Source: Macrostomum lignano (Eukaryota). From it: DNA of 64,000 bases. The DNA is taken from positions 262,441-326,440 of the forward strand of contig NIVC01000866.1 of assembly GCA_002269645.1 (NCBI GenBank), written 5' to 3'. This document shows, in pieces, positions 1 through 64,000 of the stretch; position 1 is the stretch's first letter, and each line of letters starts with the position of its first letter. The notes beneath the pieces are model-generated. The model saw only the letters and a list, made by a program, of their open reading frames with translations. It made no database searches and was not told the origin of the DNA. The translations under genes were made by a program, and so were the position numbers.

Positions 1-699
1 GAACATTGGGTTTGCCTCGTATGAAAGCAATAACAATTGTTGTGCTGAAAAGATGAAAACTTCCTATCTCCCTATGGCCTTCAAAACATTTTTCATAGAT
101 TTCGAGTGCTGCGTACTACTACTTTAGTAGTCCTTGGCATGACTAAAGCTTTGCATACGTAGTGTCTAGCGCTTGCTATTCTACTAGCTTGCTACTGGCG
201 GCTTGTCTGGCTATTCAGCTATATAGCTTACTATAAAAACGTACCGCATTCGACTCGTCTACACATGTACGTTGAGATCGCGGTTTCCTGGCTTACTTGA
301 ATAGTAATACAACAGAATTGGAATCAATTTGCTTACTTTTGGATCTCCCAATGAACTGAGAAATATATGAGCCAGAATTACCGCTCAGCAGCTTTTTTTG
401 TTTGCCTCATAACTTAATCGCTGGAGATTCCCGTTGTAATCTGCGCGTCTTCTTTCGCACATCAAGAATCAAACATCTCAAACTGGGAAAAACGATACAC
501 AATTGTCAAAAGTAAACAATATTTTCACATTTAAAGTGAAATCCTATCTATCTATCTAATATTTTCACATTCAAACTTGTATATATGCGAATAACCGTCA
601 AAAAGTTGGAGTAAAAATGGTTTTTGTCAAACCGCTAAACTGCGAATGTTTCAGTGTCAAATTTTTCACTGACTGGCTTTATATTGGCTAGCAAATTTT

Positions 700-1030
700 G
701 GCTGGCAAATTTCCGGCAGGCAAACGTCGGCTGGCAAACGTCGGCTGGCAAACGTCCGGCAGGCAAACGTCCGACTGGCAAACGTCCCGCTGGCAAACGT
801 CGGCTGGCAAATGTCGGCTGGCCAATGTCGGCTGGCAAACGTCGGCTGGCAAACGTCGGCTGGCAAACGTCGGCTGGCAAACGTCCCGCAGGCAAACGTC
901 CGGCAGGCAAACTTCGGCTGGCAAACGTCCCACTGGCAAACGTCGGCTGGCAAACGTCGGCTGGCAAATGTCGGCTGGCAAACGTCCAGCAGGCAAACGT
1001 CGGCTGGCAAACGTCCCGCAGGCAAACGTC
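700..1030. repeat. 14-bp minisatellite (GGCAAACGTCGGCT)n
   Basis: About 23 degenerate tandem units seen directly; explains the overlapping repeat-peptide ORFs at 635-1252. Confidence 0.95.
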
Positions 1031-1763
1031 GTAGACCCGTGGGGAGCGAATGGGTTTGAGACGGTGGCCAGTTTTTTTTTTAAGGTTTGCTACATTGATT
1101 TTTGGTGTTTTATATCTAGTAAAAGTGCGAAAATGAAACGGCAGGGATAAGGGAACGATTTGACATTGGAATATGGATTTTTTGGCGGCTAATGTCCAAA
1201 ACAGTACAACTGCTTTGTTCTCTATAGCCGATGGGAAATTGATTAAGACCAATTAACGTACCTATCTATCCACTTTAGTATCCTGAAGTCACCAAAGTCA
1301 CTTACGCTGGTTAATCAATTAGGGCATTTGACAATTGTGTGTCAATAAACTTTCCATGGTGCTTTGTGTCAGTAATTTTGCTGCCTATTATTGAATTGAA
1401 TTCTCTGGCAGTTTAGCTTTTAGTGCGGCGGAGAAATTAATGAATTCGTTGGGCCTGGTGCGGAAGTAGCAATGGCTTTTGGAATCTAGTAGACTGATCT
1501 TCATTTAGCTGAGGTCTATTGTTTCAGGCGGACAAACCGCCAGTATGTCAGGTTATAAGCGGGCTGTCTCTACCAGTGTGCTCACCTGTGCGCTCTCCTG
1601 AGTGCTCAGAATTTACGATAACCTTATTTGGGATTTGTTGAGAATGGCATTGTCTGCGTGATTTCGTCTCCAGTTTAATTTAGGAAGAGATCAGTTATAC
1701 CGGTGCTGCTCGGTCTTTTTTACGAGCCGATCGTAGCTATACATTGTCAGTTGTCTAGGTGAG

Positions 1764-2787
1764 GTCAGTTTGGAATTTGGATATTGAGTCAGTTATCATT
1801 TTGAGTCAGTTTGGAATTTGGATATTGAGTCAGTTATCATTTTGAGTCAGTTTGGAATTTGGATATTGAGTCAGTTATCATTTTGAGTCAGTTTGGAATT
1901 TGGATATTGAGTCAGTTATCATTTTGAGTCAGATCGGAATTTGGATATTGAGTCAGTTATCATTTTGAGTCAGTTTGGAATTTGGATATTGAGTCAGTTA
2001 TCATTTTGAGTCAGTTTGGAATTTGGATATTGAGTCAGTTATTATTTTGAGTCGGTTTGGATATTGAGTCATTTATTATCTTGAGTCAGTTTGGATATTG
2101 AATCAGCTTGGATATTGAGTCATTTTGGATATTGAGTCATTTATTATCTTGAGTCAGTTTGGATATTGAATCAGCTTGGATATTGAGTCATTTTGGATAT
2201 TGAGTCATTTTGGATATTGAGTCATTTATTATCTTGAGTCAGTTTGGATATTGAATCAGCTTGGATATTGAGTCATTTTGGATATTGAGTCATTTTGGAT
2301 ATTGAGTCATTTTGGATATGAGTCAGTTTGGATATTGAGTCGGTTATCATCTTGAGTCAATTATCTTGAGTTAGTGATCATCTTGAGTCAGTTATCATCT
2401 TGAGTCAGCTATCATCTTGAGTCAGTTATCATCTTGAGTCAGTTATCATCTTGAGTCAGTTATCATCTTGAGTCAGTTATCATCTTGAGTCAGTTATCAT
2501 CTTGAATCAGCTATCATCTTGAGTCAGTTATCATCTTGAGTCAGTTATCATCTTGAGTCAGTTATCATCTTGAGTCAGTTATCATCTTGAGTCAGTTATC
2601 ATCTTGAGTCAGCTATCATCTTGAGTCAGTTATCATCTTGAGTCAGTTATCATCTTGAGTCAGGTAAAGTTGCTCGCTTGGCAAGTACGATTCATCTTGA
2701 GTCAGTTATTATCCTGAGTCAATTATTATCTTGAGTCAGTTATTATCCTGAGTCAATTATTATCTTGAGTCAGTTATCATATTGAGT
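1764..2787. repeat. Compound minisatellite: 41-bp unit (GAGTCAGTTTGGAATTTGGATATTGAGTCAGTTATCATTTT) grading into 17-bp unit (GAGTCAGTTATCATCTT)
   Basis: Tandem units seen directly; the 17-mer is a sub-unit of the 41-mer. Confidence 0.95.
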
Positions 2788-3511
2788 AATTTTTTATTTA
2801 TTCTGTTATTGTATTTAGTAGTATTTTTAATAAATAATAACTAGAATACGTACACTAAATCAGTCGGTTAGTAAAATAGAAAATAGTCACAGAAATTGTT
2901 TATTTGATTTAAACTATTATAGTGTTTACAATACAGTACCACAGTAACAAAATTAGTTGAATAATTATGCTTCCCTTTTAAAAGGTTGGACAATTGACGC
3001 AATGGTCCTTGACAACAGACAAGACGCATTAGAGAGAGCAGAAGTGCGCAGAAATGCTTAATGACACGAAAGCAGTCATGAAAGTTAGGAAAGCAATGTA
3101 ATCCACCCACTGTCAAAACTGTTGAGCTATTTTGTCAAGCAAAGAAAAAAGAGTGAATTCGTGTTTTCACTTTGCAAAGAAACAAATTGCGAATAACAGC
3201 GTTAAGAAGTTGATTTATCGCATAATTTATGAGGTTTGCCGTGAAAGATTGCGGCGCAGTCGAGCGCAACTTTGAGCAGTAATTTAAGGACAACTCACAG
3301 TCAGAAAGACCGCGATCGCGAAGGACCCACTTGCGTCATGTCGACTATATGGATATAAGCGCGTAATGTAATGTATAAGAGCAAATGTAGAATTGATGTG
3401 AGCAATGCTTTTATATATGGGTGCAGATTATTCACTGTGAAAACGTGAATTTTCATGTTGGCATCCCTATCAGTGATTCACATGATGACTTCTCAGCCAC
3501 TGCAGTCTAAC

Positions 3512-3785
3512 GCTTCCACTTCGGTCATTGGGTGCATAACTGGCTTCCCCATCCGTCATTGGGGTGCATAACTGGCTTCCACTTCGGTCATTGGGGTGCA
3601 TAACTGGCTTCCCCATTGGTCATTGGGGTGCATAACTGGCTTCCCCATTGGTCATTGGGTGTATAACTGGCTTCCACTTCGGTCATTGGGGTGCATAACT
3701 GGCTTCCCCATCGGTCATTGGGGTGCATAACTGGCTTCCCCATTGGTCATTGGGGTGCATAACTGGCTTCCACTTCGGTCATTGA
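3512..3785. repeat. ~32-bp minisatellite (CTTCCCCATCGGTCATTGGGGTGCATAACTGG)
   Basis: About 8 tandem units. Confidence 0.9.
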
Positions 3786-3891
3786 GGCTATTGAGTATGC
3801 ATGTATACAGTAGTATATACTGTACTGTATATAAGATCTATGATTAAGGCAAACAATGCAAACACCATCGCAGCCTGTTCTTTTCATTCGG

Positions 3892-4629
3892 CTAGCTCAC
3901 TGGCGGCATGTCATCTCTGCTCCCGCCAGTGTCTGGCAGGCGCGCAACTTGATGCAGTCCGGCCTGACGAGGCTTGTTGGGTTCCACCGAGGCTGCCGAA
4001 GCTTCAACAATATCGGCCGCTGCTGCAATGCTGGCAACTGAATTGCGTGACGCTATCGCTTGTTGTTGCTGCTGCTGCCCAGCTCCAGCCGTCTGCGGCC
4101 TGTTCCTTCTCCCACTGAACAATCTGTTGAACAATGACGTCACCGAGCCCACAACTCCAGTCGGGTGCTCCTCGTAGGGCGGAGGCGGACCAGCGTTCTG
4201 TGGCGATTCCGGCGGCAGGGTGTAGTCCTCGCAGTTGTACGCCGGCGGCTCGGGCGGGAACATCAAAGACATCGGGTAGCTGCCGTGTTGCTGCTGCTGC
4301 TCCTGCTGCTGCTGAACCGTGAATATCGCCCGCTCGTGAGCGCCCAGCTGGGCCTGCACCCTGAGCATCCGTTTCGCATTGGCGTGCCGGACGCATAGGA
4401 AAATGATGACGCCAAGGAGAGCGGTGACAATGAGCAGGCTGCTCATCACTGCCGCTGCGATGTAGGCCGGATTGCAGCCGAAATCGTTCGGGTTGGCATA
4501 GCAGTAGTAGCTGCGGCTCACGTCCGGGTCTCTGTCCGAGTCTTTGTCTCTGTCGCCAGGACTTCTGACGAATCGATGTTGAAGCGACGCTGAAGTCCAC
4601 ACCTCGCCGTCGTCCATGAGCAGTCTCAT
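3892..4629 (-). CDS. Intronless single-pass transmembrane protein with cytoplasmic PPxY motifs (PMEPA1/VOPP1/WBP1-like architecture)
   Basis: 245-aa ATG-initiated GC-rich ORF with an upstream in-frame stop; one hydrophobic helix AYIAAAVMSSLLIVTALLGVIIFLCV followed by basic RH..KR, poly-Q, then PPAY and PPPPYEE. Confidence 0.75.
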   Translation of the reverse strand: MRLLMDDGEVWTSASLQHRFVRSPGDRDKDSDRDPDVSRSYYCYANPNDFGCNPAYIAAAVMSSLLIVTALLGVIIFLCVRHANAKRMLRVQAQLGAHERAIFTVQQQQEQQQQHGSYPMSLMFPPEPPAYNCEDYTLPPESPQNAGPPPPYEEHPTGVVGSVTSLFNRLFSGRRNRPQTAGAGQQQQQQAIASRNSVASIAAAADIVEASAASVEPNKPRQAGLHQVARLPDTGGSRDDMPPVS

Positions 4630-4719
4630 GCCGGTGGCTATGCGCTGGATTGCTAGTTTTCTTTGAGACTGTTATGCTTATAGCTGTGTTTCTATTCTTT
4701 CATGCTGCAGAGCTTTTCA

Positions 4720-4790
4720 GCTGGATTGGCCTCGCAATGCCTGTCAAAGTATATAGGTATGGCACTCCCGGAAGCCAGGCCAATAGGAAG
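4720..4790 (-). promoter_or_regulatory. Candidate core promoter of the PPxY gene
   Basis: CCAAT boxes on both strands (GATTGG ~4724, CCAAT ~4780), TATATA ~4750 and CCGGAAG ~4768, about 100-160 bp upstream of the ATG at 4629. Confidence 0.3.
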
Positions 4791-6856
4791 ATTACTCGCG
4801 GAAATACGTAAACAGCTGTCTGACTGACTGACTTGACTATCTATACTAAATGAATGAAGGTAGAAAGAGACAGGGGAGCAAGGGAACTAACTATGGGATA
4901 GACAGCCGGCCCACCTATGGGTTTTGGTGGGGCAGCTACAACTAGAGCTTTAGTTGACAGAATGGAAGGCAGGGGGGGGGGTTGTCGCGTGTATGCATTG
5001 GCCGTATACTGCTGTGTAGGCATCAAGTCCAGTACTGGGGAGGGTGGGCGATTGGAGCTCTGGCTGCAAGGTCGCATACACCTGAGACCTCACATTGAGT
5101 GAGTGAGTGAGATGGCCGCGCGCGGTCTCTGTGACAACGGGGCGACACTGTAAACAACAGGGAGCAGGGAGAATGCGTGCAGGGAAGAGAGCGCGCAGGA
5201 CTGAGCCTGGTTGTACAGGCAAGTACAATCAAGGCACAGGTACGAGAGCGATCTCTTCCACTCCGTATTTCAACTCTCGTTTTTTAATAAAAAAGTCGAT
5301 AGTTTGCTTCGGGGTGAATACTGGTGTACAGAGAGACTCGATTTGGGGCAGCCGCCATTGGTCGTTAGGCAAACAGATGGGGCTCAAGGTGACGCTGAGG
5401 AAGTTAAACTGAGATATCCACCTACAGAGTCCAACTGCATGGACTCTGTAGTCCATGTTTAGCGTTCAAGCCGGAGTCTAACGTCTTTACACCTTCAACA
5501 TATGACGCATCAGTAGTGTTGTTCTGTGACACTATGCCACCCTGTTAAATGAGGAGTTATATCCTTCCTAATTCACTTACAAAATAGTTTCAGCTCTGCC
5601 ATCTATCCGTTAAAAACATCTTTCAACTCTGTTTTGAGTAGACAGTCTATTTATAACCGGCGGCCTAAGTAAATGAGATGTTGTTCTGCAGCATACATGT
5701 AGTTTGCGCCAGCAGGTGCCGATTGGTGGCTATAATTAGCCGCTTCACCTGTTGAAGTCCGTCTTCTTTTGTTTTACAAGTTTCCTTCCTTTCCAAGTGC
5801 TTTGATATTACATGTATGATACGCTGTTTAACTGGATGAGTACGTACTAGCAACTAACTACAGTCTTTAAAGTTCACATATAACACGCTACTAAGAGTAA
5901 AAAGTTGAAAATGTTCTGAAGTTTTATATTCACGAGTTTTATTTCTTCTTTAGTTTCTAGAATCCATGCGTTATTTCCAATCGTTTCAAGTAAAAATTAG
6001 TGCAAATGTAGGGAGGGAATGTCTTCAAGATTTTCTAGTTTTTTTAAATTATGGACTGGGCCCGGAACAGCTCTAATGGGCAGACAGGTCTAATGGAAAA
6101 GTGGACAGAATGGCTCAAGAGCAAGCAGTTTAATAAGCAACTTTCTTTACGTACTGACCAACTCTACCAACCCCAAGTGTCTAGGAAGCCTGTGGATTGA
6201 TCGCTCTGTGTGTGGGGCTTCTGCAACACAGACCACATGTCAATGGCGTTAGTTAAAACTGGCGCATATAACCCATTGGGATGAATAAAACCATGGATTG
6301 CTCGTCTGCCTTAAATTGGGGGTGCAATTTCGCACCGATTGGCTACTGAAGATCCCTTAGTTGTCTATGGTACGAGCGTAAAAAAAAACTTTCCGTGCAT
6401 TAACACTGCAGCTTACAACGTTGCCCAGTCTATATTGTGACAACGAATCCAGCTCACTTTTACCTCCTTTACCGCTACGGTGCTACCTTGCTTTTCTCTG
6501 ACGTAAATGATTTTGCCTCATTGTAAAACGCCTCAGCGATGCACCAGCAATACGACAAGTATCCGTCCCTTACCTGCTAACAGCTTATTTCTAAGAAAAT
6601 CAATTGTAGTTGTCTTCTTAGTTCGGCTGTCCATGACTGTTTTACCCTCAGGTTAGGCTCAATTGCTAACTGGTCGGTCATAAACTTCATGACGGACGGT
6701 CATGAAGCTGATGTCTCATGGTTGGCAGCCATTGGTTGCGCAAAATGAAACTAAATTCACTCTTTAAGACATCAGAACCACAACTTTACTAAACGTTAGC
6801 GAGCACCAGAGCTGCGAGAGATTTTGCAAGTCACTGATTTTGCACCTCTCAGAGGG

Positions 6857-17381
<10,525 letters not shown>

Positions 17382-17600
17382 AAGTTTTCGAAGCTGGCTT
17401 GTTAATAGATGGACCTATTAACTCAACTTCTTTACAAAAATGATTTTATATGATATAGTCTGCATTTCATTTTTCTTCAATAAAATTTAAAAAACAACAA
17501 CATTATGTAAAAATTGTCTATAGATATATTACAAATTTGCATCTTTATATTTATGCTTTGCAAAAAACACAAAAATGTTTTGTGTACAGAGATATAATTC

Positions 17601-18347
17601 CTAGGTGATTCGGACACTCAGGTGAGCATCCAGGTGAGCTCTGCAGATCGGACACCTGGCCCGCTGTTCCATGCTGATCCGGCCGAAGCAGCTCCGGCAG
17701 CAGCAGAGGTGCCCGCATGGCAGCAGGAGAACCTGCAGCGGCTGGGCGAAGCAGATCCGACATTCCAGACCGGCGGGCATCTTGACTTCGTCCGCGGTTT
17801 CGAAGCCGGGAAACTGGGCTGGCCGGTTGAAGACGGCGCACTTCGCCGCTAGGTCTCTGGCCTGCTGCGGCAGCTGCTCATCTCCGAGGCTTCGCAACCG
17901 CTGAGCCTCTGTGGGCTGTTGACGGAGCTGCAGCAGCTCGGCAGCCCGAGGGTTCGCCGCCAGAGTCTGAGCTGTTTCGGTGCTTAGACCGGCGAGCAGG
18001 GACCAGATGAGCTGGTCCTGTCGGGGCTGCTGCAGCATCGGGCGCACGATGAACTCCAGCAGGATGTCAGGCCGTTGGTCCAGCTGCAGGCGGAGATGCT
18101 GGCACTGAGGAGACCGCAGGGCGTGTGGCAGCCAGGCGTTGGTGTGGCGGGACCAGTCGCTGATACTGCAGCCGCAACTGAAGCAAGTGGCTTCGCCCTG
18201 GCTGTTGGGAAGAGCATAGAAGCCGCTGTCAGCCAGCTGACATGGCTGAATGTACTGCGGGTACCAGTGAGCTGCGATGGACTGCAGCCGATTCTCCCAT
18301 TGAGAATAGTCCATTTGGATCTCATGGCCTGACAGAGGCGAAGCCAT
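17601..18347 (-). CDS. Inhibitor of apoptosis (IAP) family protein: single BIR + C-terminal RING, intronless
   Basis: 248-aa ORF. BIR: RLQSI..W..LADSGFY..CFSC..ISDW..H..SPQC (CX2CX16HX6C). RING: CRIC..LLLPCGHLCCCRSC..CPICR. Confidence 0.92.
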   Translation of the reverse strand: MASPLSGHEIQMDYSQWENRLQSIAAHWYPQYIQPCQLADSGFYALPNSQGEATCFSCGCSISDWSRHTNAWLPHALRSPQCQHLRLQLDQRPDILLEFIVRPMLQQPRQDQLIWSLLAGLSTETAQTLAANPRAAELLQLRQQPTEAQRLRSLGDEQLPQQARDLAAKCAVFNRPAQFPGFETADEVKMPAGLECRICFAQPLQVLLLPCGHLCCCRSCFGRISMEQRARCPICRAHLDAHLSVRIT

Positions 18348-19335
18348 ATCAGCAGTTTTTAATAATATTAAAGCTTAATTCTTGCTACGGTTTTATTAAA
18401 CGAAGGAAAACCCGCGGCAATTCCATGAAGGGCCGGGTTTTATGCACTGTGCAGTGTACACACGAACTGGGGGAGGGGGAAGGGAGAGCAGAGCGGGAAT
18501 AGAGAAGTACATGTAGTATATGCGGTCGGACAGTAAAGTGTACACTTGGCACAGTACACTCCCTAGCGTAAAAACTGAAGTTCTCTTTTTTAAATGTACA
18601 AACACATTCAGCGCTACTACACTAACTTAAGGCACATGTACAAAGAAAATGCAATACAACCCAGGCCGCTTCGCAAACCGTATAGCAACGGGTGTACGAG
18701 AGGGGGTTTTTTCTTTTCAGTGGCGTTCGCAGAGGCGAACTTTGTTGCAACCCCAAATAAGGTCCTTGGATGGATATGGATATGGAATGGATCCCCCAAT
18801 GGATAATCCTGGACACGGCACTGTGTCTTTCACATATTTTAGAGCAAAAAAATGGGGAATAGCGTTGCATTAGGAGGCTGATGACGTCGTTGAGCTGGCA
18901 GAACAGTCAGAAGTCGCGGTCGCAGTTTTTTTCCCGACCAAAGTTTTGTCTATGGCGAAACTCTACTCAGCGCTGTGCTCAGGGAAGACTGATGATTAGC
19001 TCATGTCAGATAAAACAGGACGTTCAATCTGAAAGTCAAGGACCATTGAAATCATACGAATTAAAACAATTTTTTTAAGTTGAAACTAAAGGCATGATTA
19101 AATATGGTGAAATAAATAGTATGTTTTCAAAAATATTTCATAAGCGATTCCATTTAGACTACTTTGCCAAGTAGCTTGAGTAGCATGCCGCGAAACCGAC
19201 TACCGTATAATCTCGATAAGAAAAATTATCTTATTTATATTTTGTCGCATCTCCAGTTCACTTTTGCGCTTCCAAATTTAATGATTTTGTTGCAAAAAAT
19301 GCGCAGAGCATGTCTGAATTGTGACTGTGCCCTAC

Positions 19336-19787
<452 letters not shown>

Positions 19788-20417
19788 GTTTTTAATTTTT
19801 TAATTTAAATGAAATAGAGCGTTGTCATAAAGTCTTGCAAAATATGATAAATAAAACATCATATTGCACACATGAACAGCAGTTGCATCTAGTTAAAGCT
19901 AATGCTAGCTGTCTGTGACGTCTTCAGCAACTGCCCATCTTCATGCTGCCAGAAGCTTCCGTCTGTCGCGCACGCAACTTGCAGATTGAGCAACGGAGCA
20001 GTCGACCCGAGGTTTCCTTCGCTACAATCTCAGCCGCCTCTTGCTTTGAAAGATAGCGAATTTCTGTAGGACAGGCGAGTGAGAGGTGGGGAGGCAACAT
20101 TGCCCGCTGGATGCATGAAATTCACCTGTGAGATGCGGCTTCATCTAAAGCTACGTTTTTAAAACTGTTCTCACTGCTCACACGGCTACGGAAGCAGATG
20201 TGTGTTGGGGCTTCTTTGCTTCATGAACTTCTACTAACACACTTGTTTGCGAATCTTGTACTGTGCAAATACCCTCTGTTCCTCTTGCCTCATTTTTTTG
20301 TCCGTGACCTTTGCTTCGAGTCATGTATTGACGTCATAGAGTCGGAATATTATATTCATTTAATAATCCGATATTCAATTCTATTCTACTTAAAGTATAC
20401 ACAATAAGCTGGAGCGC

Positions 20418-21960
20418 ATGGGGCGGATAGCTGGAAGGAATGGGGGCGGATAGCTGAGAGGAATGGGGGCGGATAGCTGAGAGGAATGGGGGCGGATAGC
20501 TGAGAGGAATGGGGGTGGATAGCTGGGAGGAATGGGGGCGGATAGCTGGGAGAAATGGGGCAGATAGCTGGGAGGAATGGGGCAGATAGCTGGGAGGAAT
20601 GGGGGTGGATAGCTGGGAGGAATGGGGCAGATAGCTGAGAGGAATGGGGGCGGATAGCTGAGAGGAATGGGGGTGGATAGCTTGGAGGAATGGGGGCGGA
20701 TAGCTGAGAAAAATGGGGGCGGATAGCTGAGAGGAATGGGGGCGGATAGCTGGGAGAAATGGGGCAGATAGCTGGGAGGAATGGGGCAGATAGCTGGGAG
20801 GAATGGGGGCGGATAGCTGGGAGGAATGGGGCAGATAGCTGGGAGGAATGGGGCAGATAGCTGGGAGGAATGGGGCAGATAGCTGAGAGGAATGGGGGCG
20901 GATAGCTGGGAGAAATGGGGCAGATAGCTGGGAGGAATGGGGCAGATAGCTGGGAGGAATGGGGGCGGATAGCTAGGAGGAATGGGGCGGATAGCTGGGA
21001 GGAATGGGGGCAGATAGCTGGGAGGAATGGGGCAGATAGCTAGGAGGAATGGGGCAGATAGCTAGGAGGAATGGGGCAGATAGCTGGGAGGAATGGGGCA
21101 GATAGCTGGGAGGAATGGGGCAGATAGCTGGGAGGAATGGGGGTGGATAGCTGGGAGGAATGGGGGCGGATAGCTGAGAGGAATGTGGCAGATAGCTAGG
21201 AGGAAGGGGGCAGATAGCTGGGAGGAATGGGGGCGGATAGCTAGGAGGAATGGGGGCAGATAGCTGGGAGGAATGGGGCAGATAGCTAGGAGGAATGGGG
21301 CAGATAGCTAGGAGGAATGGGGCAGATAGCTGGGAGGAATGGGGCAGATAGCTGGGAGGAATGGGGCAGATAGCTGGGAGGAATGGGGGTGGATAGCTGG
21401 GAGGAATGGGGCAGATAGCTGGGAGGAATGGGGCGGATAGCTGAGAGGAATGGGGGCGGATAGCTATTAGGAATGGGGCAGATAGCTGGGAGGAATGGGG
21501 GCGGATAGCTGAGAGGAATGGGGGCGGATAGCTGAGAGGAATGGGGCGGATAGCTGAGAGGAATGGGGCGGATAGCTGAGAGGAATGGGGGCGGATAGCT
21601 AGGAGGAATGGGGCAGATAGCTGGGAGGAATGGGGGCGGATAGCTAGGAGGAATGGGGCAGATAGCTGGGAGGAATGGGGGCGGATAGCTAGGAGGAATG
21701 GGGCAGATAGCTGGGAGGAATGGGGGCGGATAGCTAGGAGGAATGGGGCAGATAGCTGGGAGGAATGGGGGCGGATAGCTGAGAGGAATGGGGGCGGATA
21801 GCTAGGAGGAATGGGGCAGATAGCTAGGAGGAATGGGGCAGATAGCTAGGAGGAATGAGGGCTGATAGCTGGGAGGAATGGGGCAGATAGCTAGGAGGAA
21901 TGGGGCAGATAGCTGGGAGGAATGAGGGCTGATAGCTGGGACGCAGAGGGGCGGATGGGA
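20418..21960. repeat. 22-23-bp purine-rich minisatellite (GATAGCTGGGAGGAATGGGG(G)C)
   Basis: About 68 tandem units. Confidence 0.97.
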
Positions 21961-22271
21961 GGAATGGCAAGAGAAATGGGAGCGCTGAGGGCAAGTTATG
22001 ATATAAAGTGTCAATCTTCAGTCCTTAATTAGACATCAGACATGGTTTTGAGCCATAAATAGCAGCTTTGAAAACAAAATCTTGCAAATCTTTTGCCGAG
22101 GTGTGTAGCACGTGGCCTCTCAACTTGCAACAGTTATAATTAAGTAACTGCAGGCTCTCTGGTATTTCCCTGATTTCAACCATTGCTTGGAATTCAGTCT
22201 ATTTTGGTGGATAAAATAAATAGGTTGACCTTAAGGTTTCTGAGCCTTTGCAAATTACAGGTAATGATTTA

Positions 22272-22510
22272 GACTCTACCTTCCATGGCGTCTCGTGATC
22301 TTGAACTTTCTCCTGTCAAAAGTCAGAGATTTTTACAAGCTCGATGTTTTCGCGTTGAAAGAATTTCCGGGTAACTTTCACGGGGAAATTTTACGAGGTT
22401 ATGAAGCTTCCAGCGTGTGAAGTTTCGCACTTCTTTCGATTTTTATTTCGTTTATACCTGTCAGTCTCGCTGTAAGACAAGGAGATGTGCAAACCTACGC
22501 AGGTAGAGTC
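22272..22510. mobile_element. Possible MITE with 10-bp terminal inverted repeats
   Basis: GACTCTACCT (22272-22281) and AGGTAGAGTC (22501-22510) are exact reverse complements; no clear TSD. Confidence 0.3.
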
Positions 22511-22657
22511 AAGTCAACACTATAAAGTCTACATTCGCTATTAAATATAGTTGAGCATTACTTCGTCAGTGATAAGATGCGTGTCCACTTTTATTTGCTA
22601 TAAGATATTCGAGTTGGACAACAATATCTGGGAGCATGGTGTCTGTTCAGTAGCATT

Positions 22658-23085
<428 letters not shown>

Positions 23086-23825
23086 TATTTTCACTGTTTC
23101 CCGCTTGGAATGAGATGTGCATATATACTAACAATGGAAGTGAGGCATGGAGCAGCCAGTTATCATGTTTCACAATTCAGAGAAAGCAATTTCACTGAAT
23201 TATTGAAAATTCATATCCGGTTTGGCAGAAGGCAGCAGTGGAGCTTTAGGGATTTTGGGCGCTCCTGTCTCCCTTTGTCCTTCTGTTTAGGCAGCCTCGT
23301 TTCATTTTGAATTCTGAAATGCTGCTTTTTGTCTTCAGCTTAAAAAAACAGTATTGCTGTTTGTCACGTTCTGATTCCTGATATTTTGAGAGACCTCGAA
23401 GCGGACTGACCGTTAAGCATGGCGGCGCGGAGGGTGGGCAGCCTACACAGCTACAGAAGTGTCAATTTTAGACATTTTTCAGCTTTGCTTCCGCGCTCTG
23501 AAAGGAGATGCACGGCAGTCAGGAAAACAAAGAATTTCCATTTATTGTGGAAATTTCCCAGGAATTCTAAGCGGCTTTTGCTTTGTAATTAGAATTGCGA
23601 AGAAGAGTTGTCAACACGCAAACAACAGGAAATTATTGTGTCAAATGCTTGTTTGTCTTAAAGGCTTTCTCTCACTTTTAATTCTTAGCCAGAAGCTCCT
23701 CGGTAACCCAATCTGAGCATGGCTTCATTCAGCCCCATGTGTCCCATGCTTGAAAAGAGTTTGCGGCTATTCAAGATATCCTGGCAGTCCGTTTATACAG
23801 TTGATTAATGCTGAGGGGTGAGTAG

Positions 23826-24531
23826 TGAGGGGTTGTAGCCTAGTGTGGGTTGTAACCTATTCAGGGGGGTTGTAGCCTAATGGGGGGTTGTAGCCTAGTG
23901 AGGGGTTTTAACCTAATGAAGGGATGTAGCCTAGTGAGGGGTTGTAGCCTAGTGTGGGTTGTAACCTATTCAGGGGGGTTGTAGCCTAATGGGGGGCTGT
24001 AGCCTAGTGTGGGGTTGCAGCCTAGTGAGGGGTTTTAACCTAATGAAGGGATGTAGCCTAGTGAGGGGTTGTAGCCTAGTGAGGGGTTGTAGCCAAGTGA
24101 GGGGTTGTAGCCAAGTGAGGGGTTGTAGCCAAGTGAGGGGTTGTAGCCTAGTGAGGGGTTGTAGCCTAGTGAGGGGTTGTAGCCTAGTGAGGGGTTGTAG
24201 CCAAGTGAGGGGTTGTAGCCTAGTGAGGGGTTGTAGCCAAGTGAGGGGTTGTAGCCAAGTGAGGGGTTGTAGCCAAGTGAGGGGTTGTAGCCAAGTGAGG
24301 GGTTGTAGCCTAGTGAGGGGTTGTAGCCTAGTGAGGGTTGTAGCCTAGTGAGGGGTTGTAGCCTAGTGAGGGGTTGTAGCCAAGTGAGGGGTTGTAGCCA
24401 AGTGAGGGGTTGTAGCCAAGTGAGGGGTTGTAGCCTAGTGAGGGGTTGTAGCCTAGTGAGGAGTTGTAGCCTAGTGAGGGGTTGTAGCCTAGTGAGGAGT
24501 TGTAGCCTAGTGAGGAGTTGTAGCCAAGTGG
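23826..24531 (+). repeat. 19-bp minisatellite (GAGGGGTTGTAGCC[T/A]AGT) derived from a SINE/tRNA 5' head
   Basis: About 37 units; the last unit runs directly into a tRNA-like sequence. Confidence 0.92.
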
Positions 24532-24620
24532 CTAGAGCGTCGGACTCATGACAGAAAGGCCTGAGATTCGTTTCTCGACCCATTTGGAACAATTTGTGTT
24601 CTTGAGCAAGACATTTAAAT
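24517..24620 (+). mobile_element. tRNA-derived CORE-type SINE, 5' part
   Basis: A box TAGCCAAGTGG (24521-24531); tRNA-Met-like GCGTCGGACTCATGACAGAAAGGCCTGAGATTCG; degenerate B box; CORE-like TGTGTTCTTGAGCAAGACATTTAA (24595-24618). Confidence 0.7.
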
Positions 24621-24642
24621 ATTTAAACATTTAAATAAAAGA

Positions 24643-24809
24643 TGTTTTACTTTTCGTAGTAACGAAGACGAATGCAAGATGCTGAGTTAGGAAGAGATCG
24701 TAGATGCATGCAGCGCGTATATTTTCAGCAGCGAAGTAGCTGGCTGCTATACTTAAAATATGAATAAGGCTTCACCCATTAACCATAGAACTTAAGTTCA
24801 TACACAACA
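24643..24809 (-). repeat. 3' LTR (167 bp)
   Basis: TGTTTTAC...ACACAACA, identical by eye to 28737-28903. Confidence 0.97.
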
Positions 24810-24821
24810 CCCCCACATTTT
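24810..24821 (-). other. Polypurine tract
   Basis: AAAATGTGGGGG on the minus strand immediately before the 3' LTR. Confidence 0.7.
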
Positions 24822-24892
24822 AGCAATTAACCTGGAGAGAAATAAATGACTGTTTTCTATTTTGTCTAACGATCAAATAAATCAGAAATACG

Positions 24893-27259
24893 TCAGCCGA
24901 TCAGGGGCTTTTCGGAGCCTCTGACTTCGACGACAAACTTGGTACTCGGGACTTTGATCGCTGGTTGTCTCCACTTCAGCAGGAGTCGTAGTCTCCATTT
25001 CCTTCTCCTTGCTGCTGCCAACATTGGCAGGTCTAGGCGAGGTAATCTCTTGTGAGTTCTCTGTAGTCCTTGGCGTTGCATCAGATGCATGGACAACCCG
25101 TCATTTGCTGTCCAAGTAGGTATTTGATCCATGAAGTCCTTGGATTTCTTCTGGGACCTTGTCTGACTTTCCTTCTACGTTGATGTAGACAGGAATTGGG
25201 TAGTTAGCGGTTTGTCCCATTCTGTAAAGGTTGCAGTGAGGCGCGTTCTTGGGCGTTGCATAAACAGTTGTGCAGCAGGAATCGCTCCTTCGGAATTCGG
25301 TGTAGTGTTCTTCGAAAGGCAGAATGATATCAACACCTTCTCACATTCGGAACCTATGTCATTACTGTTCTGCTTCAGGGTCACTTTCAACTCTTGGATA
25401 GCTCTTTCCACAATCCCATTTGACTGGTGATGACCAGGTGGTGTTAGGACATGGTTAATTAGATTCTTCTTGAGAAATTCTGCGAACTATTTTGATCGAA
25501 AATTGGTTCCATTGTCAGTCACAATGCACGTTGGAAGTCCCATGTACTTAAATGTTCGTCTGCATGCTGGAATAAGAGAGTTGGCTGTGAGATTTGACAG
25601 CTGATGTACATCAATCCACCGAGAGAAGGAGTCGATGAGAACCAAGAAGTGTTTCTCCTTGAAGTATGCTATGTCCAGATGAACACGTTCGAAGAAGAAC
25701 TTTGCATCCTCCCATGAATGCAGATTTGCATTTGTTCGCTTTCTCGAATTTAGTTGGCAGGAAGGACACCTTTGAACGAAGCTATTGATCTGGGCGTCAA
25801 TGTAAGGCCACCAGAAGTACTCTCGAGCTAGTCTGATCATGCGCACAATGCCCGGATGATTCTCGTGAAGAATTTGAAGAATTTCTCTGCGCATGGACTT
25901 TGGAGGCACGATTCGGATCCCTTTGAACAGAATCCCGTTTTGAATGGAGTATTCCGCCTTGGATTTGGTGTACGGAAGCAGCTGTTTAGAAATGTAGCTT
26001 GGCCAATCTTGAGTAACAAACTTCTTGATAAAATCAATTTCAGGGTCTCTGGTGTTGGCGACACGCCGAAGAATTGTCCCAGAAGAAGAAAATTCTACGA
26101 GAGATTTTACCTCCAGCAGATTGACATCAAAATTTGAAAACGAAGTAGAAGCGTTTGTTGAAGGAATTCTGGACAGAGTATCTGCTGCGAGCATGGTGTC
26201 TCCTTTTGAGTAAGTGACAGTGTAGTCATAGGATCTGAGCAGCAATGCCCATCTCTGGAGTCTCGCAGAAACTCGGTCAGGAACTTTCGTTGTAGAGAAG
26301 ATGTACTGCAAAGGTCTGTGATCAGAGATGATTGTAAAATGACGGCCTGCCAGAAATTGATGAAAATATTTTACACCCTCGATAATTGCAAGAGCCTCCC
26401 GCTCAATGTTGGCGTAGTTGGCCTCAGCCTTGGTCAAAACTCTGCTTCCCAGCCATACAACTTCTTTTTGGTTCGTGTCGTGGAACAGCACAAATCCGAC
26501 TCCACTCTGAGAAGCGTCGCAGGTTAGAAACAACGGCCTTTTTATATCATAAGAAACGATTCGACCTTCCGTTACAGCAGCTTTCAGTTGGGAGAACGCA
26601 CTTGAGTGAACGACAGTCCATTTCCACTGAACCCCTTTCTTTAGGAGGTAATAGAGCGGCTTGGCGATCATAGAGAAGTTCCGACAAAAAATCCCGTAGT
26701 GTCTAAAGGTGCATATAGCACTTCTCAATTGATCCCGGTCTTTTGGCTCTGACAAGTTGGATAGAGCTTCCACTCTTGCAGGATCAGGCAAAAGTTTCCC
26801 ATCTCGGAGGAGAAATCCCAGAAATGTGACTTCTTTCTTGCACTCCTGAGTCTTACGCTCATTGATCTTGAATCCATGCTTTTTCAGTTTTTCTTTGATT
26901 TGCACCAGGATCTGTCGATGCTGCTCCACTGTTTCAGTGCCTAGAATGATGTCGTCCTGATAAGAAGCAGTGCCTGGTATTCCTTTGAGCAAGATATCCA
27001 TAACTTCCTGAAATATCAGTGGTGCTGCCGATATCCCAAATTGTAACTTGCGGATCGCAAAATGTCCTACGTGGGTGGAAATACACGTACGATCCTGACT
27101 TTCTGGCGTTAGGGGAATCTGCAAGAATGCGCCTTCGAGATCGAGCACTGAATACGCACTTTCGAATTTGGGATCTTTTGAAGGATTTCTTTCAAAGTTG
27201 GCAGTCGATATCGATCTCGGTCTATCCGTCTGTTGAGAGTGACTGAATAGTCTCCACAC
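24893..27259 (-). pseudogene. pol: Gypsy pol: RT-RNase H-integrase, disrupted
   Basis: YSVLDLEGAF, YQDD, LTCDAS, REALAI, HENH..CPSC, HLD..TDNG..VERA. In-frame TAG at 25487-25489 inside the integrase core; a +2 frameshift near 27155. Confidence 0.93.
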
Positions 27260-28674
27260 AGTCTAATGGGTCTCTTTGATCCTTCTGGTTTCAACACAGG
27301 AACAATAGGGCACGATACCTTAGGCGAGTGAACTGGGTAGATGATACCTGCACTTTCCAGTCTTTTCAGCTCCAGTTCAACCAAAGTTTTAATTGAGAAC
27401 GGAAGGGATCTGGCAGGAAAGCACATTCCATCGGCAGAGGCACCGTCCTTCAGGCGAAAGCTGGCCTGGAATCTTGAATTTTCATCACACTGCACTGGAT
27501 GGCACAGAAATTCGTCTACCGTCAATAGGTTGAAGGTACGAATAAAATTCATTCCCAAAATGGCTTGACTAGATGGGTCCCCGACATATATGTCTCCGCA
27601 TGCCGTTTTGCCGTTTCTCAGCTCAATCGTGACGTCCTTAGTCATGCCTCGTACGGAAACTGAAGCTCCCCCGAAAACTTTGAGTGATCGAATGTCCGCG
27701 TCAACCATGTGCAATCCGGCTTGCTCTACGATGGTTACTGGCAGAATTGTTACCTGACTACCAGAGTCGACGCACATATGGACTGTGAAATCACCGATCG
27801 TGCAGACTATTTTCCAGAGTTCGTCGCATGGAGTAGCCTTGATCACCGAGTACACAGCTGAATCAGGTGGATCAGCGTCGGTTGCTTCAACTTCCGCGTA
27901 CGTGACTTTCTTGCTGCCACCGATGTTGGACCTGCATGCTCTGGCAATGTGCCCGGTTTTTCCGCACTTGTGACATGTCGCATTGCGGAACTTGCAGGTA
28001 TTTCTAAGATGACCCGGGTTACCACAGGAATGGTAGCTAGACTTAGAATGATTCGGCGTTGTTGGCATTGGCCTGGATACCGTTGGATACTTTTGGTTGC
28101 TGCCAGTCTTCTTGTGAGTGGTTTTCTGCACTGCTGCGACGGTTTTGCTCGAATCAGTAGCTTGAGATACGGACTCCGATAAGAGACTATCCTTAACCGC
28201 AGTCTCTAGATCCAGCTTTTCCTTCACTAGTAATTTTTGCTTCAGAGAATTATCAGCCAGTCCGAAAATATACTGCGAAAGAATTAACTCTTCTCGCAGG
28301 TTGCCGAATTCGCATTTGTTGGCCTGTGTCTTCAGTCTCTCCAAAAACTTTGTCACCGACTCACCCTGTATTTGGACCATGGTATGTAGCAGATGTCTGT
28401 CGTAGTGAAGAAGGCGCTTGGGTTTCAAGTGGCTCAGTACCGCTTCTTTGATGAAATCGAACGTACACTTTGTATCGTTTAAAACGTCTTCTGGCTGCAC
28501 AAGTGTCTCAATCAGTGAAAATGCGGCATCTCCACACGTAGCAAGTAGAACGGCTTTGCTCTGGTCATTCTTTTCCGTTGCGCTAATGTAAAAACCGAGG
28601 CGCTTGAAATACTGTTCGACATCGGGGTAGCACAGCGGCATCTCCCCCAGTCGGAAGTCGAGTCCGGAAGACAT
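27109..28674 (-). CDS. gag: Gypsy gag-protease-RT N-terminus
   Basis: 521-aa ORF; CHKCGKTGHIARAC knuckle (the first knuckle has C>Y), protease CVDSGSQVT, RT start PIVPVLKP..IRLCGDY. Confidence 0.9.
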   Translation of the reverse strand: MSSGLDFRLGEMPLCYPDVEQYFKRLGFYISATEKNDQSKAVLLATCGDAAFSLIETLVQPEDVLNDTKCTFDFIKEAVLSHLKPKRLLHYDRHLLHTMVQIQGESVTKFLERLKTQANKCEFGNLREELILSQYIFGLADNSLKQKLLVKEKLDLETAVKDSLLSESVSQATDSSKTVAAVQKTTHKKTGSNQKYPTVSRPMPTTPNHSKSSYHSCGNPGHLRNTCKFRNATCHKCGKTGHIARACRSNIGGSKKVTYAEVEATDADPPDSAVYSVIKATPCDELWKIVCTIGDFTVHMCVDSGSQVTILPVTIVEQAGLHMVDADIRSLKVFGGASVSVRGMTKDVTIELRNGKTACGDIYVGDPSSQAILGMNFIRTFNLLTVDEFLCHPVQCDENSRFQASFRLKDGASADGMCFPARSLPFSIKTLVELELKRLESAGIIYPVHSPKVSCPIVPVLKPEGSKRPIRLCGDYSVTLNRRIDRDRYRLPTLKEILQKIPNSKVRIQCSISKAHSCRFP

Positions 28675-28724
28675 CGGAATGAAGATTTGGTGACTGCAGT
28701 ATCGTCCCGCGAAGAATTAAATTT

Positions 28725-28736
28725 TCCTCGTCGCCA
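28725..28736 (-). other. Primer binding site, tRNA-Ser(GCT)-like
   Basis: TGGCGACGAGGA directly follows the 5' LTR; complementary to the TCCTCGTCG-CCA 3' end I recall for eukaryotic tRNA-Ser(GCT). Confidence 0.8.
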
Positions 28737-28903
28737 TGTTTTACTTTTCGTAGTAACGAAGACGAATGCAAGATGCTGAGTTAGGAAGAGATCGTAGATG
28801 CATGCAGCGCGTATATTTTCAGCAGCGAAGTAGCTGGCTGCTATACTTAAAATATGAATAAGGCTTCACCCATTAACCATAGAACTTAAGTTCATACACA
28901 ACA
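28737..28903 (-). repeat. 5' LTR (167 bp)
   Basis: Identical by eye to 24643-24809. Confidence 0.97.
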
Positions 28904-29030
28904 TCTACATTGCATTTTGCAGTTCAACCAGCTGTAAAATGGTACCAGCATTAACTGGGGTAATTGAGGGTGTGTGGCGACCCCCTAGTCCTTGGACTGA
29001 ACAGCCGTACGTAGCCTTTGGTACGCAGCG
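28904..29030 (+). mobile_element. CORE-type SINE, 3' continuation beyond the gypsy insertion
   Basis: TTCAACCAGCTGTAAAATGGTACC resembles the second half of the CORE domain (CTGTAAAATGG). Confidence 0.55.
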
Positions 29031-29472
29031 CTGCTCAATAGCTGCGGCTGAGCTCTCGGTAGCAAGTCTGCCATAACTATATCGGTGCTGTCAACGTCCC
29101 CAAACTTCACAGCCATCAAAACCCAAATAATTTTTTTATTTCTGAAATTGGAAAAGTTACATTGGGGGAATATTTGTGAATTTTTAGAGATCCAATAAAA
29201 TCCTATAAACTAAAAAATGAGCTGTCTCTAGGTACCCACCTGTCAATACGATTGATTACAGAACAAACGGTAGAGGCGTAGAGACTGTCCCGACGTCTAC
29301 TTGTCTGGTTTCTCAGAGAACAGGGAGAAGGGCTTGAGCAGCCAATCAGAAGGAATTGGTTCTGAGCCTTAAAAGCCCAAATATAGACGGAAAAGTCGTC
29401 ACCTGCTGCGCCGTCCCCTCTTCAAGCGGCTCTTCAGCTTCGCATCCCGGAAGTACTGATGCAAAACTGATT

Positions 29473-30726
29473 ATGCAGCAGGCACCCGAGCAGCTGCTGC
29501 TCTCGATGGGACAGCAACTCGCCAACTCGACCGGTCAGAGTCTGTTCGACCCGCGGCCATCCACTCCGCCCTTCGAGGAAGTCACCTGGAGCCTCACCCT
29601 GGCCTTCGCCCTGTTCGCCGTGTTGCTCAACGCCTACCTGCTGCGGGCGCTCACGCAGAAGCGCCAGGCGTCGCGGCACGGCAAGACGAACAGCTTGCTG
29701 GTGCTCACCGGCTCCGAGATCGCCCTCAGCCTCTTCTTGGTTTGCTTCCTCATCGTGTACCGCGCCTCGGGCCGGCTGCACCTGGAGTCCGGCTTCCACA
29801 CGCTGCACGCCATCAGGAACTACTGGCTGCTGGCCATCACGGCCTGCCGCCTCATAGTCATCGTGCAGCCGTTCCGCGCCGCCCAGGCCGGCGTATTCTT
29901 CGGCGCCCGTCGCCAAGCCCAGACCCTGATTGGCATCGTTGTCATGGTTACCGCCGTTGTCTGGCTGAGCGCCGCCGCCACCGCCCCAGGAAAGATGCCG
30001 GTGCAGCTGGTCAACCAGAGCGTCATCCAGTTGGCTCCCGACGCCACCGCCGCCGCTGCCGCCGCTGTTGAGCAAGTCGTCAACCGGTCTCAGCCGGCGG
30101 ACGCTTTCGGCCGCGCCGAGGGCCGAGCGCTTCGTGAGGCGCTGCGGCCGACGCTGATCCGCTATGCCGTCGTGATGTTCCTCGGCAGCATCCTGCCGGG
30201 CGCCTTCATCGCGGGCATGGGCGCTCGGATGGCCGCGGCGCTGCTGAGCCGGGCGTTCAACCGGGCCGCGGCCAGGCGCTCCTGCAAGCTCGTCCTGCTG
30301 CTGTCGCTCGGCTTCGTCGTCTGCGAGCTGCCGTTCGCCGTGATGCACATCGTCACCGTGGTGTACATCCTGTGCACCTCGAGACCGCTGCCCGAGCTGG
30401 AGGTGGACCTGGAGTGGATGGAGTGCCTGGCGAACTTGGGCCTGGCCTTTGTCCCCGTGGACTCCTGCCTGAACTTCCTCATCCTGACGCGGTACAGCAG
30501 GAGCTTCCGCAGGGCTCTGCGCGCCGGCTGCAGCAAGCTGAAAAGCTCCCCGGCGGCTGATGGCACTGCCGGTGGCACCGCTGGAGGCAACGGAAACGGC
30601 GGCGGCGGCGGACTTGGACAGTCGAGGCGGGGCAGCTGCGGCGAGCTGGTGGCGCTGCAGAGCTGGAACTTCAGCAGCCGGAACGAAATGCAGCGGCAGC
30701 AGCAGCAGCCACGACCGAGAGAGTGA
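29473..30726 (+). CDS. Intronless class A (rhodopsin-like) orphan GPCR
   Basis: First ATG at 29473 within a long GC-rich ORF; seven hydrophobic segments with N in TM1, CRL..I.QPF after TM3, LP in TM5, CELP in TM6, SCLNFLI..SRSFR at TM7/helix 8. Confidence 0.88.
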   Translation: MQQAPEQLLLSMGQQLANSTGQSLFDPRPSTPPFEEVTWSLTLAFALFAVLLNAYLLRALTQKRQASRHGKTNSLLVLTGSEIALSLFLVCFLIVYRASGRLHLESGFHTLHAIRNYWLLAITACRLIVIVQPFRAAQAGVFFGARRQAQTLIGIVVMVTAVVWLSAAATAPGKMPVQLVNQSVIQLAPDATAAAAAAVEQVVNRSQPADAFGRAEGRALREALRPTLIRYAVVMFLGSILPGAFIAGMGARMAAALLSRAFNRAAARRSCKLVLLLSLGFVVCELPFAVMHIVTVVYILCTSRPLPELEVDLEWMECLANLGLAFVPVDSCLNFLILTRYSRSFRRALRAGCSKLKSSPAADGTAGGTAGGNGNGGGGGLGQSRRGSCGELVALQSWNFSSRNEMQRQQQQPRPRE

Positions 30727-31197
30727 AGTCCTGGCGGGGAAATTGAACTGCTTAATAACTGGCGGAGTGAACTGCAAGAAGGAGTGAACTAAAAGAGTAG
30801 TCAGAGTGAACTACAAGAATAGTCAGAGTGAACTACAAGAACAGTAGGAGTGAACCACTTGCAGCTCCAGGAGTGAACTACAAAATTTATGATAAAAAAT
30901 AAGGTTAGAGACCTTATTGAACTGAAATAAGAAAAAAACAATAACCGTATTCATAGCTTATAACACACGCGTACCTTGTCAAATAATTTTTGTTACATTT
31001 TAACCGCTTCAAATAAATAGATAGCAATGGAGAGCTGTTTTTTCATTCGAATTAAAATTACAATTACAGTAGGTTTAGAAACTGTCCCGACTGCAATGGC
31101 AGCGCGCCGATAAAGTTCTTCACCCGATTCGCAAATATAAAAAATGTGTTTTCTGCAACAAAAAAACTGCCAAGTTCTTTTGCTTTGCCTGTTGCAA

Positions 31198-31198
31198 A

Positions 31199-31231
<33 letters not shown>

Positions 31232-31293
31232 CTAAGGACAGACAGACAGACAGACACTAAGACAGACAGACAGACAGACACACACACACACTA

Positions 31294-31382
<89 letters not shown>

Positions 31383-31395
31383 CACACACACACTA

Positions 31396-31439
<44 letters not shown>

Positions 31440-31644
31440 TGACAGACAGACAGACACACACACACACACTAAGACAGACAGACAGACAGACACTAAGGAC
31501 AGACAGACACTAAGACAGACAGACACTAAGACAGACAGACACTAAGGACAGACAGACAGACAGACACTAAGACAGACAGACAGACAGACAGACAGACTGA
31601 CTGACTGACAGACAGACAGCTGACAGACAGACAGACAGACACTA

Positions 31645-31684
<40 letters not shown>

Positions 31685-31743
31685 TGACAGACAGACAGAC
31701 AGACAGCTGACAGACAGACAGACAGACACTAAGACAGACAGAG

Positions 31744-31801
<58 letters not shown>

Positions 31802-31848
31802 TGACTGACTGACAGACAGACAGCTGACAGACAGACAGACAGACACTA

Positions 31849-31913
<65 letters not shown>

Positions 31914-31947
31914 GCTGACAGACAGACAGACAGACACTAAGACAGAC

Positions 31948-31997
<50 letters not shown>

Positions 31998-32048
31998 TGA
32001 CTGACTGACTGACAGACAGACAGCTGACAGACAGACAGACAGACACTA

Positions 32049-32081
<33 letters not shown>

Positions 32082-32176
32082 CTAAGGACAGACAGACACT
32101 AAGACAGACAGACACTAAGGACAGACAGACAGACTGACTGACAGACAGATAGCTGACAGACAGACAGACAGACAGT
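31198..32176. repeat. (GACA)n microsatellite (GTCT on the minus strand)
   Basis: Seen directly, with CTAA/CTGA interruptions. Confidence 0.97.
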
Positions 32177-32799
32177 AACGCTAATTAGAGTGTGCTCAGT
32201 AAACTTTTTCGCCTCTAAATGCATTTGACAGCCCGTGCATTAACTCACAATCCGGCTGGCGCAGCACGAAGAAGGCAGCGTTCAGTTCTGAGAATCCAAT
32301 TCGTTTATTCGCTTTCAGGCATCGAAGCCGAGACGTCACGACATCCGAGCAAAGTGCTCTTCAGGCAAAATAAAAGTTTCCTAATTCGGATTTCGGCTCG
32401 GCAATTAACTGCTGCTGCTTCGAGAGACGCGGTCCTGGGACTCGAGGGTCGCATAACTTGCGCGCAAGACTCAGCCATCGCAATGAAAGTTTGTTTGTGC
32501 CCGTAATTGCTTCAAATTTAATTATAGGGTTGCATCTTGTCTTCAGGGACTTCGGTCCTGATTGAGGGTTTCCGGCTTAAAGAGGCTGTATAAATTCTAT
32601 GCCCAGATCTTTGTCCTGCGGCGGTCGAATGGCACTAAAGCTCTGGTTTGCTCGCCTCTTTCATAAGGTATACCGGATCCTGTGACCTTTGATCCTGACA
32701 ATCTGACAAGACAGAGAAGGGCTACAGCTGTCGAAATGCGGAGATTACTGGGATGGATTTTATGCAGATTTATGCAGGCAGCGCTTTTTCTGTTGAGGG

Positions 32800-33005
32800 G
32801 CGCCATTTCATTTTGAGTGGGCGCCATAATTTTGCGAAGGCGCCATTTCATTTTTAGAGGGCGCTATTTCATTTTGAGAGGGCGCCATTCCATTTTGAGA
32901 GGGCGCTATTTCATTTTGAGAGGGCGCCATTCCATTTTGAGAGGGCGCTATTTCATTATAAGAGGGCGCCATTCCATTTTGAGAGGGCGCCATTTTATTT
33001 GAGGG
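32800..33005. repeat. 21-bp minisatellite (GAGGGCGCCATTTCATTTTGA)
   Basis: About 9 units, with alternating variants. Confidence 0.9.
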
Positions 33006-33406
33006 GGCACCAGCGACTGAGGATAGTCTTGCTTGAACACAGTAAATTCGACTTTACTCAAGACTGGAGGCTCAGGATCCGAGTCGCTAAGCAAAGGTCG
33101 ACAACTATGCGCAAGATTAGCCAGTAAGGCACGTGTGAAATCAGATTGAGCCTGCATGACGTCATGCCTTCTAATCAGGAATGAAGCTTTTACATTTAAA
33201 AGCTTTTCGAGCTGCTCTGGCACAGTGCTTTTAGGCGGCATTGCATGTTAATGACTGTAATTTGGGCACCATCCAAACATAATTCACGGCTTTGCATTCT
33301 CTCTCTCTCTTTGATTTTGCTGTTGCTGTCGCTTTTTGTCACAGATTTCGCTTGCACTTTAAAGCTAACCGAATTATGGCATTGTAAGTACAGCTTGCTC
33401 TAGGTG

Positions 33407-34641
33407 GTATTTCTTCCTCACTTGGGTCCGGCCATAGACTGCAGAACCGTATTTCTTCCTCACTTGGGTCCGGCCATAGACTGCAGAACCGTATTTCTTC
33501 CTCACTTGGGTCCGGCCATAGAGTGCAGAACCGTATTTCTTCATCACTTGGGTCCGGCCATAAAGTGCAGAACCATATTACTTCCTCACATGGGTCTGGC
33601 CATAGACTGCAGAACCGTATTTCTTCCTCACTTGGGTCCGGCCATAGACTGCAGAACCGTATTTCTTCCTCACTTGGGTCCGGCCATAGAGTGCAGAACC
33701 GTATTTCTTCATCACTTGGGTCCGGCCATAAAGTGCAGAACCATATTACTTCCTCACATGGGTCCGGCCATAGACTGCAGAACCGTATTTCTTCCTCACT
33801 TGGGTCCGGCCATAGACTGCAGAACCGTATTTCTTCCTCACTTGGGTCCGGCCATAGACTGCAGAACCGTATTTCTTCCTCACTTGGGTCCGGCCATAAA
33901 GTGCAGAACCGTATTTCTTCCTCACTTGGGTCCGGCCATAAAGTGCAGAACCATATTTCTTCCTCACTTGGGTCCGGCCATAGAGTGCAGAACCGTAATT
34001 CTTCCTCACTTGGGTCCGGCCATAGAGTGCAGAACCGTATTTCTTCCTCACTTGGGTCCGGCCATAGAGTGCAGAACCATATTTCTTCCTCACTTGGGTC
34101 CGGCCATAAAGTGCAGAACCATATTTCTTCCTCACTTGGGTCCGGCCATAGAGTGCAGAACCATATTTCTTCCTCACTTGGGTCCGGCCATAGAGTGCAG
34201 AACCGTAATTCTTCCTCACTTGGGTCCGGCCAAGGACTGCAGAACCGTATTTCTTCCTCACTTGGGTCCGGCCATAGAGTGCAGAACCATATTTCTTCCT
34301 CACTTGGGTCCGGCCATAAAGTGCAGAACCATATTTCTTCCTCACTTGGGTCCGGCCATAGAGTGCAGAACCGTATTTCTTCCTCACTTGGGTCCGGCCA
34401 AGGACTGCAGATCCGTATTTCTTCCTCACTTGGGTCCGGCCATAGAGTGCAGAACCATATTTCTTCCTCACTTGGGTCCGGCCAAGGACTGCAGAACCGT
34501 ATTTCTTCCTCACTTGGGTCCGGCCATAGAGTGCAGAACCATATTTCTTCCTCACTTGGGTCCGGCCATAGAGTGCAGAACCGTATTTCTTCCTCACTTG
34601 GGTCCGGCCATAGAGTGCAGAACCATATTTCTTCCTCACTT
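33407..34641. repeat. 42-bp minisatellite (GTATTTCTTCCTCACTTGGGTCCGGCCATAGAGTGCAGAACC)
   Basis: About 29 units; produces spurious 14-aa-repeat ORFs. Confidence 0.97.
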
Positions 34642-34656
34642 AAGGTGAGAGAGGAT

Positions 34657-34790
34657 GGTGCTGAGGGGGGATGATCCTGAGGGCAATTCTGAGGGCAATG
34701 ATGCTGAGGGCAATGATGCTGAGGGGGATGCTGAGGGGAATAATGCTAAGGGGATTGATGCAGAGGGGGATGATCCTGAATGGGAATTTA
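34657..34790. repeat. Degenerate 15-bp repeat (CTGAGGGGGATGATG)
   Basis: About 8 diverged units. Confidence 0.7.
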
Positions 34791-35151
34791 CAATGCTATC
34801 CCCATGCAGTTAAGGGGATCACCTTGTGGCTCTTGCCTCTTTGCGTGTGGTATTTACAACTGTTGCGACACCAAAAAAGAATTGAAACCCTAAATGTAAG
34901 AGTCGGTTAATTCCTTAAAAACAGCTTTTTGGAAATTCTAAATCGTAAATTGTAAATCTGACTTAGTCAGCAACTTACCGTACAGCACTGAAATCGCTGC
35001 AAATGAGTTGTAAAAGTTTTCAATGAAGAAGATTAACAGTAAATTTTATTTAACTAGTTAGTGCCAAAAACTGTCAGAATTACTAAATTCACGGCTGCTG
35101 ATGTTTCTGTTGTTGTTGTTGTTGTTGTTGTTGTTGATTGCGGTGAGCATC

Positions 35152-36342
35152 TCACAGGGGCCGCCAGTCGATGGCTCCCAGGAGCTGCGCCACCATATCC
35201 CCACGTGCAAAGTCGCTCAGACTAGTGGCGCCGATGTTGCGGCGAATTGTTTCGAGCCTAGGGCAGGTCCAGAGGTGGAATTGGTCCGGGACATCCAGGC
35301 AAAGACGGCAGGGGCCGCCATCGGAGATGCCTGTGCGGTTGCGATAGTTAGTTGGAGTCAGGGCAGTGGCCTGCTCTGACTTGCGCCACGAGGATTTGTT
35401 GGCGGCGTGGTCCCTGATGGAAGGAGATCGGTTTACCGTAGACCTCGGCCATGTGCCCTTGAAGGGTTGGACGGTACTTGAGATGATGACGAATGCGCTC
35501 TTTAGCGGCTGCAAAGGATATTTCGGACTCGTCCTGTGGCAGGGTGGCCGCGAGCTAAGCCTCTGCGTCGACCAGTTCGTTACCGGGCACTCCGAATGTC
35601 CCGGAACCCATTGCAGGGTAATCTTCGTGTGCATGGCTGCGTTAGCAAGGAGATCTTTAACTTGCTCAAGCCGCAGGTTGAGGGTTGGACGGTCAGCTTT
35701 GATGGCGGCGATGGCGCTCTGGCTGTCGGTTAGAATGACGGCTTGGCGCGGCTCGGAGCTGATAATGTCTTCCAGGGCGAGCTTGATGGCCATTAATTCG
35801 GCTTCATAGGAGTTGCACCAGCGACCCGCTGCTGCGTGCCCGCGGCGACGCATGGTGCTTTCTTGGTCGAGGAGGATCCATGCGGCTCCGCCGTTTTCGA
35901 CCCCTCCGGTGGCCGAGCCATCCGTGTAGTAGGTGCAGGAACCTGGGCAGCGTTGCTCGATGGCTGTAAAAATTTGTTCGGTTGGAGTTGCTCCCAGGTC
36001 TGGCAGGTTGGTGAAACAGTCGATGCCCAGGTCGACAAGAGAGGCCCAGGGTGGCCGACGGGTAAGGTGGAAGGGCATGCGCGGGAGCGGCATCATGGAG
36101 TCGCAGATGCGCCTCGCTTGTTCGCGCAGGCCTCTGTTAGCCTCAAGACGGACGTTCGAGTGCCTTTCGCAGATCTTGCGAAGTGGGTCGCTGAGAGGGC
36201 GACGGATGGCTTTCTCGTAGGTGAGCAGAGCACGCCTGCGGGCCTCAACGCTGATGGGGTCGACCTGAGCTTCCAGGTAGATAGCGGTCGAGCTCATCCA
36301 GGCGAGTCTTGGACAGCCAGGGCGTCCAGGCCGATGCTGCAT
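35152..36342 (-). pseudogene. LINE RNase H and C-terminal zinc knuckle
   Basis: YYTDGS, EAELMAI, ILTDSQSAI, WVPGHS, CRLC..HLWTCP; frameshift after PGHS. Confidence 0.88.
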
Positions 36343-37429
36343 GCCAGATCACCGACTCGACCAGAGCACGGTTGACTTTGATCAGGAGGAGGCGATCCCA
36401 TCCCCATTCCCGGTTGGCTAAAGCTTTGATGATGGCGGTTCGACGGAGCATTTTGTTCTTGATTTCGCTCAGGTGTTTGTCGAAAAGAAGACCGCGGTCA
36501 ATCGTGACCCCGAGGAATTTCAGCGCCAGCTTGCTGGGGATAGGACGGCCAAGCATCGAGAGTTGAACGGTGGTGTCGCGATCGGCTCGGTTTCGGGAGA
36601 ACAGACAGTATTCAGTCTTCGACGGGTTGACCTCGATGCGAAGATTTTTGGCCCACTTTTCGATGAGGCGGAGGGCCCTTTGAATGCGTTCACGGACATG
36701 TTTCTGCCGGACACGGTGATGTTTCTGCCGGAGGCCCAGATAACGAGGTCGTCCGCGTATCCACTGTAATCGACATCTTGGACGATGTGGTCAGCCCAGG
36801 CGTTGATATAAAGAAGGAACAAGACCGGGGGCTGACGGCGCCTTGCGGGACGCCCTCCCGGAGCCTGCGCCATTTTCTGCCTGCCCAGCTGGCAGAGCTG
36901 GCAAATCATCTCACCATACAGGCCGGCAGGCCTTCATCCATCAGGCGGGAGATGAGCAGGGTCCTCCAGACGCGGTCGAAAGCGCACGAGCAGTCGATCA
37001 GTACTGCTAGGGTCTTCAGGTGCGGAGACTGTTCCCAGCCGTCCTGGATGGCCTGGACCAGTCGGGCCACTTGCTCCTCACAGCTACGGCCGCGCTGGAA
37101 ACCGGCTTGCCAGGAAAGGATTTTATTGCGTTGCTCCAGCCAGTGAAAGAGGCGGTCCAGGATCAACCTCTCCAGATTTTACAACAGATAGAGATGAGGC
37201 TGACGGGGCGGTAGCTTCCACACTCTTTGGGGTCTTTTCCGTCCTTCAGCAGCGGGATGATGACGGCCTTTTTCCAGGCTCCTGGGCAAAGGCCGATGCT
37301 CCAGCAGCGATTGAAGATTTTCAGCCAAGCGTTGAGCCAGGAATCAGGGAGATTAATGAAGAAGGCGGCCTCAATGCCGTCGGGGCCGCATTTTTTGCTA
37401 GGATCTAGTTTGTCGATGGCCCTCCGCAA
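36245..37429 (-). pseudogene. LINE reverse transcriptase (frameshifted fragments)
   Basis: WKKAVIIPLLK, YRPVSL, QAGFQRGRS, IDCSCAFDRV, PVLFLLYI, YADD, KFLGV. Confidence 0.92.
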
Positions 37430-37482
37430 CTCTCCTGTAGTGAAAGGAAGGTGGTAGTTGAGATCGTCGGAGTGGTAATTAG

Positions 37483-39491
37483 CTAGCCTGTTGGCAGTGT
37501 TGACCTGACCTTAAACTTGCGGTCAGCTGATGTCAGGTGAAGGGAGCTGATGTCTTTGTAGTGGCGGCCGAAGGCGTTCGCCTTGTCCTTGTCAGTGCAA
37601 AGTTCGCGTCCGTCAACAACCAGAATTTCATTGGGTTTCGACCCTTGTCTTCCGTTGTTGAGGCAATTGATGGTTCTCCAGGTCTGTTTGGGGTCGGAGG
37701 ATTCTGACAGTTTGTGCACGTACTCCTTCCAGAAAGCGCTTTTCTTGTCGGCGCAGAGCTTGCTGAGTTCAAGGCTCTTTTCCCTCCAGAGGTCGGGCGG
37801 GGCGCCAGACTCACGGAGTTGGTTCCGTGTATTCCTGAGTTCGATCAGTTCCTCGTCCCAGTACGGCTTATTCTTCTTAGAGACCTTCTTTTTCGGAATA
37901 GCGGCAGAGGCGGCAGTCAGCATGCCGTTGCAAAGGCGGGTGACTTGCTGCTTAATGGTACCGCGGTTGAGATTGGTATCGGCCGCTTCGAGCAGGGACC
38001 TGTAGACTGGCCAGTCAGCTTTCTTCCAGGACCAGTGGAACTGATTGGGCTCGGCAAGGGTGTTCCGGGGCGCTTGCAGCGTCACAAGGATGGGTTTGTT
38101 ATCGGAGCCAAGTTCATTCAAAACAGTCCAGGTGCACTGGGGGGCAAGTCCGCCGCTGGCAATGGTGAGGTCGGCGGCGCTGTTACGACCGGAATGGCGG
38201 TCGACACAGGTGTGTTCACCAGTGTTCAGAATGCGGTACTGAGAGGTGGAGCACCAGTCAAGGAGGCATTTGGATTGAGCAGCGCTGTCTCTGCCTTGGT
38301 CTCCCTTGCTGCCCCAAGCTGGATGATGGAGATTCAGATCCCCAGTGATGAGTTCGCGGTTGTGACATTTGAGCCAGTCATCCACGCTCGGGTGCTCTCG
38401 GTGGTCTTCGCCTTCCACCCGCCGGATGGGGGGGGGCGGTAGATATTGGAGATGATCAGCTTATTTCTGGCGGAGTCATTGATGACGAAGCGACATCTTT
38501 CAGTGGTGCCGCCTGACCATCCCCGGAGTTTACGAAATGGAATGCCTTGCCGAATGTAGCACAGGAGGCCGCCTCCTTTGATGTTGGGGTCGCGCCTTGC
38601 AACTTTTCGGTCTTTGCGGATCACAGCGAACCCTGGCAGTTTGGGAGTCTTGTGGAACGATGTGAGCTTACTTTCTTGGACAGTGATGATATCAGCTTGG
38701 ACCCTGTGAGCAAGCTCTTCGAGCTCTCCGATCTTGTTCGAGATGCCGTCCGCATTCCACTGGATAATTCTAAGGTTCGGCTTAGCATTGTTCCAGCCGG
38801 ACAGGATGCGCGGGAGGTGTCTCAGGGGTCCAGAGGGGTCATCTTCAGACGGAGATGTCGGGCTCGGCCGGCGGGCAGCATTAGAGCAGCAGTTGTATCT
38901 CCAGAGACCTCGGCTGACTTCGCGTTTGATCTGCTCCCGTGTCGCAGCCGTGCACGCATTGTGGAAGAAGCCTTCGCAGGTATTACAGCAGGCGATGACG
39001 GAGCTGACCCTGACGGGTTTGTTACAGTGGGCGCAATTTGGTTTCTCTTCGCGGAGGCGACGGAGGAGCTCTTCACGTCTGCTGTATCCACGATTGGCGC
39101 CATCAGCAGGTTCCTCTGGTGAACCGGTGGCCTGGTTGCCGGGATCGGTGTCCGGGCCGCCAGAGCAGGTTGGGCAGCGCCAGTCGGGAGAACCGATCTT
39201 TTTGTCGGCCGCCCAGCGGCTGAGGCCGGAGCAGTCACGTTGGAGGTGAAAATCATGCCCGCATGGTTGGCAGTGAAGGGATCTCCCTCGGAGGGGGCGA
39301 CCACACTCACGCCGCCCACAGATACGAGTATGAGTCGGGCCTGGACCTGGGTTCGGCTCGATGTCACCGGCCCTGAGCAGGAGCGTTGAGAGCCGGCGTG
39401 CCTCGCTGCCAGCGTTTCCGGTGTCGCAACCAAGGTACACCCTGCTGGAGAAAATCGCGAAACACAAAAGCAACAGTTGCACGTGGGACAT
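37483..39491 (-). pseudogene. LINE N-terminal leader/2A, two PHD fingers and APE endonuclease
   Basis: ATG at 39491; DIEPNPGP; two Cys/His fingers; IIQWNADG, VQESK, NIYRPP, TGDLNLH, DLTI, GSDN(H); frameshift at the G9 run 38428-38436. Confidence 0.9.
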
Positions 39492-39515
39492 GGTGTCCGA
39501 TTTACGGCGCTCTTC

Positions 39516-39517
39516 GT

Positions 39518-39549
<32 letters not shown>

Positions 39550-39803
39550 ATGATGTTGTTGTTGTTGTTGATGATGCTGTTGTTGTTGTTGTTGATGATG
39601 ATGATGTTTTTGTTGTTGATGATACTTTTGTTGTTGTTGCTGTTGTTGTTGATGTTGATGATGTTGTTGTTGTTGATGATGATGATGTTGTTGCTGTTGT
39701 TGTTAATGATGATGATGTTTTTGCTGTTGTTGTTAATGATGATGATGTTGTTGTTGTTGTTGATGATGATGTTGTTGCTGTTGTTGTTAATGATGATGTT
39801 GTT
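39516..39803. repeat. Mixed (AAC)/(ATC) trinucleotide tract in the LINE 5' region
   Basis: Seen directly (GTT/GAT on the plus strand); in frame with the LINE ORF. Confidence 0.95.
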
Positions 39804-40420
39804 CCTGTTGATCCTGCACTGCTGTCCTCCCGCTGCGGTTGTTGCTGTTGCTGCAGGAGGCTGGCCCGCCAGGCCAAGCACAGCCAGGACCCCAGCCAGC
39901 AGAAGCTCTGGCAGCCTCCCTCGGGAACTCCTTACTCGATTACGAGACTCTGCTTCCCACTTTCGCGAGTGATACTTTACTTCAATACTAGGACATTCTT
40001 GAAGCCGGAACTCAAGTAGAAAGCAGCAGGTATCGGAAATCAGCGCTGTTAATTAGGTAATTTGCTCAAAGCAGAAATGAGAATCACCCAGCCCAGGAGG
40101 CGCAGTAATTTGATGTCTGTGATGATATAAATACTTGAAACTGCAAACCGGCTGGCCTTTGTGATGGCATTGCTTTGATTCCCGAGTCCCGAGCCTCAGG
40201 AAAATGGTGCGACAGTCTGCGCCTGCTCTGTCAAACAGCTGGTCTTGAAGGTGACCCGCGGCTGGCTATGAAATTAGCAATTAGGAAGCTCTTCTCTGCG
40301 CGCAGGTGTTAAATGCATAGATCAGATAGATATGCGCAATGTGGGCGCATGTACTTATAGTCGGGCACAAGCAGACTTTAGGAATTGTAGTGCTAGTGTC
40401 TCTGACTATGTAAGGTCAGT

Positions 40421-41410
<990 letters not shown>

Positions 41411-44400
41411 GACGCCATTGATCCGTTGTCAGATCCAGCTTAATAGAGCAATTCTCATTAAGGTCATGAAGCTAGTCCTGCTTTTAACTTTTCAGGCAAT
41501 ACTTTTTTCTCTTTGTCAATGAATCGCATGCTGTTGTCACTTCATGCGAACAAATGTTTTGCACTGTTTTTGCTGCCGAAAGGAGCTCCAGGAAAGTGCT
41601 CTCTGTAATCACGGATGCGCGTGCTTGCGGTGCTCTGCAATGTTTCATGCATAGATTCGTCATTACCTCGTAATTATGCGACTCGCTCTAAAAAAGCTAA
41701 CAAAATTAATCGTGTTTGGGGAAGCAATTCGAAAATGCATGCAATTATTTAGTGTGAAGCAGTGTTGTTTTTCTCCAGATGTATATACATGTAGACCACA
41801 TACTACTTTGAGTACTGTTGCAATTTTAGCTATAGTCTGCTGCTGTTTTGTGTGACTGCTTTGGTGAACTTTTGGGCAACTTCATGTGTCCCCCGCAACT
41901 GCCGGGACTGACGTGTGTCTTAACTATAATGTTTTGATGAATTACCATTTGAATGTCGCTTAAATTACTGTGCCAGGGTGCACACAGCCCCCTGGCTCTA
42001 ATAAAAAGGCTAGCTACAGGTGAGAAGGGCACAGTGCATGGGGTTTTTTACATGTACATGTACGATTGTGGAGTCGGGATCATATAAATGCAGCACACAC
42101 GTGCACCCACAGTTCCAAAAAAAATTGTGGGTGCACGTGTGTACATGCACATGTACGTCTGCGGCATTTTACATGTAATTACTGTAGCCTAGGCCGGTCA
42201 AAAAAGAAGACCTTCCAAATTTCTTTAAGCTGCTTCGAGTGATCGAATGGTGCTTCTGTGTGGGTTTATTCTGTCCTTCTCTACTACTTTGGCTTCGCCC
42301 ACGGAGGACGCACCACCAAGTGTCAGCCAGCGATCGAAGGGCCCAGTCACAAGCTAGAGTAATGTGAATTTGAGATAGTTTAGACAGGTAATATAAAATT
42401 ATAAATACATACTGCTAATTATAAAATAGCATTAATTTAAAGCTTTTTATTTAATACAGTAAAAGTATTTGTTATACCGCGGTAATAAAAAATAATTAAA
42501 ATTAAAATTATGTGGCTTTCTTAGATGCAAGTATTGCATCTTGACTATCTATAGATATACCGTATGCGTAATACTACCCTGTTAATTGCACCTACATAAT
42601 TTGTTTTTATATATGAGCTATATAACGTCATTCTTCAGCTATATTAAAGGAGCGATTATAGTTATAGCTGCAACAATCTGAGAAAGTAAAACAAAAAGTT
42701 TATAAGTTCAAATATTTTATTGCTAGGCTAGGCTAGGCCTAGGGCGCTTAAATTAATTTAGATTTGTTTTTTATGCTATAAATTGATTTTATAATATTGA
42801 TGCCCTTGCTTTTGGTTGAAGTCATCATATCAAATGTTTAAGTTTTGCACATTTGGTCAAATAATCATTAAACATAAGATGAAAATTTTGAATATGACAA
42901 TTTTGACTATACTCAGCTTTAAACTCAAAAGTTAAAAGTAAGGTAGATAACACAGCTCAATAATCCTTTTTGAATATAAAGTATGCTTTTTCTTAGAACA
43001 CTTGACTTGAGAAAAAAAGTTTCTTTACTGATAAATTTTGACCTTATTCAGGAAGACATCAAATTATTGCCCTAGATTCTGATAGGGGGTCTAGTGAGAT
43101 TTTGAAACTTCTAAATTTCTCATTTTTTACTATGTAGTATGATAGATCTTGTTTGTATAAGTAAAAAGACACCTCACTTTTTTTAATTTTGATCAAGTAA
43201 TAAAAAGTTATAACACTTGAACTATTCAATGGATTTTCATTCTTTATATGTCATTTTTTAGCATTTTTCTTGTAGATTATTTTGCATTAGTCCTTTGAAA
43301 AATATAACTAATAGTTTTTCTTTTATTCTCAAAATAAAAATATGCCATATATATACAATTTTAATCCTTACACCATAATTAGGCCTGTTTTGTCCTTATA
43401 TAGAGCATCCAGATGTAACACCAAGACGATCCAGCTGGCTGGCAAGGGGCCCAGCCAAGGTAAGCTGCAAAAATACGCATTCAATTTTAAAGTAGTGCTG
43501 ATTAGCTGATGAAGCATTTAACCCTCATAATACAGTCATAGTTACTCCTGCCGTTTACCCAAACATTACGTGGCTATGCTTTTTTCATAGTTAAGTTGCT
43601 TTTTTCGATTAAAAAGTAAGTTGTACAGCCATTGTATTCATGTACATACATGCTTATATGCACATATAATGTCCAATGCAATGAAACTTAATAGTAAAAT
43701 AAAATCCATTAGACTAATAAGGTGACGAGTCACTTTCCTATGAAGCAGTAATAATAGTTACTCCTGCTGTTTACCCAAAACATCGATGCCATTACTGGAG
43801 TTGTGGGAAGAGCTGGCAATGAGATCATTGTTTCGTCTTGTTTGTATGCCAGTTTAGATAATAAAACAGAAAAAAAACACCATCGATGCATATTTGAAAA
43901 AATTGCACAACATTTTCTATTTCAAATGGCAGTTTACGTGTATTTTGGCTCAAACTTTGAATTAGTATTGTGTAAATGTGGGAATACATAATAACAAGCA
44001 GTTTTCAACATTAGAAACTATGTTGCTAGTATAATAGAAAGCATCATTCAAAAGTTCCACCGATGGTTTTTCAAAGGACAAAAACTCAAAAACAAAATTT
44101 TGCTGGCCTGTTATAAGGGTACATGAAAAAATTTTAGAATTTTTTTTCAGTTTTTTGTAGTCAAATATGTTTATATTCCACTGTGTTCAATACCTTGTGT
44201 TATAGTCCTTCAATTTTGCAATGATCTTCAATTTTCTAGAAGCATATGTTTTTCTCATTTTTTGGCTTCATTTTATAAATTAAGTACAAAATGTATAAAG
44301 TTTGACCAAGTGTAACTTTTTTCATACTTGCACGATTTAAACAATCAGACACTCACTAGAAAGTAGCATTCATCAGCTTTTTAGTTTATATTGTGGCTTC

Positions 44401-45360
44401 TTCATACTGTGTGTAGTTTTTATTTTATTCATTTTTAAAGTTGATACCTTTTTTATATTTTTTTTTAATTTTTCCTACCTTTTATATAGCTCACAGGACT
44501 CGCTACCTAGAATTAGAATATTCATTTCACTCAATTAAAGCTTAAAAATCATATAGACTATATGCTTTCCTACAAGTTTTTTTTTCTAAATAAACTCAAT
44601 ATTCTTTGTGTATTATATTTTCTTGTTAAGTCAATATTTTTGGAGACAATATATTCTATTTATATGCCATCTAGTTACATTATTATTATACATTGTTTTT
44701 TTCATAAAAAATATAATGACAATACAAAACATATATAGAAATCAAATATTTGGCACTGCAAGTTGATTAACAAATAATTACATATGTTTTATAACAAATT
44801 TGCTAATAAAATTTTTTGCACTATATGCACTAGGGACCTCATTGTGTATTGTAATTAGACCAAGTCATAATTATAAAAATCTCATATTTTATAATAGCTT
44901 CTCTTATATTGATAATTGGATTATTATTCTTAAATACTTTTTTCCATTATATAAACAAGTATGTAAAATAAGATTTTTCCAAAAGCCAATTGAATTCACC
45001 TATAATTTATGTAAAACTTTAAAACATGTTAAATTAAACTGCTTTTATAATTTTTATAAGTTTATTGACATGGTCATGTTTCATTTTTGATCATATATAG
45101 ACAACAATGTTTTGCTTAAAAGCCTTAATATTCTAAGTGCAAAAACTTATGTTCTAATTTGTATATCAACTTTAAACATCTAAAATGTATAGGCTTTGCT
45201 AATTCAATAAATTCTATATCAGTTTTAGATTTAAATAGTATTTAACTGAATCCATTATACTAAAATGGTTTGTGTGCACTTTGTATTTATCATAATATTA
45301 CATATATAAACAGCCTCACCACTCCATCACTGATACCATTGCAGCATCCCAGCAATCCAG

Positions 45361-47280
45361 ATGAGCAACATAGCAGACCAACGCATCCGGCGAGAGTTCA
45401 AAGAGGTGATGAAGAGTAACGAGATTGCCAGCCATCACATCCGGGTGGAGCCAGTCTCCGATAATTTGCGAAAACTGCGTGGAGAAATCTGCGGTCCACC
45501 CGATACGCCCTATGAGCACGGCAAATTCCAGGTTTGCGGGGCCGGATTTTCACTCACAGTGTCTCACTTTGCTACATCATGAATGTTCCATAAAAAGTAT
45601 TAAAAGTATCCTTAATAACAAACCTCAATTCAACCCTCCGATATTTTCATAAAACAAAAGAAAAAACTAATATTTTTACTAACAGTAGAGTGAGAAGAAC
45701 ATGTTTACGCACGTATTGTGAAAATAATAGGAGGAACGATGATTGACTGCCGGCAATTTAGATTTAGGTTTTAGGTTTAGGTTAGTGCGGTTAGGTTTAA
45801 GTTTCGGGTAGGGTTTAATTTAGAGTTTAGGTTTAGTTTAGATTTAGGATTTAGGTTTAGAATTTGTTGGGGTTAGGTTTAAGTCGGTAGTCAGTTGCTC
45901 ACCAGCTCAAGTATGGTAAATTGCATTATAACAAATATAAATGCAATGATTGATTTACGGTTCCTCAACTCCCCCCTAATTTTCTTCCTTGGCCAGCTGG
46001 AGGTGGTGATCCCGGACACGTATCCATTCACGCCGCCAAAAGTGAAGTTCATCACCAGGATCTGGCACCCGAACATCAGCTCCGTGACCGGTGCCATCTG
46101 TTTAGACATCCTCAAAGACCAATGGGCAGCCGCAATGACCCTGCGCACCGTGCTGCTGTCCCTGCAGGCCCTGCTGGCCTCGCCAGAACCCGACGACCCG
46201 CAGGATGCGGTGGTTGCCAAGCAGTACAGGGAGCAGCATGCCGTGTTCCTGCAGACGGCCAGGCACTGGGCCCACGCCTATGCTGGCGCCCCGGACAGGG
46301 AGCCCGACCTCAAGGCCAAGGTGGAGTCGCTCAAACAGATGGGATTTCCCGAGGTGAGGCAGGAACTGCGTCGGGCTCTGGTGAAATTAAATCTCCCAAA
46401 ATAGCCGGTTGGATAAGATCCGTCACAGTGTTGTCAGATCCTGAAATATCCTCGAAATCTCTTAGGAATTTCAGATCCCAAAATGCCCCGCAGGGTTGTC
46501 AGATCTCAAAATATCCCTAAAATCTTATAGGGTTGTCAGATCGCAAATTATCCCCAATATACCCAAATCTCTTACAGGGTTGTCCAATCCCAAAATATCC
46601 ACAAAATCTCCCAGTGTTGTCATATCCCAAAATATCCTCAGAATCTCCCAGTGTTGTCAGATCCCAAAATATCCCCGAAATCTCCCACAGGGTTGTCAAA
46701 TCCCAAAATATCCCCAAAATCTCCCCCAGGGTTTTCATATCCCAAAATGTCCCAAAAATCTGCCATAGGGTTGTCAGATCCCAAAATATCCCGAAATCTC
46801 CCATAGGGTTGTCAGATCCCAAAATATCCCGAAATCTACCATAGGGTTGTCAGATCCCAAAATTTCCCGAAATCTCCCACAGATTTGTTAAGTTCCATCT
46901 ATCCCCAAAATCTCCCACAGGGATCACAAAATATCCCCAAAATATCGCACTGAGTTGTCAGATCCCAAAATATCCCCAAAATCTCCCATAGGGTTGTCTA
47001 GTCCCAAAATCTCCCACAGGGTTGTCAGATCCCAGAATATCCCCAAAGTATTCCACAGGGTTGTCAAATCCCAAAATCCCCCACAGTTAAAGGTTGTCAG
47101 ATCCTAAAAGATCCCCAAAACCTAGCACAGTAATTCAACATCCCAACGATATTTCACCTTTCGACTTCCCACCCGACACAATTCCTGGGAAAAATTTGAT
47201 TGCAGCACGACTGCCGCGTGGCGCTGTCCTCCAACGTGTGGAACCTGGAGCGGGCGACCGAGCACCTGCTCAATCAGTGA
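45361..47280 (+). CDS. UBE2K: Ubiquitin-conjugating enzyme E2 K (E2-25K/HIP2)
   Basis: Exons 45361-45531, 45997-46353, 47206-47280 give 200 aa. GPPDTPYE, YPFTPP, WHPNISSVTGAICLDILKDQWAAAMTLRTVLLS, C-terminal UBA (MGF..ATEHLL). Confidence 0.97.
45757..45885. repeat. Degenerate (TTTAGG)n telomere-like tract in UBE2K intron 1
   Basis: Imperfect TTAGG/TTTAG units. Confidence 0.7.
46420..47120. repeat. ~39-bp degenerate minisatellite (GGGTTGTCAGATCCCAAAATATCCCCGAAATCTCCCATA)
   Basis: Fills UBE2K intron 2. Confidence 0.9.
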
Positions 47281-49912
47281 GGAATTAATTTGCTTATAAA
47301 ACTCATCCTGCCGCTGTCTCAGCCGCTGCAAGTCCCTCCGCAGATGTTCAGTTCCGTTGTCAACCAAAAATAAACAAGCAAAATCTAAACTATCAGATGC
47401 TCCAGCTTTCAATGAACAGCCTATATAAATATATTTCTTAATAAGTTCACTGCTCCTCGCTCACCAGTAGTTTGTCTTTAGGCCACGGTTTAGTAGCGAG
47501 TAACGGGCATGACGAATATAATTTGTGTAATGCATAGATTTTTGCTAAGTTAAAATTTGTTCAACATCGCCTCTGTTGCTTGTTGAGCCCCCGCACTCCC
47601 TCAGTTACCTGAACACAATTTTTTTCTGTCTTTTAGTTCCTTTCTCCATGCTGTGACTGTAGATGGTTATGTCCCTAACTGCTTTACTGGCAGTAGTGTC
47701 GTACAAACTTTATAATCTATCGCACCCGAGTGTGACTCCATTGCTTGTTCTGTTTCATACTTCAGGCAACACCAATTCCAGCGGCAGTGGTTTTCCTTTA
47801 ACTGCTCGATTTTGTCAATTTATGTTTATTTCAGTGCAAATTTCCTGCTTGTCTACTTATTAGTAGTACCGGATAGAAAATATGCTGTTTGTATCAATGC
47901 TTCAATTCCTTAATAATTTATAATTATAGATTTCGGTTATCAAAACTTTTTTGTCCCGCTTTACTCCAACAAAGACAACGCTTATTGCCTCACTGCTAAC
48001 CGCTTCTGTGCGGACTTAACTTCTTTTAACAACTGGCTTAGTATTAGTCAAGGGGCAGGTGTTAAATGTTATTAATCGCTGATGTGCCAGCCAACCAGCC
48101 GTAATATTGTCAGCCCCCATGAAACTGTCTGTCCTTCAGGTGCTTCAGTTTATTTTTTCAATCATTATTATCGACCCACTTCTCCGTCTCTTGCGCGTGT
48201 TTTTACTCTGGGCTTGAGTTTGGCCCCAAGAGGAATTCTTACCTGTCTGGCTATAAACATCTATACTCGATGTTTTAACTGAGATTGATTTATACTGTTA
48301 ACGAATCAGTTATGTACTTTGGTTAATAGAAAAATACACACTACTGCAAACTGGACACATATTGTACCCTAAATATTGTAACTGTATCGCTTTTTGAGTT
48401 ACTAATCGGCTAACGCAAATTTAAGGATATGATCGTACAAATTTGTTTTATTTCTTGTATTTAATACCTGTACATGTATCAAGGTTACCTGATATAATTG
48501 AGCCCGTGTGAAAGCGCCTTATCGCGCCAATGTACATGTACTGTATATGTTCGGGTTACCTGAAGTCTCAAGCAGTATAAACATGTACATATACATGTGT
48601 GCCCAGCCAATAATTGCTGTTTGCGTGACCCACTGTTCTGGCTGATTTCCATATTCATACTGTACTGTACATGTACATATGCGTTAAAGGGCATCAGAAG
48701 TAAAATTTATACGGTTAAAAAAGTACATGTACATGTATATTAATATTAGTACATTATACACGAGTACAGCTACATGTACATATACTTAAACAGGCAGTTA
48801 TTAATTTATAAACCCACACTGTTGTTAATACTCACAAAAGGCATTTATAGCTTAACTTCATGTTTTGATATTAGGCATATTTGTAGTAAAAAAGTTAATT
48901 TTGCATTTAGGTATTTAATCCACTATTATAGGTATATTTCTATTTTAATGAGTATTGTTTCTGCATACTGTACATACCGATACCCAAGGACTTCTAGACT
49001 AGACACTGTGCTCTAGACTAGACTTCTAGACTAGAAGTCCTTGCCGATACCGTGTACTTATATACACAGAGATATTGCACATTACAACCTATATAATATA
49101 AGATAGCAGAGTAACATGTTTGTGCATTGCTAAATTCAAGGAACAGTAATCTTTACTAACCCAGATTAAATGCAATCATTGATTATAAGGATGAAAGAAT
49201 ATGATTTTTTCCAATCTCCGCGTTGTCTTTTTTCCCATGAAATTGTATCAAAAATCACACAAACTTTGCAGCTAGTAGTTTACGTCCGATCCTGTAAACC
49301 AGTGGTCCTTGATGTGTAAACTGTAAAAGAACTCGTCATTTTTGTACACTGTGCTCTGGAATGAAAGAAAAAAATCTCGCAATATTTAAGCGATTTTTGT
49401 CGCGCGTTATTTCACAGAATACCTCTTTGTGATATTCTGTGGGTTATTCAGACAAATATCTGAATATCTCTCACATATCTTAAGACATCTCAAGCAAGCC
49501 TTGGATGAGTACAGAGAACCTATCCATTCATTTTAAATCGAAAATCTCATTATGAAACTTATTACTAATTATAGCCTTCCTATTATTCAAATCAACAACA
49601 GGGCTTGGTATAATCTAAGGATGTCAATTGCCATTCGTCTTGCTGTTTAACGGTGTGGCCTGTTGGCCTTAATTTAAACAAAGTTATCTGGATAGTCATT
49701 CCAAGCTCGAAACTGAAGCTTTTCCCAACAATATACAAACCAATTAAATTCAAATTTTATTGAACTTGCATAAACGATTAAATACTTGTTACAATGCAGA
49801 AGTGCGATAAATAATTTATTTTGTTCAAAAATCGACGATAGTTTTTCGACCGACCATTTATTACTGTATGAAAGAGCAGACTGCTGTGTTTTTTACTTTA
49901 ACGAAAGAAAGA

Positions 49913-52900
49913 ATGAACTATGACAGACCTACATACCGGCCACCATCCGAACAAGTAAGAAGAACATGATTATATGGAATAAAATGCACTATCAAGCCTT
50001 TTTTAATTTCAGGAGGTTCGGGGACTACTTTCTCTTTGATTTCATTTTGACTTTCCTAACTCACCTTACCTTACTTGTAATTTAACTTGTTGTAATAGTT
50101 GTAATGGTTCAAACACGCAATGCCAAAATCACGAGTATTTTTTGGTTTGTCATTTAACACATTTTTAAATTTACTTATCCCAAAAAATTATTATTTAGAT
50201 TAACTGCCGCCTACTTTTATTAGTTACTGTATGAGCAAAAATATCTACGCTCATATGAAGTACCACTTGAAAGAAAATTATTTCAGATAACATGAACTAC
50301 TTTCTGAATAAATTTCAAGTCTCCCTTTATAACAAAAGTTCCCAACGTTCAAAAGCTTATTTTAGTTTTTAAAAGCCAACAGAAAATTCAGACTTAACTA
50401 AAGCTAAACAAAAAATCAACCCTAGAAAATTAAATATTTTGCTTAGTTTCTTTGTGTTCATTAATTTTCCTGTAGTTAATAATAATGCTACAAAATATTA
50501 ATCAAATGTTCAATGTATTTATAAGTACAAGTTGTAATTTATAATGCATTCAAAACACACTTAGCTAAATAAAACACTTTACTAAAAACACATCAGCTGA
50601 AGTTTACTTTTTTTTATCTTATGCAATGGATTGCACTATTAAACTTATATTTACTAAATTAATATGAATGTCGAAAAAAACTAAGATGCAATTTCGTTTG
50701 CAGTTGGTCGATCTTCACATCTATGTTGTGCCGGCTTACCTGTGGCACGACCGTCTTCGCAGTGCCTTTAACCAAGTGATTGGAGAGAGCGTATCTGCGG
50801 GTTTCGTTAGGTGATTTAAATATTTCTGCCAAATTTGTTTAACTATATTCTTTGAAATATTGCTTCAATCTTGCCAAACTTTCTTTCTCATTGCAGAGTC
50901 CCACCAGACATTCATTTGGATCATTTGCGAAGCGAAATTGAAAAACAGTTGGGCTTTGAAGTTGTACCAAGAAGTTTTGTCTATTGCAAGAGCGTGGGGC
51001 GGTGCCTTACTCAGGTAAAGTCAATTTCTTGAGCTGTAAATGTGACACCCTGTAGCCCGTAACAGTATGTTGTGACAGTGTCTATTGCTTTGTGACAGTG
51101 TCTATTGCTTTGTGACAGTGTCTATTGCTTTGTGACAGTGTCTATTGCTTTGTGACAGTGTCTATTGCTTTGTGACAGTGTCTATTGCTTTGTGACAGTG
51201 TCTATTGCTTTGTGACAGTGTCTATTGCTTTGTGACAGTGTCTATTGCTTTGTGACAGTGTCTATTGCTTTGTGACAGTGTCTATTGCTTTGTGACAGTG
51301 TCTATTGCTTTGTGACAGTGTCTATTGCTTTGTGACAGTGTCTATTGCTTTGTGACAGTGTCTATTGCTTTGTGACAGTGTCTATTGCTTTGTGACAGTG
51401 TCTATTGCTTTGTGACAGTGTCTATTGCTTTGTGACAGTGTCTATTGCTTTGTGACAGTGTCAATTGCTTTGTGACAGTGTCTATTGCTTTGTGACAGTG
51501 TCTATTGCTTTGTGACAGTGTCTATTGCTTTGTGACAGTGTCTATTGCTTTGTGACAGTGTCTATTGCTTTGTGACAGTGTCTATTGCTTTGTGACAGTG
51601 TCTATTGCTTTGTGACAGTGTCTATTGCTTTGTGACAGTGTCTATTGCTTTGTGACAGTGTCTATTGCTTTGTGACAGTGTCTATTGCTTTGTGACAGTG
51701 TCTATTGCTTTGTGACAGTGTCTATTGCTTTGTGACAGTGTCTATTGCTTTGTGACAGTGTCTATTGCTTTGTGACAGTGTCTATTGCTTTGTGACAGTG
51801 TCTATTGCTTTGTGACAGTGTCTATTGCTTTGTGACAGTGTCTATTGCTTTGTGACAGTGTCTATTGCTTTGTGACAGTGTCTATTGCTTTGTGACAGTG
51901 TCTATTGCTTTGTGACAGTGTCTATTGCTTTGTGACAGTGTCTATTGCTTTGTGACATATGTATCATTTCAAAACAGATTCAACCCGCATTGCTTCAGGT
52001 TCGGGGTCACCAGGAGCAAGAAATGAAGGTGAAGCACTTTCTGCCACCTCACGTAAGTTTTGTCGAAAGTAGTCCAAAGTTCATATTTCTGGTTAACCAT
52101 TAGCCTTACAGAGCTCTCACTGCCACTGTTCCCTAGGCCTACTGCCCTGAGATATTCGTGCTTGACTCCGAGGTGGCCAGACGATCCCAGACCAGCTCAA
52201 ACGGTTCCATGGCCTCCAACAGGTCCAACAACACTGAACAGAGCAGTAATGAGCAAATTGAATGAGTTTTCATTTCAATAAGAGTGCATGCAGTCTCCTC
52301 GAATAATGAAAATTTAACCACACGGAACTGTTGAAATTTTTCAGGCAGTCGCTCAGGCTTCCACAAGCGGCTGAACCAGACAAGTAAGAGGGGTCAAGGA
52401 CGTCCCAGCTGATGGTCCTTGGAATCGATTTCCTACATTTTTATTTTTACAAAGAAATCAACTTCTTTCCAGCCGTCTATCACGGAAAAGCGCCGCAGGT
52501 GACGCAGAAGGGAGGAACTGGAGTTTACATTGGGCCCTACCCGATGCAGAGCTACCCGGGACTGAACTCACGGCCTGGCACCGCCGGCAGTGAGTCTCCT
52601 GCAGCCTCTGACCCTGTTCTCGTCTCATCGCATCTCATCTCATCTCATTCCATCTCATCTCATCTCATCTCATGATCTCATCTCATCTCATCTCTTCTCA
52701 TCTCATCTCATTTCATCTCATCTCATCTCATTTCATCTCATCTCATCTCATCTCTTCTCATCTCATCTCATTTCATCTCATTCCATCTCATCTCATTTCA
52801 TCTCATCTCATCTCATTTCATCTCATCTCATCTCATCTCATCTCATTTCATCTCATTTCATCGCATCTTATCTCATCTCATCCTAACACATCTTATCTCA

Positions 52901-55900
52901 CCCATCTCATCTCAACTGATTTCATCTAATCTAGTATAATCTAATCTATTTTCATTTCATCTCATCTCATCTCATCTTATTTAATCTCATCTTCTCTCCT
53001 CTCCTCTCCTTTCACCTCCTCTAATCCCCTCTACTCTGATCATTGTTCATCTATATCTATTCGTCAAATTGTCACACATTACATATCAGTCAAAATGATT
53101 GTGTTGTGTCCCACTCATAATGAATTTGCCCTCCTCTCGAATTATTATATAGGCCAAGGTCAGCACGATTCAGGTCTGGACTTGGACGATGACGAGTCCG
53201 AGAGGTTAGTGATAACCTTTAGTCACTAAGACTTTGCTCGCAGTGTGCTTGCCATACTGCATAAATTAGAGAGCTTCCATAACTTTTAGCATTTAGACTA
53301 TCGATAGCAATTATTGCTGACTAATTACCATAGATACTACTTGTCTATGATTGGTTAAAAAGCCAATGCACTACTTAATCAAGCTTACAAGTCGGCCACC
53401 CCGTGGAGTTGACTTGACTAAGTACATTGAATGTACATTGCTTTAGACTACGGGGGCGTCTGATTGACTGGCGGCCAGCCCCACTCTTAGCAGTAATCAA
53501 ATTTATTGATTGGGCCCCCCAAGGCGCAGAGTGTCGCATGCCTGATAATGAGCTTCAGCAGAATGAGAATGACTGACTTGCTCATACTAACAATGCGGCT
53601 AACACCTGCTTGCGCAATAAACAGGGCGGGGCCCTACTCTGACCCAGCTCGACTCTGCGCTCAGTCGTTGACTTTGACGCAACTGCCATCGCTGGCGTCT
53701 GGCTGGCGGCGGCGACAGCGGCAGCCTCGGGTGCCGCGTCAGCGCTTGCTGACTGACAGCGACTTGCCGGCACTGCGCGGTAACGCGACGCCGACAAGTT
53801 GGCCGCTGGCGCAGTGGAGGCCTCGGGCTGCGGCCACATCGCTGGGTCACTGGTGAGACACAGCGCTGTAGGGCTCTGCAGCAGCGTGCTTGAGCACACA
53901 GTGACTGCTGCTGCTGTTGCTGTTGTATGCTGTGACTTTGTGTGTTTCGTTTGCCTTGGTGACAATTCTAAAAATATACTGATGGAGAGAAGAGAGGAGG
54001 TGAGGAGAGAAGTGAAGAAGAGAAAAAAAAGAAAAGAAGAGAGGAGATCAGGAAGGAGAGGAGAGGAGAGAAGAAGAGAGGAGAGGAGAGGAGAGGTGAG
54101 GAGAGAAGAGAAGAGAAGAGAGGAGAGGAGAGGAGAGGAGAGGAGAGGAGAGGAGAGGAGAGGAGAGGAGGAGAGGAGAGGAGATGAGAAGAGAGGAGGG
54201 GAGAGGAGGGGAGAAGAGAGGAGATGAGAAGAGAGGAGAGGAGAGGAGAGGAGAGGAGAGGAGAGGAGAGGAGAGGAGAGGAGAGGAGAGGAGATGAGAA
54301 GAGAGGAGAGGAGAGGACAGGAGAAGAGAGGAGATGAGAAGAGAGGAGAGGAGAGGACAGGAGAGGAGAGGAGAGGAGAGGAGAGGAGAGGAGAGGATAG
54401 GATAGGATAGGAGAAGAGAGGAGAGGAGAGGAGAGGAGAGGAGAGGACAGGAGAGGAGAGGAGAGGAGAGGAGAGGAGAGGAGAGGAGAGGAGAGGAGAG
54501 GAGAGGAGAGGAGAGGAGAGGAGAGGACAGGAGAGGAGAGGAGAGGAGAGGAGAGGAGAGGAGAGGAGAGGAGAGGAGAGGAGAGGACAGGAGAGGAGAG
54601 GAGAGGAGAGGAGAGGAGAGGAGAGGAGAGGAGAGGAGAGGATAGGATAGGAGAAGAGAGGAGAGGAGAGGAGAGGAGAGGAGAGGACAGGAGAGGAGAG
54701 GAGAGGAGAGGAGAGGAGAGGAGAGGAGAGGAGAGGAGAGGAGAGGAGAGGAGAAGAGAGGAGAGGAGAGGAGAGGAGAGGAGAGGAGAGGAGAGGACAG
54801 GAGAGGAGAGGAGAGGAGAGGAGAGGAGAGGAGAGGAGAGGAGAGGAGAGGAGAGGAGAGGAGAGGAGAGGAGAGGACAGGAGAGGAGAGGAGAGGAGAG
54901 GAGAGGAGAGGAGAGGAGAGGAGAGGAGAGGAGAGGAGAGGAGAGGAGAGGAGAGGAGAGGAGAGGAGAGGAGAGGAGAGGAGAGGAGAGGAGAGGATAG
55001 GATAGGAGAAGAGAGGAGAGGAGAGGAGAGGAGAGGAGAGGACAGGAGAGGAGAGGAGAGGAGAGGAGAGGAGAGGATAGGATAGGAGAAGAGAGGAGAG
55101 GAGAGGATAGGAGAGGAGAGGAGAGGATAGGAGAGGAGAGGATAGGAGAGGAGAGGATAGGAGAGGAGAGGATAGGAGAGGAGAGGATAGGAGAGGAGAG
55201 GAGAAGAGAGGAGATGAGAGGAGAGGAGAGGAGAGGATAGGAGAAGAGAGGAGAGGATAGGAGAGGAGAGGATAGGAGAGGAGAGGATAGGAGAGGAGAG
55301 GATAGGAGAGGAGAGGATAGGAGAGGAGAGGAGAAGAGAGGAGATGAGAGGAGAGGAGAGGATAGGAGAAGAGAGGAGAGGATAGGAGAGGAGAGGATAG
55401 GAGAGGAGAGGATAGGAGAGGAGAGGAGAGGATAGGATAGGAGAAGAGAGGAGATGAGAGGAGAGGAGAGGAGAGGAGTGAAGAGGAGGGGAGAAGAGAG
55501 GAGAGCAGTGGAGGGAGGGTAGGGTGTACATATCTTTCAAAATGGCTTTTCTCAATGCCCTATTTATTTCATATTTAACGAGTTAAAACTGTTTTAACTA
55601 CGTTGTTTAGCCCCAGTCGTTTCTATAAACATGGCATCAGATATTTTCTCAAAGCCGCGCATCAATGATACAAATAATTTCAGCTCCAGCCCACGCCACT
55701 TTATCACAAAATCCCCGTTGATCCCCGCACAGAGAGCGGCTGAGGCGACTCGCTGAGGAGGCCAGGCGACTTGCCGAGCTGGAGAGAAGGCAATCAGAGA
55801 TGACAGTTTTAATAGCTAATATTTAAACACGATTACCAACTAACACAATCCGAATATTAACTCCTTTGTATCATCACGTGACACACTAATGCCATCCTTT

Positions 55901-58900
55901 GTTTTAATCACCAGAGATTTAATTGCGCTAAAAATTTACAATCATTAATTGAGCTTTAAACTTTAACAAATTTATAGCAGCCATGATAATTATAAAATCG
56001 AAAAGATGATTATAGAGGCGAATTTCGATTTTCCTCACGACAGGAGAGCCGAAGATGAGGAGAGACGAAGGCGAGAGGAGGAGGAGAGGCGGCGCAGAGA
56101 GGAGGAGGAACGACTCCGCAGGTGAGACAGTTTTGTAGATTAGATTAGATTTCAATAGATTGAATTGGATTAGATGACGTAAGATTAGTTGACTATATTA
56201 GATTGGATCAGACTAAACTAGATTAGATTAAATTAGAGTAGATTTGGTCATATTAGATGAGATTGGGTTAAAATAGACTTGGGCATATTAGATCTCGACT
56301 GAGTATGATTAGATTAGATTAGATTAGATTGGATCAGATAGGATTAGATGAGAGTAAATTATATTAGATTAGATTTGGTCATATTAGAGTAGATTAGATG
56401 ATATTGGGTTAAACTAGACTTGACTAGATTAGATCATAACTAAATATGATTAGATTAGATTAGATTGTATTGGATCAGAAAGGATTAGTTGAGAGTAGAT
56501 TAGGTAAGAATAGATTAGATCAGATTAGATAAGATTAGATTTCATTAGATGAGATGAGATTAGATTAGATTAGATTAGATTTCATTAGATAAGATGAGAT
56601 CAGATTAGATTAGATTAGATTTCATTAGATAAGATGAGATCAGATTAGATTAGATTAGAGTTCATTAGATAAGATGAGATCAGATTAGATTAGATTAGAT
56701 CAGATTAGATTAGACTAGATTACACTAGGTTATATTGCACTTAGCTTTATCATACTTAAAAGCAAAAACCTGCATTAGAGACACAGCTCGATCCAAAAAC
56801 CCTCTTCACAGTCTCAAAAGCAAGCAGGTGCATTCTAAAATGACTCGCAGGCCAGACAAAATTGTCATGGCGACTCTATGTCATGCATTCTCTCTCTTCA
56901 ATAATGAGCACTGATTGTTTGAACTTGCGTGAACAGGTGGGGGCCGAGGCCTGCCTGAGTAGGCGTGCTCTCTCCGCTGCCTGACAATTTTGTGCTGAAT
57001 GAAATGCCGAGGCTGCCTAAAAAAACTGGAAAATTTGCAAGTCAACTTCGGCCTCGCTTTGTTGACAGAAGCCGGGCATTTTGTCTCTAGCAGTCTAGCA
57101 TTGCTTCTAAAAGAGAATGTGGACTATGCGTGGGTTTGACCAGATGTACTTTCCGAATAAATGAAACGGAGTGTTTACCACCCTTTGGCGCCACTGTTTA
57201 CCACCCTATGGCGCCACTGTTTACCACCCTTTGGCGCCACTGTTTACCACCCTTTGGCGCCACTGTTTACCACCCTTTGGCGCCACTGTTTATCACCCTT
57301 TGGCGCCACTGTTTACCACCTTTTGGCGCCACTGTTATCCACCCTTTGGCGCCACTGTTTACCACCCTTTGGCGCCACTGTTATCCACCTTTTGGCGCCA
57401 CTGTTATCCACCCTTTGGCGCCACTGTTTACCACCCTTTGGCGCCACTGTTTACCACCTTTTGGCGCCACTGTTATGCACCCTTTGGCGCCACTGTTTAC
57501 TACCCTTTGGCGCCACTGTTTACCACCCTTTGGCGCCACTGTTATCCACCCTTTGGCGCCACTGTTTACCACCCTTTGGCGCCACTGCTATCCACCTTTT
57601 GGCGCCACTGTTAACCACCTTTTGGCGCCACTGTTATCCACCTTTTGGCGCCACTGCTATCCAACCTTTTGGCGCCACTGTTATCCACCTTTTGGCGCCA
57701 CTGCTATCCAACCTCTTGGCGCCACTGCTATCCAACCTTTTGGCGCCACTGCTATCCACCTTTTGGCGCCACTGCTATCCAACCTTTTGGCGCCACTGCT
57801 ATCCAACCTTTTGGCGCCACTGCTATCCACCTTTTGGCGCCACTGCTATCCAACCTTTTGGCGCCACTGCTATCCAACCTTTTGGCGCCACTGCTATCCA
57901 ACCGTGCTTTTCGCAGACTTGCCGAAGAAGAGGAACGAAGACGGCGAGAACGCGAAAATGAAAATGCCGCCAATAGCGTGAGCGACTTCAAAGTCAAACT
58001 GTAATTCCCTACTCGGAAAATTTGTAGCAATAGTTTTTGTTTTTTTGCAGCTGATTCCAAACCTGCTGATTGAGGAGGCAACCATGATTCACGAACAGGA
58101 GCCGGAAGATCCTCAAGAGAAGCTTCGTCGAGAGCGTAATAAATATTATTTAACTTTTTTTCTCGCATTCTAAGTTGCCTACTTATCAGTAGAGAGTAAA
58201 GAAAATGTCACCCCTAATTAATTCAGGAGAAGAGTTGCTGCAATTGTTGCAGAAAATTCGCGACGACCGCTTGGAGATTGAACGACGGCGCGAGGACCTG
58301 ATGAGGCGGGCGAAGCAGCTGCAGTCTAGGATGCAGAATCTGCGGAATCAGGGTGAGGGAGGCTGGAGCGATGGCTGGTTTCAGGGAGTAGACTATTAGA
58401 CTACTATTAAAAGTCAGCACTCATTTATAATTAGATTTTTAATGTCAGCACTCAATTTTCATTAGACTATTAGTGTCAGCACTCATTTACATGTATAATT
58501 TGATTTTTAGTGTCAGCATTCAATTATCATCAGACTATTAGTGTTCATGTAGTCATACTGGTGGCAAATTACCACTTTTTAATGCACACACGCTTGAGCT
58601 GACAAAATATTTTGAAAGAAATGCATTCAGACACTCAACACTGCAGCCCGCGACATGTGGAAGAAGCGCTACTTTGAGGCGAAAAAGCAGACAGTCCCGC
58701 TGGAGGAGCAGACCAACAAGCTGCGAGAAGAGCTGGAGGCTTATCACAAGCGGATGGTCGGCACCATGACTTCGCGGGTCAAGGAGGGCCGCAATGTTGA
58801 TGCTCCCGACGCTACCCAGCAGGTTTGAAGGGTGCTGCGTTGCTTTGTGATCCCAGATCCTCAGTTGCTGGGCCAGCCTCCCAGATCCTCAGTTGCTGGG

Positions 58901-59743
58901 CCACCACCCTCCCAAATCCTCAGTCACTGGGCCAGTCTTCCGGATCCTCAGTTGCTGGGCCAGCCAAACAGATCCTGAGTTGCTGGGCCACTACCCTCCC
59001 AGATCCTCACTGCTGGGAAAGCTCGGGAAAGCTCGGCAGTAATGTAGTTTTATACAAGCCACCCAGACTCAAACTCCCACCTGTGCCCTACTGCAGCTGA
59101 ACCTGCGCATTCAGGCCACCAGAATGCAGCACGAAATCGAGGAGCTCCAACGCCGAGTCGACGACTCAAAAATGAAACTGACGGCCGAAGTCAAGGCAAG
59201 TCTGGGTGGTTTCTTTGAAAGTGAACAGGAATTTCATGTTTGTTTTCCCGCCAGTAGGAGACCCACCAGCTGTCAACTCTTAGAACTCACCCTTAACCAG
59301 TTGGAATGCGCTACTTTCAAACCAATTAGTCGGATATCAGCCTCACCGCCTCAACCAATCAGCAAGCTCCTCTTCTAGTCTAATTAGTCGCCGCCTCAAC
59401 CAATCAGCGAGCTCCTCTTCCAATCCAATTCACCGCTTCAACCAATCAGCGAGCTCCTCTTCCAATCCAATTAGCCACTGCCTCAACCAATCAGCGAGCT
59501 CCTCTTCCAGTCCAATTAGCCACCGCCTCAACCAATCAGCGAGCTCCTCTTCCAAAGCCAATTTGTCAGTTATAAATCTCACTTCCTTGACCGCTAGCTC
59601 CGTGATTTCCACCCCCTCCCTCCGCACTCCAGCTGAGAACCCAGGCCGAGTCGGAGCTGCGGACAATGAAGTCGGAGCTGACGCAGCGCAAACTGAACTT
59701 GTCTGTCACTCGCAGTCAACAGATGGGTCAGAATTCTGCTTAA
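49913..59743 (+). CDS. SPATA1: Spermatogenesis-associated protein 1 homolog
   Basis: 16 phase-consistent exons: 49913-49954, 50704-50810, 50897-51014, 51999-52052, 52137-52245, 52345-52383, 52473-52589, 53153-53204, 55733-55789, 56044-56121, 57917-57977, 58051-58135, 58227-58352, 58647-58822, 59097-59195, 59633-59743 (476 aa). N-terminus RPPSEQLVDLHIYVVP..SAGFVRV..PEIFVL; C-terminal coiled coil ARDMWKKRYFEAKK..KMKLTAEVKLRTQAESELRTMKSEL, matching recalled SPATA1 motifs. Confidence 0.9.
51071..51957. repeat. Near-perfect 20-bp minisatellite (TGTGACAGTGTCTATTGCTT)
   Basis: About 44 units, with one substitution seen (51463). Confidence 0.98.
52620..53030. repeat. (CATCT)n pentanucleotide microsatellite
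   Basis: SPATA1 intron 7. Confidence 0.95.
53990..55512. repeat. (GAGAG/GAGGA)n polypurine microsatellite
   Basis: 1.5 kb within SPATA1 intron 8. Confidence 0.97.
56140..56725. repeat. Degenerate (GATTA)n microsatellite
   Basis: SPATA1 intron 10. Confidence 0.9.
57172..57901. repeat. 24-bp minisatellite (GTTTACCACCCTTTGGCGCCACT-type, variants GCTATCCAACC)
   Basis: About 30 units ending 15 nt before the acceptor at 57915-57916. Confidence 0.95.
58850..59030. repeat. ~30-bp degenerate repeat (CCCAGATCCTCAGTTGCTGGGCCA)
   Basis: About 5 units in SPATA1 intron 14. Confidence 0.8.
59335..59555. repeat. ~45-bp repeat (CCTCAACCAATCAGCGAGCTCCTCTTCCAATCCAATTAGCCACCG)
   Basis: 5 units in SPATA1 intron 15. 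Confidence 0.9.
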
Positions 59744-60990
59744 AAATCAGTTGCAACGACAACGGAAATGGAATCATGGATTATTTCTGATTTTTCGTTT
59801 TTTTACATACGAGAGTAAATGTACCTAATATTATTAGCATTCCTTGAGTAAAATCTGTACAAAGAGGCCTGAGTAGCCACACTTAAAAAACTGCAGTGCA
59901 GTTAAACCAGCCATTTCTAAGAAAATGATTACAGTTTGTAGAATTTTTTGTAGAGCTTCTAAAACATGTTTCTATAGCCAAAACCCCCGCTTGCTACTTA
60001 GCATTCTCTGTAGAGTAGTGTAGAAAGTACACGCGCTGCGCAGTAATGGGAAAATGTTTTTTTAGATTTATAGATCAGCTATATATAGAGACTTTCTGCA
60101 TCTTGTTAACTCTGTTACAAAATCTGCCAAAGAGCTTCCTTAGTTGCGCTTATCAATAATTTTAGCGCTGCAGACTGCATCACTTCGCTCATTTTAATTT
60201 AGAAATTTGAGTGGTCTATATATATATTTTTTGTTTTAATAAGACTATTTTTCTAATGCAAATAAACGTATAAATTTAAAGTAAGGAAAATAATCCTTGT
60301 CGGAAAACAACACTACTGTTTTACTGTCAATAGTAAGTATAGAAATTGTACTTAGTTAAGAGAACAAGGTTTTGTTTATTGACTGGTTGAAATCACGGGT
60401 TAAATTCAAGTCTATGTAAAAATATTTTAATAAGAAATATAAGCATTGTATGTACAAGGTAATGATATAACTATATAAATGTATTCAGTGCGCCGGGGTC
60501 AGTTTTAGTCAGTACGGTATTGCCATGTTAGCAAATTCTAAGCCAGAGAAGAAAGGAAAGATGCAATAAAAACACTGGATACTGTGCACTTTTGTGTTTC
60601 TCATATAAAATTATAAGATTAGCATTAAATTTCATTGAAGAGAGCTCCTTTTCTCTTGCAGCAAATATCTATCACATGGATAGAATATTTGAAGGCCGAT
60701 TTGTTTTAATGGGGTGTACGGCTCATTTCGTTTCTTAGAAAAAAATTTGAAGGCCTGTTGTACGCCTCAATAACACTGCCAAGACAGGAGCTTTGATTTG
60801 CTTCTGCAAGCATAGCGACAGATTTTCAAAATCGTGTTATTCAAATAAAAATTCACAAAGAAAGTCCTCGATAAACCTTTAAAAGATAATTTTGATTTGA
60901 AGGACATTTCAGTAATAGTTGCGTGAATTTAAAATCGATTCGTTGGTTTCGCGCGCGCACAGAGAATTCATCAATATTCGAATTACTCGA

Positions 60991-62878
60991 TCAGTCCTCG
61001 AAGATCCGCGACCCCCGCCGCGATTCCCGGTCACCGTCTGCCAGCACCGAGCCACGGCGTCTCTGCCTGGCCTTCGGCTCCGGCGTCAGCTCCAGGGCTT
61101 CGCTGGCAGCGGCGGCCGCGGCGGAGTCGCCGCCATGGATGCTGGAAAACTTCTTGATGACACTCTCCCAGTCGACAACGTCCTCGATTTTCGCGGGCCC
61201 GCCACGGTGCTCGGTCGCGTTCTCTTGACCTGCAGGTGCGAACATTTTCATTGTTCAATAATTGACATCGAGGCGGGAACTGCAGCTCTTGTGACAACAT
61301 CGAGCGACTTTACTAACGACACCAAGAAGCAGCATTCTTTGAGGACAGCAGTTATTGCTAAAGCATGTACGACATCCGCTCTTGCTGTACACCATGCTGC
61401 TGGGTCACTGCGCACAGACGGCTTAAAGCTACAGTTGTTGAAACATTGACCATCTAAGCTCTGCATTGAACATTGCAGTCAAACAGGCGGAATGAGAACA
61501 TAAAAAATGAACAAAACTTTGACTTCGTCCTCGTGACAACGGTTTTTCAGTATTTTTAGCACCCAATTCATAACATCTCACGTCCAAGCATTTGAGTTGT
61601 GCAAGCGAAGAGTTAGTCAGGTATAGTGGCGTCATTACAGAAGCAGCAATACAAAAATTAAATGGCGACAACACTTAGCAGTGTGTGCCCCCGGCTTGTC
61701 AAGCAGAAGCGGCTGATATCTCTGGTACAACAGAGCCGCCAACCCTTGTAGAAACCAAACTGCTTTGGCAAAGATAAAAGTGCAAACAAACCGGCTCGAT
61801 TCGAAGCCGTGGTGGACTGGGCGTTCTCAGCCTCTTCGGGTTCGTCTCGGACTGAATCTGATGAAGCATTATTGTTATTTAGCAATAACTGTGAGTGTCA
61901 GGGTGCTCTGCTCAGGCCAGTTCTGAGCGGCGCTTTTGACAAAAAACGGTGCATTTTGTGCTGAGTAAAAAGGTGTGTGTAAACCCCATTCTGTGACAAT
62001 TTCTGATCAACACTGGGACAGCTTATGTGTGCAATCAACACAAATTTACTTCTATAAGTGCTTCATAGATGTACTTTTTTGTGCCATGAACAGTTCTCAA
62101 GCATCTAATAATTACTCAGCCAGTACCTGTGATGTGGATTGTTAAACGGCCTGACCTGACTGCAGATTCCAAAGGATAAACAAAACGATGTTTTAGAAGT
62201 AAACAATTTATATTCAACAATCAAAAGGTGCTCAACACCTGTTTTTGGTGAGCTTCTAAGTTTAAAAGGAAATAAGGTAAGAATATAGGAGGGCCGTAGC
62301 CCAGTGGTCCAGCGCAGCTGCTCTGGTGTGCCAGCGGCCCAGGCTCGATTCCAAGTGCAGTCACATTAATTTGAAGGCTAAATTGGAATCTCGGCTTGGC
62401 TCTGCTCGTGCAATTAACGGCCTTGAGAGCCAACCCCCCAAGGCGCAGTGAAGTGTACATGCCTAACGATAAAATAAAGTTAGGGCCGCTGTACACTTCT
62501 GTGTGACTGTGTGCCTGCTCAGTAATGCCTATCACCGGTTGTGTGCCAATGTCGCTTTAAGTGCGACAGGGTGGGTGCACACAACCCGCTGCCTCTAACA
62601 CAAACTGACAAAAAAAATAAGAATCAATGATTCGCCCTCAATGCTGAACAGGCATTAAAACAAAAAAAACGGTTAAATTCTTTGGAAATTTAACTAGATT
62701 TTGAAATGATCTGAAGAAGCAAATGCGAGTCATTGACCCAAGTAGATTTAGATGGCGTAAGTGCGATTTTGTTCCTGTTATTCCAATCACTCACCTGACG
62801 ATTGCGCGTTTCTGTTCACGGCGCCCCGTGAATGCGTCACGTCGCCTCGACTTGCGTCCACATCGTCCTCCTCCAGAC
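60991..62878 (-). CDS. 3' exons of an unidentified gene (low-complexity C-terminus), continuing beyond the window
   Basis: Phase-1 exons 62878-62795, 61857-61792 and 61229-60991 (stop TGA) with canonical CAG/GT sites; joined translation GLEEDDVDASRGD..SSDSVRDEPEE..NRAGQENATEH..WESVIKKFSS..RIFED*. Confidence 0.7.
62291..62625 (+). mobile_element. tRNA-derived SINE
   Basis: Head GGGCCG-TAGCCCAGTGG (A box 62297-62307), B box GGCTCGATTCC (62342-62352), about 260-bp body, A-rich end near 62610-62625. Confidence 0.7.
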
Positions 62879-62944
62879 CTGTCGGGCGTTTAGGGTGGCA
62901 ACAGTCGGTTGAGGGTTCAATTATATAAGAATCACCCTGTAAAA

Positions 62945-64000
62945 TCGCTGAGATGTCAATGGGTAATTGCTGAGATGTCGAGGCTTACTGGGGGAATTGT
63001 TGAGATGTCTAGGCTCATGGAGAATATCTGAGATGTCTTAGGCTCATGGAGAATATCTGAGATGTCTAGGCTCATGGAGAAATCGCTGAGATGTCTAGGC
63101 TCATGGAGAAATTGCTGAGATGTCTAGGCTCATGGAGAAATCGCTGAGATGTCTAGGCTCATGGAGAATATCTGAGATGTCCAGGCTCATGGAGAAATCG
63201 CTGAGATGTCAAGGCTCATGGGGGAATATCTGAGATGTCCAGGCTCATGGAGAAATCGCTGAGATGTCAAGGCTCATGGGGGAATATCTGAGATGTCCAG
63301 GCTCATGGGGGAATATCTGAGATGTCTTAGGCTCATGGAGAATATCTGAGATGTCTAGGCTCATTGAGAAATCGCTGAGATGTCAAGGCTCATTGAGAAA
63401 TCGCTGAGATGTCAAGGCTCATGGAGAAATCGCTGAGATGTCTAGGCTCATGGAGAAATCGCTGAGATGTCTAGGCTCATGGAGAAATCGCTGAGATGTC
63501 TAGGCTCATGGAGAAATCGCTGAGATGTCTAGGCTCATGGAGAAATCGCTGAGATGTCTAGGCTCATGGAGAATATCTGAGATGTCCAGGCTCATGGAGA
63601 AATCGCTGAGATGTCAAGGCTCATGGGGGAATATCTGAGATGTCCAGGCTCATGGAGAAATCGCTGAGATGTCAAGGCTCATGGGGGAATATCTGAGATG
63701 TCCAGGCTCATGGGGGAATATCTGAGATGTCTTAGGCTCATGGAGAATATCTGAGATGTCTAGGCTCATTGAGAAATCGCTGAGATGTCAAGGCTCATTG
63801 AGAAATCGCTGAGATGTCAAGGCTCATGGAGAAATCGCTGAGATGTCTAGGCTCATGGAGAAATCGCTGAGATGTCTAGGCTCATGGAGAAATCGCTGAG
63901 ATGTCTAGGCTCATGGAGAAATCGCTGAGATGTCTAGGCTCATGGAGAAATCGCTGAGATGTCTAGGCTCATGGAGAAATCGCTGAGATGTCTAGGCTCA
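62945..64000. repeat. 29-bp minisatellite (GAGATGTCTAGGCTCATGGAGAAATCGCT), runs off the window end
   Basis: More than 35 units; intronic in the minus-strand gene. Confidence 0.97.

Follow-up and report, generated by a model that had tools for sequence, protein, structure and literature searches.

Minisatellites and satellites that grew out of SINEs are already established in mammals and reptiles. Two studies (PMC9659126, PMC3389668) put the number of human minisatellites derived from transposable elements at 7276, with 2663 of them Alu-linked, and mention a B1-derived VNTR family in the mouse; through these studies, the Alu and B1 cases lead back to Jurka & Gentles 2006, Bois et al. 1998 and Ahmed & Liang 2012. 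These arrays have short units, lie inside or at the edge of single SINE copies, arose after insertion of the SINE, include partial duplications of 5' ends and grow in a polar fashion. In squamates, Vassetzky et al. 2023 described SINE-derived satellites (sSats; PMC10702118) in which the unit is part of a tRNA-related SINE and the terminal unit extends to the SINE terminus. Their variants were homogenised as the arrays grew, their origin was put down to unequal recombination, and their units, taken from box B, the body or the LINE-derived region, measure 67-215 nt and occur at many loci per genome. In bivalves, whole SINEs that carry highly conserved domains are arranged in tandem-like structures (PMC11481361).

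Here, we analysed a stretch of 64,000 nucleotides from the flatworm Macrostomum lignano (contig NIVC01000866.1, positions 262,441 to 326,440; "the window") that contains an 18-bp minisatellite fused to the 5' end of a SINE. The array resembles the Alu and B1 minisatellites in each of the respects listed above. However, the Alu and B1 SINEs are 7SL-derived and contribute other positions to the units, whereas the present SINE is of the tRNA type, and no Alu or B1 case is described in which a tRNA-type head contributes its first 18 nt, A box included, as the unit (PMC3389668, PMC9659126). With the squamate sSats it shares the partial, tRNA-related SINE unit and the terminal unit that extends into the SINE, but its unit has 18 nt, is confined to positions 1-18 with the A box, and is known from one locus (PMC10702118). 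The 18-nt unit, the A-box-only position and the flatworm host are thus what is new in comparison with the known cases; no new mechanism or function is shown here. What sets the array apart is only that the sequence it came from remains joined to it and can be read. With the source segment, the oldest and youngest units in order, and an unamplified copy for comparison, the locus makes a useful teaching and reference case. We consider it probable that the array is a neutral SINE-derived minisatellite, which arose by duplication of the head after the SINE had inserted, grew in place, and was joined later by a Ty3/gypsy insertion.

The surroundings are rich in repeats. Simple and tandem repeats make up 15% of the M. 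lignano genome and LTR retrotransposons 21% (PMC5730564). Within the window, tandem arrays account for 34% of the sequence, and 28 of them reach 200 bp or more; their share in five further M. lignano loci is 13-36%. Against such a background it is unsurprising that a SINE head should have seeded a minisatellite, and the locus could be a handle on why this genome makes so many minisatellites. An earlier reading of this DNA, made from the letters alone (the sequence-only reading), had called the array a rare case of satellite birth; given the Alu, B1 and squamate precedents and the share of minisatellites in the window, we no longer use that word. The features discussed below are collected in Table 1.

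Table 1. Positions in the window of the minisatellite, the SINE from which it derives and the retrotransposon that splits the SINE
Feature	Position	Strand	Basis
Older diverged minisatellite part, units 1-13	23828..24063	+	Tandem Repeats Finder and unit parse
Young homogeneous minisatellite part, units 14-38	24064..24512	+	unit parse
Unit 39, the SINE's own first 18 nt (AGGAGTTGTAGCCAAGTG)	24513-24530	+	sequence reading, unit parse, Rfam alignment
5' part of tRNA-derived CORE-type SINE	24513..24620	+	alignments; tRNA origin deduced via L002
A box TAGCCAAGTGG	24521-24531	+	9/9 specified positions of TRGCNNAGTGG
B-box-like site GATTCGTTTCT	24565-24575	+	6/9 match
CORE-like domain, first half, TGTGTTCTTGAGCAAGACATTTAAAT	24595-24620	+	alignment
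22 AT-rich nt ATTTAAACATTTAAATAAAAGA at retrotransposon junction	24621..24642	+	three-way alignment
Ty3/gypsy LTR retrotransposon inside SINE, 4.26 kb	24643..28903	-	LTRs, Pfam
LTRs, 167 bp each, 100% identical, TG..CA ends	24643-24809; 28737-28903	-	sequence
Polypurine tract, adjoining 3' LTR	24810-24824	-	sequence
RT-RNaseH-integrase ORF, frame stops within integrase core	25487-27259	-	Pfam
Gag/protease ORF	27109-28674	-	Pfam
Primer-binding-site-like TGGCGACGAGG, next to 5' LTR	28719-28736	-	sequence
SINE 3' part: CORE-like second half (..CATTGC..CCAGCTGTAAAATGG..) and body	28904..29117	+	collinear with L002 9419-9570

Tandem Repeats Finder reported one array at 23823-24530, with a period of 18, 39.3 copies, 90% matches and a score of 1079. 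A unit-by-unit parse (23828-24530) resolved it into 39 units, comprising 34 of 18 bp, 3 of 17 bp and 2 of 20 bp. These values replace the 19-bp period and the roughly 37 copies given by the sequence-only reading, in which the unit as written has 18 letters. In the register of the downstream SINE, the unit reads AGGGGTTGTAGCC[T/A]AGTG. The motif GGGGTTGTAGCCWAGTG, allowing up to two mismatches, occurs 35 times in the window, always within the array, while shuffles lead one to expect 0 occurrences. The last unit runs directly into GCTAGAGCGTCGGACTCATGAC... with no gap, and the sequence downstream of it, GCTAGAGCGTCGGACTCATGACAGAAAGGCCTGAGATTCG..., is continuous with the array. The claim that the tandem array passes without a break into a SINE head is therefore borne out by the Tandem Repeats Finder result, the unit parse and the pattern matches. 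With a length of 0.7 kb and an 18-bp unit, the array lies in the size range of minisatellites (units of about 10-100 bp, arrays of at least 0.5 kb), and it also has their internal variant repeats and polar turnover, in the form of an old-to-young gradient and block duplications. Because 18 bp equal six codons, three frames of the array are open; the translated array had no protein-database match. Pattern and profile searches that covered the window and ~140 kb from other M. lignano loci found no second 18-mer array. No match to the head pattern GTAGCCWAGTGGYTAGAGCGYYGGACTC turned up in the viral, metagenome or prokaryote collections, nor did the viral collection contain a match to a two-unit array pattern.

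The origin of the unit was resolved by a copy of the SINE that lacks the array. Two M. lignano scaffolds, L002 and L004, are homeologous to the window and collinear with its positions 45.3-55.5 kb, at identities of 94-98% and 89-94%, respectively. The homeologous scaffolds have the accessions NIVC01000112.1 and NIVC01002971.1. The divergence between L002 and the window is of the order of the published subgenome SNP divergence of 2-2.4% (PMC10733133), and L004 is more diverged. Upstream of the UBE2K homeologues, an intact SINE copy lies at L002 9310-9640, and L004 carries an identical one. This copy has a single head and no array; it starts with AAGGGTTGTAGCCTAGTGG, and its boundary reads ...TTATTATTAA|AGGGTTGTAGCCTAGTGGTTAGGGC. 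Against the Rfam tRNA model, its head scores 34.8 bits (gathering score 29; E 3.9e-6) over the full model 1-71, the A of AGGGTTG being aligned to tRNA position 1. Its first bases match the T-variant array unit at 16 of 16 positions. Since this single head passes Rfam and matches the unit throughout, the unit corresponds to SINE positions 1-18, including the A box. More precisely, the Rfam alignment shows it to be tRNA-like positions 1-17 plus one extra G in the G run, covering the 5' half of the acceptor stem, U8/A9, the 5' half of the D stem and the first D-loop bases. When 20 array units of the window were compared with the SINE, the 18-mer alone matched (score 16 vs 7.6±1.1; 0/100 shuffles). 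The units are homologous to part of the SINE and the terminal unit is continuous with the remainder of the element; the array is derived from the SINE head. The sequence-only reading, which had traced the unit to the acceptor-stem, D-arm and A-box part of the adjacent SINE, was correct in this, because an independent unamplified copy exists and no other array matches the SINE. It was also right that each unit contains most of an A box: single units agree with the consensus at 8 of 9 specified positions (TAGCCWAGTGA), as against 9/9 in the true head.

The element itself was characterised by comparing three copies. The third, L001, is a metagenome contig with a complete SINE, the one contig retrieved by a gapped, generic CORE pattern with one motif in each flank of the insert; among viral and prokaryote sequences this pattern had 0 matches. 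Against the Rfam tRNA model, the L001 head reaches 18.4 bits, and the pattern CTTGRGCAAGRCA..CAGCTGTAAAATGG is common to L001 and the window SINE. The window head aligns to L002 at 72% and to L001 with a score of 60 vs 20±3. At the insert, the left flank match ends at L002 9415 and the right flank match starts at 9419, both at ~72% identity, and both flanks are also collinear with the L001 SINE. The downstream sequence is SINE-like, and the block that had been noticed after the head does look CORE-like. An nhmmer profile built from the three-way SINE alignment recovered just these pieces and nothing else in ~200 kb, so that the M. lignano sample amounts to two independent copies in ~200 kb of genome. 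The element is dispersed in so far as it occupies two independent M. lignano sites (window 24.5 kb; L002/L004) and has a relative on an unrelated metagenome contig. Collinearity between the window and L002 breaks at L002 9965, i.e. the window offers no empty site for the L002 SINE, and flank matches that could be SINE target-site duplications, TTGATTA in the window and TATTAAAG in L002, are 7-8 nt long, no more than chance would give where the sequence is AT-rich. All three copies (window, L002 and L001) can be aligned, each over ~130-145 nt and with scores of 55-83 vs 22±3 for shuffles, to a working version of the MIR consensus rather than a database entry, and the CORE assignment is accordingly a lead. 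CORE-SINEs/MIR reportedly go back to Gilbert and Labuda in 1999. In these members of the HCD SINE superfamilies, as apparently in the present SINE, a conserved central domain comes after the tRNA-like head (PMC11481361). To judge by the alignments, we are dealing with a SINE of tRNA origin that carries a CORE-like domain. Literature searches returned no paper describing SINEs in the genus Macrostomum, and the locus appears to document a tRNA-derived, CORE-type SINE there. The SINE is old: identity between the two M. lignano copies has fallen to ~72%, and both have a B box that matches at 6/9 positions.

The window copy is less well preserved than that in L002. ARAGORN found 0 tRNA genes in the window, and the Rfam tRNA model (RF00005) gave no hit to the window SINE at the gathering threshold and none at E≤10 on either 2.5 kb or 156 nt. 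The predicted fold of the window head is no better than that of shuffles (z -1.65). By both tRNA finders and by its fold, the window copy is not a functional tRNA gene. A check of the head against the Rfam tRNA model thus fails for the window copy and succeeds for the L002 copy. At the anticodon position, the window copy has CAT, L002 has CAC and L001 has CAA; as the triplet differs among copies, the parent tRNA cannot be named, and the description of the head as tRNA-Met-like is withdrawn.

The units change systematically along the array. Units 1-13 carry the T variant throughout (GCCTAGTG-type), differ in length (17, 18 or 20 bp) and have 1-3 mismatches each; the same region contains a 109-bp higher-order duplication (23823-23931 vs 23932-24040, 91%). 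Units 14-39 are nearly identical to one another, and the only common variants in units 14-38 are T/A and, close to the SINE, GGAG. In addition, a block of 197 bp or more occurs twice, at an offset of 287 bp (24047-24243 vs 24334-24530, 192/197 identical), and its end is the SINE head. Both the A variant and the GGAG variant are restricted to the young part and present in the true SINE head, with GGAG found only in four of the last five units; unit 39 thus has the local GGAG and A variants in common with its neighbours. At position 14 of the unit (leading A = 1), T is the ancestral state, as in the L002 and L001 SINE copies. Read together, the gradient and the block duplications form the signature expected of in-place unequal exchange, conversion or slippage.

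These observations are best explained by the following course of events. An old copy of the tRNA-derived CORE-type SINE would have inserted at the locus, and once it was there, the 18 nt at its start (tRNA-like positions 1-17, with the A box) would have been duplicated in tandem. Expansion of the array in place would have followed, through unequal exchange between sister chromatids or homologues, through gene conversion and/or through replication slippage; the newest turnover would lie mostly at the SINE-proximal end, where the head itself takes part as the last unit. Later, the Ty3/gypsy element would have entered the SINE body. The origin of the unit in the SINE head, the polarity and blocks of the array, the interruption of the SINE and the abundance of repeats around it are shown, whereas how the first duplication came about, and that the array is neutral, are points that we infer. 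In the Haber-Louis model, short direct repeats flanking the source segment are required, and no convincing ones were found around this segment. On either strand, the array DNA folds more weakly than shuffled sequence (z +1.7). When G-quadruplexes were allowed in ViennaRNA, with RNA energy parameters, none occurred in the minimum-energy fold of the array. Structure-driven slippage is without support, because the array strands fold no better than shuffles.

The segment that was duplicated begins exactly at SINE/tRNA position 1, a coincidence that a random 18-nt duplication would produce in about 1 of 18 cases. For this reason, an origin linked to the SINE terminus is possible: the first head duplication(s) would have occurred during retrotransposition, by a template switch of the LINE reverse transcriptase at the 5' end of the SINE RNA, or at a nick- or recombination-prone 5' junction, and amplification in place would have followed. 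Ahmed & Liang indeed describe partial-Alu duplications at the 5' end and regard the adjacent endonuclease site as a recombination hot spot (PMC3389668). However, the sole other independent copy (L002/L004) is single-headed, position 1 and positions 18-19 have no obvious microhomology, and a boundary coincidence of this size in one example is weak evidence. The 39 units, the gradient and the block duplications moreover require long growth after insertion in any case. We consider a birth at the terminus unlikely, and prefer a duplication that followed insertion.

Two further G-rich arrays, a 16-bp array at 12577-15440 and a 14-bp array at 15473-15685, sit 8-11 kb upstream of the 18-mer array. 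The 16-mer (AAGGGGTTTTAGCTCC) and the 18-bp unit both contain AGGGGTT[G/T]TAGC (11/12; score 13 vs 5.1±1.3, 0/200 shuffles), and the neighbouring 14-mer is similar to a diverged variant of the unit (10/200). These likenesses could place the 18-mer in a G-rich satellite family of independent origin, to which the 16-bp array is related, and make its contact with the SINE secondary, either because the SINE happened to insert beside the array or because the array converted the SINE head. Yet it is the 18-mer that matches an independent SINE head at 16 of 16 positions, including the CCTAGTG that is missing in the 16-mer, and that lies in register with the SINE. The 16-mer array has no GTAGCC intermediates and its 3' flank is not tRNA-like, and the motif common to 16-mer and unit is absent from ~140 kb of other loci. 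An independent satellite, largely refuted by the L002 copy, is highly improbable, and a SINE-derived array stands as the preferred reading.

The same likenesses can be read in the opposite direction, with the extreme 5' end of the SINE, its Pol III A-box segment, as a preferred seed from which head arrays arise recurrently in M. lignano and the 16-bp and 14-bp arrays as diverged descendants. Such a preference could come from a reverse transcriptase that switches template at the 5' end of the RNA; alternatively, nicks or replication-fork problems could occur at the 5' junction of the SINE. If this were true, a SINE promoter fragment would have founded a local satellite family; we find it rather doubtful. 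As a separate candidate, the 16-bp array was itself considered as adjoining a tRNA-like head and was rejected, as its flanks are not tRNA-like.

The copy number of the array comes from a long-read draft assembly. Homeologous arrays can differ ~2- to 14-fold in copy number: a 20-mer array has 44, 23 and 21 copies, and a 31-mer array has 179, 124 and 12.5. We weighed whether the array is real but owes its copy number and fine structure partly to the long-read-based Mlig_3_7 assembly. The window is Mlig_3_7 itself (L003, NIVC01000866.1:297786-319720, is 100% identical to window 35346-57280), and this assembly has been described as difficult, with repeats and redundancy (PMC5730564). The UBE2K exon of the window shares 99% identity with an M. 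lignano protein, and L003 is the locus of a member of that protein's cluster. The break in the integrase frame of the adjacent Ty3/gypsy element could also be an indel error. The variation among the units, however, is structured rather than random noise, with its gradient, higher-order duplicate and T/A blocks, and similar arrays recur at differing lengths in the homeologous scaffolds. That assembly errors shaped the array to any such extent seems a slim prospect, and we keep to growth in place.

The SINE is split ~110 bp from its start by the Ty3/gypsy element and resumes at 28904. The sequence-only reading ended its feature at 24620, just short of the LTR retrotransposon, and the split went unnoticed there. 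The 22-nt segment at the junction is missing from the other SINE copies and may be filler or a local duplication. No target-site duplication was found for the Ty3/gypsy insert. In a protein search with its pol, examined piecewise like the rest of the element, the best match was 57% identical over about half of the query, and short partial matches reached 64%. The LTR element is very young, and its insertion is later than that of the SINE.

The sequence-only reading had also proposed that the array forms a series of TFIIIC half-sites upstream of one B box, acting as an insulator or giving an extended Pol III transcript. On this proposal, the A-box-like array and the single B box would make up a multi-start Pol III promoter or a TFIIIC-bound insulator. 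The A-box positions are kept in every unit as described above, and the A-to-B spacing at the SINE head is a normal 33 nt. Runs of at least four T are absent between unit 13 and 24645, inside the LTR, so that Pol III, once it had started in the last units, would not be made to terminate early; with this and the normal spacing, a few upstream units could in principle be alternative starts. The recruitment of TFIIIC, however, is anchored by the B box, and tDNA/ETC insulators are B-box sites; the A box by itself is not known as a recruiter of TFIIIC. Like these insulators, the array consists of Pol III promoter elements outside a working tRNA gene. They have B boxes and measured TFIIIC occupancy, whereas the array, known from its sequence, has an A-box-like segment only, next to a degenerate B box. 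Where a TFIIIC insulator has a consensus B box, the best match here is the 6/9 site with conserved positions altered. Furthermore, the SINE body is broken by the 4.26-kb insert, the window copy goes unrecognised by Rfam and ARAGORN, its head folds no better than shuffles, and the spread of variants follows the pattern of neutral array turnover. We consider a promoter or insulator role very improbable; the array is most likely without Pol III or TFIIIC function, as expected of a neutral minisatellite.

Elsewhere in the window, the ORFs include a BIR-RING ORF and a 417-aa ORF, the latter with one weak match in a representative protein search. A LINE lies at 35-40 kb, and an exon of the ubiquitin-conjugating-enzyme gene UBE2K at 45.9-46.4 kb.

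The head unit, the tRNA-like 5' end of the SINE that is repeated in the 39-unit, 18-bp array, resembles two G-rich arrays further upstream. The 16-mer AAGGGGTTTTAGCTCC shares with it AGGGGTT[G/T]TAGC at 11 of 12 positions, a score that none of 200 shuffles reached, and the adjoining 14-mer TAGTGTGGGATTGA is similar to TAGTGTGGGTTG, a diverged variant of the head unit. No tRNA-like sequence was found in the flanks of either array, and no intermediates linking them to the head unit were found.

The Ty3/gypsy element that splits the SINE is young. Its two 167-bp LTRs are 100% identical, one of the junctions carries 22 nt of AT-rich filler (24621-24642), and the flanks (..AAAGA / TCTAC..) show no target-site duplication. 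The pol frame stops within the integrase core at 25487, beyond which only ORFs of 78-79 aa occur. The best match to pol in the protein collection has 57% identity across about half of the query, with short partial matches at no more than 64%. The insert now parts the array from a 417-aa ORF that starts about 350 bp downstream of the SINE 3' end. Neither this ORF nor the BIR + RING ORF is present as an exact sequence in the protein collection. A weak C/D-box snoRNA-like match to SNORD43 (23315-23378; E 0.25, 21.3 bits against a gathering score of 45), located 450 bp upstream of the array, is probably due to chance.

The same SINE family is represented at two homeologous loci, L002 and L004, by a copy that is intact and unamplified and lies upstream of the UBE2K homeologues. 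The collinear position in the window is without this copy, and collinearity ends at L002 9965 (window 45310). Among the copies, only the head of this one passes the Rfam tRNA threshold. The non-LTR retrotransposon in the window could be the partner LINE of the SINE. Its ORFs are fragmented between the endonuclease and RNase H domains, and no reverse-transcriptase domain was found in the two ORFs scanned. A (GTT)n / 24-27-bp repeat at 39516-39812, which encodes runs of N and I, either breaks up or lengthens its first ORF.

Features around the array and at the homeologous UBE2K loci
Feature	Position	Strand	Remarks
16-mer array AAGGGGTTTTAGCTCC	window 12577-15440		179 copies, 2.9 kb
14-mer array TAGTGTGGGATTGA	window 15473-15685		adjoins 16-mer array
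BIR + RING (IAP-like) ORF	window 17601-18347	minus	single exon; flanks array region
Ty3/gypsy LTR retrotransposon	window 24643-28903	minus	inside SINE
417-aa ORF	window 29473-30726	plus	no family match; flanks array region
Non-LTR retrotransposon	window 35152-39881	minus	Pfam endonuclease and RNase H domains
(GTCT)n blocks	window 8407-9152, 16016-16677, 19335-19786, 22659-23085, 31199-32175, 40422-41409		
SINE copy, intact, unamplified	L002 9310-9640; L004 9308-9638		same family as window SINE; upstream of UBE2K homeologues

Tandem arrays make up 34% of the window, 28 of them at least 200 bp long; in L002 and L004-L007, five further loci of M. lignano, their share is 13-36%. Of the 19 minisatellite units in the window, 13 contain a run of GGG or CCC. 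Six blocks of 0.4-1 kb, spaced 3-10 kb apart, consist of one and the same tetranucleotide microsatellite, (GTCT)n, in one of its rotations or as its reverse complement. Copy numbers of homeologous arrays vary by a factor of 2 to 14; a 20-mer at 51070-51957, for instance, has 44 copies in the window versus 23 in L002 and 21 in L004.

Follow-up and report, generated by a model that had tools for sequence, protein, structure and literature searches.

A 2A-bearing LINE lineage of Macrostomum lignano that may borrow its translation start from host polyglutamine codons

LINEs that combine a single ORF, a 2A motif, an APE-RT-RNase H protein and a 5' ribozyme are described as the Ingi clade (PMC3708506, PMC5814959, PMC5786205 and PMC13708176; all papers are cited here for selected sections), and RNase H is what separates Ingi from Vingi elements (PMC13708176). 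A 2A in Ingi-clade elements, with a PHD finger between the 2A and the APE endonuclease, has already been published (PMC3708506); the presence of a 2A in a LINE, which was the finding of an earlier sequence-only reading of the present locus as first written, is already known. The motif by itself is insufficient for ribosomal skipping (PMC3708506). The leucines upstream of it are important, and in one screen 43 of 580 2As from RT elements were highly active and 56% were mid-range (bioRxiv 10.64898/2026.09.24.754024). The cited sections of PMC3894237 and PMC3708506 leave open why LINEs carry a 2A and how translation of single-ORF elements begins. Here we describe a 2A-bearing LINE in a window of 64,000 nucleotides (the whole stretch of Macrostomum lignano DNA that was analysed) and compare it with its relatives. 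What is new is a proposed use of the 2A by the surrounding family, and this use can be tested.

The element in the window

All features of the element lie on the reverse strand. The ATG at 39491 opens a frame that encodes the peptide previously read from it, with the Gly of NPG/P (the slash marks the Gly-Pro junction) as residue 49, so that the leader of 49 codons spans 39345..39491. DIEPNPGP lies at 39365-39342, where it had been placed, and with the preceding Gly codon at 39368 it forms the 2A core GDIEPNPG/P (39342..39368), the sole such motif in the six frames of the window. It agrees with the core of class A 2As, GD(V/I)ExNPG/P, and the leucine-rich segment typical of that class, here LSTLLLRA, lies just upstream. 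A DNA search with the window element returned 23 matches, namely eight copies of the window family (family A), six of a sister family (family B) about 70% identical to it in DNA, and nine fragments. Between families A and B, pN/pS was 0.31 for the 2A, 0.25 for PHD and 0.23 for APE. Two of the seven family-A copies that have the core carry NPGL instead of NPGP. Motif, position and conservation, together with the Ingi-clade literature (PMC3708506), thus bear out a 2A in a LINE, and from its sequence we predict skipping at the window 2A.

Downstream of the 2A we found a PHD finger (39165..39320; PF00628, E 9e-4, under the curated cut-off) and a second Cys/His cluster (38886..39035), which is PHD-like by its conserved Cys/His columns in the alignment and has no separate Pfam match. 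The APE endonuclease (38089..38765; PF03372, PF14529) is split by a frame change near 38433, and the reverse transcriptase (36500..37510, with YADD at 36759) was recovered as pieces of PF00078 separated by frame changes and one in-frame TGA. An RNase H domain (35569..35937; PF00075, E 2e-11, with matches to RNase H structures in the PDB) is also present, beyond the PHD-APE-RT order first described. The element closes with the ORF stop codon, a 3' UTR of 15 nt and an (AAC)n tail (35108..35154, the tail at 35108-35136). With the natural ORFs of sister copies as a guide, it carries about eight frame changes in addition to the in-frame TGA, and the frame closes 344 codons past the motif; the PHD-APE-RT protein that skipping had been expected to free is impossible from this copy. 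It is also 5'-truncated, since only the last 12 nt (39505..39516; J4/2 and the 3' strand of P2 of an HDV-like ribozyme fold) are left of the 110-nt structured 5' end seen in sister copies. Its insertion site is an (AAC/ATC)n microsatellite (39516..39812). At the empty homologous site (L187) the repeat is unbroken and has stops in all three frames; the site is non-coding, which rules out a host exon around the window copy. No RNA record was found to contain the window family; contigs in four presumed-RNA runs cover it, a coverage that does not settle expression. The window copy is a dead, 5'-truncated single-ORF LINE of PHD-PHD-APE-RT-RNase H order with an Ingi-type architecture.

That architecture extends to the relatives. 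Full-length copies have about 250 nt between the 5' end and the 2A, leaving a single ORF and no ORF1, domain searches found APE, RT and RNase H, and the 2A is N-terminal in the window element and its relatives. We assign the elements to the Ingi clade by architecture, because the RT tree, built by a quick method and leaving out seven loci that lacked a 170-aa RT match, holds no named Ingi or L1Tc reference. No named Ingi or L1Tc protein was among the homologues returned by protein searches, and the ESM Atlas gave matches to generic RT clusters only. One homologous protein (P0034) has two 2A-like motifs in its leader. Elsewhere in the window, 25175-28716 (reverse strand) holds an LTR retrotransposon with gag-protease and RT-RNase H-integrase in a Gypsy-like order, in three overlapping or adjacent ORFs, and 33407-34641 holds a minisatellite of 29 copies of 42 nt, 94% alike and open in several frames, which is also found in L187.

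Reading frame and 5' ends of the relatives

A nine-codon 2A pattern had 122 exact matches in genome G000 and none with the reversed control, compared with about 0.05 expected from base composition; these matches are not due to chance. We surveyed reading frames at the first 100 listed of the 122 sites, partly via representatives, and at the loci from the DNA search, which together amounted to 99 distinct sites; these fall into 32 clusters, of which one is a family-A fragment. A CAA/CAG run lies at most 330 nt upstream of the 2A in 21 of the 32 clusters. By majority of copies the run is in the glutamine frame relative to the 2A in 15 of these 21 families, with two tied and four not (binomial 4e-4, where the families share ancestry and some copies are duplicated segments); by copies, the frame is Gln in 41 of 55, Asn in seven and Thr in seven. 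Distances from run to 2A range from 138 to 270 nt in multiples of three, across several deep branches of the RT tree. The stretch between them is free of stops in the 2A frame in 19 of 21 representatives (those of three families having been chosen as the intact-looking copy); the other two frames are stop-free in 9 and 4, and shuffles predict 5.6. The leaders of families f0, f8 (family B) and f16 lack an in-frame AUG, and those of f7, f12 and f13 have one only within six codons of the motif, inside the 2A helix.

Family A is one of the four exceptions, with four of its five repeat-junction copies out of the Gln frame; the exceptional copies carry a truncation, a 14-nt deletion or a 1-nt deletion, while the undeleted 5' ends (L006, L008, L017) are in the Gln frame. 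The window copy itself is in the Asn frame, within its non-coding repeat. As a control, albeit a weak one, 3' tails were also in frame in 7 of 15 families (Fisher p 0.18). Upstream of the junction, the Gln frame does not as a rule stay open for longer than the other frames; most copies do not lie in genes. Outside the flatworm assembly, 13 of 22 metagenome loci have a 2A; in three of the 13 the frame stays open from a CAA/CAG run that is read as Gln and in one from a run read as Thr, four have an ATG at -55, and the remainder have no clear run.

Different 2A-bearing families also occur in head-to-tail arrays (G000 contigs C497, C273, C734, C1896 and C255; L144, L145, L075, L138), each element lying within or close to the repeat tail of its predecessor. 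We rejected read-through from a tandem copy upstream, as the ORFs end in a stop and the tails lie in mixed frames (7/3/5).

Full-length copies begin with the 110-nt structure. In 15 such 5' ends it can be drawn as a nested double pseudoknot (P1, P1.1, P2, P3 and P4, the order of HDV-like ribozymes), in which 94% of cells are paired and 19 of 33 pairs show compensatory changes, in P1, both pairs of P1.1, P2 and P3. The pairing exceeds that of all 500 shuffles and all slid controls, in a comparison that favours the fold, since it was drawn from the same 15 ends that scored it. P4 hairpins folded in all five families tried, and the C before (G/A)AAG, the J4/2 cytosine, is invariant in 15 of 15. 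We predict from this model that the 5' end cleaves itself. The Rfam HDV model gave no match on family A, and RF02682 scored 29.5, 26.3 and 23.4 bits in its kin, below the gathering cut-off of 44; this may be because two hairpins split P1. An Rfam scan of 16 loci returned sub-threshold matches only, mostly repeat noise; in the host-inserted element described below, the HDV model, at a sub-threshold score, starts exactly at base +1. By eye, families f16 and f17 (L054, L061, L063, L073) show two hairpins followed by an HDV-like core of different sequence. We further noticed short elements, about 250 nt long, that combine the same ribozyme 5' end with a tail of CAA (L014:2092-2203, L017:1714-1839, L103:5584-5696, L016, L021), apparently non-autonomous derivatives and often in tandem with full-length copies.

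Host-gene insertions and the start of translation

One homologous protein, P0037, which its source labels as Macrostomum lignano, joins a COMPASS-Shg1 domain (E 8e-9, over the cut-off) to QQQQ, a leader, DVERNPG/P and a complete PHD-APE-RT-RNase H protein. Contig C221 of G000 encodes exactly this protein: exon 1 (78 codons) is followed by a GT-AG intron of 500 nt, then by exon 2 and by the element, whose frame stays open for 1405 codons past the 2A. Two other copies of the Shg1 gene have no insertion, with nine and seven Gln codons at that place, and the insertion is flanked by a 12-nt target duplication. In run X11, a single contig of 2081 nt consists of a 23-nt non-genomic piece, exon 1 with the intron spliced out, exon 2 and more than 1,290 nt of the element, uncut at the junction. 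The junction of the 23-nt piece lies at a genomic AG, and the piece matches the spliced leader as published (PMC8629364). Run X12 gave a short contig with the filled junction as well as the empty form, and run X15 the empty form plus an element contig of 4506 nt that comes from a different repeat flank; X1, among the four runs examined, gave no contig bridging the C221 junction. These runs are presumed to be RNA, as splicing and the spliced leader argue, and a contig is not a single molecule. This is the only host-gene fusion with RNA support, at the level of contigs.

The family of the host-inserted element is in the Gln frame in four of five copies, and in the RT tree it falls together with the window family (SH-aLRT 92 with 8 rows and 99 with 13 rows). 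A 5'-truncated copy of the same family (L172, G000 C774:88500-96500) lies out of frame in the Gln run of an APC-like exon, where the host frame meets a stop at once. Polyglutamine-coding exons are thus direct insertion targets, with the Shg1 gene and the APC-like gene both hit. Another family lies in frame behind a BED zinc finger, the one match over the cut-off among seven upstream frames scanned.

We propose that the 2A likely serves to cut the element protein free from a borrowed host start, rather than to make a secreted form, because of the motif, the Gln-frame relatives and the one spliced, in-frame RNA fusion. The endonuclease most likely cuts after CA in CAA/CAG units, judging from the junctions. 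Where the run codes for Gln on the sense strand, as in the one gene seen at the level of DNA and contigs, the host mRNA would carry the element in frame, and the lineage would borrow host promoters and start codons. Ribosomes would translate across the ribozyme region and skip at Gly-Pro, which would release the RT protein, and the ribozyme would later cut at +1 and restore the 5' end of the element. Since uncut junction RNA exists, cleavage would be slow or partial. Because the relatives are open in the Gln frame after CAA/CAG runs, we consider it likely that they are translated as continuations of host polyglutamine exons, with the predicted 2A freeing the protein and the predicted ribozyme freeing the RNA; such insertions would then feed transposition. 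To the fuller reading we give a probability of roughly 0.55: a LINE lineage gave up its own start codon, targets Gln-repeat codons in frame, is transcribed, spliced and translated within the host gene, and is cut out twice, as protein by 2A skipping and as RNA by a slow HDV-like ribozyme.

The conventional alternative is that translation starts at the element's own AUG, with the 2A removing a short leader and lowering the output of RT protein (the role proposed for it in L1Tc and Ingi-1_AC), and that the upstream open frame is incidental. This probably holds at least in part for the window family, whose in-frame ATG, with A at -3, is kept in all family-A copies that reach it and is probably a self-contained start; family A would then probably start at its own ATG as well as at a borrowed one. 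In published elements the distance between N-terminus and 2A is 40-80 aa (PMC3708506), in-frame ATGs occur in families that lack CAA flanks (f1 at -51, f2 at -58, f30 at -24), and the metagenome ATGs at -55 fit the same pattern. However, this model leaves unexplained the leaders without an AUG in sister families and the agreement of 15 of 21 families on one frame, at lengths that are multiples of three, and as a general account we regard an own AUG as unlikely. Family f1 (L039, L049, L056, L057, L110, L124, L134, L142), with a CAA tail, random 5' flanks and an in-frame ATG 51 codons before the 2A, forms a natural contrast to the repeat-targeting families.

The main rival to a borrowed start, in that it predicts the same frame, is initiation fixed by the RNA's own 5' end. 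Translation would begin independently of AUG at or near the ribozyme-cut end, IRES-like or leaderless, with the 2A defining the N-terminus and the Gln frame arising as a by-product of cutting after CA. In nearly all families base +1 occupies the third codon position, and it nearly always follows CA, so that the host repeat and the RNA end cannot be told apart as the source of the frame. Cap-independent translation has been suggested for L1Tc (PMC5814959, PMC3894237), and such a start would work for copies in non-coding repeats. Yet neither a start codon nor a first-codon motif is common to the families, a ribosome that enters downstream of the fold would not require it to be free of stops, and uncut, spliced host-element RNA exists. 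We consider this start improbable and prefer the borrowed one.

If true, a start within host polyglutamine would mean that 2A peptides have a concrete function in LINEs and that host translation can be parasitised in one more way. A specific answer, cheap to test in a laboratory flatworm, comes from the frame rule together with the Shg1 fusion. We did not find such a model in the literature on non-LTR and Ingi 2As, polyglutamine and microsatellite targets, nor is it proposed in the cited sections of PMC3894237, PMC12338488 and bioRxiv 10.64898/2026.09.24.754024. Repbase or earlier accounts of Ingi may already record CAA targeting or leaders without an AUG.

The leader and comparison with known systems

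The sequence-only reading took the leader for a signal peptide that would route unskipped product to the secretory pathway, or yield a secreted micropeptide. Residues 4-14 (39450..39482) do form a hydrophobic stretch, with an 11-residue Kyte-Doolittle mean of 2.75 in family A and 3.11 in family B, compared with 0.24-1.44 in five other families. Only the coding frame of A and B yields the stretch, in whose codons T is enriched at the second position (8-9 of 11, 9 of 12). Aligning the copies, the check suggested with that reading, showed that the 2A is kept, whereas the leader ATG is private to family A and the stretch is common only to A and B. All six family-B copies have ACG or CCG in place of the ATG while keeping the stretch, and among the seven families with a common 5' end the ATG occurs in one and the stretch in two, so that an initiator Met and a hydrophobic core come together in one of seven. 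Between A and B the stretch has a pN/pS of 0.76 over 20 codons, which is not decisive because the numbers are small and signal peptides evolve fast. A 2A-like motif occurs in 57 of 176 stored homologous proteins, and one of the 57 has a comparable stretch at least 15 residues before it, in a count where starts are gene-caller guesses and many leaders are cut short. The leader has no basic n-region, and a nuclear RT and endonuclease would have no evident use in the ER. Even though sea-urchin NLRs provide a precedent for dual targeting by a 2A (PMC4981915), the signal-peptide idea is weak and very improbable, and as a conserved family trait, with dual localisation, it is rejected on the sister families, the homologues and pN/pS. 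The 49-aa peptide is most likely a throw-away leader.

We also considered the leader as a splice acceptor that would bring a spliced-leader AUG into frame. In A and B an AG does close the T-rich stretch, but it lies in phase 2, and no joint to it was seen in the contigs of the four presumed-RNA runs; this candidate was rejected. Separately, seven family-A 5' fragments (L016-L022; G000 C1914, C4663, C4530, C4122, C1451, C521, C1) end at the Leu-rich codons of the leader and pass into (GTT)n. As the Leu-rich stretch is a CAA-like target on the opposite strand, related elements appear to insert head-on into the leader.

Among known systems, the sea-urchin NLR signal sequences also combine an N-terminal hydrophobic sequence with a 2A (Roulston et al. 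2016, PMC4981915). There, however, the gene is cellular and the signal function was tested and overlaps the 2A, whereas in the flatworm about 27 residues separate the end of the stretch from the motif, and the stretch lacks conservation. In 2A-bearing CR1, Crack, L2 and Rex1 elements the 2A again lies 40-80 aa from the N-terminus, in some with a PHD between 2A and APE; the roles proposed in the cited sections are down-regulation and separation of an N-terminal product, and not release from a host-encoded N-terminus (Odon et al. 2013, PMC3708506; bioRxiv 10.64898/2026.09.24.754024). Closest are the Ingi LINEs L1Tc (Trypanosoma cruzi), ingi and Ingi-1_AC (Aplysia), which share the single ORF without ORF1, the N-terminal 2A, APE-RT-RNase H, an HDV-like ribozyme cutting before base +1 and short non-autonomous derivatives (PMC3708506, PMC5814959). 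The flatworm elements differ in a ribozyme P1 split by two hairpins (families A, B and kin) and in two PHD-like fingers after the 2A. They are also inserted after CAA/CAG units, with a 5' region open in the Gln frame and often without an AUG, and neither trait appears in the Ingi descriptions in the cited sections of PMC3708506 and PMC5814959. R2 elements resemble them as target-specific LINEs that are co-transcribed with host RNA and freed by an HDV-like ribozyme (PMC13708176). In the flatworm lineage, unlike R2, the start of translation would be borrowed too. What R2 takes from its host is transcription alone, by way of a non-coding rRNA unit, and its endonuclease is restriction-like.
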